Shown: positions 1-64,000, counted from the first letter of the stretch. The stretch: DNA of 64,000 nucleotides from Felis catus (GCF_018350175.1 NC_058368.1:91080001-91144000), one strand, 5' to 3'. The notes: generated by a model from the letters alone, not told the origin. Translations and numbers: made by a program.

Positions 1-530
1 TTCCACTGTTTAAAAATGCCCAAGCGTGGGGCACCCAGGTGGCTCAGTTAGTTGAGCATCCAAGATGGGCTCAGGTTCAAGCCCCGCGTCAGGCTCTCTG
101 CTGTCAGCAAAGAGCCTGCTTCAGATCTTTTGTTCCCCTCCTTCTCTGTCCCTCTCCAGCTCCCCTCTTACTCTCAAAACTAAATAAAGCATTAAAAAAA
201 ATTTTTTTAATGGCCGCAAGCTAGTGCCGAGTGCTGTCGGCTGTTCCTGAGCACAAGAAGCTAGGTGGTGTGCCCTGCAGAGGAAACACATGTGCCAAAC
301 GAGCTTCATTCAGGCCTCAGTTCTAGTGCACCGGCCGTGAGGTCAGCGTTAATGTCAACAGTATCGAGGAAGGTGGCTTTAAACAGAAACACAGATAAAA
401 TAAGATTACGTATTGACAGTCAGTGAAAGCATCCTGATCCCTCGCAGGACCCTAGCCCTGTGCTCCCGTGAGAATTCAGCATTCTGGGGTGCTTTCTAGA
501 ACATAACTAACCTCACATAATGAGGGCCAG
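1..530 (-). mobile_element. TcMar-Tigger non-autonomous DNA transposon remnant (MER82-like), interrupted by a SINE
   Basis: Resembles recalled consensus segments, e.g. gctttaaacagaaacacagataaaataag and ctagaacataactaacc. The SINE at ~28-208 is flanked by a degenerate aatg..caagc repeat. Confidence 0.6.
28..208 (+). mobile_element. CAN-SINE (SINEC)
   Basis: ggggcacccaggtggctcagttagttgagc tRNA-derived head, CT-rich body, A-rich tail. Confidence 0.9.
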
Positions 531-622
531 CAGCTCGTGTGCCTTGGCGTGAGTTTCTAAGCTGGCTGCCGAGGAAGGGTGAACAGTGGGGCAAACACCT
601 TCGTGGCCATTTCTGGGCACAG

Positions 623-782
623 GTCATCCCGCAGGGAGACGCCCGGATCTCACTGACGTACAAGTACATGATCCACGAGGACTCGCTCAACGTAGACGGC
701 AACAATGTCCTGGAAGACGACTCTGTGGGCTACGAGTGGGCCCTGAAGAAGTGGACTCCTTGCTCCAAGCCCTGTGGTGGAG
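623..782 (+). CDS. ADAMTS2: ADAMTS2 internal coding exon (end of spacer domain, start of TSP1 repeat; likely exon 17)
   Basis: cag|GTCATC acceptor, GGAG|gtgagg donor. Encodes [54 protein letters not shown]. 160 bp, phase 0 to 1, consistent with the next exon. Confidence 0.95.
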
Positions 783-2062
783 GTGAGGGGCCCCAGAGGT
801 ATTCAAGGCTGAGTGGGAGGGGTCTTCTGGGCAAAGGGCTTCCTGAGCCCACAGTACCCCGCTGCCTGCCTGACCTGAGTGAGGGATGTGCTAGGTATGA
901 GCAGACTGGCCCCAGGGGCCAGAGAGTGAGGCAGCGGCCTGCCTGGGAGGGGGCAGAGGGTAGGCAGGAAGGGGGTACTCAGGGCAGCAGGCAGCCAGAA
1001 GGGCATGTGGGGGCTTGGATGTCACCCATGTGGACCTGCATCAGGGGCTGGTCCTGGCGGGAGGAAGGTTGGTGTGCAGGCACTTGGGTGGATTACCACA
1101 GCCTCACGAGGCAGGTGACAAGGCAGGTGAGGAGGGACTTGGGCCGTGCTGGGGGTGGGTGAAGGGGCCCCCTCTGTGGGCCTTTGTTCATTCAGAAAGG
1201 TGTCCCTGCCCTCCTGGGGCAGGACTTCGTGCAGAGCGGCCCCACCTGCCCTGGACTTTGAAGAGTCCACAGTTGGGTGGGACAGACAGACAGGCAGGAA
1301 GTTCTGGTCCACCCCATGTGGTCGCCGCTCCCTGGGAGTTGGACGAGATGAGAAGCAGAAGCAGGTGGCCAGGACAGACCTCCCTCAGGATGCCACCTGG
1401 GGTCCCACATCTCGAGGACAGAGAGGAGTTTACCAAAGTGGGGAGACCCATCCTGGGGCCCAGGCAGGTGGACGGCTCCTTCTGGAGTGCTCCCACCTGG
1501 GTGGATGGCACCCCAACATTCTGTTGAGCCTCCCTGCCCCCCTGGAGTTTTTCAGCAACATGTCCTCCTGACTCTGTCTCCTATGTGTCTCTTGGACCCA
1601 TCTTCCCAGTCCTGGCTCATTCTTGCTCCCTAGCTGGCCCTTGCGTGTCCACTGTCACCCCCAGAGTGCCCTATTAAAGGTCCCTTGCTGGTATCCCTTC
1701 CTGGCGTCATTAAGTTTTAGCAGCTCCCTCTGCTCTTGGGAGAAAAACAAGATTCTCCTTATGGCCTCTGTGGTCCAGGCAGCTTGCTGACCTCTCCCAC
1801 TGCACTGGTGCCCCCACCCCTTGCTCACCAGGCCCTGGCCACACTGGCCTTAGCTGCTTTTCCTGGACATGCTGTGCTCCTGCCTCAGGGCCTTTGCACA
1901 GGCCGCCTACTCCCCAGAAGCCATTTTACTGCCCTCTCACAAAATCAGCATCCTTCCATTCTCTGCTTTCTGGAACACCTCCAGACACCCAGATTAGAGC
2001 AGGCTGCAGACAGCCCCTGCGACATGGACACAGTCACATTCTCTTGTGTCTTACCCACAGGC

Positions 2063-2261
2063 TAGGGTTTTGAGATCTTGCAGTTGCTGACGTATTGGGC
2101 TCTACAGTTCTCATGGGGGCTGCCCTGTGCAGTGTAGGATGTTGAGTAGCATCTCTGGCCTCTACTTGCTAGATGCAAGTCACACCCCTTACCCTGAGTG
2201 GTGACAACTAGGTGTACCAGGTATTGGCAGATGTCAAAATCGCCCCATTTGAGAACAGCTG
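2063..2261 (-). mobile_element. MER20-like hAT-Charlie MITE
   Basis: gctgccctgtgcagtgtaggatgttgagtagcatctctggcctctac ... caaaatcgccccatttgagaacagctg matches the reverse complement of the recalled MER20 consensus. Confidence 0.75.
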
Positions 2262-2534
2262 CCCTAGGCTATGGCGGGAAGAGGCCATGTTTTTATGTTT
2301 AGCCACCTCCGGGCTCATCCTGAGTCCTCAGTGCGTGTGAATTCAAGATGGATTAAATGGCTAAGTGATGGAGAGGAAGCAGAGCCTTCCATTCTGCCCC
2401 AGGGAGGCAGCTTAGAGGCCAAGGAACAAGGCAGCCACTCTCCCTGGGCTCTCCCTTCACACGTATCCAAGGCCTGCCTCTGGCACACTGCCCCACCTCC
2501 CACCCCATCAGAAGGCTAGGCTGAATGGGGCTGA

Positions 2535-2735
<201 letters not shown>

Positions 2736-3491
2736 TGAGTTCCCCGGGGCCGCCCGGCTCTCCCAGCCCAGGGTCCCATGAGACAGGAGAAGGCAGACCC
2801 CCGGGGCTCCTGTGGAGGGAGGTGCGGGATCCAGGCCCTGAGCAGCTCTGGGCCTCACATTCCCTGCGACGTTTGGTGGATTCTTTCTCCCTCCCCCCAT
2901 TTCATGGAGTCTAAGATGCTGTAGGCTGTATGGTGCATCCTTGCCTCGGACCTGCCGCACTGAAACTATAGCACGCATCTTAGACGTTGTGACATGTGGT
3001 AATGCTCGCATGGGAAACTGAGGCTCAGAGGGTACTGGCCTTGCTTCTGGTCCTGTGGTAGATGTCTCCCAGGCAACTCATTGCAGTGGTGGCGGTCTTG
3101 ACCTTCTGGCCCAGATTCCCTTTGCGGGGCCCCCAGGGGAGAAGAGGGCTGGTAAACGGGCACATGGGGCTGCGTGGGGTGGGTGCTGGCAGAGTCCACA
3201 CTGCTGCCCTGGAGGGTTTGTGATGTCGGCAGAAGCTGAGAAGGGACAGATCTGGGGCTCTCTGTGCTCTCCCCCCCCCCCCCGTCCCAACCAGGGTATC
3301 CCACCCAGCAGTGGGTGACTGTCACCTGCAGGACCTTGGACAGAGGCACGGCCAGGCTCTAGGACATGTTTGCAGAACGGGAAGATGCCTGGGGTAGGGG
3401 GGTGGGGGCGGGAAGCAGGCTGCTGCCATTGCTCTGGCGGGCTTTTTGGGGGTGGGGGGTGGGGGGTTGACCTGTTGCTCTGCCCCCACAG

Positions 3492-3699
3492 GTGGGTCAC
3501 AGGGGAATGGGAGCCTTGCAGTCAGAGCTGTGGGCGGACGGGCACGCAGGCTCGCACCGTGCGCTGCATACAGCTGCTGCACAACAACACCACCCGCTCC
3601 GTGCACACCAAACACTGCAACGACGCCCGGCCCGAGGGCCGCCGGGCCTGCAACCGTGAGCTCTGCCCTGGCCGGTGGCGGGCCGGACCCTGGTCCCAG
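3492..3699 (+). CDS. ADAMTS2: ADAMTS2 coding exon, TSP1 repeat (likely exon 19)
   Basis: cccacag|GTGGGTC ... TCCCAG|gtaagc. Encodes [69 protein letters not shown]. 208 bp, phase 2 to 0. Confidence 0.96.
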
Positions 3700-4119
3700 G
3701 TAAGCGGGCCCCATGTCCTCAGCCCCCAAACCAAGCTTGCGGGGGATTGAGGGGGTCAGGGAGCTCCACCTCAGTCTGGATGCAGTCCCTGCCCCGGGCC
3801 ACATCCTGTAGGTCTCAGGGCACCAGTGGGGCTGCACGGCCAGTGCTCTGTCGAGAGACCAAGTAGAACGTGTCCACTCTGTAGGGCAGAGGCTGCCAGG
3901 TGCTACAGGAACCTGGAGTTCTAGGAGACAGAGGGTGGCCTGGACTCCAGGATACGAGGGGAGACCTGGGCTCTCATCCCTGAGGGCAGAGAAGGCCAGC
4001 CAAGCTTGCAGGAGGGAACATGAGCACGGGAGGCCTTGAACTTGGGCTGCAAAGAACAGTAAGGATGGTCTCGGGCTCAAGGAGCAGTCTAGGGGCAGGG
4101 CTGAGCTGACATGAGCAGG

Positions 4120-4640
4120 CCTGGGGGGTCGGAGTCCCCAACCCGACCAGCCTCGGGCTCACTGATTCATTGCAAGGACTCCCAGGACTGAGAAGTTGTT
4201 GTACTCACAGGTACAGGGTATTTCAGTGAAATCACAGTCAGCAAAGGGGAAAAGTGTGTGGCAAAGCCCAGAGGAAGCCAGGCACAAGCTTCCAGGCGTC
4301 TCCTCCCTGGGCTCCCAGGGACACCCTGGATTCTGTCAGCAACGGTGTGTGATGCCACACGTGAAATGCCGCCAGCCAGGGAAGCCCACGTGAGCCCGGG
4401 TGTCCAGGGTCTTCACTGCGTGGCTGACACTGGTTAGTCAGGTGGGGAGCTCACCGTAAATCACACTATTGGTACAGACTAACCGGCCAGACCAGTGCAG
4501 TGTGACCCGAGGCCTCGAGTCTTGCAGAAACACTCTGACCAGAGAGAACACTCCATGAACTTGGTTCCCCAGAGCTTCTCAAGTGCCAGTCCTGAAAGCA
4601 GGCCTTCCTTGGCACTCTGTAGGGTTTGAGCAATCTGGGT
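4120..4640. mobile_element. Old solo LTR, MER21-like
   Basis: cagcaaaggggaaaag...ccaggcacaagcttccag...ccagggaagccc...gtgtccagggt resembles the recalled MER21 consensus. Boundaries approximate. Confidence 0.55.
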
Positions 4641-4936
4641 CGGCCGTGTCAGCCCGTCTCCCCACACAAGGTGAGGACTTGAGAATTCTCCCTGGGCCAG
4701 GCTGGGCCGAGCTGTGAGCCAAGCCAGGAGTCTGGGTGTGATGGCTTCTGCTGGCCTGCCCCCAAGCAGGGTGGTGGAGCCTCCAGAGATGGAGGTGGCT
4801 GCTGGAGGCTGGACAAGGCAGGACAGGCCTCTGACACATCCTCTACCCTCTGCCCCTCACCACCTTCCGCGTGTTACAGGGTTACATGTGTGGGGAGCTC
4901 TTTCAGGCCCAGCCAACCATGGGTTGGGGGCCCTGA

Positions 4937-5323
<387 letters not shown>

Positions 5324-5908
5324 TGACCACACAGTGGGGCTCAGCCAGATGTGGCACCCATGCCCATGTGAGCAGGGCTGCCTATGGGAGTAGGGGGTAC
5401 CCATGGAAACTGGGGGTGCCTAGTGCCCTCTGAACAACCAGAACACCATCTGCATGCAGACACCTTGCCAAGTGCCATGTGCGTCACCTCTTTTGGTCCC
5501 AGAAATAGCTCAAGCCGTAGACCCCACCATGAATCCCATCTACAAAGGAGGGCATTCAGGGAGGTCAGATGTGCCCACCCAGCTGGGCAGGGGGATAGAT
5601 CCAGGATTCACCTACTCCCCATGTTCCTGGGAGGCAGGCCAGGTGGGGCGGCTGGGAGCAATGCAGCAATAAGGAGGTGTGGCAGAGCCTTGGTGCTAGG
5701 TTGTAGCTGAGACTCAGGAGGCACGGTGGGGGGTGGGGACGAGCAGGAGGACTGGGTGGCTAGAGCCCATCTGTCTGAGGGGTCTTTGAATGCCGAGCTA
5801 GGGTGTCAGGGCCCTGGATGCCTAGGGCTATGGAGCGTCTCTTGCCTGGGGTGACCGTGCAGCCCAGCGTGGGGCCACGGCAGCCACAGCCCCTCCTCTT
5901 CCCTCTAG

Positions 5909-5998
5909 GAAACATCTCTGATCCTTCCAAGAAGAGCTACGTGGTTCAGTGGCTGTCCCGACCGGACCCCGACTCTCCAGTCCAGAAGACCTCGTCAA
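5909..5998 (+). CDS. ADAMTS2: ADAMTS2 penultimate coding exon (likely exon 21)
   Basis: ccctctag|GAAAC ... TCGTCAA|gtaacc. Encodes (R)[29 protein letters not shown]. 90 bp, phase 1 to 1. Confidence 0.93.
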
Positions 5999-6816
5999 GT
6001 AACCGGCCCGTTTATAACTCTGCCTCTGCCCTCCAGTGCATGCCCTGCGCCCTGTGGAGCTTGCCGTGGGCTCCCCTCCTCTCTTTCTATGGAAAACTTC
6101 CCTGACTCTTCCTGAGCGCTCTCTCGGTTGAATCTGATTTCTCCGGGCCTCTGTGCTCGGCAGTCTCCTTTGGAGCCGCCCAGCCGGCTGCCTGGCCGGG
6201 AGGGCCCGCCTCTGCAGAGGCGTGGCCCCAGGGCAACTGGCCTCTTGTGGGGGGGCCGGGACCTGGTTGGTGATGGCGTGTAAAGGGGCAAAGATCTGTC
6301 TTGGTGCTGGAGGGGCCAGAGGCCAGAGTGCAAATGTGACCATTTGGTGACCACGTCTCGGGGCCACATCCCTGCAAGCTGGAGCTGCAGGTCAGAAGTC
6401 AAGGGGCAAGCCCACCGGTCCCCTTTCAAACACCGCCCACCAGCGAGGCGAGGCCAGAGGGGCTCTGGGGCGTGTTTTGTGCCGCTGAGCTGGGTGGCCC
6501 GGCCCTGAGATTCCGGGGGCGCGTCGGGAGCTTCCCGGCCGCCTCTGCTGTTGCTGCTGCTGCTGACCCTGTGCTGAGTGTGTCCTCCTGACTTGTGTGA
6601 CTGTGGCCTGCTTCCTGTGGCCTTTGCGTCCAACTTACACAGCCCTTGGCCACCCCTCTCCCTGAGCCCCATCCCCTCGCGGGTTCGGGTTAAACAGAGA
6701 CGGCGGGGAACGTGTCCCTCCAGTGGAACACTGGGACACACCGCCCCTTCCATTCTCTGTCCATTAGCTCCAATGGCCTTTTCTCATCGTGCACACATGA
6801 CCCCATCCATAGAGGT

Positions 6817-6860
6817 GAGAGATTGAGAGAGAGGTTGAGAGAGAGAGAGAGAGAGAGAGA
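6817..6860. repeat. (GA)n microsatellite
   Basis: Direct observation. Confidence 0.95.
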
Positions 6861-7722
6861 AACTGATGTGGATGCGGCCACCTACCAGTGTGAACAACTA
6901 CAGAATTACCTCAATTTTTATTGCTTTTTTGCTTAGATAAAACTATGTAGAAAATGCCTTAAAGTTGAAAGGTAACAGATTTGGCTGCTAAGTCCAGCTT
7001 CAGAGCGGGGACGGGATCCAGGTATAGGAAGCAGGCAGTGGCAGGCCCAGGGGGAGGCAGTCCCGCTCATCCACTTTTCGCCCAGAGTAAGGTTTCCCAA
7101 CCCAGAGGGCCTGACTCCCCTCTGGCCCTGGCGTCCTGTGCAGGGGACCCAGGTGTGCTGGCTCCAGCCAACACTGCAGAGAAGAGACCCACTCTGAGGC
7201 CATGCGGCCAGTCGGCACTGACTGTTTGCTGAGCCCCCCACCCCTATCCCGGGCGCTCCCCCAGTGCTGCCTTACCCAGAAGGCAGCGCGCCCGGCCCCT
7301 GGTGTGACCCGTGTAGCGCCCCCGCCCCAGCCCCCCTGCCACCTGCTAATGGCATCCCTGGGACCAGCACCCAGCCTCCTCCCCGGCTCCAACTACTGTT
7401 ATGTACATACTCGGTGTGTAACGCGTACTAATTCTCACGACTGTTAACTTCCAACTTTGACTAGGCCACGCGAGTGACTCTGACTCTGGGAAGGTGCAAT
7501 ACGGTCCTGGGCATTGTGCTCTCTGTCTATATGCACTTTGGTTTATCAGGGATATTTTATTAGTGTTTTGTATGTATCCAATGACGTAATTAACATAGGC
7601 TCCATTGTCGTCGCTTTTCTGGTTTTTTTATGAGACAAAGTTTAGTGTGTGCCAAAGTGACTGTGGAAATGACCTTTTCTCCTCACTAATGATGGAAAGA
7701 CTTTCCTGTCATGCATCCCACA

Positions 7723-7737
7723 AATAAACTCAATAAA
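7723..7737 (+). terminator. Twin AATAAA signals in the last ADAMTS2 intron (candidate intronic polyA site)
   Basis: AATAAA at 7723-7728 and 7732-7737, not within a SINE tail. Upstream TGTA elements; downstream GU-rich gggtgcttgggtttgg. Confidence 0.5.
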
Positions 7738-9576
7738 AGTTCAGTGAAACTGGGTGCTTGGGTTTGGCACGCTGCTGGCTCCTTCTCTTCGCCTCCATAG
7801 CTGACGGCGCTGGCAGACCTGCGGGGACCCTTCTGTCGCATTAGTGACCGGGTTTCCGCTTCCAGTGACTCCCGCCACCCCCCATCCCCCTGCCCAATGT
7901 GGATATGTAGGGTCCCTCCCCCACTGAGGTGCATACCCCTGTCCCCAGGCATTTTTCAAAATGTGACAGCAGCCCATGAAGACACTCCACTATGATTTTG
8001 ACTTTCGACTCATTCGTGCTGAATGAGCCCCTTTGAGGGAACGTCTGGGTTCTCTCCCCACAGATGGAAGTTTTTCACCATTGGGAAAGGGTCCCGGGGT
8101 GGGTTTCCCCTACCTCTGGGATCAGTGGAGTGGGAATGTGGGGTCAGTAGCCCAGATAGTGCTGGCCCAGGTCACCGCCCCCCAAGCCACCATTGGGCCA
8201 CTGCCACCTGTTCAGGGAGGGAGAGGTGCCCATCTGGCCCAGGTCGGGGGCATGGGGCGGGAGAAGGGCCAGGCAGCGGCAGCTCCGGGCACCTGGCCTG
8301 TGCTTAGCCATGCCCGCCCGCGTCTCCACAGGCCTCGCGTCAGAAGCTGCAGGGCCTGGTGCATTGGCTCACCTCTGACAAGGGCCAGACAGCAGGTCGG
8401 GGTCCAACAGGGACCTCCTATCAGCGGGCTTCTCTCTCTTCCCTCTCCTATGGAGGGGATCCCGTGCCACAGAGGAGGGAGATCCTGAGAAAGGATGACA
8501 TGGGGCCACCCGGTGTCATGGAAACAGTCTTGGAGTCACAGGGCCAGGTCCCGGGGGGCCAGCCTGCCAGTGCAGGTCGCGGTAGCGTGGCTGAATTCAC
8601 TCTGCCCAGAGCTCTGGTCACTGAAAGGAATCCCAGCTCCAGAGACACAAGACCTTGAGAGACACAACTTCGTCTGAGAGAGCCGCGTCCACGCAGTGTC
8701 CCTTCCCAGATGGTTCAGGAGGAATCCCCGTGGAAGGGGCTTCCAGGCCAGAGCTGCAGGCAGGCCACCGACAGCCCAGGGGACCACACCAGGGACAGTC
8801 GTGGTGCGTGAGGGCCCTGCCGGGGGGCCCACGCTCCTGTACCCTGTGGCACGACCTTTTTGGATGGGGAAATGCTGCATGAGGCTCAATTGAGAAAAAG
8901 AGAGAACCAGGTTTTCTCCATCCTAGCCTTTCCCGAAGCGTGGGACACAGGGAGGTTTAATTCAGAGGGTGCGTAAATGTGGCCTGAATCCCCCCGCCTC
9001 TGAACAGCCCCTTCCTAGTTCCCTTCACCCTTCACGACGCTGGCACCCCCCTCACACTTGCTCGCTCTCTGCAGCCCGGAGCTGTGCAGGCGAGAGGGTC
9101 TCCCTTGCCATTTGAGGAATTAAACTTCGGGTGAAAAGTTTGTTTTCCTAATTAGGGTCACCTTTATTGATCACTGCTACTTGCCCGTGAATGGTGGTAG
9201 TGTAAGGTTTTCTTCTAAAATAAATGTTAAGTTAAAGAAAAAAAAGACATTAATTTAAAGGAGGAAACACAGGCAGGATTTGGCTGGAGCCAAGATTGGT
9301 GGGAATGGCCCACAAATGGCTTCAGTGTATGACAAGGGGTTTACTCTCAATGGTTTGTTGTTGGCTGGAAGGCAATAGGTCTTGCCAATTCATTGCTACC
9401 GGAAATGGCTGAAGACCAGGTACTAGGACACCGGAATCTTATTCTTGATGTAGTACAGATGCTTTGCCGGTCAGTGCCTCGGGCCACATCATGGGCCCTT
9501 TGGTGGTGTACTTCCCCTCATCTCAGAGGGCTGTCTGCTCAGTGATAAAACTGTTGGCATCCTTTTAAGAATGATT

Positions 9577-9998
9577 GGCACCTGGGTGGCTCAGTCGGTT
9601 GGGTGTCCGACTCTTGATTTCAGCTCAGGTCATGATCCCAGGGTTTGTGAGTTTGAGTCCCACATTGGGCTCTCTGCTGACAGCGTGGAGCCTGCTTAGG
9701 ATTCTCTCTCTCCTCTCTGCCGCTCCCCCGCTTGCACTGTCTCTCTCAAAAATAAATAAATCTTAAAACAGAATGGTTCAGCAGGGGCAGGGGGCACCTG
9801 GGTGGCTCAGTCAGTTAAGTATCCGACTCTTGATTTCAGCTCAGGTCATGATCTCACAGTTCATGGGTTCGAACCCTGTGTCGGGCTGTGCACTGACAGC
9901 ATGAAGCCCACTTGGGATTCTCTCTCTCCCTCTTTCTCTGACCCTTCCCCACTTGTGTGTGTACTGTCTCTCTCAAAATGAATAAACTTCAAAAAAAA
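9577..9998 (+). mobile_element. Two tandem CAN-SINEs (~9577-9768, ~9791-9998)
   Basis: Two SINEC heads and tails. gaatgatt is repeated on both sides of the pair. Confidence 0.9.
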
Positions 9999-10320
9999 TG
10001 GGAATGATTATTTTGAAAAAGTTTCTAGGGTAATATTAGCATAGCCAAACTCCTGGCCTGTGGCTTTCTTAACTCTTTATTCATTCATTATCTTCATTTT
10101 TAAAAACTTAAAGTAATGCAGCCACCGTGCAGAGGAAAATAGACATAGAAGTCCAACCTGTAGGGCAGGTGAAGGGAGGCGCCCTGGAGACGGGGACCCT
10201 TGGCCCCCCAGCTGTCACCTGCCTGTTAGTTCCAAATCGTCCATTCACTCAGGGACATCTGTCCAGTGCTTTCTGTGTGAGGCTCTGACTCGGGCACTGG
10301 GAGGCTGCTGAGCTCCCGAC

Positions 10321-10431
10321 CACAGGTCGGCAAACTTTTCTCTGAAAGGCCAGACAGTAATGGTTAAACCTTATGTACAAAACCAGGTGGAGGCACCCAC
10401 TTGGACCGTGGGAGTAGCTGGCTGACCCCTG
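10321..10431 (-). mobile_element. MER58-like hAT MITE, internally deleted
   Basis: Termini ggtcggcaaacttttctctgaaaggccagacagtaa ... gctgacccctg (imperfect TIRs). Confidence 0.6.
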
Positions 10432-11329
10432 CCCTCTACAGAGGGGATGCTGGTTTCCCAGGATCTCAGCCTGGGGGGAGAGAAGTGAGGGGGAGGCTTA
10501 AGTCATTTATGTGAAGAAGGCGGCACAGGTGACAGGGGAGGGTGCTGCTGTGGGGCCAGGGTGGCCCCACTCCCGGCAGCATCACCAGGCCTAGCTCCAT
10601 CTGTGTTTGTCGAGGCCCCTGCCCCCACCATGTCCAGCCGGGTTGGACAGCCAAAGCCAGGGGTGGGAGGACACCACCCCCTGCCTTGTCAGAAGTCTCG
10701 CTGTGTCTCTGGAGGGCTGTGATCAGTGGTTTTTACACCTGGTGGCTGCCAGAAAGGGGAGAAGGGTCAGGGGGTGGGGAAGGGGCCAGGTGGGGCTCCA
10801 AGCACTCCCGAGCTTCAAACAGGACCACTCCAATTTCCTCTGTCTCATACACTGGGCATCTGTAAGATTTTATCTGAGCATCCCAGGATCTTCTCACGTG
10901 ATTTCTGGAATCGGCCCTTAGCACGAGGCCACCTGCCTTTCCCCCTCCACATCTTGAGCCTGCTTCTGGCTCTCTAGGTTGGGAAGGCCAAAGCTCTTCC
11001 TGAACAGCTGATCTGTGTTTACCTCTTTCACCTTGTGCATCACGCAGTCTGGCACATTTCCTCCTGATTTGGGCCACTCAGAAGGTTAGAGTCAAAGTTG
11101 GGTCCACCTCTGGTGGCATGTGCCTCTCTGTGTTCTTCATGCCTATCATGTTACTATTTTAAAATCCATAATTTCCCTGTTTTGGACTTCCTCAGTTATT
11201 CACGTGTGTCTTTTTTCAGATTGATATATTTCTGCATTGTCCGATTCACTGGTCTAGGCTCTGGGGCTAGAGAGGCATCTAAATATAGCTTGGGGCTCTG
11301 TCCTGTGGAACTTACTGGATAATGAAAAC

Positions 11330-11960
11330 AGGTGACAGACACCTTATCTGACAACTAAATGTGAACTTGCCAACTGGGATAGAGTGTTGGGAGGGAGAGA
11401 ACTTCCCAAGGGAGGGCAGGTGATTCTTGCCCGGAGATGTGTTTCAGCTGAGCCTAGAGGAGGAGAGGAGAGCAACTGAAGGAAGACAGAGGGCGTGGCC
11501 ACAGTATGTGCAAAGGCCCTGTGGCCAGGGGGAGCCCAGTATAATGTAGGGGGTCAAGGCCTGAGTGAAGCTGGAGAGGTGAAGGAGACAGGTCCTCACC
11601 CTAAAATCAATGAGGGGCAATGCAGGGACTTCAATCAGGACAGTGACATGGTCACACCTTCAGTTGAAAAACAGCATTCTGACAAGAGCAGGATAGTGAA
11701 CAAAAAGGAGAAAGAATTGAGATAGGTCAGCAGAAAGGAGGCTCTTACCACAGTGCAGACAAGAGGCAAAGCAGCTTGACCCATGGAGGTGGGAGAGAGG
11801 GGAAATGGACACACCTGAGAGTGTCTAGGAGGAAATACCAACAGACTTGGGGGTGAACAGACGGGGTGTGCCTGGGGTTCGGCTTATGCCCTGGAAAGGC
11901 CATTCTCTGAGACAGGTGGTGCCAGCCAAGGCCCTGGGGTTGCACTGGGCATGTGGAGTC
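11330..11960. mobile_element. Ancient L2 LINE fragment
   Basis: agctgagcctagagg...acagtatgtgcaaaggccctgtggc motifs typical of decayed L2. Confidence 0.45.
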
Positions 11961-12681
11961 TCAGGCACATTTGGGACCACAGGGGTTAGGGGGCTGTCCT
12001 ATAGGCAGTCGTATCCGAGAGTCTGAAGCTCCAGGAATTTGGGGTTGGTGTCCGGTCAGGTGGGTCACCAGCCTGGAAGGGGAAATTATAGGCTGGAACA
12101 ATGGGCAGGCAGTGGGCACCATCAGAACCTCCTGAATGGGAGAGGACCTGCTTATCTGTTACTGCGAGAAGTTTCTGTGGGCTAGCAGAGTCACAGACGT
12201 GGGTGTAGACAGTGCCCCGTGTTGGTGCACAGAGTAACTGCATCAGATGTGGTTTCTACCCATGGCTGCCTCTTCCTTCCCTTTGTCCTTCCCTCTTTCC
12301 TCCCCACTTCCTTTCTAGGAGACAAGGTCAAGGAGGGAGAGGGAGAGAAAGAGGAATGCGGCAGAGGTTGTGAGGGAAAGGTTTGAGATGCTCACTGCGG
12401 GGGTGGGGGGCGGGGGGCTCAGAGGGTGGCTTAACAGAGAGACACAAGTAGGCAGGTGGGCCCAGTGAGGCCAGGGATCAGGAATTTACACCGATCTGCT
12501 ATTCCCTGTTATGTTGTCATAATGACTTATTCTTTCATGTTGAATGAATTCCTGCAAATCCTCTCAAATTCTGTGGAGTGAGGTGGTGAGGGAGAGGGAG
12601 GAGGGGAAGGAATTTGGGAAGAAGACGGGGGAGAGAGTAAGAGCAAGAACAAGGGTAGGAGGGGTTGTGTGGGTAGAACAA

Positions 12682-13029
12682 CAGCTGACCTTGAACCACA
12701 CGGGTTTGAAATTCACCAGTCCACTTACACATGGGATTTTTTTGATAAATACAGCACAGCACCCTAAATGTGTGTTTCTCTGCCTTACGATTTCCTTAAT
12801 AACATTTTCTCTTCTCTGGCTTACTTTATTATGAGGATACAGTATACACTACATATATCATACAAAATCTGTGTCCACCCTGCTGTTTGTGTGGTCGGGA
12901 AGGCTCCTGGGCAAAGTAGACGGCTAGTAGTTAAGTTTGGGGCCAGTCAGATGTTGTATGTGGATTTCCAACTGTGTGGGTGGGGGTGGGGTGGCACCCC
13001 TAACCCCCACGTAGTTCAAGGGTCAACTG
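12682..13029 (+). mobile_element. Tigger2a-like (TcMar-Tigger) MITE
   Basis: Terminal inverted repeats cagctgacc-ttgaaccacacggg ... cccacgtagttcaagggtcaactg. Confidence 0.8.
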
Positions 13030-13825
13030 TGATACAGCTGCAGACAGTTGGAGCCCAGCCAGGAAGAAAACAGCTGTGCAGGGAGAGACACTGCCCTCTA
13101 TAGAGGCTAGACCGCGGTGGCCGGCTTCTTGGGCGGGAAGGAAAGGAAAGGAAAGGACACACCGGGCAGGAGGACGAGCCTGTGTGAAAGGACCGGGTTT
13201 TGGAGCAGTCTGTTGGGGGATGGCCAGGAGCCCAGGGTGGCGGGGCTGTGCGATGGAGGCAGCAGTGAAGAGACATGAGGCTGGTGGGTAAGTTGAGGCA
13301 AGGGGAAGAAAGCCCAGACAGGTTTGGGTGAGGATGGGAACATATTGTGCAGGAAATGTGGTGAGGCTGCCGCCAAGTCTCTTGGATTTGTTCTATCGGG
13401 TTTTAGAAATCGGTCCCCTCAGTTTCAATTTTGTCATAGTCAACGGCCTAGAGATGACTGCAGGGCCGACCTCCGCCACAGGATCTCATTGGGGTTACCA
13501 GTGGGATGTCAGAGATTAACCTGATGCAGTCCCATTCTTTCACAGGAATCACTCCCCAGGCCTCATTTCTGTCTGGGACTCTAAGAGATACAGAAAACCC
13601 CAGGGGCCTGCCTGGAGGCAGGGAGCACCGCTCACAGCTTGTGTGGCCGCGCTCTGCTGCAGCGCTGCTGACATCAGGACCACACGCACTTTCCGCGTGA
13701 GCTCGCTTGCCTCTGTGCTGTCTCTGGGCTCTTTCAAACGCCTCCTCCTGCTTCCCCTGGGGGGAACGAGGCCCCCCCACCTTATCCTGTCCTTTGGTTA
13801 TGTGCTTCCCGCTTTTCTCTTTCAG

Positions 13826-14283
13826 AGGCCCGCTGCCAAGGCGACAAGTCAATGTTCTGTAGGATGGAAGTCTTGTCGCGCTATTGCTCCATCCCAGGCT
13901 ACAACAGGCTGTGCTGCAGATCCTGTAACCTGCACGACAACCTCACCGATGTGGATGACAGGGCGGAGCTGCCACCTGGGAAGAACAACGACATTGAAGA
14001 CCTCGTGCCCACCCTCCCGGTGCCCACCCTCGTCATGGAGGTGCGGCCTCCGCCGGGCACACCCTTGCAGGTGCCCCTCAACACCTCCAGCGCCAACGGC
14101 ACTGAGGATCACCCAGACACCAACGCAGTTGACGTGCCCTACAAAATCAACGGCCTGGATGAGGAAGGCCAGCCACCCAACCTGATCCCTCGACGACCGA
14201 GCCCGTATGAAAAGACCAGAAACCAGAGAATCCAAGAGCTCATCGATGAGATGAGGAAGAAAGAGATGCTCGGGAAGTTCTAA
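13826..14283 (+). CDS. ADAMTS2: ADAMTS2 terminal coding exon (PLAC domain and C-terminal tail)
   Basis: ctctttcag|AGGCC acceptor. Encodes (K)[33 protein letters not shown]...[30 protein letters not shown], the characteristic ADAMTS2 C-terminus. TAA at 14281-14283. Confidence 0.97.
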
Positions 14284-17200
14284 TAAAATGGAAAGATAGC
14301 ATCAATAGCATTTTTTTTCTTGCTTATAGATTATATTCCATGGGATGGCAGATCGTGGAGAGGAAGTGAAAATGTCTGATTCCAACAGGTTTTAAGAAAA
14401 CAAAGAGGAGAATGACATAAACATCTATACATGTGGTTGTGAGCGCGGGGCAGCTAGGTTCACGCATGTGTTTGTGTCCCAGCTCTGGAATGTTCTAAGT
14501 CCTGTCCTGGGGTTGGGTGTGGAGCGGGGAGAGGAAACACGTGCCCCAAGTTTCTGAGCAGTGATTGGGAATCTTCCTGTCCTTGGTGGTGACAGCCCTT
14601 CTGGAGAACATTCTGGAGAAATGTTCTGCAGGAACATTTCCTACCAATCCCCAGACCGAGGCACAAGCCCCATGGGGAACTCTTATTAGGAGAAACAGTG
14701 ATTTGTTTACTAATTGACCAGTCACTGAGATGAGCACAATGAAGTGGAGGCCGTGAACTTGAAAGTTCGTGACGTCAAGGGCCGGGCAGGTGTCGAGGAT
14801 GAGTGTGGCAGCCCATGGGGAACTGTGACCAACCTGAGAGCTGCACCCCACTAGTGCTGCTTTTGGGTTCCAGCCACTGCTGCCTCTGTGACCGCAGGCT
14901 CCTGGGGCCAGATAGGGTGCTTTCAGTAGAAGTCTAGATTTGCATGCGAAATCCTCAATCCTAAAAGTTCAACCCAAAATATTTCCGGGGGGCGGGGGAC
15001 TTCTGGAAGGTCTTTTAGGGTCTAGAGCCACCAGGCTGCAGCCTCTGGTCTCCAGGCTCGGCCAGACGCAGTCTCTCGAAGTAACGACTTAAGGAAGGAA
15101 AGCCATCTGGCCCGACTGGCGCTCAGGCACTGTGTCTGACTCAGCCCACCCTGAGCTGCGAAGCTGTCTGCTTCTTCCCCAGAAGGTACGGAGAATCCTG
15201 TAACTAACTGGACTTGATCTGAACAGTGGGCTGCCTTTCCTACAGGAGGAGAAGACCGCAGGGTGCACTCTCCGGCTCTCCCAGGCCTCTTTCCTATCGG
15301 CTCACCCGGCCTGCGTGCTGCCTCTTGGCCAGACTGGCCTTGGCCCCGGGGCTCCCCAGGGGAGGCTCTCCCTCCCCAAGTGCGTTGGAAGAATGAGGAG
15401 GGCATGCGCTCTGCTGGATAGTCCAGCAACTTTCCCAGAGGGGAGAGAAGGGGAGTGGCTGTGCTCTGGGTTCTGAGATGGTGCTCTGCCTGCTCAGGTT
15501 TGCTCCTAAAGACGAAGGCCAGCTTCTATTGCCTGCAGGGATGGGGCGGGGGGGGGGGGGGGGGGAGGTGGCCTTGCTCTGTCTCGCCCTGCTCCATTCC
15601 TTGGCAGTTCCAGCAGTGAACTGTAAGATTTGGCCTCCCATGAGAAGCACGGGGTGGGGGGTGGGGAGAGCCTGCTTTATCTTGTGCTGCTCCTAAGCTT
15701 TGACAACTTCTCTTTTCAGCATAACGGTGCTTTGTGAGCAAGATGTGAATTGAGAGAAGCAGGAAGGGAGGGGGAAGGTGGACGGGAGGATGGCGACTAA
15801 TTTTTACCTCTCCCTGCATTGATATTTTGTGAACATGTGGCTTGCTTAAACTTCCCCAAATTATGAGACCCAGGGGGCACTTCAGCTGCTTAGCTGGGCC
15901 AAGCCTGACACATGATTCTGAAGCTTTTTATGTCTAGGAAGGTTCTAGAGCCTTTGTATTCTCACCAGTCATAGATTTTAGAGAGCTCTTTTCTGTTTCG
16001 TTCCCCATTTTATGGATGAGAACACTGAGGTTCAGGAGAATACCATGATGGCTACTTATACTGAGTCTGAGGTGCTAGGTATGTTTGATTCTGTGCACGC
16101 GTGCGGGTGTCTGTCTGTGTGTGATCTAGGGCCAAAGTGAGGGTGTAGGAACCAGTGAGAGCGATATTTGGGATGATGCCTATCTTCTGACTGGCAGTAA
16201 CTAGCCTCCCCAACCCCCGCCTGTGCCAGCCGCCTCCCTCCTCTCTGCCATCTTGTCCCACACATACTCCTGCATGTGCTGGTGTCTCAGAGGAGCTTGC
16301 TGGCTTCTAAGAAGCAAACTGGAGAAAACATTCTTGGAGATCTCTCACGGTATCACCTCTTTGACATATGTGGTGTAACGTACTTTTGCAATCCTGTCTC
16401 TCTATAATCAGGAAAGGGGTGTCTCAGTTTTCTCTCACTGGTTGACCCCTGGCAGCTGGTGCTATTACTCACAGGCTGAAGGACTGGGTAGCTCTTGCTT
16501 GGGTCTGTCCTGGGATACAGAGGAAATTCAGGGTGACTGACCCTCACCAGAGAGTATCACTCAGTTTACCCAGCCTGGGGGCCTCAGGATGGGAACAGTC
16601 CATTCCCAGATCCCAACAAAGCAGGGCTGCATGTCTCGGGGACTGGAAGCCTTTGGGGAGAGGCCCCAGGTGGGACACCCCCAGGGTACCTGTCTTCTTC
16701 TGGAAGGAGGGACATGCCCCCCTGGGAACTGTAGGCCGGCATGGCCACCACCCCATGTGATACTCAGTACCTGGGGTCATATACCCACAGGGCTCTCTAG
16801 AACTAGACAGTCCTCAGGGGTCTCTCTGTCTAAGGAACACAAGGTTTACCAGACTTCGAGAAACTCATCTCCACTGAGCTTGGGACCAGTCGGAGAGCCA
16901 GCTTAGCCACAGTCCCATGACCTTTCAGAGCCAGCATCCATGTTGGGGGGCTCCCGCAGCCTGCAGGCCAAGAAGATTTCCTAGCTGGCATTCTGGAACA
17001 GCACGCTGAGAACTCAGAGGTCCCCTCTGACTGCGGCTCCAGAAAACTACGTTTGTGGGGAGACAACCTGCTGGGGTTTGGGGACTTGGCTCTCTGATCT
17101 ACTCCTTTTGGAAAACCCATGGAATTTCCTGTATAAGCCTTTTGTTTGTATTTTAAGGTTGTTTGTTTGGAGTCTATACATGGTGCTCAGCAGCAGTCTC

Positions 17201-17385
17201 TATCAGGTGAAGCATGATGACTATGTAGCCAGGCAGCCGCCACACGAAAAATCATCATGGTGCTGAACTCAAATCACAGCATTTTATCTTATCCATCACA
17301 GCAATCAACGTATTTGTTTTCTGTATAGAAAAGTTTGGCTTCTTGATTTTATAACTTATTAAAGTTGAAATGTCTGTGTATTTTG
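14284..17385 (+). other. ADAMTS2: ADAMTS2 long 3'UTR (approximate end)
   Basis: Follows the stop codon and is nearly repeat-free. Ends in a U-rich block with ATTAAA at 17358 followed by GU-rich sequence. Confidence 0.65.
17358..17363 (+). terminator. Probable distal polyadenylation signal of ADAMTS2 (ATTAAA)
   Basis: ATTAAA with upstream TGTA/U-rich elements and downstream tgtctgtgtattttg. Confidence 0.6.
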
Positions 17386-17722
17386 CACACCATGCCTGCG
17401 TTTGTTTGTTACCTTGACTACACTACCCATGTCTTCAGCCTACACTTGGGTGGGGGGAGGGATGTGCTGCCCTCACAAGGGGGGGATGGGGCCACCAGGA
17501 GGCCCCGAACCTACTGGCTAGGCCAACTGCTCAAGTCGGGACCCTGTGCCTGGCAAGGGGCCCCCAGAAGGACAGGTCTCTGCTCCCAGATCCCCAGGGA
17601 GTTGGCTGTCCAGGAGACACCACTTAGCGGGTTGCTTCCAAGCAAACCTTTAGTTCCAGGAGAAGATGAAAAATCTCCTGACTCCTCCTCCTCCCTGATT
17701 CCGACCCCTTCTCTCCTATAAT

Positions 17723-17890
17723 TAGGGTTTCCAGAAACAACACTAGATGCTGAGTTACATTCAAATTTCAGAGAAACAAATCACATTTTAGTATAAAATT
17801 GGGACACACTTGAAAAATTATTTGTGGTTTCTCTGAAGTTCAAATTTATCTGGGAGTCCTATGTGTTCGTTTGCTAAATGTGGTAATCGC
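17723..17890. mobile_element. MER53-like palindromic hAT MITE
   Basis: tagggtttccaga...ttcaaatttcagagaaac ... gtttctctgaagttcaaattt...gctaaatgtggtaa. The arms are reverse-complementary. Confidence 0.75.
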
Positions 17891-18949
17891 CCCCCCCCCA
17901 ATCAATATTCCACTTTTAAAGACAAGCCCATTCTGGCTGGCCCTTGGATAGTATCAGGTGTCGGGAGGAGGGAGTTGAAGGAAGGAAGAGATTTCTTTTA
18001 ACACCCCCAGCCACAGAGGAGGCAGACAGGTCGTGTGGGCAGTGCTGGGGAGAGGGGCCAATCTTACCAGTTTGCACTGAGGTTGGAGGTGGCTTTGGAG
18101 TACACAGGATTTCTCATCTTGTTCTTCATTGTAACCTGTTTTGACTCCATTATTACAGTGCAGTTAGTCCTTTACAATGGGGGGAGAGGGACATGGGATG
18201 GGTGTGAGTGTGTGTATTAGGAGAGAGGGCAAAGCAGAGTTGGGGGAGCAGAACTGGCTGAAACTAGGTATTTGCAAAGGTGTTTCCGTAACTGGGTGAC
18301 CAGGCGAAGTCATTTCAGACAGGCCTAGGTTATAGAGGGAATGGTAGGCAAGGATGCTCTGTGCTTTCTGAAGAATGTTGATAAATGGTTAGGAGGAGCA
18401 AGGTGACATTACAGGTATTGGCCACCACTCTCTCCTCTACACACCATGTAAGTCCCTGACCCCCAGGCACAGAGCAGGCACGCATGGTCATACTCATGGC
18501 TGATGCCCTACTGAGCGCATCCTTAGCCCAGGGGAACATAGTTGTCCCCCATTTAGAGGCCATGTGGCCAGTCTCTCTGAACTTCATGACCCCACACTGT
18601 TTCTTCACTGCGCTGAGTTTAGATGCTCCTATGCCATACTCCCACTGCTTTATACCCAAAAATTCATATGCCCACCCCCAATCATGCATATGTGTTGGAG
18701 GGGCCTTTCTTGCACCCTCCACGCTGCTACATAGAAGCTTTTACATCCACTCGTGGCAGGTGGAGACTGGACAGACAGATGCCAGGAAGTGTTTGCCTTT
18801 CAGAATGAGACTTCCACATTGTTCTCTTTGAGGGCTCCCCCAGGGACGAACCTCAAATACACGTAAAAGACACACGAATACACCACCTCAGTGAACCAAA
18901 ACAACTAGTACCTTGGTTCAACTAAGGTTCTTCTAGTTTAGATCTAGTT

Positions 18950-21070
18950 TAGATCTTCTAGCTTAGATCACTGACTTTCAGCCTTTCTTTTTTTAAATTC
19001 TACATATTTATGGCTGTAAATTTCCCTGTAAGCACAGCATTAGCTATACCCCCACGTTTTAATATTTCATACATTTATTATCATTCTATCCCAAATATTT
19101 TCTAACTTCCATTGTGACTCCTTCTTTGACCTAAGAGTTATTTTAAATCCTGCTGCTTAATTTCCAAACATTAGGGGTTATCTAGTTATGGACTATTATA
19201 GATTTTTAGCTCTTTTATGGTAGTCAGAAAATATTTTCTGAAAGATTTCAGCCCTTTGAAATTTGTTGAAGCTCATTTTATGACTCATGATGTGGTTTTT
19301 CTAAGCATTATCCATGTACTTGAAAAGAATTTGTAACTGGAGGTTGTTGGATATAGTATCCCATCTATGTCCATTAGGTCAAATTTGTTAATTTGTTGTT
19401 CAAATATTTTCTCTCCATTGTGTTGTCTTCTTGTTCTATTGTTGTGATAGAAAGTTGTTTTAATACCTCCCACCAGTTGTGGCTTTTTCTATTTCTCCTT
19501 GCAGCTTAATCAATTTTTATCCTTCTTTAAAAAAATAAGCCAGGGGTGGTTGGGTGGCTCAGTCGGTTAAGCGTCCGACTTCAGCTCAGGTCATGATCTC
19601 TCAGCTCATGAGTTCGAGCCCCACATTGGGCTCTGTGCTGACAGCTTGGAGCCTGGAGCCTGCTTCAGATTCTGTGTTTCCCTCTTTCTACCCTTCCACA
19701 GCTCATGCTCTGTCTCTCTCCCTATCAAAAATAAACATTAAAAATTAAATAAATAAGCCAGGAGCACCTGGGTGGTTCAGTCAGTTAAGCGTCTGACTTC
19801 AGCTCCGGTCATGATCTCATGGTTTGTGGGTTCGAGCCCCGCGTCAGGCTCTGTGTTGACATCTGGGAGCCTAGAGCCTGCTTCAGATTCTGTGTCTCCC
19901 TCTCACTCTCTACCCTTCCCCACTCATGCTCACTCTCTCAAAAATTAACATTAAAAAAAATTTTTTTTAAATAAGCCATTTTACCATTTTGAGGCCACAT
20001 CAATGGAAGCATACAAATTTCTAATTGAATTTCTTCTTGGTAACATTTTACTTTCTCTTTAGGAATTGACAGATGTTATTTCTAGCATTAATTGCTGTCT
20101 TGATACTTCCCTCCCAATGATCATGTAGCTCTGTCAACTTTCTTTGTGTTAGTGGTTACACAAAATAACTTCTTTCATTCTTCTGCTTCCTGCAATGCAT
20201 CCCCATGCACCCAGTCAGTGACAACTTGCCCAAGGCCCCAGTGACTGCAGAGACTGAGGGCTGCATCTGGGGAGTCATCTGTCACAGAGCAAGGATTCAA
20301 ATCCAGCTAGAAGCAGGCCCAGGAGCAAACACTGACAAACCCAGTCACCAGTCCAGAGGAAAGATGCAGCCTTGGAACCGGAATGGTGGCCGTGGGTTAC
20401 AGGTGGGTCAGTCGCACAGAAATGCTGAGACATGCACAGGTCTGACCACTGAGTTTAGGAGGAACAGAGCTCCACCTCTGTGGGCATCACACAGGCCCCA
20501 CAGGCCCCAGAGAACCACTGCCTCGCTCCTGAGAGCTCAAGGTCATCCAGTAACCCGGAAGCAGTCCTCTCCCTCCTGTTTCTCAACAGGAAAGCTTAGG
20601 TTATTGACTTGAGATCCTCCTTGTTTTCTAGAATACAAGCCTTTATGTTTTCCCTCATGTGCTGTTTGTTTTAGCTGCATTCCATAAATTAGCTGATATG
20701 TTGTATTTTCATTTGCATTCGGTTCACCTGAATATTTTCTCATTTCATCTATAATTTCTTCTTTGGCTCATGGGTTAATTTAAAAGTGGTTTTTTTTTTT
20801 TAATTTTCCATATATTTGGGTAGCTCCCAATTTTTTCTTCTGTTGTTGATTTTTCTAATTTAATTTTATTGTGGTCAAAAAAAACCCCCATACTTTGCAT
20901 TATTTCAATTCTTTTAAATGTTTTGAGACATTTTTTGTGGCCTTGTACGTGGTCTACTCATGGTCCACACGTGTTAGATAATGGTGTATATTCTGCTGTT
21001 GCTGAGTGGGGTGTTGTGCAGATACCCATTAGGTGGACGTCGTGGGTAGTGTTGTGTAAGTCTTCTAGAG
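18950..21070 (-). mobile_element. Old L1 ORF2 (endonuclease-region) fragments, antisense, interrupted by SINEs and other sequence
   Basis: Minus-strand translations ...QQINKFDLMDIDGILYPTTSSYKFFSSTW (19285-19473) and ...NENTTYQL... (20543-20743) are L1 ORF2-like. Confidence 0.7.
19543..19968 (+). mobile_element. Two head-to-tail CAN-SINEs sharing one target site
   Basis: AAATAAGCCA occurs before, between and after the two SINEs. Confidence 0.92.
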
Positions 21071-21944
21071 GCTATGGTTCACCTCTCTGAACTCTAATCC
21101 TCCTCTCACTGGAGCCTGTGGCTTTCTAAATATCCTCTTAGGTGTTCGATGCATTCAAGAGTTTTGTTTCCTTTGCTCAGTCTGTTTAGTTACTTTCAGC
21201 AGGATGTTTGGCTTGAATTATTGAATGTGACAATTCTGGGATCCCATTTATCAACATTTAATTCAGAGTTGTCTATTGCTATCTGTTGGAATTTGACTAG
21301 GTATTATTTCTAGTAACATGTGGAAAATGTTTCACAAAGGTTTGAGTGGTAGGAGGGAATTCAAAGCCTTTAAATACCTGGCAAAGTGCTCAAATGTAAC
21401 AGCTCCTTCCCTGTTTGAAACTACAATTTAAATTGTTTATATATATATATAAATATGTGTATATTTATATACATATATACATATATACATATACAATATA
21501 CATATATATAGATACAAAGTTGGCATATTTACAACCTTTATAATATGCAGGGCTATATTTCTATGTAGATGGTTAGCTCTCGACTTTTAGGCAAAAACCA
21601 CTACTGGGTAGAGAAGGATCATGATATAAAGATATGAAAGTTCAATTCATCAGGTTAACATATCAGAAGTTGTCAAAACTTCAAGGAGAAATTGACAAAG
21701 CCTCCACCCTGGAGAGGTGTGTATGTATGTATATCTGAATACAGTTGGTCACTTTTGCTTTGCTAAAGACACTTGAAAAATAAAAAGTGAAGCCACATAC
21801 CTGGGGAAGATATTTGCAAATCACTTATTTGGTAAGATGGTTATAGGCTGTACACAAACTCTTGAGTCTCAGCTTTAAACAAAGAAACGCCCCAAATGGG
21901 CAGAGATTTGCACTAAACCAAATCTTCACTAAAGAAGATGAATG

Positions 21945-22159
21945 GGGGCGCCTGGGTGGCTCAGTTGGTTAAGCGTCCGACTTCGGTTCAGGTCATGATC
22001 TCACAGTCCGTGAGTTCGAGCCCCGCGTTGGGCTCTGTGCTGACAGCTCAGAGCCTGGAGCCTGCTTCGGACTCTGTGTCTCCTTCTCCCTCTGCCCCTC
22101 CCCCGTTCATGCTCTGTCTCTCTCTGTCTCAAAAATAAATAAACGTTAAAAAAAAAAAC
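21945..22159 (+). mobile_element. CAN-SINE (felid type)
   Basis: ggggcgcctgggtggctcagttggttaagcgtccgacttcgg...aaaataaataaacgttaaaa. Confidence 0.95.
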
Positions 22160-22484
22160 ATGCACACTGAGACGACATTGCCAACCTGTTAGTGTGGCTA
22201 AAATGAAAACAGATTAGCAAAACCAACCAACCAGCCCCAGCAGTGCCTGCGGGTGAGGGTGTGGCAGAAGGGAGCCTGCGAACACAGCAGCTGGTGATGC
22301 CACATGGAACCATCAGGTCACCGCACAGTTTGGCAGCCTCCTCTGAAATTAAGCATTCACTTCCCACATGACCTAGCCATTCTGTTCCTGGGGATTTAAC
22401 CTATAAAATAATATATACACATATACACACATAAATGGAACAGAAAATCTAAGACAAAAGATGTAATAGATGCATAATGGGGAT

Positions 22485-22660
22485 AAAAGAAAGAAAAGAA
22501 AAGAAAAGAAAAGAAAAGAAGGGAGGGAAAGAGAGAAGGAAAGAAAGAAAAGAAAGAAAAGAGAAAGGAGGAAGAGAAGGGAAGGGAAGGGGGAAGGAAG
22601 AAAGGAAGGAAGGAAGGAAGGAAGGAAGGAAGGAAGGAAGGAAGGAAGGAAGGAAGGAAG
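22485..22660. repeat. Compound (AAAAG)n/(AAAG)n/(AAGG)n purine microsatellite
   Basis: Direct observation. Confidence 0.95.
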
Positions 22661-23204
22661 ACTTGAAGCAAGAATGGCTGAGAACTTTCCAAAATCAAGT
22701 GACAGACACTAAATCACAGATCAAGGAGGTTCAGAGAATACTAGGATCAATACCCCAAAATCTAACACCTGGGCATATCGTGTTTGAACTGCAGAAACCC
22801 AACAGAAAAGAGAAAAATCTTGAAACCTGCCAGAGCGAGAAACTCCTTACTTACAAGAGGAAAAACAAAATTTACATCAGACATCTCACAACAAACCATG
22901 AAAATAAGAAGAGTGGAGTGAAATAAAGTGTTGAGTGATTAAAAAACCCCACCAACCTAGAATTCTCTATTCAGTAAAATTATCTTTTAAAAATGAAGGA
23001 TGAATACAGACTTTTGCAAACAAAAATTGGAGGACTCTGTCACCAGAAGACCTGCCTTGCACAAAATGTTAAAAAGAAGTTCTTCAGAGAGAAGGAAAAT
23101 TATAAAGTTCAGAAATTCAGATCGTTATAACAAAAAGGAGAATGGCAGAGAATGAATAAAACCTTGTGTTCTTATTCTTTTTTTTAAAGTGCTTATTTAT
23201 TTAT

Positions 23205-23244
<40 letters not shown>

Positions 23245-25025
23245 GGAGAGGGAATCCCAAGCAGGCTCCGCACTGTCAGTGCAGAGCCCGACACAGGACT
23301 CGATCTTATGACCATGAGATCACGATCTGAGCCAAAATCAAGAGTCAGACACTTAACTGACTGAGCCACCCAGGTGCCTGTGTTCTTCTTATTCTTACTT
23401 GATCTGATAGATAACAGTGTGTCCAAAGTAGTAAGAGCAGCAGTGTGTTGAGACATTATAGCAAATAGACAAGTGAATTAAGGGGCAGCAAAGTCATAAG
23501 GGATGGGAAAGCAGGACTGAGAACAGTGTTTTAAGGTTCCCGCACTGCATGTGAAGCAGTGGAGCGTTGTTTGAAAGTGGACATACGTTAGTTGTAAACG
23601 TATATTGCAAACTCTAGGGCAGCCGCTAAAATGCTTTTGAAAAGAAGTATAAGTGATATGCTAAGAGAGGAGAAAAAGTGGAAATCTCATAAAATGTTCA
23701 GTTAAAATCAGAGAAGGCAGAAAACGAAAGGGAAGATGAAATAAGAAATAAAGAGTACATGCTATGAATAGCAAATAGTCACAAACATGGCCGATATTAA
23801 CTCAGTTACACCCATAATCACCTTCCACGGGAATAGCCTAAATACACCAATTAAAAAAAAAAAAAGACTGTCAGAGTGAATAAAAAACAAGATCCAACTA
23901 TACATTGTCTATGAGAAACCCACTTTAATTATAAACATAGAGATAAATTAAAAATAAAAGGATGGACAAAGATATACCATGCTGACATTAATCAAAAGAA
24001 AGCTGGAGTAGCCATATTAATTTCAGACAAAGCAGACTTCAGAACAAAGAAAATCATTAGGAATACACAAGGGCATTCCATAATGATTCCCAAGAAAACA
24101 TCACAATCCTTAGTGTAGATGCGCCTAACATAGTATTAAAATACGTGAGGCCAAAACTGATAGAATGAAAAGACAAATGGACAAATCCAGATATAGCTGG
24201 AGACTTCAATAGCTCTCCATCAGTAACTCATAGATTCAGGCAGAAATTCAGTGAGGATATAGTTGAACTCAACAGCAACATCAACCAACTGAATCTAGTT
24301 GACATTATAAAATACTTCATGCAAAAACAGCAGGGGTGCCTGGGTGGCTTAATTGGTTGAGTGTGCAACTCTTGATTTCTGCTCAGGTCATGATCCTGGG
24401 GTCGTGGGATCAAGCCCTGCTCAGTGTGGAGCCTTCTTAAGATTCTGTCTCCCTCCCTCTGCCACTCTCCCCCACTCACACACTCTCTAAAAACACCAGA
24501 AAAACAAAAAAACAATACACACTCTTCTCCAGCCCACACAAAATTCACCAAGACAGACCACACATCCTGAGCTGCAAAACATACCTTAACAGGAGTGCCT
24601 GGGTGGCTCAGTCGGTTAAGTGTAAAACTTTGGCTAAGGTAATGGTCTCATGGTTTGTGGGTTCAAGGCCCGCTTCAGGCTCTGTGCTGACAGCTCAGAG
24701 CCTGGAGCCTGCTTCGGATTCTATCTCCCTCTCTTTCTGCCCCTCCCACACTCACGCTCTGTCTCTCTCCCTCTCAAAAATAAAAATAAACATTAAAAAA
24801 TATTTAAAATTTTACCTAAGGAAACTAGAGAAAGAAGAACTAATATACACTTATATTGCAGAAGAAATCAAAAGAAAAAATAAATAATAAAAACTGGAAC
24901 AGAAGCCAGTAACATTGAAAGCAGAAAATCAACTAAAATTAACAAAGTCAAAAAATTAATAAAATTGATAACCCTGCAGCCAAGCTAAGCCAGAAAAAAA
25001 AGAGAAGATCAATATTCCTGCTCTC
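22660..25025 (+). mobile_element. Old L1 ORF1 C-terminus plus ORF2 endonuclease remnants, with three inserted SINEs (~23180-23379 -, ~24333-24510 +, ~24592-24805 +)
   Basis: MAENFPK and TPGHIVFELQK (ORF1-like). aaagaaagctggagtagccatattaatttcagacaaagcagacttc (ORF2 endonuclease-like). Confidence 0.8.
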
Positions 25026-25228
25026 AGGGAAATAATGGAGGGAAAATTTGAAGATACAAATGAGTATTTCATCACACCATAATTTCTTCACAAAAACTAA
25101 ACTATGAAAATGAGGGTATAGCCAAAGTAAGTTTTTGAGTGGATCATTTGTTAGCTAAGCAAGGAGAGCTGTTTACTGATGGTAAGTTAATTAAATGTTT
25201 GATTGCAGCAGCCAAAGAAATATCCAGA

Positions 25229-25825
25229 AAATTTCAATGGGGAAAAACTGAGAGCTTTACCCCCAAGGTCAGGAACATGACATGGATGTCCACTCTCGCC
25301 ACTGTCATTCAACATAGTGTCAGAAATCCTAGCCTCAGCAATCAGACAACACAAAGAAATAAAAGGCATCCAAATCAGCAAGGAGGCAGTCAAACTCACT
25401 ATCACTCTTTACAGATGACATGATACTCTTTGTGGAAAACCCAAAAGACTCCACCAAAAAACTGCTAAAACTGATCCATGAATTCAGCAAAGTCACAGGA
25501 TATAAACTCGATGCACAGAAATCAGTTGCATTTCTATACACCAATAATGAAGCATCAGAAAGAGAAATCAAGGAATCAATCCCATTTACAATTGCACCAA
25601 AAACCATAAAATACCTACGAATAAACCTAACCAAAGAGGTGAAAAATCTATACGCTGAAAACTAGAAAGCTTATGAAAAAAAAAAAAAACAGAAGAAGAC
25701 GCAAAAAAAAAAAATGGAAAAACATTCCATGCTCATGGACTGGAAAAACAAATATTGTTAAAATGTCGATGCTACCCAAAGCAATCTATATATTCAGTGC
25801 AATCCCTATCAAAATGAAAGACACC
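25229..25825 (+). mobile_element. Carnivore L1 internal ORF2 (RT) fragment without 3'UTR or polyA
   Basis: [31 protein letters not shown]... Flanked by AGAAATATCCAGA direct repeats. Confidence 0.9.
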
Positions 25826-26993
25826 AGAAATATCCAGAGAAGATAAACTTGATTAAGCCTTTCAGCAGAATAGTTGTTCAAAGGGTTGAGGACATTATGA
25901 GCAATATCAATAGTCAATTAAAGAATAAGGCAGAGGATTTTAAGTGATTTCTTTGGCTTTTGGTGAGTCAGCAGATGTTAATGATGCTGCTTGGTTGGTG
26001 TTTATTTGATGAGTCAACACAGAGTTTAAATTAGCCTCTATAAATAATCTGTATGGAACAACTGCAAGCCAGGATATTTTTAAAGACGTTGAACAAAAAC
26101 ACCACTCATTCAGTGTAACCCAAAGTAGAGTCCCTAAGAAGTGTTCCAGTGACGGTGGTCAAAACATGTAAAGCACAGAGGCTTAGTTGAACAAATTTAC
26201 AAAGCTTGTGGAAACGGATGGTCCTAAACCAGTACTTACTCACTAGCAAGTAATATGCAGAAAATGCTGGCGTCTGTCATGTCGTATCAAACAAGTAGTG
26301 TCAGTAGTGAACTACATTAGCCCTTGTCGACTTAACTATTGTCAGTCCCGTGAATTTCCTTTTTTAGAAATTTATTGAGTCTGAATATCCTGACTTGCTC
26401 TGCTAGACAGCAGTTCAATGACTTAGCAGTAGTAAAGTTTTATTGCCTTTTTTTTTTTTAAATCAAGGCTGTGAATGGAATTTTTCTGAATGAGAACTGT
26501 GTTTAACCACCGTTATTAAGCATGGAAATTAGCTTTTGCAATGCAAACTTAATAAATATTTCTTAATAAATTCAGCTGAAAACTCAAGGCAAATCAGACC
26601 TTCTATGAAAAATGTATTCTGCTGTGAAGTCATTTCAGTAACAACTAATATTTGAATCACAAGTAATGTCAAGACACTTTATACACTTCCTCATTTGCTG
26701 CCAAAATTTAAAACAAAAAGTGCTGTCTCCATTCCCATAACCATTTTCTGCAAGTACAGATTCCGTGTATACAAACTTAAGTTCCAGCAGCATTTTTTGG
26801 ATCTCAATGCAAGTGCAAAGGGAATTTCCATGTTCCAAAACCCATTTAACAGCACAATGGAAAAGCATCCACCTAACCTCCCATTGGAAATGATTAATCT
26901 CAAATATCAAAAGAAAATATCAAGAGAATAATCTAATGAAATTCTATACATGACTTTCAAGCAGTGAATATGCTCAATTAAAATCGTATGCTC

Positions 26994-27636
26994 TTGGGAA
27001 TGCAAGCTGGTGCAGCCACTCTGGAAACCAGTATGGAGGTTCCTCAAAAAACTAAAAATAGAACTACCTACAACCCAGCAATTGCACTACTAGGCATTTA
27101 TCCACGGGATCCAGGTGTGCTGTTTCGAAGGGACACATGCACCCCCATGTTTATAGCAGCACTATCCACAATAGCCAAAGTATGGAAAGAGCCCAAATGT
27201 CCATCAATGGATGAATGGATAAAGAAGATGTGGTATATATGTAAAATGGAGTATTACTCGGCAATCCAAAAGAATGAAACCTTGCCATTTGCAACTACGT
27301 GGATGGAACTGGAGGATATTATGCTAAGTGAAATTAGTCAGAGAAAGACAAAAATCATATGACTTAACTCATATGAGGACTCTAAGAGACAAAACAGATG
27401 AACATAAGGGAAGGGAAACAAAAATAATATAAAAATAGGGAGGGGGACAAAACAGAAGAGACTCATAAATATGGAGAACAAACTGAGGGTTACGGGAGGG
27501 GTTATGGGAGGGGGGATGGGCTAAATGGGTAAGGGGCACTAAGGAATTCTACTCCTGAAACCATTGTTGCACTATATTCTAACTAATTTGGATGTAAATT
27601 TTAAAAAAATAAAAAATAAAACGAGTTAAAATAAAA
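26994..27636 (+). mobile_element. 5'-truncated carnivore L1 (ORF2 end, 3'UTR, A tail)
   Basis: ...TPMFIAALSTIAKVWKEPKCPSMDEWIKKMWY... TSD AAAATC(G/A)TATGCTC at 26980-26993 and 27637-27650. Confidence 0.93.
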
Positions 27637-27719
27637 AAAATCATATGCTCACAGACTAATATCAGTATTTGACAATGCCCATCTGATGGAAAGCACATTT
27701 TCAAAGATGAAATATTCAA

Positions 27720-28015
27720 TATTTGTGTCCTTTGGTCCACAAAAGTTTTTAATTTTGATGATGTCCAATTTACACATTTTTTTTCTTTTGTTGTTTGTGG
27801 TTTTGGTGTCAGACCTATGAAATCATTACCCAATCCAGGGTTGCAAAGATTTATGCCTAAGTTTTCTTCTAAGAATTTTATCATTTTAGCTCTTGCATTA
27901 TGTCTTTGATCCACTGTGAGTTAATTTTCATATACGGTGAGGTAGGGGTCCAACCTTATTCTTTTGCATCCAGGTGTACAGCACCATTTTTGTTGAAAGA
28001 TTATTTGTTCCCATC
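27720..28015 (-). mobile_element. Old L1 ORF2 fragment, antisense
   Basis: Minus-strand ...KMIKFLEENLGINLCNPGLGNDF...TPKPQTTKEK is L1 ORF2-like. Confidence 0.8.
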
Positions 28016-28675
28016 GGAATATGCTGATAAGGTCCATTTTAATGATACGGAATACTAACTTTAAGCAAAATAGTTATTCCCCCACCCCCAGAAAAGATTT
28101 CTAGTCTCAATAGTAGGCCTGTACTACATAAAATAATTACTCCATTGTTATGTTTTATTTCCATCATTTAAAATGTATGGAAATTTGCTTCTTGACCCAC
28201 AAAGCCTAAAGTATTCATTATCCAGTTTTCAGGCTATAGCAACCTTCTATGGGACTCAAATTAATACATAACTTTTAAGTCACTATTGAATGACTCATGA
28301 CAATTTCAGAAACAACCCATATCAACACTCATAAGTTCTTGTGGTGATGTAAATGTAGTTCCTTGTAGCACAGCTATCACCACTACTGTTCTGGAGCCTC
28401 AGTTCTAGAGCAAGAGGATATTGCACAGGGGTACCAGCTGAGGATGAAGACACACAGCTGTCCTGCTTGAGACAGCCAGTCACCTTATCCTTACTGCTGT
28501 GCTGGGATCCCAGGTGATGCTGCCTCTCTTCTCCTCTGAGAGCAAATTCCCTGGGTTTCATCATGCTTGCTTTCAGTTCATGGGTTGGAGTGTGGGGCAG
28601 CTTGCCTTCGTCCTGGAGGGGCAATGTGGTGCTAACCCTACGAAACCAATTGCCCTTCTAGAAGGAGCAGCTTTT

Positions 28676-29762
28676 GGGGACACCTGGGTGTCTCAGTCAG
28701 TTAAGCCTCTGACTCTTTGGTTTCACCTCACATCATGATCTCATGATTCATGAGTTCGAGCCCCGCACTGGGCTCTGTGTTGACAGCGCAGAGCCTGCTT
28801 AGGATTCTCTCTCTCCCTCTCTCTGACCCTCCCCCGATGACACTTGCATGGAGGCACATGCTCTCTCTCTTCTCAAAATAAATAAATAAAGTTAAAAAAA
28901 ATTATAAGGAGCAGCTTCTTCCAAAATGAACTTCGTTTCTCCTGCCCTTTGAAGGTTAGTTCAACTTTTATCCCTGTCTAGATTTTCAGAGCCTATTTCT
29001 AGTTTCAGGCCCTTCACTAGGAACCTTTGTTGAATATGGTAGATTTAACAAAGAAAGCCCTTTAAAATGCCTGTGTGGGAGGGGCGCCTGGGTAGCTCAG
29101 TTGGTTGAGTGTCCGACTTTGGCTCAGGTCATGATCTCGCAGTTGACAAGTCTGAGCCCCACCTTGGGCTCTGTGCTGACAGCTCAGCCTGGAGCCTGCT
29201 TTGGATTCTGTATCTCCCTCTCTGTGCCCCACCCCTGCTTGTGCTCTGTCTCTCTCTCTCCCTCAGAAATAAAAAATAAACATTAAAAAAATTTTTTAAA
29301 TGCCTGTGTGGGAAACATGATTTGTGTGAAGAAATAACTGAGGGAAGTAGGTGGAGCAGCCGAGAGCAGCACAAAGCAACCAAAGCCAACAGGGTCACAA
29401 GCAAACTTATGAAACAAACTAATCCTTCCACAAGCTAGTCTCCCAATAAGACAGAATAGAAGCCACCAGCAGCCCTTGTCACACAAGGCTTGTCATCTTT
29501 GACACCCAGACTTCCTAGTATAGGGTTGGCAGAAAGAGTTGTTTTCACCCTGTGCTCATTCTTTTTTTAAAAAAAAAAATTTAATGTTTATTTTTGAAAG
29601 AGACAAAGCAGGGGTGGGGCAGAGAGAAAGGGAGACAGAAGATATGAAGCAGGCTCTGTGCTGACAGCAGAGAGACAACACAGGGCTTGAACTCACGAAC
29701 TGTGAGATCATGACCTGAGCCGAAGTCAGAAACTTAACCGACTGAGCCACTCAGGCGCCCCT
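28676..29762. mobile_element. Three CAN-SINEs (~28676-28900 +, ~29081-29299 +, ~29560-29762 -)
   Basis: SINEC consensus. TSDs AAGGAGCAGCTT and AAATGCCTGTGTGGGA are visible. Confidence 0.9.
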
Positions 29763-30427
29763 GCACTGTGTTCACTCTGAAAATGTTTATTCTCACTTAT
29801 TCTGCCACAGTCCTGTGAAGAGTGAAGAGCAAGAAATGGGATACAGAAGCACAGAGCTGGTTCACCTGAGGACACAGAATATTGATCAATACAAGTGTTA
29901 CAGCTTCTGGCCTTCAGTAATTAACTGCTAGGGCCCCAACGTGGGAACTTCTTCGTACAATGACAACCACTCACCATAAATATAGACAGACTAGACAGTT
30001 TTCATTGCTTTAGAATATTTCAATGGTATAGATGAGAATGTTCTGTCAGTTTGTCTGGGTGTAATAAGAGTTGAAGTCAATTGGTTCAAGCCCTTCGACT
30101 TCATTCTCCTTTTTCAAAATTGCTTTGGCCACTCTACTTCCTACTCTAATTCTTTTTAGAATTAGCTTGTCTCTATCTACAGAAATTCCTGCTGAAATTT
30201 TTACTGGAATTGTGTTAAATCTGTAGATTTAACTGATGAGAACTGACAACTACATTAAGTTTTCCAATCTGTAAACATGACAGGTCTCTCCATTTAGTTA
30301 GGGCTTCTTTGATGTTAGTCATCAACATTTAGTAGTTTTCACCATAGAGATGCCGCACATTTGCCAAATTTTCTTTTTTCCTTCTGGAGTTACTACAAAT
30401 GGAATAGGTTGTTTAAATTTATTTTCT

Positions 30428-31915
30428 TGCCACAAAAACAAATACTCAGATCAATGGAACAGAATAGAGAACCCAGAAATAGACCCACAAAATGTATGGC
30501 CAACTAATCTTTGACAAACCAGGAAAGAATATCCAATTGAATAAAGACGGTCTCTTCAGCAAGTGGTGCTGGGAAAACTGGACAGCGACATACAGAGAAA
30601 TGAACCTGGACCACTTTCTTACACCAGACACAAAACTAAACTCAAAAGGGATGAAAGGCCTAAATGTAAAACAGGAAGCCATCAAAATCCTCAAGGAGAA
30701 AGCACGCCAAAACTTCTTTGATCTTGCCTGCAGCAACTTCTTATTCAACACGTCTCCAGAGGCAAGGGAAACCAAAGCAAAAATGAACTATTGGGACCTC
30801 ATCAAAATAAAAAGCTTCTGCACAGCAAAGGAAACAATCAGCAAAACTAAAAGGCAACTGACAGAATGGGAGAAGATGTTTGCAAATGACATAACAGATA
30901 AAGGGTTAGTATCCAAGATCTATAAAGAACTTATCAAATTCAATACCCAAAAAACAAATAATCCAGTGAAGAAATGGGCAAAAGACATGAATAGACACTT
31001 CTCCAAAGAAGACATCCAGATGGCCAACCGACATGAGAAAATGCTTAACATCACTCATCATCAGGGAAATACAAATCAAAACCACAATGAGATGCCACCT
31101 CACACCTGTCAGAATGGCTAACATTAACAACTCAGGCAACAACAGATGTTGGCGAGGATGCAGAGAAAGAGGATATCTTTGGCACTGCTGGTGGGAATGC
31201 AAACTGGTGTAGCCACTCTGGAAAACAGTATGGAGGTTCTCAAAAAATTAAAAATAGAACTACCCTCTGACCCAGCAATTGCACTACTAGGTATTTATTC
31301 CAGGGATACAGGTATGCTGTTTCAAAGGGGCACATGTACCCCAATGTTTATAGCAGCACTACCAAAAATAGCCAAAGTATGGAAAGAGCCCAAATGTCCA
31401 TCAATGGATGAATGGATAAAGAAGATGTGGTATATATAGACAATGGAGTATTACTCGGCAATCAAAAAGAATGAAATCTTGCCTTTTGCAACTATGTGGA
31501 TGGAACTGGAGAGTATTATACTAAGCAAAATTAGTCAGAGAACAACAAACATCATATGACTTCACTCATATATATCTTCACTTTATATATATCACATATA
31601 CTTTCACTTTAAGATAAAAAACAGATAAACATAAGGGAAGGGAAGCAAAAATAATGTGAAAACAGGGAAGGGGACAAAACATAAGAGACTCTTAAATATG
31701 GAGAACATACTCTGGTTTCTCTTCAGATTGCATAAATCTTTCACCTTTTTTAAATATGGAGAACAAACAGAGGGTTACTGGAGGGGTTGTGAGAGGGGGG
31801 ATGGGCTAAATGGGTAAGGGGCATTAAGGAATCTACACCTGAAATATTGTTGCACTATATGCTAACTTGGATGTAAATTAAAAAATAAATAAATAAAAAT
31901 AAATAAAATTTAAAA
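30428..31915 (+). mobile_element. 5'-truncated carnivore L1 (~1.5 kb of ORF2 C-terminus plus 3'UTR), inserted in an older antisense L1 (~29990-32620)
   Basis: ORFs 30492-31121 and 31146-31439 are frameshifted L1 ORF2 ([37 protein letters not shown]). A-rich tail. aaatt(t)attttct flanks both ends. Confidence 0.93.
31707..31749 (+). pseudogene. RNU5: U5 snRNA 5'-fragment retrocopy (nt ~1-43), tailless
   Basis: ATACTCTGGTTTCTCTTCAGATtGCATAAATCTTTCaCCTTTT matches the recalled U5 5' end with two CpG-decay mismatches. Flanked by direct repeat TTAAATATGGAGAAC (31692-31706 and 31750-31764). Confidence 0.9.
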
Positions 31916-31962
31916 AATTATTTTCTAATTGTTCATTGCTACTACACAGATAGAAAAATTAA

Positions 31963-31973
31963 TTTTTGTTTTT

Positions 31974-32028
<55 letters not shown>

Positions 32029-33581
32029 AGAGTGTGTACAAACAGGGGAGGGGCAAAGGGAGAGGGAGACAGAATCCCAAGCAGGCTCCGCACTCAGCAC
32101 AGGTCCTGCTGACACCCAACTTGATTCCACAACCCTGTGATCATGACCTGAGCCAAAATCAAGAGTTGGACACTTGACCAGCTGAGCCATCCACCCAGGT
32201 GCCCCCAGAAATTAATTTTTGTACGTTAACCCAATATCTTGTTACCTTGTTAAACTCCTAGTTTAACTCTTAATTCTGAGAGCATTTTTGTTGATTCTGT
32301 GGGGTTTTCTAAGTGGACAATTGCATCATCTGAATGAAGATCATCTCATTTCTTCCTTTCTAAACCAAATGCCTTTAATTCCTTTTTCTTGCCTGATTGC
32401 ACTGGCAAGGACCTCCAGTACAAAGTTGAATGGGAGTGTCCAGAGTGGACACATAGACTTGTTCCTGATCTCAACTTCATTCAGTTAATTACCATTAAGC
32501 ATGTTGTTGTGGGGTTTGGGTAAATGCCCCTTATTAGGTTAATTTCTCCTTTATTTCCAGTTTTCTTGGTTTTTATCATAAATGGGCATTTAATTTTGTC
32601 ATTCCCCTCCCCACATCAATTGACACAAGTATTTTTTTCTCTTCCTTGTTCAGTGTGGATAATACATGTGAATTTAAAAGTTTACTCTTTTCTCTGTCAT
32701 CTCTGTTCTGCTACTGAGTTCTTCCAATGATATTTTTTAATAAATTTTGTTATTTTTTCAGTTTTAAAATTTCCACTAGGTTCCTTTCTTTTTTAATACT
32801 ATTTTCCCACTGAAAAATTTGAAGTTTCCATTAAAAAATGGTCATACTTTGAAATACTATTGTAATACCTACTTGTTAAAAAAAATGTTTATTATTGAGA
32901 GACAGAGAGACACAAAGAGTGAGCAGGGGAGGGGTAATGGGGGAGACAGAATCTGAAGTAGGCTCCAGGCTCTGAGCTGTCAGCACAGAGCCTGACACAG
33001 GGCTCGAACTCACAAACTGCAAGATCATGACTTGAGCCAAAGTCGGTCGCTTAACCAACTGAGCCACTCAGGCGCCCCTGTAATACCTACTTTATAATAA
33101 CAAGGATCTATGTTATCTTGGGACAGTGTCTTGTCCTTTTCCTAGGAATGTTGAAATCCTCCTGACTTCTTATATTTTATATTTTACATTCTGCATTATA
33201 TCCTGGACATTTTAGATATTATGAGACTCTGGGTCCCAATCAGAGGGTAAGTGAGTCTAAGCTTGCATACACAACCCTAGATTACTTTGAGTTTTTCTCT
33301 CACCACCTGACACATTCCACCTCTCAGGGGCTACTTTCTTTTCCTGGCCTTCTGGTTAAAATCCAAGGTTTTAGGGGCGCCTGGGTGGCTCAGTTGGTTA
33401 AGCGTCCGACTTCAGCTCAAGTCATGATCCATTTGTGGGTTCAAGCCCCATGTCGGGCTCTGTGCTGACAGCTCAGAGCCTGGAGCCTGCTTCAGATTCT
33501 GTGTCTCCCTCTCTCTCTCTCTGCCCGTCCCCCTGCTCATGCTGTCTCTCAAAAATAAACATTAAAAAAATTTTTTTTTTT
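31963..33581. mobile_element. Three CAN-SINEs (~31963-32205 - with long (GA)n, ~32876-33078 -, ~33374-33581 +)
   Basis: SINEC consensus. TSDs TGTAATACCTACTT and AATCCAAGGTTTTAGG. Confidence 0.9.
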
Positions 33582-35109
33582 AATCCAAGGTTTTAGGTTC
33601 TCTCTGCTCCCACCTCATGGCTATATTTACCTCCAGGTCCAAGTAGCAGGAAGACAGTGCCTCTGAAGACAGGTAAGCGTTCTCCTCTCTGAAAGGTTTG
33701 CATCCCTTCTCAACGAAGCACCACTGTCCTTACACAGGAATGTCTGGGAATGCCAGAATGGTCTTAGTTCAAATTCTGGTCTCCTTCTTAAATTTGCCTG
33801 CTACCATGACTATTCAGAGTTCTCAGACAGCTGCTCCATGCATCCTCTCCAGGGTTTTTATATGTACTTTGTGGGAGAGATAAGGTAGCATGTGCTTACT
33901 CCATTTAAAGTGGAACAAGAACCAAAAGTTATTTTATTTCCAATGGTTGCATCCCCAGGAAATAAACTCTCAAACAGGAAATGTATACAAGTACAAAGGA
34001 AGAAGACTGACTTGAAGCTTCATATTCATCACATTATACAATGACTTCCTGCCTCCATTTTTTTAATTAAAATTGTAAACATACAGAAAAGTTGGAAGGA
34101 TGACCAATGAACATCTCTATATCCTCCACAAAGTTGACTAATTTTTCATAACAGTTGACTAATTTTTTACATGCTTACTTGCAAATGTGCTGCAAACATC
34201 ATGACTTTTCAGACTTGAAAACTTTTACATGCATCTCCTAAGAATAAGGGCAACATCCTATATACCTCAATGCCATTATCACTTCTAGGAAAATTAAACA
34301 TATGACATTATCTAACACCCATTCCATCCTCCTCCTTCCCCAAGTAACCCCCAAATGTCTTTTACAGTTTGAATTTTTTGGACTCTGAAGCCAATTAAGG
34401 ATCACACTTTGCTTGTGACTCTTCAGGGCCTTAATCTAGAAGTCTTTTTGTCCTACTACATTGGCTTGTTGAAAAGTCCTGGCCAGTTGTCTTGTACAAA
34501 GTCTCACACTCTCGGTTTGTCTGTTTCCTCATCACATAATTCAAGTTGTTCCTTTAGCTCTTAGATTTCTTATAAACACAGAAAACAATCTGGAGAGGAG
34601 GCTTAATTAGATTTTCATTAAGCATTTTTGGCAAGAATACGTCACAGATGATCATGAGTGCCTCGTACTGCATCTCATCAGGAGCCACATAAAGTCAGGT
34701 TGCCCCACCGGTAGTGAAACTCAGTTTGACAGCCAGATCTCTCCATTATAAAGGCAGATTTTTTCTTTGCAATCGGATCTGTGACCTTTGACACCATATA
34801 ATGTTCCTTAAAATTTTTTTTCACCTGATGGTTTTACTATCCATTGGATTCTCCTGATTTAATTGCATTGAGGGTTTTAAGATGGTGATTTGTCTATCAT
34901 TCCACAGACAGCTAAAAAGATGGCATTCACCAAATAAGTTCATAGACAGCTTTCCTTTTTTTTTCACTACTTTTTCATAATGGGCTCATTTTTACTTAGC
35001 ATGTTATACACAATTACAATGATTATTCTTTTCGATGTTTATATTGTGTTAAATTTCACCAGTAAGAGAACCTTCAACTTGGCTCCCGTGTCCTTCTGAC
35101 ATTATCCTT

Positions 35110-35315
35110 TTTTTAAAGAAAATTTTTTAAGTTTATTTCTGGGAGAGACAGAGACGGCACAAACGGGAACAGGCAGAGAGAGGGTGAGAGAGAATCCTAA
35201 GCAGGTTCCATGTGCAGAGCCCAACGCCGGGCTCTTCCCCACAAAACTGTGAGATCATGACCTAAGCTGAAACCAACAGTTGGATGCTTAACCAACTCAG
35301 CCACCCAGGAGCCCC
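35110..35315 (-). mobile_element. CAN-SINE
   Basis: Reverse-complement SINEC. Degenerate TSD tgacattatccttt / tgatgttatccttt. Confidence 0.85.
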
Positions 35316-36894
35316 TGATGTTATCCTTTAAGTGCTTGTCTTTAAGTGCTATCTATTGGTTTTGTTTCATAAAAAGATACCTCAGACACATTTTATATTT
35401 TCCCTGCTCCAAATGAGCCATGGTTATTTTCAGTAGGGAATAGCATTTGGAAACCAAAATCTGGGCACTAAACATGGTCATTGCTATTGGATAACCAAAC
35501 ATGTTTTTATCTGAAATATCTTGCAAATGGCTCTATCCAGTGTTAAACATTGAAGTCTTTATAAAAGCTCATTTCCTAACAAATATACAAAAATATATAA
35601 AGAGAGATTTTCTAATGAGCTAAGACAGGTCAAGAAGTACACTATGCTGAATGTCTGCATTTAATTCTAAAACCTTTCTCAGACGGTTCTAGCTACTTTT
35701 ATTAGGACAGTTTTTTAAATGATACCAACTGTGAAACTGAAATATAAAATTGTGGGAAGGTGGCACAGGGAAAATGAAATGTATCTCAAAAATATGGAAA
35801 ATATTTGGATACCCAATTTTAACCGATGACTAGAAGGTTTAATAATTAAATATTCACTTATCACTTTACACAAAAGACGTATAACAAAAACAAATGAAAA
35901 GGCAGTCTTGTATGTGAACATCGAAAAGCAATTTCACTATCTGGATCTCAGCTGGGTTTGAGGACTTATGTACAGTGATTACAAAAGCAGGTGTAATTAG
36001 GGACACATAAGAAAAACAAAGGGCATGACTGTAAGCCAATTAACAGGACTGCAGTCAGGAAGAACCTGTCAAACACAGAAATAAAACTGATGGAATTACT
36101 GTTGTTGTGCCGAACCAGTTTACAAAACAAACAGTAAGTCATACTCTCGGGACGTGAGATTGGAAGTGAATTATTGTAATTCATACCTATAATTGTCACA
36201 GAAAACAGGAGCTGGAAACTTAGATTCTAGTCTCAACTCTGCCCAATAAGCTCAGTTTTGTTAGCTATAAATAAACTAAATTAAAATTCCACCTGGCTCT
36301 AATGAGCTACCAGCTGTAGTCAGATTCTGCAAATACGTACCTTCTGCAACAGAAAACAGAGTATTTGTATCACATTCTCTCCACTGGCCTCAATTTACTG
36401 CACCTTCTATAATACTAGCCTAAGACTATTCAGTAATGTCAAGTCATGTCAAATTAAGAAATAATGTAAGGAAAAGGAAAAGAGACTCACTTTGGGAAAA
36501 ACTTCAATTTCCAAAACTGAATTCTAGGTTAATGAAACCATGTTTTTTTAATCATCAAAAACTTTCGGAGAAAATATACATATATTCCAAAGCTTGTGCA
36601 TATGTATGTTTGTACACATATGTGTATAGATATATAAATATATATATAACCTGCCAGTGACACAGTTCATGAAAAATTGAGCTTGATTATTTCCATGTGA
36701 AAATTTGAATTTAAAGAATTCCTTTTTATCTTGAGCTTCTCTTCATGGAAAAGCGTGTGTCCTGTATTTGCCTGCCATTTTAGCAAATTATGGCCTCACG
36801 CTTATTCACTTTAACTCAATGACCGTTTTTAAAAGAAAATTCATACTGAAGCTTACTCTTAGGGAATAAACTCTAATGAAAGAAACAAAACTTA

Positions 36895-37125
36895 GGGGCG
36901 CCTGGATGGCTCAGTCAGTTAAGCGTCCGACTCTTGCTTCAGGTCATGATCTCACATTTATGAGATCAAGTCTTGCATCAGGCTCTGCATTGGGTGTGGG
37001 GCATGCTTGGGATTCTCTCTCCCATTCTCTCTCTCTCTCTCTCTCCCCCCACCGCCCCTCTTCCCCACTTGTGCTCTCTCTCTAAAAAAAAAAAGAAAAA
37101 GAAAAAGAAAAAGAGAAAAGAAAAA
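36895..37125 (+). mobile_element. CAN-SINE ~300 bp downstream of the ZNF354C stop codon
   Basis: SINEC head, (CT)n body, A-rich tail. aaacaaaact TSD. Confidence 0.9.
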
Positions 37126-37417
37126 CAAAACTCACATTCCATATTTTTACTATTTTTTTAAGTTAGGCCTTTTATATTTTTTCTATGAATTTAAAAATTA
37201 TTATATGTTCTTTGTAACCTTAGCATTTAATATTTAATGATTCTTATAAAATTTGACAAATCGGTGCTCTTCATAATTCCATTGATCAATTTTACCATGA
37301 CTTAGTGGAAACTAGCGTATTTCCTCCTGAAGTAAAAAAAAAATCTTTATCTGATCTGGAGTCTGTGCCCTATTTATTATTCTCCAGTGAGGAGTCTTGA
37401 ATCATTTGAGAGAAGAA

Positions 37418-38832
37418 TTAAACTTCACAGGAGTCATCATCTCTGAGAAATCTCTGATACTGAGTAAGGGAGGAGCTATAGATAAAAGGATTCCCATATT
37501 CCTTCCATTTATAGAGTTTTTCCTTAGTGTGAACTTTTTTGTGTCTACAAAGGTTTGATCTATAACTGTAGGCTTTCCCACACTCCATGCACTTGTAGAG
37601 TTTCTCGCCAGTATGGATCCTCTCGTGCTCTGTTAGGAATGAATACTGGCTGAAGGCTTTCCCACACTGATTACACTGGTAGGGTTTCTCTCCAGTGTGA
37701 ATTCTCTGATGCCTGTAAAGGTTGGATTTGCAACCAAAGGCTTTCCCGCATTCTCCACATGGGTAAAGCTTTTCCCCGGTGTGAATTTTACGATGTTCAC
37801 TGAAGGATGAATACTGGTTGAAGGCTTTCCCACATTCATTGCACTGGTAGGGTTTCTGACCAGTATGAATTCGCTGGTGTTCAATAAGGGTGGAGATGCG
37901 TGTGAAGGTTCTCCCACATTCCAAGCATTTACACAGCTGTTCTCCAGTATGAAGCTTCTGATGTTCAGCCAGGGATGCAAACTGGCTGTAACCTTTCCCA
38001 CATTCACTGCATTTATAGGGTTTCTCCCCTGTGTGGATTCTTTGGTGTCTGTGAAGTTTTGCTCTACAATTGAAGGCCTTCTCACATTCAGCACATTTAT
38101 AGAGTTTCTCTCCAGTATGAATCCTCTGATGTACAGTGAGGGTTGAACACTGGCTAAAGGCTTTACCACATTCCTTACACTGGTAGGGTTTCTCACCAGT
38201 GTGCACCCTCAGGTGTTTGATTAGGGTCGAGCTGCTGCTAAACGCCTTCTCACATTCATTACATTTGTAAGGTTTCTCTCCAGTATGAATTCTCTGATGG
38301 GCAAGAAGGGAGGATCTGTGGCTAAAGGGTTTCCCACACTCACTACATCTGTAGGGTTTCTCACCAGTGTGAATTCTCTGGTGTTCAATCAGATGGAGAC
38401 TATGGTTGAAGCTTTTCCCACATTCATTACAAAGATGAGGTTTTTCTCCTGGGTAAATCTGGATGCATCTCATTAAATCAAAATTCTGTTTAAAATCTCT
38501 CCCAAAAGTGTAATATATATTGGGTATCCTTTCTATAGGAACACTCTGTTGTGTGACAAGAATTGTATTTATAAGTAAGCCTTTCCCCAATTCAAGACGT
38601 GTCTGCTTTACATCTCCACTCACAGTTTTTTCGTGTGAGGTCATGATTTGCTGAAGAGGTTTCTTCCGTTGCTCCTGTTCTGTTCCACTCTCCAATTCCA
38701 AAGTCTGTCCAAAATCGATGTCCCAGTGACCAAACTTAATGGACTTTTTCTTTATTATTCCCTGAGATGTTTCTTCTATAGAAATGTCCTGTCTGGGAGG
38801 TGAGGCTTCCATTTCAGGCCAAGTCTTGAAAC
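37418..38832 (-). CDS. ZNF354C: ZNF354C last exon: linker plus 11 C2H2 zinc fingers and a degenerate C-terminal finger
   Basis: Minus-strand ctccag|GTTTCAAG acceptor gives (G)[15 protein letters not shown]..., joining ORF 37418-38812. TGEKPY linkers. Ends ...[31 protein letters not shown], matching ZNF354C as recalled. Confidence 0.93.
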
Positions 38833-38934
38833 CTGGAGTGGATCAGAAGCATTAACGGCACCTCTACAGGAAGAGTGAAACATGCAACCGTGGAACAGTA
38901 AAATTGGCAATAGTACATATAAAACAGGTCTGAG

Positions 38935-39467
38935 AGGCGGCTGGGTGGCTCAGTCAGCTGAGCGTCCGACTCTTGGTTTCAACTCAGGTCATGATCCCAG
39001 GGTTGTGGGATCCAGCCCCATGTCGGGCTCTGCACTGAAAGTGGAGCCTGCTTGAGATTCTCTCTATCCCTCTCTCTCTGCCCTTCTCCCCTGCTCTCTC
39101 TCTCTCTCAAAAAATAAATAAATAAAAGAGGTTTTATACCTCTTTTGATCTCAAATATGGACTTGCCACTGGGGGAAAAACAGGATAGGATGGAAAGGAA
39201 GAGTGGTAAACAGGTGAAAGAGTGGTGTCGGAGAATAGAGTGAACAGAATAACACTGGAAACAAAGACATTGCAACTTGAGAGAAGCAGAGGCAGAGAGA
39301 ACGGGTTGAGCTGAAGGTATGAGGCTACAGAAAAACGTTAGCTCCTAAGTTCGAGTTGAATAAACTGTGGCATATTTCAGTGTATCATTTCCTGTTCTGT
39401 ATGCCGGGCCATGAGGTAGGTAACTTGTCTTTATTTTCTCCTTTTTTTTTTTTTAAAGTTTACTTAC

Positions 39468-39507
<40 letters not shown>

Positions 39508-42500
39508 TGCATAATCTCTACACCCAACATGGGGCTCAAACTCACAAGCCCAAGATTTAGAGTTGTGTGCCCCTCCAAGTGAGTCAGCCAGGCACCCATA
39601 TCTTCTTTCTATTCACATGTGGTTTTTATGATGTTAGTGCCCATAACTGAAACTCTAGGTGCGATCATTTAAAAATATCTGTGATGTTTTCCTTAAATTT
39701 TGTGAATCTGTATGTGAATATGATTTCGTATCATAGTCTGTGAAAGGAGAAACAGTCTGTTAATAAGAGGGTGCTCAGGTTTTCAAACTTATAGCAGCCC
39801 TGAAGCATGACTGTATTGAGGATTTCTGATCTAAATTCAAGATGCTGACTACAAAGAAGAGGAAAATATGGAATAAATCAGCCTTGTGCAACAACCTATC
39901 CCTGGTGATTGGAGGAATAACAGTTTTGTTCACACCTCCCTGCCCCCACTTTTCCCTTCCAAATTGATCACGAGGAAAAATAGATACAGTCATCTCTTCT
40001 AATAAGCTGCAACCAGAAGACTGACCTCCTTCTGTAGGAATCTTTTTATTTTTATATTTGTATTATTTATTAAAGTTTTAATTTTTTTAATGTTTATTCA
40101 TTTATTTGAGAGAGAGAGTGAGAGAGAGACAGAGTTTGAGTAAGGGAGGGGCAGAAAGAGAAGGAGACACAGAATCCGAAGCAGGTTCCAGGCTCTGAGC
40201 TGTCACCACACAGCCTGACGTGGGGCTCAAACTCACGAACCGTGAGATCATGACCTGAGCCGAAGTTGGACACTTAACAGACTGTCACCCAAGCGCCCCC
40301 TAAAGATTTTATTTTTAAGTAATCTCTATACCCAGCATGGGGCTCAAACTCACAACCCCAAGATCAAAGGTCTCATGCTCCACTGACTGAGCCAGCCGGG
40401 CACCCCTGTGAGAATCTCTTTAGACAAATGCAAGTTTACAAGAAATGTGGAGTCAATATGCCCCAAAGTTCTGAAATATGCCTAAGCCCCAAGCTCAGAT
40501 ATGATGTTAAGTGAAAGGATTCAGCTTGAGCTGATTCTATGGAAAGCTCAAATCTGGCTTTCTTTAATCAATCCATGATTGAAAATAGGTTAAAACTAGG
40601 TCTGTGTAATTAGGTAATTGTATATACTTAAATTTAGGTTAATAAAAATCCATCAGGTTTTAGTAATAAAATATATATGATTAAAATTAAATAATAAGAG
40701 GAAAAAGGCACACAGGCTATAAATCTGTATAAAAATATAGATTTTTCTTCAAGATGTTAATGGAAAACCTAACAGTTTGCAAGTTAAAGGATTGACCAGG
40801 GTACCTCCCCTCTTTTTATCCTTTGTCACAATATGACATTCCCTGCCCATCCAGAAATCTACTAGGCTACTCTAATCTCATTTTTCTAAAGAAATTTAAT
40901 GACTAAAGCCTAAATCAGTCTCTCTCTCTCTCTCTTCCAAAACATATTTTACTTAAACATTCTATCACTTAACATATATACATACACGAAGTCTGAAAAT
41001 AATTCAAGTGTTTGTTCAAGGAGAATATCTTGATTATTGTTAATGTACATTATTAGTGTATATTAATATAGACATATTATGTATATATATGTATATACTA
41101 TACATACATATTGTATATTATACACGCTATAATGTATATTACATACCTATATTATACATTAACATTATAAACATTAACATCATTATTTGTTAATTCCTTA
41201 CTGTGCACATGGTAAGTATACAATTAGAGTGTCTTGCATAAAAAAAATAATGGGAGAATGTGGGTGGTGCAATCGGTTAAGCAACTGACTCTTGATCTTG
41301 GCTCAGGTCATGATCTCACAGTATAGGAGTTTGAGTCTGGCATTAGGCTCTGCACTGATGGTGCGAACCCTGCCTGGAATTCTGTCTCTCCTCTCTGCCC
41401 GCCCCTTCTTGTGCTCTCTTTCTCTCTCAAAATAAATAAACATAAAAAACAACAAAACTGGGCAGAGTTAGTTGGAAAAATTATGAAGAGCAGGTGACCT
41501 CAAAAATGAAAAGGGATTCCCTCCTCTTATAACAGACTCCTGAAACCCAGTCATTTATTGAACAAATAGTGAATAATCAGCAATGATAATATGAAACGTA
41601 CAAATGATTAAACAGTAATGGTTCATTTCTCCTTGATATGAGAAGACTCGGCTGTATAATGTTGGTGTGAGGTTCAGAGAACCAAGACACCAACACCAAC
41701 AGTATTAGCAAGGAGTGGTTCTATAAAGGAAGCTGGATAATAAAGAGCAAGGGGATGGATTTCAGTAGAAAACGAAAAGAGGAGTCTATGAGTCAGAAAG
41801 AAGGCCTGATCAAAGTCATCTGTGGGGAAAGTAAACCTATTTGGGGGCGGGGGAAGGGGCTTAATGACCAAAAGAGGAAATCCAGGTTCGAATTCATTTA
41901 AAAATTTTTTTTTAATGTTTATTTATTTTTGAGAGAGAGAGAGGGTGCACGTGCAAGAGAGCAAGCGCACTAGAGGGGGAGGGGCAGAGAGAGAGGGAGA
42001 CACAGAATCTGAAGCAGGCTCCAGGCTCCGAGCTGTCAGCACAGAGCTTGAGCTCATGACCTAAGCTGAAGTCAGAGGCTTAACTGACTGAGCCACCCAG
42101 GCGCCCCTGGAATAACAGGGTAAAGCCAAACACAGAGTTCCTGAACAACTGGCAGAAGAATTCAGAATAATAATACAGGTCACAGGAGGGATTGTAAGTT
42201 CTTAGGCAGATAATAATAGGAAACGGTGGCCTTATTTGGTAAGAATGAGGACAGAGTGGAAGGTGAACAATGATATAGCTGCCATGGTCTGGTTGCACTG
42301 AGTACTTAAATCTGAGCTTCCTCGGCACTGAGTTAATCATAAAGGCAGTTCAATTACACTCAAAAAATATTAAGTGAAGGCAGTATATTTGATGCTACAG
42401 GCACAGAATTCAAAGACAGACCTGGTTTCTTCCTTAAATATGCACAGTCCAATTAGGAAAAGAAATAACAGGAGAATAACTATAATTCACTACAACAGAT

Positions 42501-43265
42501 GCTGTAATGGATGTGTTCAAGGCATCCAGAAAGTGCTGTATGAATGCGACTGACTGGAAAATGGATGCTGACTGGGAAGCAGGAAAAAATAAGAAAAACC
42601 CACAGATGAGGGGGGGCAGATGGATCTAAGGTTTCCTGTGGACAAGGGGGAAGCAGTAACCCGAGAAGGAATGACACACAAATGTTAATGAGGGTTCAGG
42701 TTTGGCCAGAACACGGAGCCGGAGTGGAAGTGGCCACTGATTCCTATAAAGCAACATGGAGACAGGCTACGAAGTAGGTTTAATGTCACATTAAGGAATT
42801 TTACTTTACTCCGTGGATAAAGAGAGAAACAACAAGGTCTCTTAAGGTATGGGAATAACACCTGAGTTTTGAAAAGATCAATCACTCTGCTGATGGCCCA
42901 GAAGGTGAGAGAGGAGAACAAGGCTCAGAGAAGGTAGGTAACTTTCCCCATAGCTCAGAGCACTTGGAAGCAGTGGCAGGGGTAACATGAAATCAGGAAA
43001 TGTCCAAAGTCAAATCATGATCTTATGTGCTAGGCTGTACTACTCAGTAACTCTTTCTTTGGAGAAAACTGTATTTTGTTTTCTTTTTTAATTTTTTTAA
43101 TGTTTCTTTATTTTCAAGAGAGAGTGCACATGCACATGTGCATGAGTTGGCGAGAGGCAGAGAGAGAAGAAGACACAGAATCCCGGGGCTCGAACTCATG
43201 AACCATAAGACCATGACCTGAGCCGAAGTTGGACACTTAACTGACTGAGCCACCCAGGTGCCCCT
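38935..43265. mobile_element. Multiple CAN-SINEs in the ZNF354C intron (~38935-39126 +, ~39440-39597 - with (ATCT)n, ~40080-40406 - nested pair, ~41258-41450 +, ~41897-42107 -, ~43080-43265 -)
   Basis: SINEC heads and tails on both strands. TSD agaaaactgtatttt around the last copy. Confidence 0.85.
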
Positions 43266-43616
43266 AGAAAACTGTATTTTAATAAAGGTGAAAAGTATTT
43301 GTGAAGACAACGAGCAAACAAAACATGCCAATAAAGGCAAGAATCATAGATTATAAAGGTCAAACCACAAAGACCACAAACCACAAAATATTGCCCAGTC
43401 TGTGTCACATGAACAGAAATGACACTGGTGAGCGAGGCTTTTCTCACTACTTTTCAGCTTTTCCACCTCTGCCAGCAAAGTGTTTGACAACCTCTGATGC
43501 ACTGTTTCTTCCATGATAAAGAGAGGTATCTAAATCTGACGGTCTTCAAGTGATCTTCTAACTTCAACAACTTACAGTTTTATGGTAAAGACCAGTGAGT
43601 TTAGACTAGGCTAGAA

Positions 43617-43840
43617 GAGGAGTCTACAAACTACAGGTCTCTGGGCCAACTCCAGCTGATACCTCCTTCTGGTGCTAGAAGGCAGCCACACCTATGGGTT
43701 GACTACTTACTGTCTCTGCCTGCATTTGCATTACCTTGCACTAAGATGGCGGAGTTTAAGGACTGCAAAAGTGGCCTGTGGCCCCCAATGCCAAAATATT
43801 TACCATCTGGTCCACTGTGGGAAAAGCATGCCAAGCCCTG
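43617..43840 (+). mobile_element. MER58A-like hAT MITE
   Basis: gaggagtctacaaactacagg ... gccaaaatatttaccatctggtcc...gaaaagcatgccaagccctg. Confidence 0.7.
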
Positions 43841-44332
43841 GACCAGAAAAGCTACAGAGGTCCAGGGGAGCTGGTTGACTCTCACAGTGGGACACGACAG
43901 CCCCAGTCTCCAGGGACATAAAAGGGAAATGCTGAGTTAAGAAACCGGAGACACGGAAGCGTTGACAACACCCTGAAATATGGGGTTGTGAGAGAAATTA
44001 CAAAGAATTCAAGACGCAACTGAAGGTGTAGTTTTTCAAGTCTGTCATGTGTAATTGCAGATGGAAAGAAAACCGTGGAGATCAAGAGGCCAAGACAGCA
44101 GAAGGAAGTGGGTGAAGTGGCAGAGAAGGAAAGAGGGAAAGTGGGGCGTGTTAAGCGAACAAAGAGGTCTACTCAGGGGCCTTTTGCTGCAAAGAAAACC
44201 ATTATCACCAAGGAACTTCCCGTGAGGGGGCCCTGGCTCAGCACTTCCAGCAAAATTCTCAGAGCACCGCCTCCTCCTGACCTGCTCTCATATATACCCC
44301 GCCCTGTGCCCGGTTCCCAGCCGTGCACTCAC

Positions 44333-44428
44333 CCAGACAGGCGTCTTGAGGGGTTTCCCTTTCCACCACGCAAGGATCCTTGCCTTGCTGCAACCGGCAG
44401 ATCACCTTTGGCGTCGAAGATGGAATCC
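44333..44428 (-). CDS. ZNF354C: ZNF354C KRAB-B exon
   Basis: gagcag|GGATT ... CTGG|gtgagt. 96 bp, phase 1 to 1. Encodes GIPSSTPKVICRLQQGKDPCVVERETPQDACL. Confidence 0.92.
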
Positions 44429-44820
44429 CTGCTCGTGGGGAAGGGAATGGAGTTTGAGCAGATGGGGCAAGTCCAGAGCTCACAAACCAGACCCAACAGG
44501 GCAGAGAAGGGAGCCTGGGGAGGTGGGGCACGCAGCACATCGCGGGTGGGTTTGGTTCAGAAACAACACAGCCTTATCCCTCTTCCCCCCTGACCCCCCA
44601 CAGGACCCAGTGAGTGGAGGAGGACCACCCTGGTCAGGAGGAGGACCACCCTGGTCAGAAGGCAGGTGGGAGGAAGGCAGAGGAAGGGCATCCGGACACA
44701 AATGCATGCCTTGAATCCGCAAAGGCTCTTCCTTTCCCAGGGGCTCGTTAGGGGAGAAACTGCGGACTCTGAACCCCACAGGGGCAGCTCTAAGGCGCTC
44801 CCGCAGCGGATTCTCCCTTA

Positions 44821-44988
<168 letters not shown>

Positions 44989-45669
44989 TCACCCAGGACC
45001 AAGTTCTCCACCACTCGGTAACGCCGGTGACGCAGGGATGTGCGACAACCAACCCTGATGTCCCAGGATTCTAAGTATATTTCAAATGGACTATTTATGT
45101 TACTTTTGGGACCCCCCCCCCATCGACAATTATACAAATATTTACTGAGAACCCACCAGGTGTTGTGAGGGCAAAGTCGGGGAGAAAGGCCAAGTCCCCG
45201 CCAAAAGGGAATTTAAATCCCAGGCTGGGATCTGTCAAGTGAGCACAGACATCCACCTCCCTCTCACTCAAAATCCAAATTAAAGGAAAGGGGGGGGGGG
45301 ATCAGAATACACTTAGAACAATGCCAGAAAACTGGAAAAGCCATTAGCAGAACCGAAACAAAAAAGAATTTCTGAGATGTAAAAGCAAATGATAAAAATA
45401 GTATTAGCTCATGTTTATTGAACACTTGTATGTCAGGAACTATGACAGGAACTTTGAACATAGTATCTTCACGAAGTTTCACAGAAATTCTATGAGGAAG
45501 ACACTATAATTAAATTGTTTTGCAAGTGAAGAAGCAGCTCAGAGAGGTTACGTTACCTGCCAAGGTAATCCTGTTAGAAACTAGTAGCGATTGGAACTGA
45601 ATTCAGGCAGACTGACCACTAAACTAGACTGTCACATAGGTATCCACTGTCTATGGAAATTAAAAGACC

Positions 45670-46190
45670 CGGGGTCCCAGAGCTTCCTTGGGATTCTTAG
45701 TCTCCCTCTCTCTCTCTGTCCCTTCCCCACTGGCTCTTGGTCTCTCTTAAAAATACACATTTTAAAGAAATTAAAAGTAAATAAAAGACCCAAAGAACCT
45801 GCAAGACTATACACGTGCCAAAAGGGACTGTGAGAAAGTCAGTTCTTCCAAGAGAACTCCGTTAATCCCCAAAATGAGAGAAATCAGAGGCTGGCCAATT
45901 ATCAACTCTTATATGAAGGAGATATAAGGCATGAAAAAGGAATATGTATGCTTTCACCTTGTGATTCTACTGTTAGGAGTCCACTATAAGAGAGCCTCAC
46001 ACAAATGAGTAGGGGTATTTGTTCAAAGATGTTTCTGGAAACTTTATTTGTAAGCCAATGGTTGTGGTAGGCTGAGTAACAAAACCTGTGAATATTATAT
46101 ATATGACTAAAAGGACCCTGAAGATCTTCTTAAGGATTTTATTTTTGAGATGAGAAGATTCTGATTATCCAGATGGATCTGGTATATATA

Positions 46191-46234
<44 letters not shown>

Positions 46235-47492
46235 AAAGTATTTGGAAGAATACAACAAGCCATCCACCCTGATTATTCTTTCATGTTTGTGGAGGAGCAG
46301 AAAAGCAATTTTTTGCTTACTACTCTCTACCCTTCCAGTAGGCTGACATTGTTTACAGGGTGTGTGCATTTATTCCGAAATTTTTAATTTTTTTATTTTT
46401 TGGAGAGAGAGAAAGTGCATGTGTGGGAGGGGGAGCAGAGAGAGATTGAGAATCTCAAGCAGGCTTCACACTCAGCATGGAGCCCTATGTGGGGCTTTAT
46501 CTCATGACCCTGGGATCATGACCTGAGCTGAAATCAAGAATCGAATGCTCAACCGACTGAGCCAGTCAGGCGTCCCTGTTTTGAAATTGTTTACATTCCA
46601 CTTTATGTATTGACTTTTCAGCTATACCTCTTTGCATTTTTTTAAAGATTAGAAAAAAATTTTTTTTAAGTAATCGCTACACCCAGCGTGGGGCTCGAAC
46701 TCACACCCCCAAGATCAAGAGTCTCAGGCTCCTCTGCCTGAGCTAGCCAGGCGCCCCACCTCTTTACATTTTTAGTGGTTGCTCTGAGAATTATACATCC
46801 TTAGTTCTTTATAGTCTATTAGAGCGAATATCTGATTTCACACAGAACGCAAGAACTTGCAAGTGTATGGGAACACCACCCCTTCTTCATGCTATCGTTG
46901 TTAAAAAGACGCTCCCTGTTCAGAGGGCTGGCAGGACTCACCAGACCTCACCAAGCACGCTCATGGGAGGCAACAGGTACAAGTGCAACAAGACAGAGAG
47001 AGTGCAGCGAAGCCCTGGAGGACGGAGACATGTTCCATGGGCAATCTCCCTGTCCTTGTGCACACAGCCTAGGCCCTGTCCCTGGATCTGTAGGAGGAAC
47101 TTTGAATCAGAAGGGCTTAAAGGGGAAACGCTCAGCAGGGGCCTTTTGTGTGTCAAGCAAGGCTTGTCAAACAAGGTAGGCCAGCTCCCAACCACCTGAG
47201 ATGACCACCCTGGGGGGAGCCAGTGGCACTGGGATCTTAAACAGCACATCCACTGCCTTTATTGTGCCTCAGAGTCAAAAATCAGCCATCCAGGCCCTCC
47301 CCAGAGATGAAGATAGAGCTTTTCTGGAGATAAAGACAGAGCTTTTTAAGTCCAACCATAAATGAACTCTAGACCCACAACTGTCATGTGTATTACCTCC
47401 ACCTGTGTTATAAACCCCATGATACAGTATTATGTTTTTGCTCTAAACAATCATAGGCATTTTATTTTTTTATTTATTTTTTAATGTTTATT

Positions 47493-47547
<55 letters not shown>

Positions 47548-48440
47548 GAGAGCACAAGCAGGGGAGGAGCGGAGAGAGAGGGAGACACAGAATCTGAAGC
47601 AGGCTCCAGGCTCCGGGCTCCGGGCTACCAGCACAGAGCCCAATGTGGGGGCGGGGCTTGAACCTACCAACCGTGAGATCATGACCTGATCCGAAGTCAG
47701 ACGCTCAACCGACTGAGCCACCCAGGCACTCCAATCATAGGCATTTTAAAGACACTGAGAGGAAAAAGTATTTATATATTTACATTTATCCAATGGCCCC
47801 TCCTTTTCCAATGCTCTTTATTTCCTTCCTAAGGTGAGAGCTCCCATCTGGCATTACTTCCTGTCAGCTTGAAGCAAGCATATACTTTAGCATATATTGC
47901 AGGGTGGGCCTGCAGACCACGACTTAGGTTCATTTTCATTTATCTGAAAATGTCTTTACTTAATTCTTTTTCTTTTTTTTTTTTTTTTTAAGTTTATTTG
48001 AGAGAGAGGGATAGCGAGCAAGTGAAGCAGGGGAAGAATGACAGGGAGAGAATCCCAAGCAGGCTCCACACCCTCAGCGCAGAGCCTAATGCGGGGCTCA
48101 ATCTCTCGACTATGAGATCATGACCCGAGCCAAAATCAAGAGTCTGATGCTTAACCGACTGAGTCACCCAGGCGCCTCTACTTCATCTTCCTTCTTAAAG
48201 AATATTTTCATTGGTGGGGCACCTGGGAGGCTCAGTTGGTTAAGCATCCGATTTCGGCTCAGGTCATGACCTCACAGTTCGTGGGTTGGAGCCCTGCATC
48301 GGGCTCTGTGCTGACAGCTTAAAGCCTGGAGCCTGTTTCGGATTCTGTGTCTCCCTCTCTCTCTCTGCTCCTCCCCCCGCTCATGCTGTCTCTCTCTCTC
48401 CTTCAAAAATAAATAAAAACATTAAAAAAAATTTTTTAAA
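45670..48440. mobile_element. CAN-SINEs within old L1 remnants (~45670-45785 +, ~46380-46576 -, ~46655-46757 -, ~47460-47730 -, ~47965-48176 -, ~48217-48440 +)
   Basis: SINEC consensus. TSDs caatcataggcatttt and ttaaagaatattttcat. Confidence 0.85.
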
Positions 48441-48959
48441 GAATATTTTCATCGGTTATAGAATTCTGGGTTCACAGTTTCTTTCTTTCATGTAAAACAC
48501 CACTCGATCATTTTCTGGCCCTTGTTTCTGATGAGAAGCCAATGGACGTTCAGATACTGATGCTCTGTATTTAGTACAGTACTCTTTATTCTATCTGCTT
48601 TCAAATCTTCAGTTTTCAGTAAATTAGAGGTCAAAAAAAACTCACAAAAAACGCTGAGTTGCAAACATCCTCCTCTTCATCTTCCCTTAGCTGAAATCAA
48701 GTGGGTCTCTCAGAAAAGCTTGCGGGTGTGGGAAAAGCTCAGACAGTGAAAATCCCACCTGGGGCAGAAGGCACCCCAGGTGATGGCTGGGTATTGCTTT
48801 CACTTCATTTTGCTGGCCTTTACATTTTGGTTTTCCACAACACACATCTCCTTGTAATTAGAGAATCAAAGCAAAGTCCAGCCTAGTGGCAAGAGGCAGA
48901 CCAATTTGGCAGGCCCTAAAATAATGTCGTTGCTGCTTATGATGACAATAATGGTAGTT

Positions 48960-49320
48960 AACAGCTAGCATTTACTGAGATTTAATATGTACCATGCACT
49001 GTTCTCAGAATTTTACGTATACTTAAGTTCTCAGAGCATAACATTAATGTATATACGGTCTTATCTGGGTTCGAGGCTAGCTGGAAGACCCTGGTCAAGT
49101 TACTTGCTCCTCTGTGCCTCAGTTTCCTCACCCGTAAAATGCAGATATTAACAGTCCTGTTACATGGATCAAACGAGGTATGTATGTCATTAATCCCACT
49201 TACAAATAAGGAAATGAGGCACACAGAGAGAAAATAACTTGCCAAGGTCACAGCCCCAGCTTGGAGGTGAACTTATGAACTCAAGTTCCAGAGTCTACAT
49301 TTGTAACATGTAGGCTACCA
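48960..49320. mobile_element. MIR SINE remnants (one on each strand)
   Basis: tctgtgcctcagtttcctcacccgtaaaatg and gaaatgaggcacacagagagaaaataacttgccaaggtcacag core motifs. Confidence 0.7.
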
Positions 49321-49537
49321 CTACTTTGGGGGAAAGCAGTCAATGAAAACAGAGGCTTTGGGGCTGGCAGAACAGAAAACCCACGGAAGGAACAGGAGCT
49401 GGCGTTGGGGGAAAGCTGAGACTTCCATGTGGAAATATTTCCTAAGAGTTCTAGACTGTGTCTCTAGAGAAAAGTTGAGGCCTGAGAACAGAGATTTGGG
49501 AAAGATCTTCAGGTTAAAGTAATGAAAATGGATCTTA

Positions 49538-50488
49538 GGGGCGCCTGGGTGGCTCGGTTGGTTAAGCATCTGACTCTTGATTTCGGCTCAGGTCATAATC
49601 TTGCAGTTCATGAGATCAAGCCCGGAAAAGGGCTATGCACTGACAGCATGGAGCCTGCTTGGGATTCTCTCTCTCCCTCTTTCTCTGCCCCTCTCCCCCA
49701 CTCTCTCGCAAAAATAAACTTTAAGGGGCGTCTGGGTGGCACAGTCGGTTAAGCGTCCGACATCAGCCAGGTCACGATCTCACGGTCCGTGAGTTCGAGC
49801 CCCGCGTCAGGCTCTGGGCTGATGGCTCGGAGCCTGGAGCCTGTTTCCGATTCTGTGTCTCCCTCTCTCTCTGCCCCTCCCCCGTTCATGCTCTGTCTCT
49901 CTCTGTCCCAAAAATAAATTAAAAACGTTGAAAAAAAAAATTTTTTTTAAATAAATAAATAAAATAAACTTTAAAAAAAAAAAGAGGGGCGCCTGGGTGG
50001 CTCAGTTGGTTAAGCGTCTGACTTTGGCTCAGGTCATGATCTCGCAGTTTTTAAGTTTGAGCCCCATGTTGGGCTCTATGCTGACAGCTCAGAGCCTGGA
50101 GCCTGCTTTGGATTCTGTGTCTCCCTCTCTTTCTGCCCCTCCTCTGCTCACACTCTGTGTGCCTCTCTCTCTCTCAAAAATAAATAAACGTTAAAAAAAT
50201 TTTTTTAAAATACATATGGAAGTGGAATGGGAATTCAAGTTCAAGGAATAAAGGGAAAATGTACAGTTTTCAGGGGTGCCTGGGTGGCTCATTCGGTTAA
50301 GCTTCTGACTGGCTCAGGTCATGATCTCACATTTCATAGGTTTAAGCCCCGCGTCAGGCTCTGTGCTGACAGCTCAGAGCCTGGAGCCTGCTTCAGATTC
50401 TGTGTCTCCCTCTCTCTCTGCCTCTCCCCTGCTCACACTCTGTGTGTGTCTCTCTCTGAAAGATAAATAAATGTTAAAAAAAGAAAAA
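49538..50488 (+). mobile_element. Nest of four CAN-SINEs, including a young cat-type copy (~49724-49960)
   Basis: Four SINEC heads. Outer TSD GAAAATGGATCT; inner TSD aaaataaactttaa. Confidence 0.92.
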
Positions 50489-51256
50489 GAAAATGGATCT
50501 AAAAAGGGCAAAGAGCAAGAAGGGCCCAGGAGGGGAGTGTGAATAAATCAAAGCCAGTAGACAAGATTCAGAGGAGAAGACAGAGATAATTAGTCAGATG
50601 GATAAGGAAGACATCTGGACAGTTTACCGTCACACCTGTGCTCGGCTCCCAGCCCCCTGTCCTCCCAAGTGCTGGCCTCAGAGCCCAAGCTAAGCTGAAC
50701 TCCTTCTGGCCTTCAGTATCAGCTCAAAATGACCCCACTACTTCCAGGATCTTTTCCCTAACTCCTCTTGGACCTTTAATCATTTCCTAACTGAGATCAA
50801 TACGATGAACTCCCTGAAGACAGAAACAACCTCTTTCCTCTTCGTGACCCCAGTGCTCTGAACAGTATCCTGTGGATAGTCGGTGCTCAGTAAGTGTTTT
50901 TTGAAGGTGTCTTTGGTCCTTCCAAGCAAGACTGTATCCTCTGTGAAGACGAAGACTGTCTAATACACCATGCCCCCACCAAGCGCTTATTGTAGCCCAA
51001 AGCACATGTTCAGCGAGCGCTGCCTCTGTCTTTGGTCATGAAACTGGATTTAGGGTGAATTAAGAGTGACATAGAGACAGAGGAAGCACATTCCTCAGCA
51101 GCCCCTCCATGAATCCTGGATCCTGGGGAAAACTTAAAGAACCCTGGATTCCCCAGGTTTTGTTGGAGAGAAAAGTACTCAAAGAATGGAAACATGTGCA
51201 CCCTCTCTAAACCCAGAAAGCGATTCATGAGAAAGACAATCTTCACTTACTTTCAC

Positions 51257-51283
51257 CTTAGTGGGCAGCAAATCCACAGCCAT
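51257..51283 (-). CDS. ZNF354C: ZNF354C start-codon exon, coding part (MAVDLLPTK); whole exon ~51257-51330
   Basis: Acceptor ttttcctctccag|ATCT at 51330. aagcATGG Kozak context. MAVDLL matches the recalled ZNF354C N-terminus. Phase-0 donor fits the KRAB-A exon; an alternative in-frame donor lies at 51251. Confidence 0.85.
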
Positions 51284-52609
51284 GCTTTCCTTCTCAGTTT
51301 TCCTGAGTGTAGACTGCTGACAAGGTAGATCTGGAGAGGAAAAGGTGTCATGAGGAACTCTGGTGTCAAGGGATGGCCTGGGGAGATGAAGTTACAACCA
51401 CCCATAATGCCCACCAGGTCCCAGCAAAGCCGCACCACATAAATGATGCAAGCCAAGCAAACGCATGCTCACCAAGCCAATACAGCTCTAAGACAATTCT
51501 CCCATCTCCATCTCCCTGTATTAACCATACTTCTAACTGCTATAAACTGATGCTTTACAGTCACCTAAGGTCTATTAGCTGTGACTAAGCAAACTGTGAT
51601 TCACCCACAGATACCTGGAGTCCTTAGTTAGCTTTAAAGTGTACACGCTGTAAAATCCACAATGAACATGAATTTCCCGGAGGCTGCCACTTTCAAATAC
51701 AGACGGCCAACCCTAAGCCCGCCTGCCCCACCCAGCCCTTTCCTTCCCGAAGAAGCCACAGTCAAGTCGCTTGCCCACATTTGCCTTGTCTTTATGCCTC
51801 ACAGGTGCCTTCCCTGAGTGGCCCTGCCTGGAGTGCTGCACTGGTCCCCAGGGAATAACACAACCTGCACACTTTCCTCCTCTCGCCCCCCTGCATCTGG
51901 ACCTACCCTACCTCACCAGAGGTAATGTGGTTAAAACACTCCCTCTTGCACAAGATGCATGCCAGACTGTTGCTTTGTCGGACCCCCTACACACAAATCT
52001 CACAGGTGCCACCTCTTACAGCATCCACAGCGGGAAACAGCCCTCTTTGTCACACACAAATCCCAACTGGGAGAGCAAGGTGAGTGTGCCTGGAGACGCC
52101 AGGCAGGTGTCAGAGAAGGACCCTGGCCACAGCTGCCTGCACTGGCTGCCTGGGTTTGCTTGCAGAGGGCTCTCCAGGGTGCAGTGCCCAGCGTGAGAGC
52201 TCAGCTAGCAGAGTATGGGGGCGGAGGGGGGGTGGGTCATCTGGGGCTGGGGCACCTCAGCCAGGGGAGGGAAGATTCTGTAGAGGTATTCACAGACTCC
52301 ATTATCTGGGGTGCTTTTCATATATTTTTAAGCCTCACAACGACTCTAAAACGTATGTATGGCTACCCCATTTCGCAGATGTGAGGGAGACTGAGAACTT
52401 AAGGAGTCACAGCGACCTGACAAAGAAACAAAAATGGTTAACAGGGGCAGGAAGGGAATCCTTGCTCCAGTCCAATTATTCAATGATTAGCTAAACGTGG
52501 CAAATTACCTGACCATTGTGCCTCAGTTCCTTCATCTGTAAAATGGGGGCAGTGTGCAGTCAACTTACTGGCTATGCATGCAGAAGCATGAAATGAGTTC
52601 ATCCATCCA

Positions 52610-53340
52610 AGCCGCTACACCACGGCCGGGCACACCTCGTTCTCGGCCAGCGCGAGCTATTGTTTGTGTTACTTCACTGAGAAGTCTCTCGGCAGACGGC
52701 CACGGGAGGCCCCCGCCCACAGCAGTCCCGGCACGCGCCAGCTCACCTGGCAGGGCGCTTCCTCTCCACGCGTCTTCCGGGCCCGCGACACCCGCAAGGC
52801 ACCGCCGCCCCCGCCGACCTCTGACCCACGGGCCGTGCGGCGTCTCCCGGTGTCCGCGCGCCACCCGGCCGGGCACCGCACTCCCCACCCAGACGGGACA
52901 GACGCTGGCTCCACCGCTGCGGGGAAGAGGCAGCCGGGAAGTCTCCGCTCCTGGCACACCGCCCCAGCGTAACGGAGATCACCCGCGCCTCTAGCCCCAG
53001 AAAGGCCGGGACCAGTCCCGCAACCCCGCGAACCCTAGAACTACTACTCCCGACATGCCTCCGCCCCGCGCGGACTACAGCTCCCAGAAGGCGGCTGGGC
53101 GACCCCCGGGAGGGGCACGTTCCCTCTCCCCGCGCGAGCCCCCGGGACCCGCTGTCCGAGGGGTCTGCAACGCGGGGGCGCGGGCACCTGATGGATAGGG
53201 CGGTCCCCTCGCAGTGCCCGCTGCCTAAATCCGCCCCTAGGCTTGTTTTGTCAGACCAGCAAGGTGATTTGAAAAACAAACCCTGAATTTAAGCGCCTTT
53301 AGGAGGCTCTGCGCGCCACAGCTCCCCCTCCACCGGCTAG
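52610..53340. promoter_or_regulatory. CpG island / ZNF354C promoter with GC box and two ZNF143(SBS)-type motifs
   Basis: Very high CpG density against CpG-poor flanks. ACTACTACTCCCGACATGC (53040-53058) and ACTACAGCTCCCAGAAGGC (53074-53092) flank CCGCCCC. ETS-like GGGAAGT near 52936. Confidence 0.85.
52747..52960 (-). other. ZNF354C: Probable non-coding first exon of ZNF354C (TSS approximate)
   Basis: CCAG|gtgagc donor on the minus strand at 52747/52746, inside the CpG island. Confidence 0.55.
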
Positions 53341-53403
53341 CTATGATTATTTTTATTTTAATACGTAGCACACCCCGAGGATAATGTATGCATAGGTACT
53401 GTT

Positions 53404-53490
53404 TGAGGAGGGCGCTTGTGGGGATGAGCACTGGGTGTGTATATAAGCCAATCTGACAATAAATTATATTCATTAAAAAAAAAAAAAAAA
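53404..53490 (+). mobile_element. Very short felid L1 3'-end insertion
   Basis: gaggagggcgcttgtggggatgagcactgggtgtgtatataagccaatctgacaataaatt followed by an A tail, typical of the cat L1 3' terminus as recalled. Confidence 0.7.
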
Positions 53491-53729
53491 TGAAACCAAT
53501 ACCCACATACCCAACACTCTGCTTGAAAAGAGATTTGACCAGAATTTTTGAAGCCTGGTCCACAATGCTCCCCTGTCGCTTATCTAAATTGTGTTAAGCA
53601 TTTCACTCTCTTACCTTGATGCGTACTCCACATGTATGTGTCCCACAATAATAAGTGTTTATTTTTGGAAGGTTTTGACGTTTATATAAATGGAGTCTGC
53701 TGTATGTTCTCCTATGAATTATATGCTCA

Positions 53730-54303
53730 ACATGAACACTGCATTAAAAAAAAAAAAAAATCAACCGGGGTGCCATTTGGTTAAGTCATCAACCAAGTCA
53801 GTTGGTTAAGCGGCTGACTTCAGCTCAGGTCATGATCTCCCCATTCAGGAGTTCAAGCACTGGAGCCTGCTTCAGATTCTGTGTCTCCCTCTCTCTCTGC
53901 CCTTCCCCTGCTCACTCTGTCTCTCTCAAACATAAATAAATATTTAAAAAAAAATTTTAAACAACTGAGTAGATTTTAAAGATTTTACTGGCTTTATTCA
54001 ATGATTCATGAACCAGGTAGCATCCTGTCTAGCAGGAGCTCCAAGAAGCAGTACTAAATGAAAGACTTTTATAGGCAGGAAGGAGAAAGAACAAGGAAGT
54101 TAGACAAAAATTGGATTGGTTATTGCAAGGTTATTTTCCCTACAGAAGATGGCAGGGGTTTATCAGGCAGATTACCTAATGATGGCTGGTTCTTGATTGG
54201 CTGGTTTAAGATTCCAAGATTCCAAGCAAAGAGATGTGTAGGCAGGATAGTGTTGGAATATAGGAGCCTGAGGGGGTAATTACATCTGGGTCTTTCCATC
54301 ACA
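53730..54303 (-). mobile_element. Probable solo LTR (ERV-type) interrupted by a CAN-SINE (~53766-53960)
   Basis: Minus-strand CCAAT boxes (gattggattgg, gattggc), TATA (ttttata) and AATAAA (tttatt) occur in LTR order; TG..CA-like termini. Confidence 0.45.
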
Positions 54304-54819
54304 ACCTTATAAAGTTATGGAGTTGAGTCGTGAAAACCTACATTTTTTTTATTGTATATAATTTGCTTAAAAGAAATTGAAATATTGCTAGCTTGTCTTC
54401 TTTTGCCCATATCTTTATACTGAAAGAAATCACAAAGCAGCTGCCGATCAAAGCAGCTTTTAGACCTAATGCCACAGGCATACAAGGGTTTGCTCTGTTT
54501 TAGGCACAATGCACTTCTTGGATATGGCACACGGTAGGCACTTAGACATAGAAATAAAAATGGGGTAGAAATAATGTATGGTTGTTTGGTAACCAAGTGT
54601 TTCTTCAGGTAGGTGAGGTAATGATGGTGGTATAAATCTAAAACTCCCATCATATTCTTAAATATATATATATATATATACAAAGGATATGGAAGAGAAA
54701 AGAAAAAAGGCAGTAGTGTTCCTAAAATGGATATAAAATCACCACCAGAAAGAGTAAGTGTGTCTATGTGTGAAAATATGCAAAACTGTACAGGTATATA
54801 AGAGAACTGAATATGCATG

Positions 54820-55770
54820 CAGGATATACAAACAATTCCTGTAGCTCAACCACAGAACAGCCCATTCCAAAAGTGGGCAAAGGATTTGAACAGATATTTC
54901 TTAAAAGGGGGGGGCATATAAAATGGCCAACAAGCCCATAAAAGAGATGTTCAACATCACTAGTCATCAGGGAACTACAAATCATGACTATAATGAGATA
55001 CCCACTTCACAGCTGTTAGTGTGGTCATTATGGGCGGGCGGGGGGGGGGGGTGGGAAGAAAACTGAAAAATAACAAGGGTTGGCAAAGACATAGAACCAC
55101 CCACGTTGGAACCGGAACCTTCATACATTGCTGATGGCAATGTAAGATGATGCAGACACTGGAAAGAGTCGGGGGCAGGTCTTATGAAGTTACATATCCA
55201 CTCCTCATAGGACTATGTAATCCCACTTAGGTATTTACCCAAGAGAAATGTTCACACAAACATATGTATACAAACGTTCACAGCAACATTGTTCATGATC
55301 GCCAAAATGTGCAAACGATACAAATGTCCAACAACAGAGGAATGGGTAAGTAAAACGTGGTGCATACTTACAATGGAAGATTACCTCAGCCTTAAAGAGG
55401 AACGAAGTTCTGACACATACTCTGATATGGATGAACCTTGAAGACGTTATGCCAAATGAAAGAAGCCAGACACACAAGGACGAATATTATTCAATTCCAC
55501 TTATATCAGGAATCTAAAATAGGCAAATTCCCAGAGGCAGCAAGTGGAATAAGAGGTCACCAGGGGGCTAGCAGCAGGGGAAATGGGGGAGTTACTGCTT
55601 AATGGGTGCAGAGCTTCTGTTTGAGATGATAAAAAAAGTTTCTGGAAAATTGATTGGTGCTGGTTACAAAACATTGTGAATATACTCAATGCCACTAAAT
55701 TGTAAACTTAAAAATGGTTATAATGGTAAATTTTATGTTATGTACATTTTACTGCAATTTTTTTAAAAGT
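54820..55770 (+). mobile_element. Old L1M (L1MB-like) 3' portion
   Basis: aaagtgggcaaaggatttgaacagatatttc ... gccactaaattgtaaacttaaaaatggttataatggtaaattttatgttatgtac. Confidence 0.8.
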
Positions 55771-56718
55771 ACATGCAGGAGGTGAGGAGACATCCTTGTG
55801 AAGGCAATGATGAAGGCACAACACAGTTAACAGAAAGACAGAGATGTGGAAGCCACATGTCAAGGGGGAAAGTAGCAAGAGGAGGAAATATAAGATCGTG
55901 CAAGAGAAAAGAGAAAATCCCCCCAAATGCTTTTGACCCCACAATTCCTCCTCTAACCCCCAAGTCGTCTAGTCAAGAAATCATATTTTGCTACATAGAC
56001 TGAAGTAGGTATACTTGACTTACCAATCTTAGATGCAGTCACGAGCCTGTGACAGAAAGGACACAGAAATGAGTTTGCGGAGGCTCTTGAGGTCAAGTCT
56101 GGGACAATTTCTCCATCGACGTACATAACAATATTAGCAGATTACAGTCCATTAAGTAAAATAAGAAACCATGCTTCCGGTCATAAAAACAGAAGACAGA
56201 ACACTTCCCCAAAGTGGAAAGCCAATGAGTAAATGCAGAAGAAATGATGGACTGATGAGATCTCCTTGGGAAAACCACTGTAATAACAAGGCGAGTGTCA
56301 TCAATAGATGCTAAAACCAGCAGCAGTGAGGTGTGACTAGTACAGACATACACGCGCACACTCAGAGGGTCTCCTCTCAAGGCACTACTGACTGCCAAGA
56401 GAAAAACAGTGACTTCACAGTGGGTGATCAGGCAGACACCCCCTTAACCAAGATAAAGCTAAAATTACCAACATCATAAGGCTCCTAATGTGATAACATG
56501 ATGAACTGAGAATGTTGCTTTGGTGGTTTTCTTACCAAAGAAGCACAGCATAAATCTGACCACGTGGGAAATATTGGACAAAGCCAATGGAGGGGCAGTC
56601 TAGGGAAAAAAAGGTCTATTCATTTCACAGACGTCTTCAAAGAGAAAACATGTTTGATAATGCAATAGCCAACGAGAGCCCAATGCGCCCGAAAAGGTGG
56701 ACATTTTAAATAATTGCT

Positions 56719-56940
56719 ATGGGGGCGCCTGGGTGGCGCAGTCGGTTAAGCGTCCGACTTCAGCCAGGTCACGATCTCATGGTCCGTGAGTTCGAGCCCC
56801 GCATCAGGCTCTGGGCTGATGGCTCAGAGCCTGGAGCCTGTTTCCGATTCTGTGTCTCCCTCTCTCTCTGCCCCTCCCCCGTTCATGCTCTGGCTCTCTC
56901 TGTCCCAAAAATAAATAAATGTTAAAAAAAAAAAATAATA
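56719..56940 (+). mobile_element. Young cat-type CAN-SINE
   Basis: ggggcgcctgggtggcgcagtcggttaagcgtccgacttcagccaggtcacgatctc..., with many intact CpGs. Confidence 0.95.
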
Positions 56941-57340
56941 ATTACTATGAATACTAGAAATTCAATGTATCGGGCATGTCAATCATATTATAAAAGCTTA
57001 AGTATATTCTGCTTTTTCAGCTTGCTTTGAAAATGGCCTATTAGGACGTTATAAAAATAGACATTTTTCTCTTTTGCCTAGACTCTGAAGTCTCTTTAAA
57101 GAGAAACCCCTTCAAAGAAAATATGTTGACAACTTAACGATCATTCTTTCTTTGCCTAGTTCTCTTATAATGCACATTTTTTTTTTTTTTTTTGGTTTAG
57201 TGTTTCCTTACTCAAGATAGGAACCAATATTCTCTTCCTCTGGTGACCTAAGGAGATGAATAAGGGAAAGTGTAGACAGGAAAGAGAGGTGTTGATAGTT
57301 TTGTTAAGGAGACATATTTAAATTTAACAGTGGCCTGAAG

Positions 57341-57530
57341 AGGGGCACCTGGGTAGCCCAGTCAATTAAATGTCTGACTCTTGGTTTCGGTTCAGGTCAT
57401 GATCTCATGGTTTGTGGGTTTGAGCCCTGTATCAGGCTCTGCACTGCTTGGAATTCTCTCTCTCTCCCTCTCTCTCTGCCTCTCTCCTGCTCTGTCTCTC
57501 TCTCAAAAATAATTAAATAAACTTTAAAAA
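57341..57530 (+). mobile_element. CAN-SINE
   Basis: SINEC consensus. TSD cagtggcctgaaga. Confidence 0.9.
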
Positions 57531-57864
57531 CAAAGAGTCAGTGGCCTGAAGAATGTTATGACCTTGGGATGGCCCTTGGATGCAACCTCATAAACTTGAT
57601 GTTCACTTCACCTAGGGTGATCAGGCAGTAAGATGGGTTTTATCCTACCTCAAATCACCCACTCTAGAGCTGAGCAAAAAAAAAAAAAAAGAAAAATTCT
57701 ATTTAATTATTTTTACTGATAAACACACTGGCCTTCTTACTGATCCTCATTCTGGCTGACCTGAAAACCTCTTTCTGAAAAGGAAGGCTCTCTCAGGCAT
57801 CAAGCAAACTGAGGAACCCCATGCTCCTTCCCAAATCACTTCCTTGCCTGACTTTTATGTTCAT

Positions 57865-58349
57865 GTGGTAACTAGTCTCCAAATCTGGTCCCCCCAATGA
57901 ACCATGACCCTGGTATTCACACTCTTGTATCATCTTCTCCCCTTGAATCTGGGCCACATCTATAAATCGTTTTTCACCAAGAATATAGAATTAATGTATT
58001 AATCTCATGTGACTTCCAAAGTCGAGTTCTAAGATTTGCAACTTCTATATAGGTCTCTTAGACTGCTGGCTCTCAGGACATTGCCTCTCAGAAACCAGCC
58101 ACTCCTCTGTGCAAAATCCAATAGGGCTCTCAAGCAGCAGTCATCACCGACTGCCGGCCACCCTGGACACCAAGCTCAAGTTGAGCTTCAATGCCAGCTG
58201 CCATTGGACTGCAAATGCATTAGAGACGCCAAGTAAGAATTGCCCAACTGAACCCAAATATGGAACCGACAGGTAGGTGTTGATACAACTCTTGCTTTAA
58301 GCCACTCAACTTTGGGATGAGTTGTTACACAGCAATGGAGAGCTAGAAT
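57865..58349 (+). mobile_element. MLT1 (ERVL-MaLR) solo LTR, old subfamily
   Basis: tgtggtaac...ccccttgaatctgggc...tttaagccactcaactttgggatgagttgttacacagcaatggagagctagaata. Confidence 0.7.
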
Positions 58350-58871
58350 ATCTTGTCATTTGGTCACTTGCTATTTTTGTTTAGTATCTTCCCCACATGT
58401 ATAAATCACTTAAACTAAATTTAATTTTGCAGAACATGCTATTAGGCTGTATGTTGTTTCCTACGTCTTTTGAAAAGTCTTCAGGCTTTTACATTCATCT
58501 GTGTTTTGTTTACAGCTTTGGTTCATTAGTTTCCACTGCTGCTCTACATAGTTAATATTCCAAAATAACCCATTTTCCTATCACCAGATACTTCCAAACA
58601 GTAGCTACTATGATCAGCACTGCTAAGAATATCTTTATACATGTCTCTTACTGCTCATATGCAAACATTTGTCTATTATATATACGTAGGAGTGGAACTT
58701 CGTGTTTCATGACATACACAAATTCAAATTCACTTTATAGGATGCTAATGGTCTGTATCAGTTTACACTCTCACTAGTCAAGTATGCATTCCAGTTATTT
58801 CACATACATTCTAAAATTCCATAATGTCACACATCTTCACTTTTACTCATCTTTAAAAAATCATTAAACCT

Positions 58872-60025
58872 GGGGGGCCTGTTTGGCTCAGTCAGTGGAG
58901 TGTGCAACTCTTGACAGCAGGTTTGTGAGTTCAAGTCCTACACTGGGTTTAGAGCCTACCAAAAAAATAAAAAATAAATAAGGTCTATTTTAAAAAGTCA
59001 CAAAATCTCATAAAATCATTATCTGTGATCCTGAAAGCATCTTTTCATGTTTTTAGAAATTTGCATTTCCTCTTCTGTGAAATACAGTCATGTATTCAAT
59101 TTATTTCTCTACCAGGTTGTCTTTTTTTAAGTTGATTTGTATACATTATTTACATTTTCCAGATGATAAGCATTTGTTGAAAATTCTATGGAGGGGCACC
59201 TGGGTTGCTCAGTCAGTGAGCATCTGAATTCGGTTCAGGTCATGATCTCACATTTCATTGGTTCAAGCCCCGCATCAGGCTCTGTGCTGACAGCTTTGGA
59301 TTCTGGGTCTCCATCTTTCTCTGCCCCTCCCCTGCTCTTTCTGTCTCAAAAATAAATAAAACATTAAAAAAATTTTTTTTTAAATACCATGGCAAGATGT
59401 TTTATGTCTTGACTTTTCATTTCCTTTTTGGTATATTTTGATAACAAGATGTTTTTCATTTTAATGTGAGCAAATATATACAAAGATTTCATAGCTTATT
59501 TGTATCCTGTTTAAAAACTCCTTCCCGGGGCACCTGGGTGGCTTAGTTGGTTAAGCGTCCTACTTCGGCTCAGGTCATGATCTCACAGTTCATGAGTTTG
59601 AGCACATCGGGCTCTCAGCTCTTTAGCAGAGCCCACTTCAGATCTTCTGTCCCCCTTTCTCTCTGTCGCATGCACACTCTCTCCCTCTCAAAAATAAACA
59701 AACATTAAAAAAAAACCCTTGGGGTACCTGGGTGGCTCATTAGGTTAACTGTCCAACTCTTAGCTCAGGTTATCTCATAGTTTGTGAGTTTGAAACCTAT
59801 GTCAGGCTCTGTGCTGGTGGTGCAGAGGCTGCTTGGATTCTCCCTCTCCCTCAAAAATAAACAATCATTAAAAAAAAAAAAATCCTACCTACTGGAGTGC
59901 TTGGGTGGCTCAGTCAGCTAAGAGTCTGACTTTAATCTCAGCTCAGGTCTTGATCTCAGGGTTGTGAGTTCAAGCTCCACATTGGGCTCCACACTGGGCA
60001 TGAAGCCTACTTAAAAAAAAAAAAA
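58872..60025 (+). mobile_element. Five same-strand CAN-SINEs (~58872-58982, ~59193-59385, ~59527-59715, ~59720-59882, ~59894-60025)
   Basis: SINEC heads and tails. The last three share an aaaa(c)tcct(t/a)cc target repeat. Confidence 0.85.
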
Positions 60026-60767
60026 TCCTTCCCTATCTTGAAGTCATAAAGTTATGCCTACATCTTCTTCCAAAAGATACATAATTTTGCCTCTCACAGA
60101 ATTCTTTTTGTGGTGAGGGTAGGCATCTAATTTTTCTTCTATGTGGATGAACTGTTTTTCTCAGAGCCATTATTGCATAATTTGTTCTTTATACTCCTGT
60201 CATAACTACTTCTAACATTTTACCATTTTTGCCAGCAGGTTTTTGGTAAATACCCTTTTACCAGGCTAAGTAAGCTCTCTCCACTGCTTGGCTAAGAGTT
60301 TTTACAATGAATGGGTGCTGAGTATTTCCACTGCTTTGGCTGCATTTATTGAGATGAACACACGGATTCTGCACCTTTAATCTGTCCAGGTGGTACACAG
60401 TACCTCGAAGTTTCCTAATGCTATATAATCTATCTGTTCCTGTGAAAAATCTCTATCATGATGCATTCACTATGTTTAGGTACTTCTGGATTACATTTTC
60501 TAATACTTTGTTTAGGATTCATGGGTGATATAGGCCTGCAAGTTTTCTTTCTTGCACTTTCCCTGTCAGGTTCTGGTACTGGGTTACTAGAATCACTGTG
60601 TTGGCACGTGATCTCCTCTGGAACATCCTGCACAAGACTCAAATGATCTGTTACTTCATGTTTGATAGACCTCAACTTAAAAGTAACAGGGCCTGGTATT
60701 TTCTTTGTGTAACTTTGTTCAGATTTATCTTGGGGGATTATTTTTAGGACTATTGTTACTTGGTGAA

Positions 60768-61121
60768 TGCGATGGTCTAAATGTTTGTGCCCCTTCAGAA
60801 TTCATGTTGACATCCTAACCGCAAAGGTGACAGCATTAGGAGACGGGGCCTTTGGGAGGTGACTGTCATGTGAGTGGAGCCTCATGAATGCAACTGGTGC
60901 CCTTAGAAGAGGCCTCAGAGAGCTCCCTCACCCCTTCCGCCATGTGAGGACACAAGAAGGCGACAGCTACGAATCAGGAAGAGGGTCCTCACCAGAACAC
61001 AACCACGCTGGTGCCTTATCTTGGACTTCCCAGCCTCCAGAACTGTGGGAAATAAGTTTCAGTTGTTTAGAAGCCACCTGGCCTGTGGTATTTTGTTATA
61101 GCAACCTAAAGAGACTAAGAC
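60768..61121 (+). mobile_element. MLT1A-type MaLR solo LTR
   Basis: tgcgatggtctaaatgtttgtgcccc ... ggacttcccagcctccagaactgtg ... gactaagaca. TG..CA ends; gtgaa/gggaa flanks. Confidence 0.88.
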
Positions 61122-62609
61122 AGGGAAGTTATATTTTCCTAGAAATTTTCCCAGAAATCAGAGAATGTAAAATAGTTGTAGGCAAAGGGGCACTGCAGTG
61201 AAGGGTTAAATGACCCAGAAAAGTCTGCTCCTCCTAAGTCTGAAAAAATAAGACTGATTAGTCAGTCCCAGGAAGCACAAGTTGAATTCAAGGTTTGCTT
61301 TAGCTCAGTCTCCAGCCCCAATAGCCTTTCCTGAGGTGTTATTTTTTTTTTTTTTAACTCTTCGACAAAGAGAAAGAAACTTGTCCTTACTTGTCTCTTT
61401 TTTTTTTTTCTTTCTTTCTTTCTTTTAAACAAAATAGGTGTTTCAGTCCTTAGGTGCTTGCCAACTCCTGATAACACCGGGCAAAACTAGACAATGTTGC
61501 TTCGGTAAAGTTCAACAATTTTAGCTCCACTTGGGAGATTACTTTTTATGTTGTTGGAATTATTACTCACATTTTAGAAATGCTGAAACATGCTAACTTG
61601 TTGAAAGGCATTAAAGGTCCATTTACTGAACTTAGAGCCTGAAATTTTGTCTAGTGGCCCTCGAAGTGTGGGAGGGAGTCAAAATTACCTGGTTCATTTT
61701 ACCTCCAGGTGGGATGGACAGTGACCCACACTGTGACAGGGCCTTCCTGGTGGATGGTGACCAAGAGCTCTATGAAGCAGGCACAGCCTGGGAGCCCAGA
61801 GTCATGTTCCTATGGCTACATTTTCAGATAACTGTTAACATTTATCAGTAGATTAACTTGCAAAAGCAGTAGTTGTCTGAATAACCTTTAATTCAGGTAA
61901 TCACTTTCGGATAAAACCAAGTGAAATACCATGCATTTTGTGATTTAAAATAAAATGATTTTAGATCTGCTTCAGAGTTTGGAACAAACAGGGAGAAAAC
62001 TCACAGGACTGTGTGCCCGCAGAGTTTACAGAGTGATTTGCTTTTCAGGTAAATGGCCTGGAAAGCAGAAAAGAAACAACACAAAAGTTTCCACAACGAC
62101 CAAGTACAGAATTTTCTTTGAAACTATTAAAAAACACATTTTAGCAACAATGAGGTAGTACAGGTCACCTGCTTACATTTCTTCCCCAAAACATTCTTCT
62201 GAGCATAACTGGCTTCCATAACACTTAAATGCAGTTTCAAAAAAATAGATTCCTCCATTAATCTAAAGTCTGGATTTTATGGCTGCACTTCAACATAAAT
62301 CAACATGCTTCCCTGTGACCCTTGCGAAAGCTGGGGGGGCTCTCGTCACAATATCCCCAGGAAGAAGAGAAAAGAACTTTACAAACTCTCTACTTGAAAA
62401 GCTATGGGGGGGGGGGGGGGATAACATTTTATAGAGGCTTTCCTAATATACCTAAGGTTACCTGCATCATGAAGTCTCGTTTGAGGAGGTCTAAATTCTG
62501 AAGTTTAACTCACAATCAACTACCCTTCATCACTTTCTGCCCAGGATGAAGTTTTTGAAATTTAGCATGAAATGAACTTCAGTTGGAAGATTTTCCACAT
62601 GCGTTTTAT

Positions 62610-64000
<1,391 letters not shown>

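Follow-up and report, generated by a model that had tools for sequence, protein, structure and literature searches.

The window analyzed here, a stretch of 64,000 nucleotides from Felis catus taken at its full length, contains the 3′ end of ADAMTS2. Its TSP1 repeats, penultimate-exon segment and PLAC-bearing last exon all match named proteins upon translation, including the felid records P0089 and P0093, which were matched to the penultimate and last exons. The window was compared with L001, an 18-kb bird-like locus retrieved via protein P0141, with exon matches of 69–96% to a bird ADAMTS2 record. The canonical 3′ end of the gene is made up of the following features.

4958–5087, plus strand: upstream coding exon with most of the last TSP1 repeat, retained in every route (from sequence).
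5909–5998, plus strand: penultimate exon, 90 nt, from translation; shared 5′ part of a likely composite terminal exon.
13826–14283, plus strand: coding part of the canonical last exon, with a PLAC-like motif and the C-terminal tail (from translation and L001 alignment).
17358–17363, plus strand: likely canonical polyadenylation signal ATTAAA, within a conserved block at 17322–17387.

In the available part of the supplement to PMC8559711, the penultimate exon of human ADAMTS2 is likewise 90 nt long and is followed by a last intron of 7336 nt. An earlier note on this DNA took the canonical last exon to encode the PLAC domain, in agreement with the PLAC-like motif in 13826–14283, a Pfam match (E 0.0012) that falls under the curated cut-off. 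Of the 3.1-kb canonical 3′UTR, just the initial 47 nt and a terminal block of 66 nt that contains the ATTAAA align to L001. This end block (17322–17387; 17466–17531 in L001) is the sole conserved piece of the distal canonical 3′UTR and likely marks the canonical mRNA end. The same 3′UTR holds four matches to the miR-29 seed. An AATAAA at 14282–14287 overlaps the canonical stop codon (TAATAAA), and L001 carries an AATAAA just ahead of its own stop; the hexamer in the window may be a proximal polyadenylation signal or may occur by chance.

Within the 7.8-kb last intron, the earlier note had proposed an alternative terminal exon (6937–7760), entered by splicing from 5998 to an acceptor at 6937 and ended by a U-rich block with polyadenylation signals. 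The landmarks on which that proposal was built are in place and do not look like products of chance: a donor follows 5998, an AG ends at 6936, a GT lies at 6972, and the true acceptor precedes 13826; an in-phase TAG occupies 6948–6950, and the stop of the proposed 35-nt cassette lies 21 nt ahead of 6971/6972. Twin AATAAA hexamers were found at 7723 and 7732, and four TGTA motifs, of which several had been claimed, at 7402, 7417, 7569 and 7573 within 7390–7740. GC content falls to 0.33–0.50 in 100-nt intervals starting at 7400–7700, as compared to 0.63–0.75 in those starting at 7050–7300 and 7750–7850. Upon alignment of the intron to L001, three blocks matched in the same order and the remaining 6 kb did not: the donor region up to 6176 (69% identity), 6880–7000 (79%) and 7385–7767 (70%), with nothing alignable in 7768–13791. 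The features defined by this comparison in the two distal blocks are as follows.

6886–6936, plus strand: 51 nearly invariant nt that close with a U-rich tract and AG (relative to L001, a single substitution and a single indel).
6937–6971, plus strand: candidate exon of the earlier note, with TAG at 6948–6950 and GT at 6972 (35 nt; L001 counterpart 36 nt).
7385–7767, plus strand: conserved U-rich 3′-end block with a 53-nt exact core at 7524–7576 (70% identity, E 5e-52, both against L001 alone).
7732–7737, plus strand: conserved polyadenylation signal AATAAA, with a GU-rich tract, also conserved, downstream at ∼7752–7767 (L001 comparison).

The longest exact runs shared with L001 are 53 nt (7524–7576) and 34 nt (6897–6930), whereas those in the coding exons compared do not exceed 17 nt; these DNA comparisons took in little of the 90-nt penultimate exon, and conservation at the DNA level refers throughout to this one outgroup locus. 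More sequence is aligned in the putative alternative 3′UTR (∼570 nt) than in the canonical 3′UTR (∼110 nt). The AATAAA at 7732 is preceded by UGUA and U-rich elements and followed by GU-rich elements, an arrangement kept in L001, and an exact shared run of 15 nt starts at 7730. The earlier note had treated the two hexamers as a pair; the one at 7732 is conserved in L001 and the one at 7723 is not. By itself, the pattern of an AATAAA plus a GU-rich tract is not enriched (9 observed versus 6.0 expected). A mammalian query against metagenome contigs found no orthologous DNA, and genome and viral contigs yielded no further orthologous locus; a candidate obtained with a bird-like query (L002) matched at 34%, which is chance level, and was set aside. 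Judged from sequence comparison, the intronic ADAMTS2 ending shared by cat-like and bird-like genomes appears to be a real and deeply conserved alternative 3′ end. The U-rich block thus looks like the mRNA 3′ end that the earlier note took it for, and the conserved block would imply, as that note held, an ADAMTS2 that lacks PLAC, keeps all TSP1 repeats and has a separate 3′UTR.

It seems to us very improbable that the blocks are something other than an ADAMTS2 3′ end, be it the remnant of a transposon, an enhancer or the terminus of an antisense RNA. An antisense transcript would fit the minus-strand AATAAA hexamers at plus-strand positions 6917 and 7556, both within conserved runs, with a GU-containing tract downstream of the former on the minus strand. 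Both hexamers read TTTATT on the plus strand, however, and may therefore perhaps be plain U-rich elements. Moreover, the blocks are collinear with L001 and single-copy in the 64-kb window (no second copy of 6880–7000 or 7385–7767, as compared to 44 matches for a SINE control, the first copy in 9570–10000), conservation stops just past the plus-strand AATAAA and GU tract, Rfam has no match in 5999–7770, and spliced protein records that bear the read-through tail described below exist. Elsewhere in the window, Rfam returned six weak matches near 12.2–12.4 kb, all far under the gathering score. Two tandem SINE-like copies occupy 9570–10000 of the last intron and carry AATAAA hexamers of their own at 9751, 9755 and 9981.

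The third conserved block, missed by the earlier note, is an in-frame read-through at 5999–6105, directly 3′ of the penultimate exon.

5996–6004, plus strand: donor CAA / GTAACC (CAA / GTAAAA in L001; from sequence).
5998–6105, plus strand: read-through frame of 35 codons and TGA (stop at 6103–6105), encoding an alternative C-terminus (from translation, L001 and protein records).
6106–7760, plus strand: putative alternative 3′UTR of ∼1.65 kb with a predicted cleavage site; no signal until 7723.

In both the window and L001 the frame stays open past the donor at 5998 for 35 codons and ends in TGA, at 6103–6105 in the window. The donor lacks a G at −1 and at +5 in both loci, the sole such case among five donors compared, and we take it to be weak in both by the donor consensus. 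Plus-strand AATAAA or ATTAAA hexamers are absent between 6106 and 7723, and the distance from stop to signal is 1627 nt in the window and 1853 nt in L001.

Searching with the exon and tail together retrieved 32 proteins, 11 of which are 91–100% identical along the full 64-residue query, and a second tail search added seven shorter proteins. Twenty distinct variants of mammal type were compared; in 17 of them the tail has exactly 35 residues, 25 of which do not vary within these 17. The other three variants are P0012 and P0013, gene models that splice on after the tail, and P0073, a frameshifted contig ORF. A marsupial-based search yielded P0141 and P0142, which join bird- or reptile-type exon sequence to a related tail; the 35-residue length recurs in L001 and P0141. 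Five sauropsid-type genomic ORFs (P0142, P0147, P0143, P0144, and P0145) retain the tail sequence while lacking its stop, with tail lengths of 40, 40, 88, 131, and 137 residues, and the lineages of these records would make correspondingly longer C-termini (40–137 residues). Among the retrieved proteins, read-through records of rodent or marsupial type were not recognized. HMMER over 1.84 billion proteins gave 11 matches, 10 of ADAMTS2 type and one chance repeat, with no ADAMTS3/14, amphibian or fish tail recognized among them, and the ESM Atlas searched with the tails gave no usable match.

Among 150 fetched proteins, 133 span the penultimate exon; 67 of these continue canonically and 66 carry the tail, although 58 of the latter are unspliced genomic ORFs, many of them near-duplicates. 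Counting spliced or annotated records, canonical ends number 67 and tail ends eight. Six upstream-spliced records terminate in the tail. Two are from apes (Pongo P0070 and Pan P0074), both titled “isoform 4, partial” of ADAMTS2 and presumably projected from human transcript models. Three more come from Saguinus (P0003), Prionailurus (P0089, 1094 aa) and Phyllostomus (P0115, 1088 aa), and the sixth, P0075, is an unnamed ORF on a contig of 1923 nt, as compared to the ∼1940 nt expected for the read-through route. Apart from this single contig ORF the six are annotations, and some annotated records may represent gene predictions instead of transcripts. All above-cut-off Pfam families of the canonical P0093 are also found in P0089, from which the sub-threshold PLAC match is absent. 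In contrast, an NKTM or other short end, as expected for splicing into 6937, occurs in none of the 150 fetched proteins (133 spanning the penultimate exon), a sample that included 15 of 631 main-cluster members among the matches listed. A search of sequencing runs with 6937–7760 listed 20 runs containing the stretch, 14 of them RNA by presumption alone and none identified as RNA, and was given no weight as evidence.

Since six spliced records have the 35-residue tail and none of the 150 fetched proteins the NKTM end, 6937–7760 is most likely, on sequence grounds, the far half of the alternative 3′UTR of a composite terminal exon and not an exon reached chiefly by splicing. A terminal exon of composite type, spanning 5909 to ∼7755, is also the simplest reading, and 6937–7760 would accordingly be 3′UTR. 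We therefore consider it highly probable that the penultimate exon runs through its apparently weak donor and 35 further codons to the stop at 6103–6105, with polyadenylation just after the AATAAA at 7732. Under this mechanism the donor at 5998 would be left unspliced and 5909 to ∼7755 would stay one exon, translation through the donor would add the 35 codons and end at 6103–6105, and the tail-bearing mRNA would end at the AATAAA at 7732. Cleavage after 7732 would compete with splicing to 13826, as in FLT1. As no junction would lie 3′ of the tail stop, the mRNA is predicted to escape junction-dependent decay. The canonical last exon (13826–14283) is likely dropped in this form, and the predicted protein of ∼1094 residues would include the protease and all TSP1 repeats and exclude PLAC and the C-terminal domain. 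The earlier note was thus likely right about the 3′ end and its consequence for the protein and wrong about the main junction.

The tail was compared between the window and L001 for signs of selection on the protein. Over its 105 nt there is no net indel, the TGA falls at the same place, and 20 of 35 residues are identical. pN/pS is 0.42 in the tail frame and 0.86 and 1.86 in the other two frames, as compared to 0.10–0.22 in true exons (controls being three exons, among them the alignable 4958–5087 at 0.22, and a 12-codon piece, with exon 3492–3699 left out). When the 32 tail changes (19 transitions) were placed at random 20,000 times, the observed identity was reached with P ∼0.04 and the observed BLOSUM score or better with P ∼0.003. 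The changes fall 10/7/15 over the three codon positions (p 0.078). The sequence comparison thus suggests a moderate signal of protein-level selection in the tail.

A possible though less likely explanation is that the intronic 3′ end is real and the tail is a by-product of it, with the sequence beyond the donor conserved at the RNA level to set the balance between splicing and cleavage, and with removal of the C-terminal domain or a lower output of full-length enzyme as the sole purpose. Such a reading would explain why pS over the first 15 tail codons is low (0.38, as compared to 0.69–0.95 in exons), why alignment with L001 extends ∼70 nt beyond the tail stop, and why the five sauropsid-type records lack that stop; the codon-position test, short of significance, is likewise compatible with it. 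On the other hand, the tail frame is favored over the other two and its changes are conservative (p ∼0.003), gaps relative to L001 are absent before the stop and common directly after it, and no conserved fold was detected in the post-donor stretch (z 0.39 and 0.04). Because the five sauropsid-type records keep the tail and lose its stop, part of the conservation may be at the RNA level, and coding and RNA-level constraint probably overlap in the read-through stretch.

The conserved acceptor consensus at 6937, together with the in-phase TAG and GTAA kept in L001, points to a possible second route, a splice from 5998 to 6937. This route would give a four-residue end, by way of either a 35-nt stop cassette or a skipped terminal exon that stops at 7732. 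Such a route is plausible, if somewhat less than an even prospect, and it may coexist with the read-through form and use the same polyadenylation site. When the 602 AGs of the intron were scored crudely for pyrimidines, the one before 6937 came out on top (30, as compared to 29 for the true acceptor); a score of at least 30 is reached by five of 4732 plus-strand AGs in the window, and the L001 counterpart of the 6937 AG is joint top of 288. The 51 nt preceding the AG are near-invariant, and identity falls to 4/11 nt just past it. L001 has an in-phase TAG at an equal distance from the AG, with no indel between, and a GTAA at the donor position. UGC/YGCY motifs, which are marks of regulated exons, are conserved beside the AG. 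The four encoded residues are not conserved, however (N-K-T-M versus K-E-E-F), so that the acceptor and stop of the earlier proposal are kept in L001 and its peptide is not. The candidate exon is 35 nt in the window and 36 nt in L001, where the donor (AAT / GTAAAT) is weak, and no fetched protein of the 150 ends in this way, within the coverage of 15 of 631 main-cluster members among the matches listed. In addition, U-rich 3′UTR elements and a let-7 seed match could account for the conserved block without splicing. The block at 6886–6936 may thus be a 3′UTR element, a splice acceptor, or both.

The block at 6886–6936 holds matches to the let-7 seed and to CPE-like and YGCY motifs. The putative 3′UTR also has seed matches at L001-aligned places for let-7 (6907), miR-132 (7439), miR-25/92 (7494) and miR-17 (7533). 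These miRNA-seed and protein-binding motifs were picked after the sequence had been viewed and therefore carry no statistical weight. Two further candidates in this region were rejected: a hairpin over 6880–7000 scored z −1.37 in the window and +2.09 in L001, and an in-frame 21-nt microexon from a second AG (6951–6971) is 22 nt long in L001. A (GA)n microsatellite at 6825–6860 lies just 5′ of the conserved 6880–7000, and a short (GT)n tract occupies a similar position in L001.

The preferred read-through form has a probable human counterpart in gene databases. According to the available text of PMC11541570, ENST00000518335.3 is a human ADAMTS2 form made by intronic polyadenylation; it retains all Pfam domains, and its abundance is greater in normal tissue than in tumor. 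Under the name ADAMTS2-203, this transcript is reported, in the part of PMC12996523 at hand, to be more abundant in Alzheimer’s than in asymptomatic brain. The tail form resembles it in being near full length, and P0089 has the stated domain content; ENST00000518335 is probably the same isoform. As far as their available text goes, the two reports (PMC11541570, PMC12996523) differ from the present analysis in giving abundance and not the C-terminus, conservation or function. The available text of a 2025 review on ADAMTS2 structure lists one alternative form, an inactive one, and no last-intron form (PMC12362006). That form arises from intron 10, has 566 residues and shows no detectable activity (PMC12362006, same text). 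Retention of mouse Adamts2 intron 19, by its numbering a different intron, is reported in the accessible part of PMC13597084. ADAMTS2 is not named in the available portions of the supplements to three intronic-polyadenylation papers (PMC5928244, PMC10960005, and PMC13187750), and searches of the open-licence literature turned up no publication that deals with the tail or how it is conserved, or with a GPI-anchored ADAMTS2. The tail form most likely belongs to a known kind, the composite terminal exon, and is already in gene databases, though unstudied as far as searched.

This arrangement is reminiscent of sFLT1, in which read-through of a donor gives a short new C-terminus. According to the available text of PMC2926593, intronic poly(A) signals and conserved cis-elements in FLT1 intron 13 compete with splicing to give sFLT1, and both the competition and the conserved cis-elements are features likened to the ADAMTS2 intron. 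The outcomes differ: FLT1 loses its membrane anchor and becomes a soluble decoy, whereas in the ADAMTS2 tail form a secreted protease would exchange an inhibitory domain for a hydrophobic end. ADAMTS2 activity rises 3–4-fold when part of the C-terminal domain is removed autocatalytically, and the fourth TSP1 repeat is required for full activity (PMC12362006, available sections). The trimmed enzyme and the intron-10 form share a shorter C-terminus with the tail form, but the former is shortened post-translationally and the tail form is encoded in the last intron. As trimming raises activity, the tail form would likely lack this brake from synthesis; by this analogy it would likely be an enzyme made without its inhibitory brake and under separate 3′UTR control. 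Thus, in a shorter enzyme, the inhibitory end domain of ADAMTS2 is likely exchanged for a conserved, hydrophobic tail of 35 residues.

A separate function is likely for the tail, the most plausible being retention of the enzyme at a membrane; this step of the explanation is the weakest. GPI-anchored proteases include MT4- and MT6-MMP, and the small residues of an omega site lie about 20–30 residues from the end of the protein. In outline, a GPI signal consists of an omega site that precedes a hydrophobic end (PMC10316631, available text). The tail has small residues (N-S-A) 25–28 from its end and, beyond them, a C-terminal stretch that is uncharged and moderately hydrophobic, which would fit such a signal. 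N-S-A occupies tail positions 7–9 in the window and L001 and is replaced among the 17 variants by N-P-A in two and N-S-V in four, and neighboring small residues could serve as the omega site. In contrast to typical GPI signals, the tail has marginal hydropathy (best 13-residue mean 1.15 in the window and 1.87 in L001), a lysine near its end, proline or valine by the site in 6 of 17 variants, and conservation far above what is usual, and in five sauropsid-type records the stop is lost and the end extended. The supplements of two GPI proteomics papers (PMC4260145 and PMC4838930), covering cell lines that may or may not express the isoform, contain no ADAMTS entries. An AlphaFold model of the Saguinus protein P0003 with alignment A2 gave a mean pLDDT of 42 and was uninformative because the alignment contained translated intron. 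It is conceivable but unlikely that the locus holds an amniote-old intronic polyadenylation switch in which a GPI signal replaces the inhibitory domain to give a pre-activated, membrane-anchored ADAMTS2, with the conserved 6937 acceptor as a second route, yielding a soluble form that likewise lacks the brake.

ADAMTS2 trims procollagen, a function tied to dermatosparaxis Ehlers-Danlos syndrome, and has been linked to TGF-beta signaling and reelin cleavage in the available text of PMC12362006 and PMC12996523. The last-intron form, if true, would be a genetically encoded route to shedding a domain that damps activity and could account for the transcript-level shifts reported in tumors and Alzheimer’s brain; variants in this “intronic” stretch would then become coding. 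A GPI anchor, if true, would be new for the ADAMTS family, known as secreted, as far as our searches reach. Beyond ADAMTS2, an open frame of 474 codons on the minus strand of the window (37418–38842) includes a C2H2 zinc-finger array and represents a neighboring gene that faces the ADAMTS2 3′ end, and a 212-codon frame at 30483–31121 resembles a LINE-1 ORF2 fragment.
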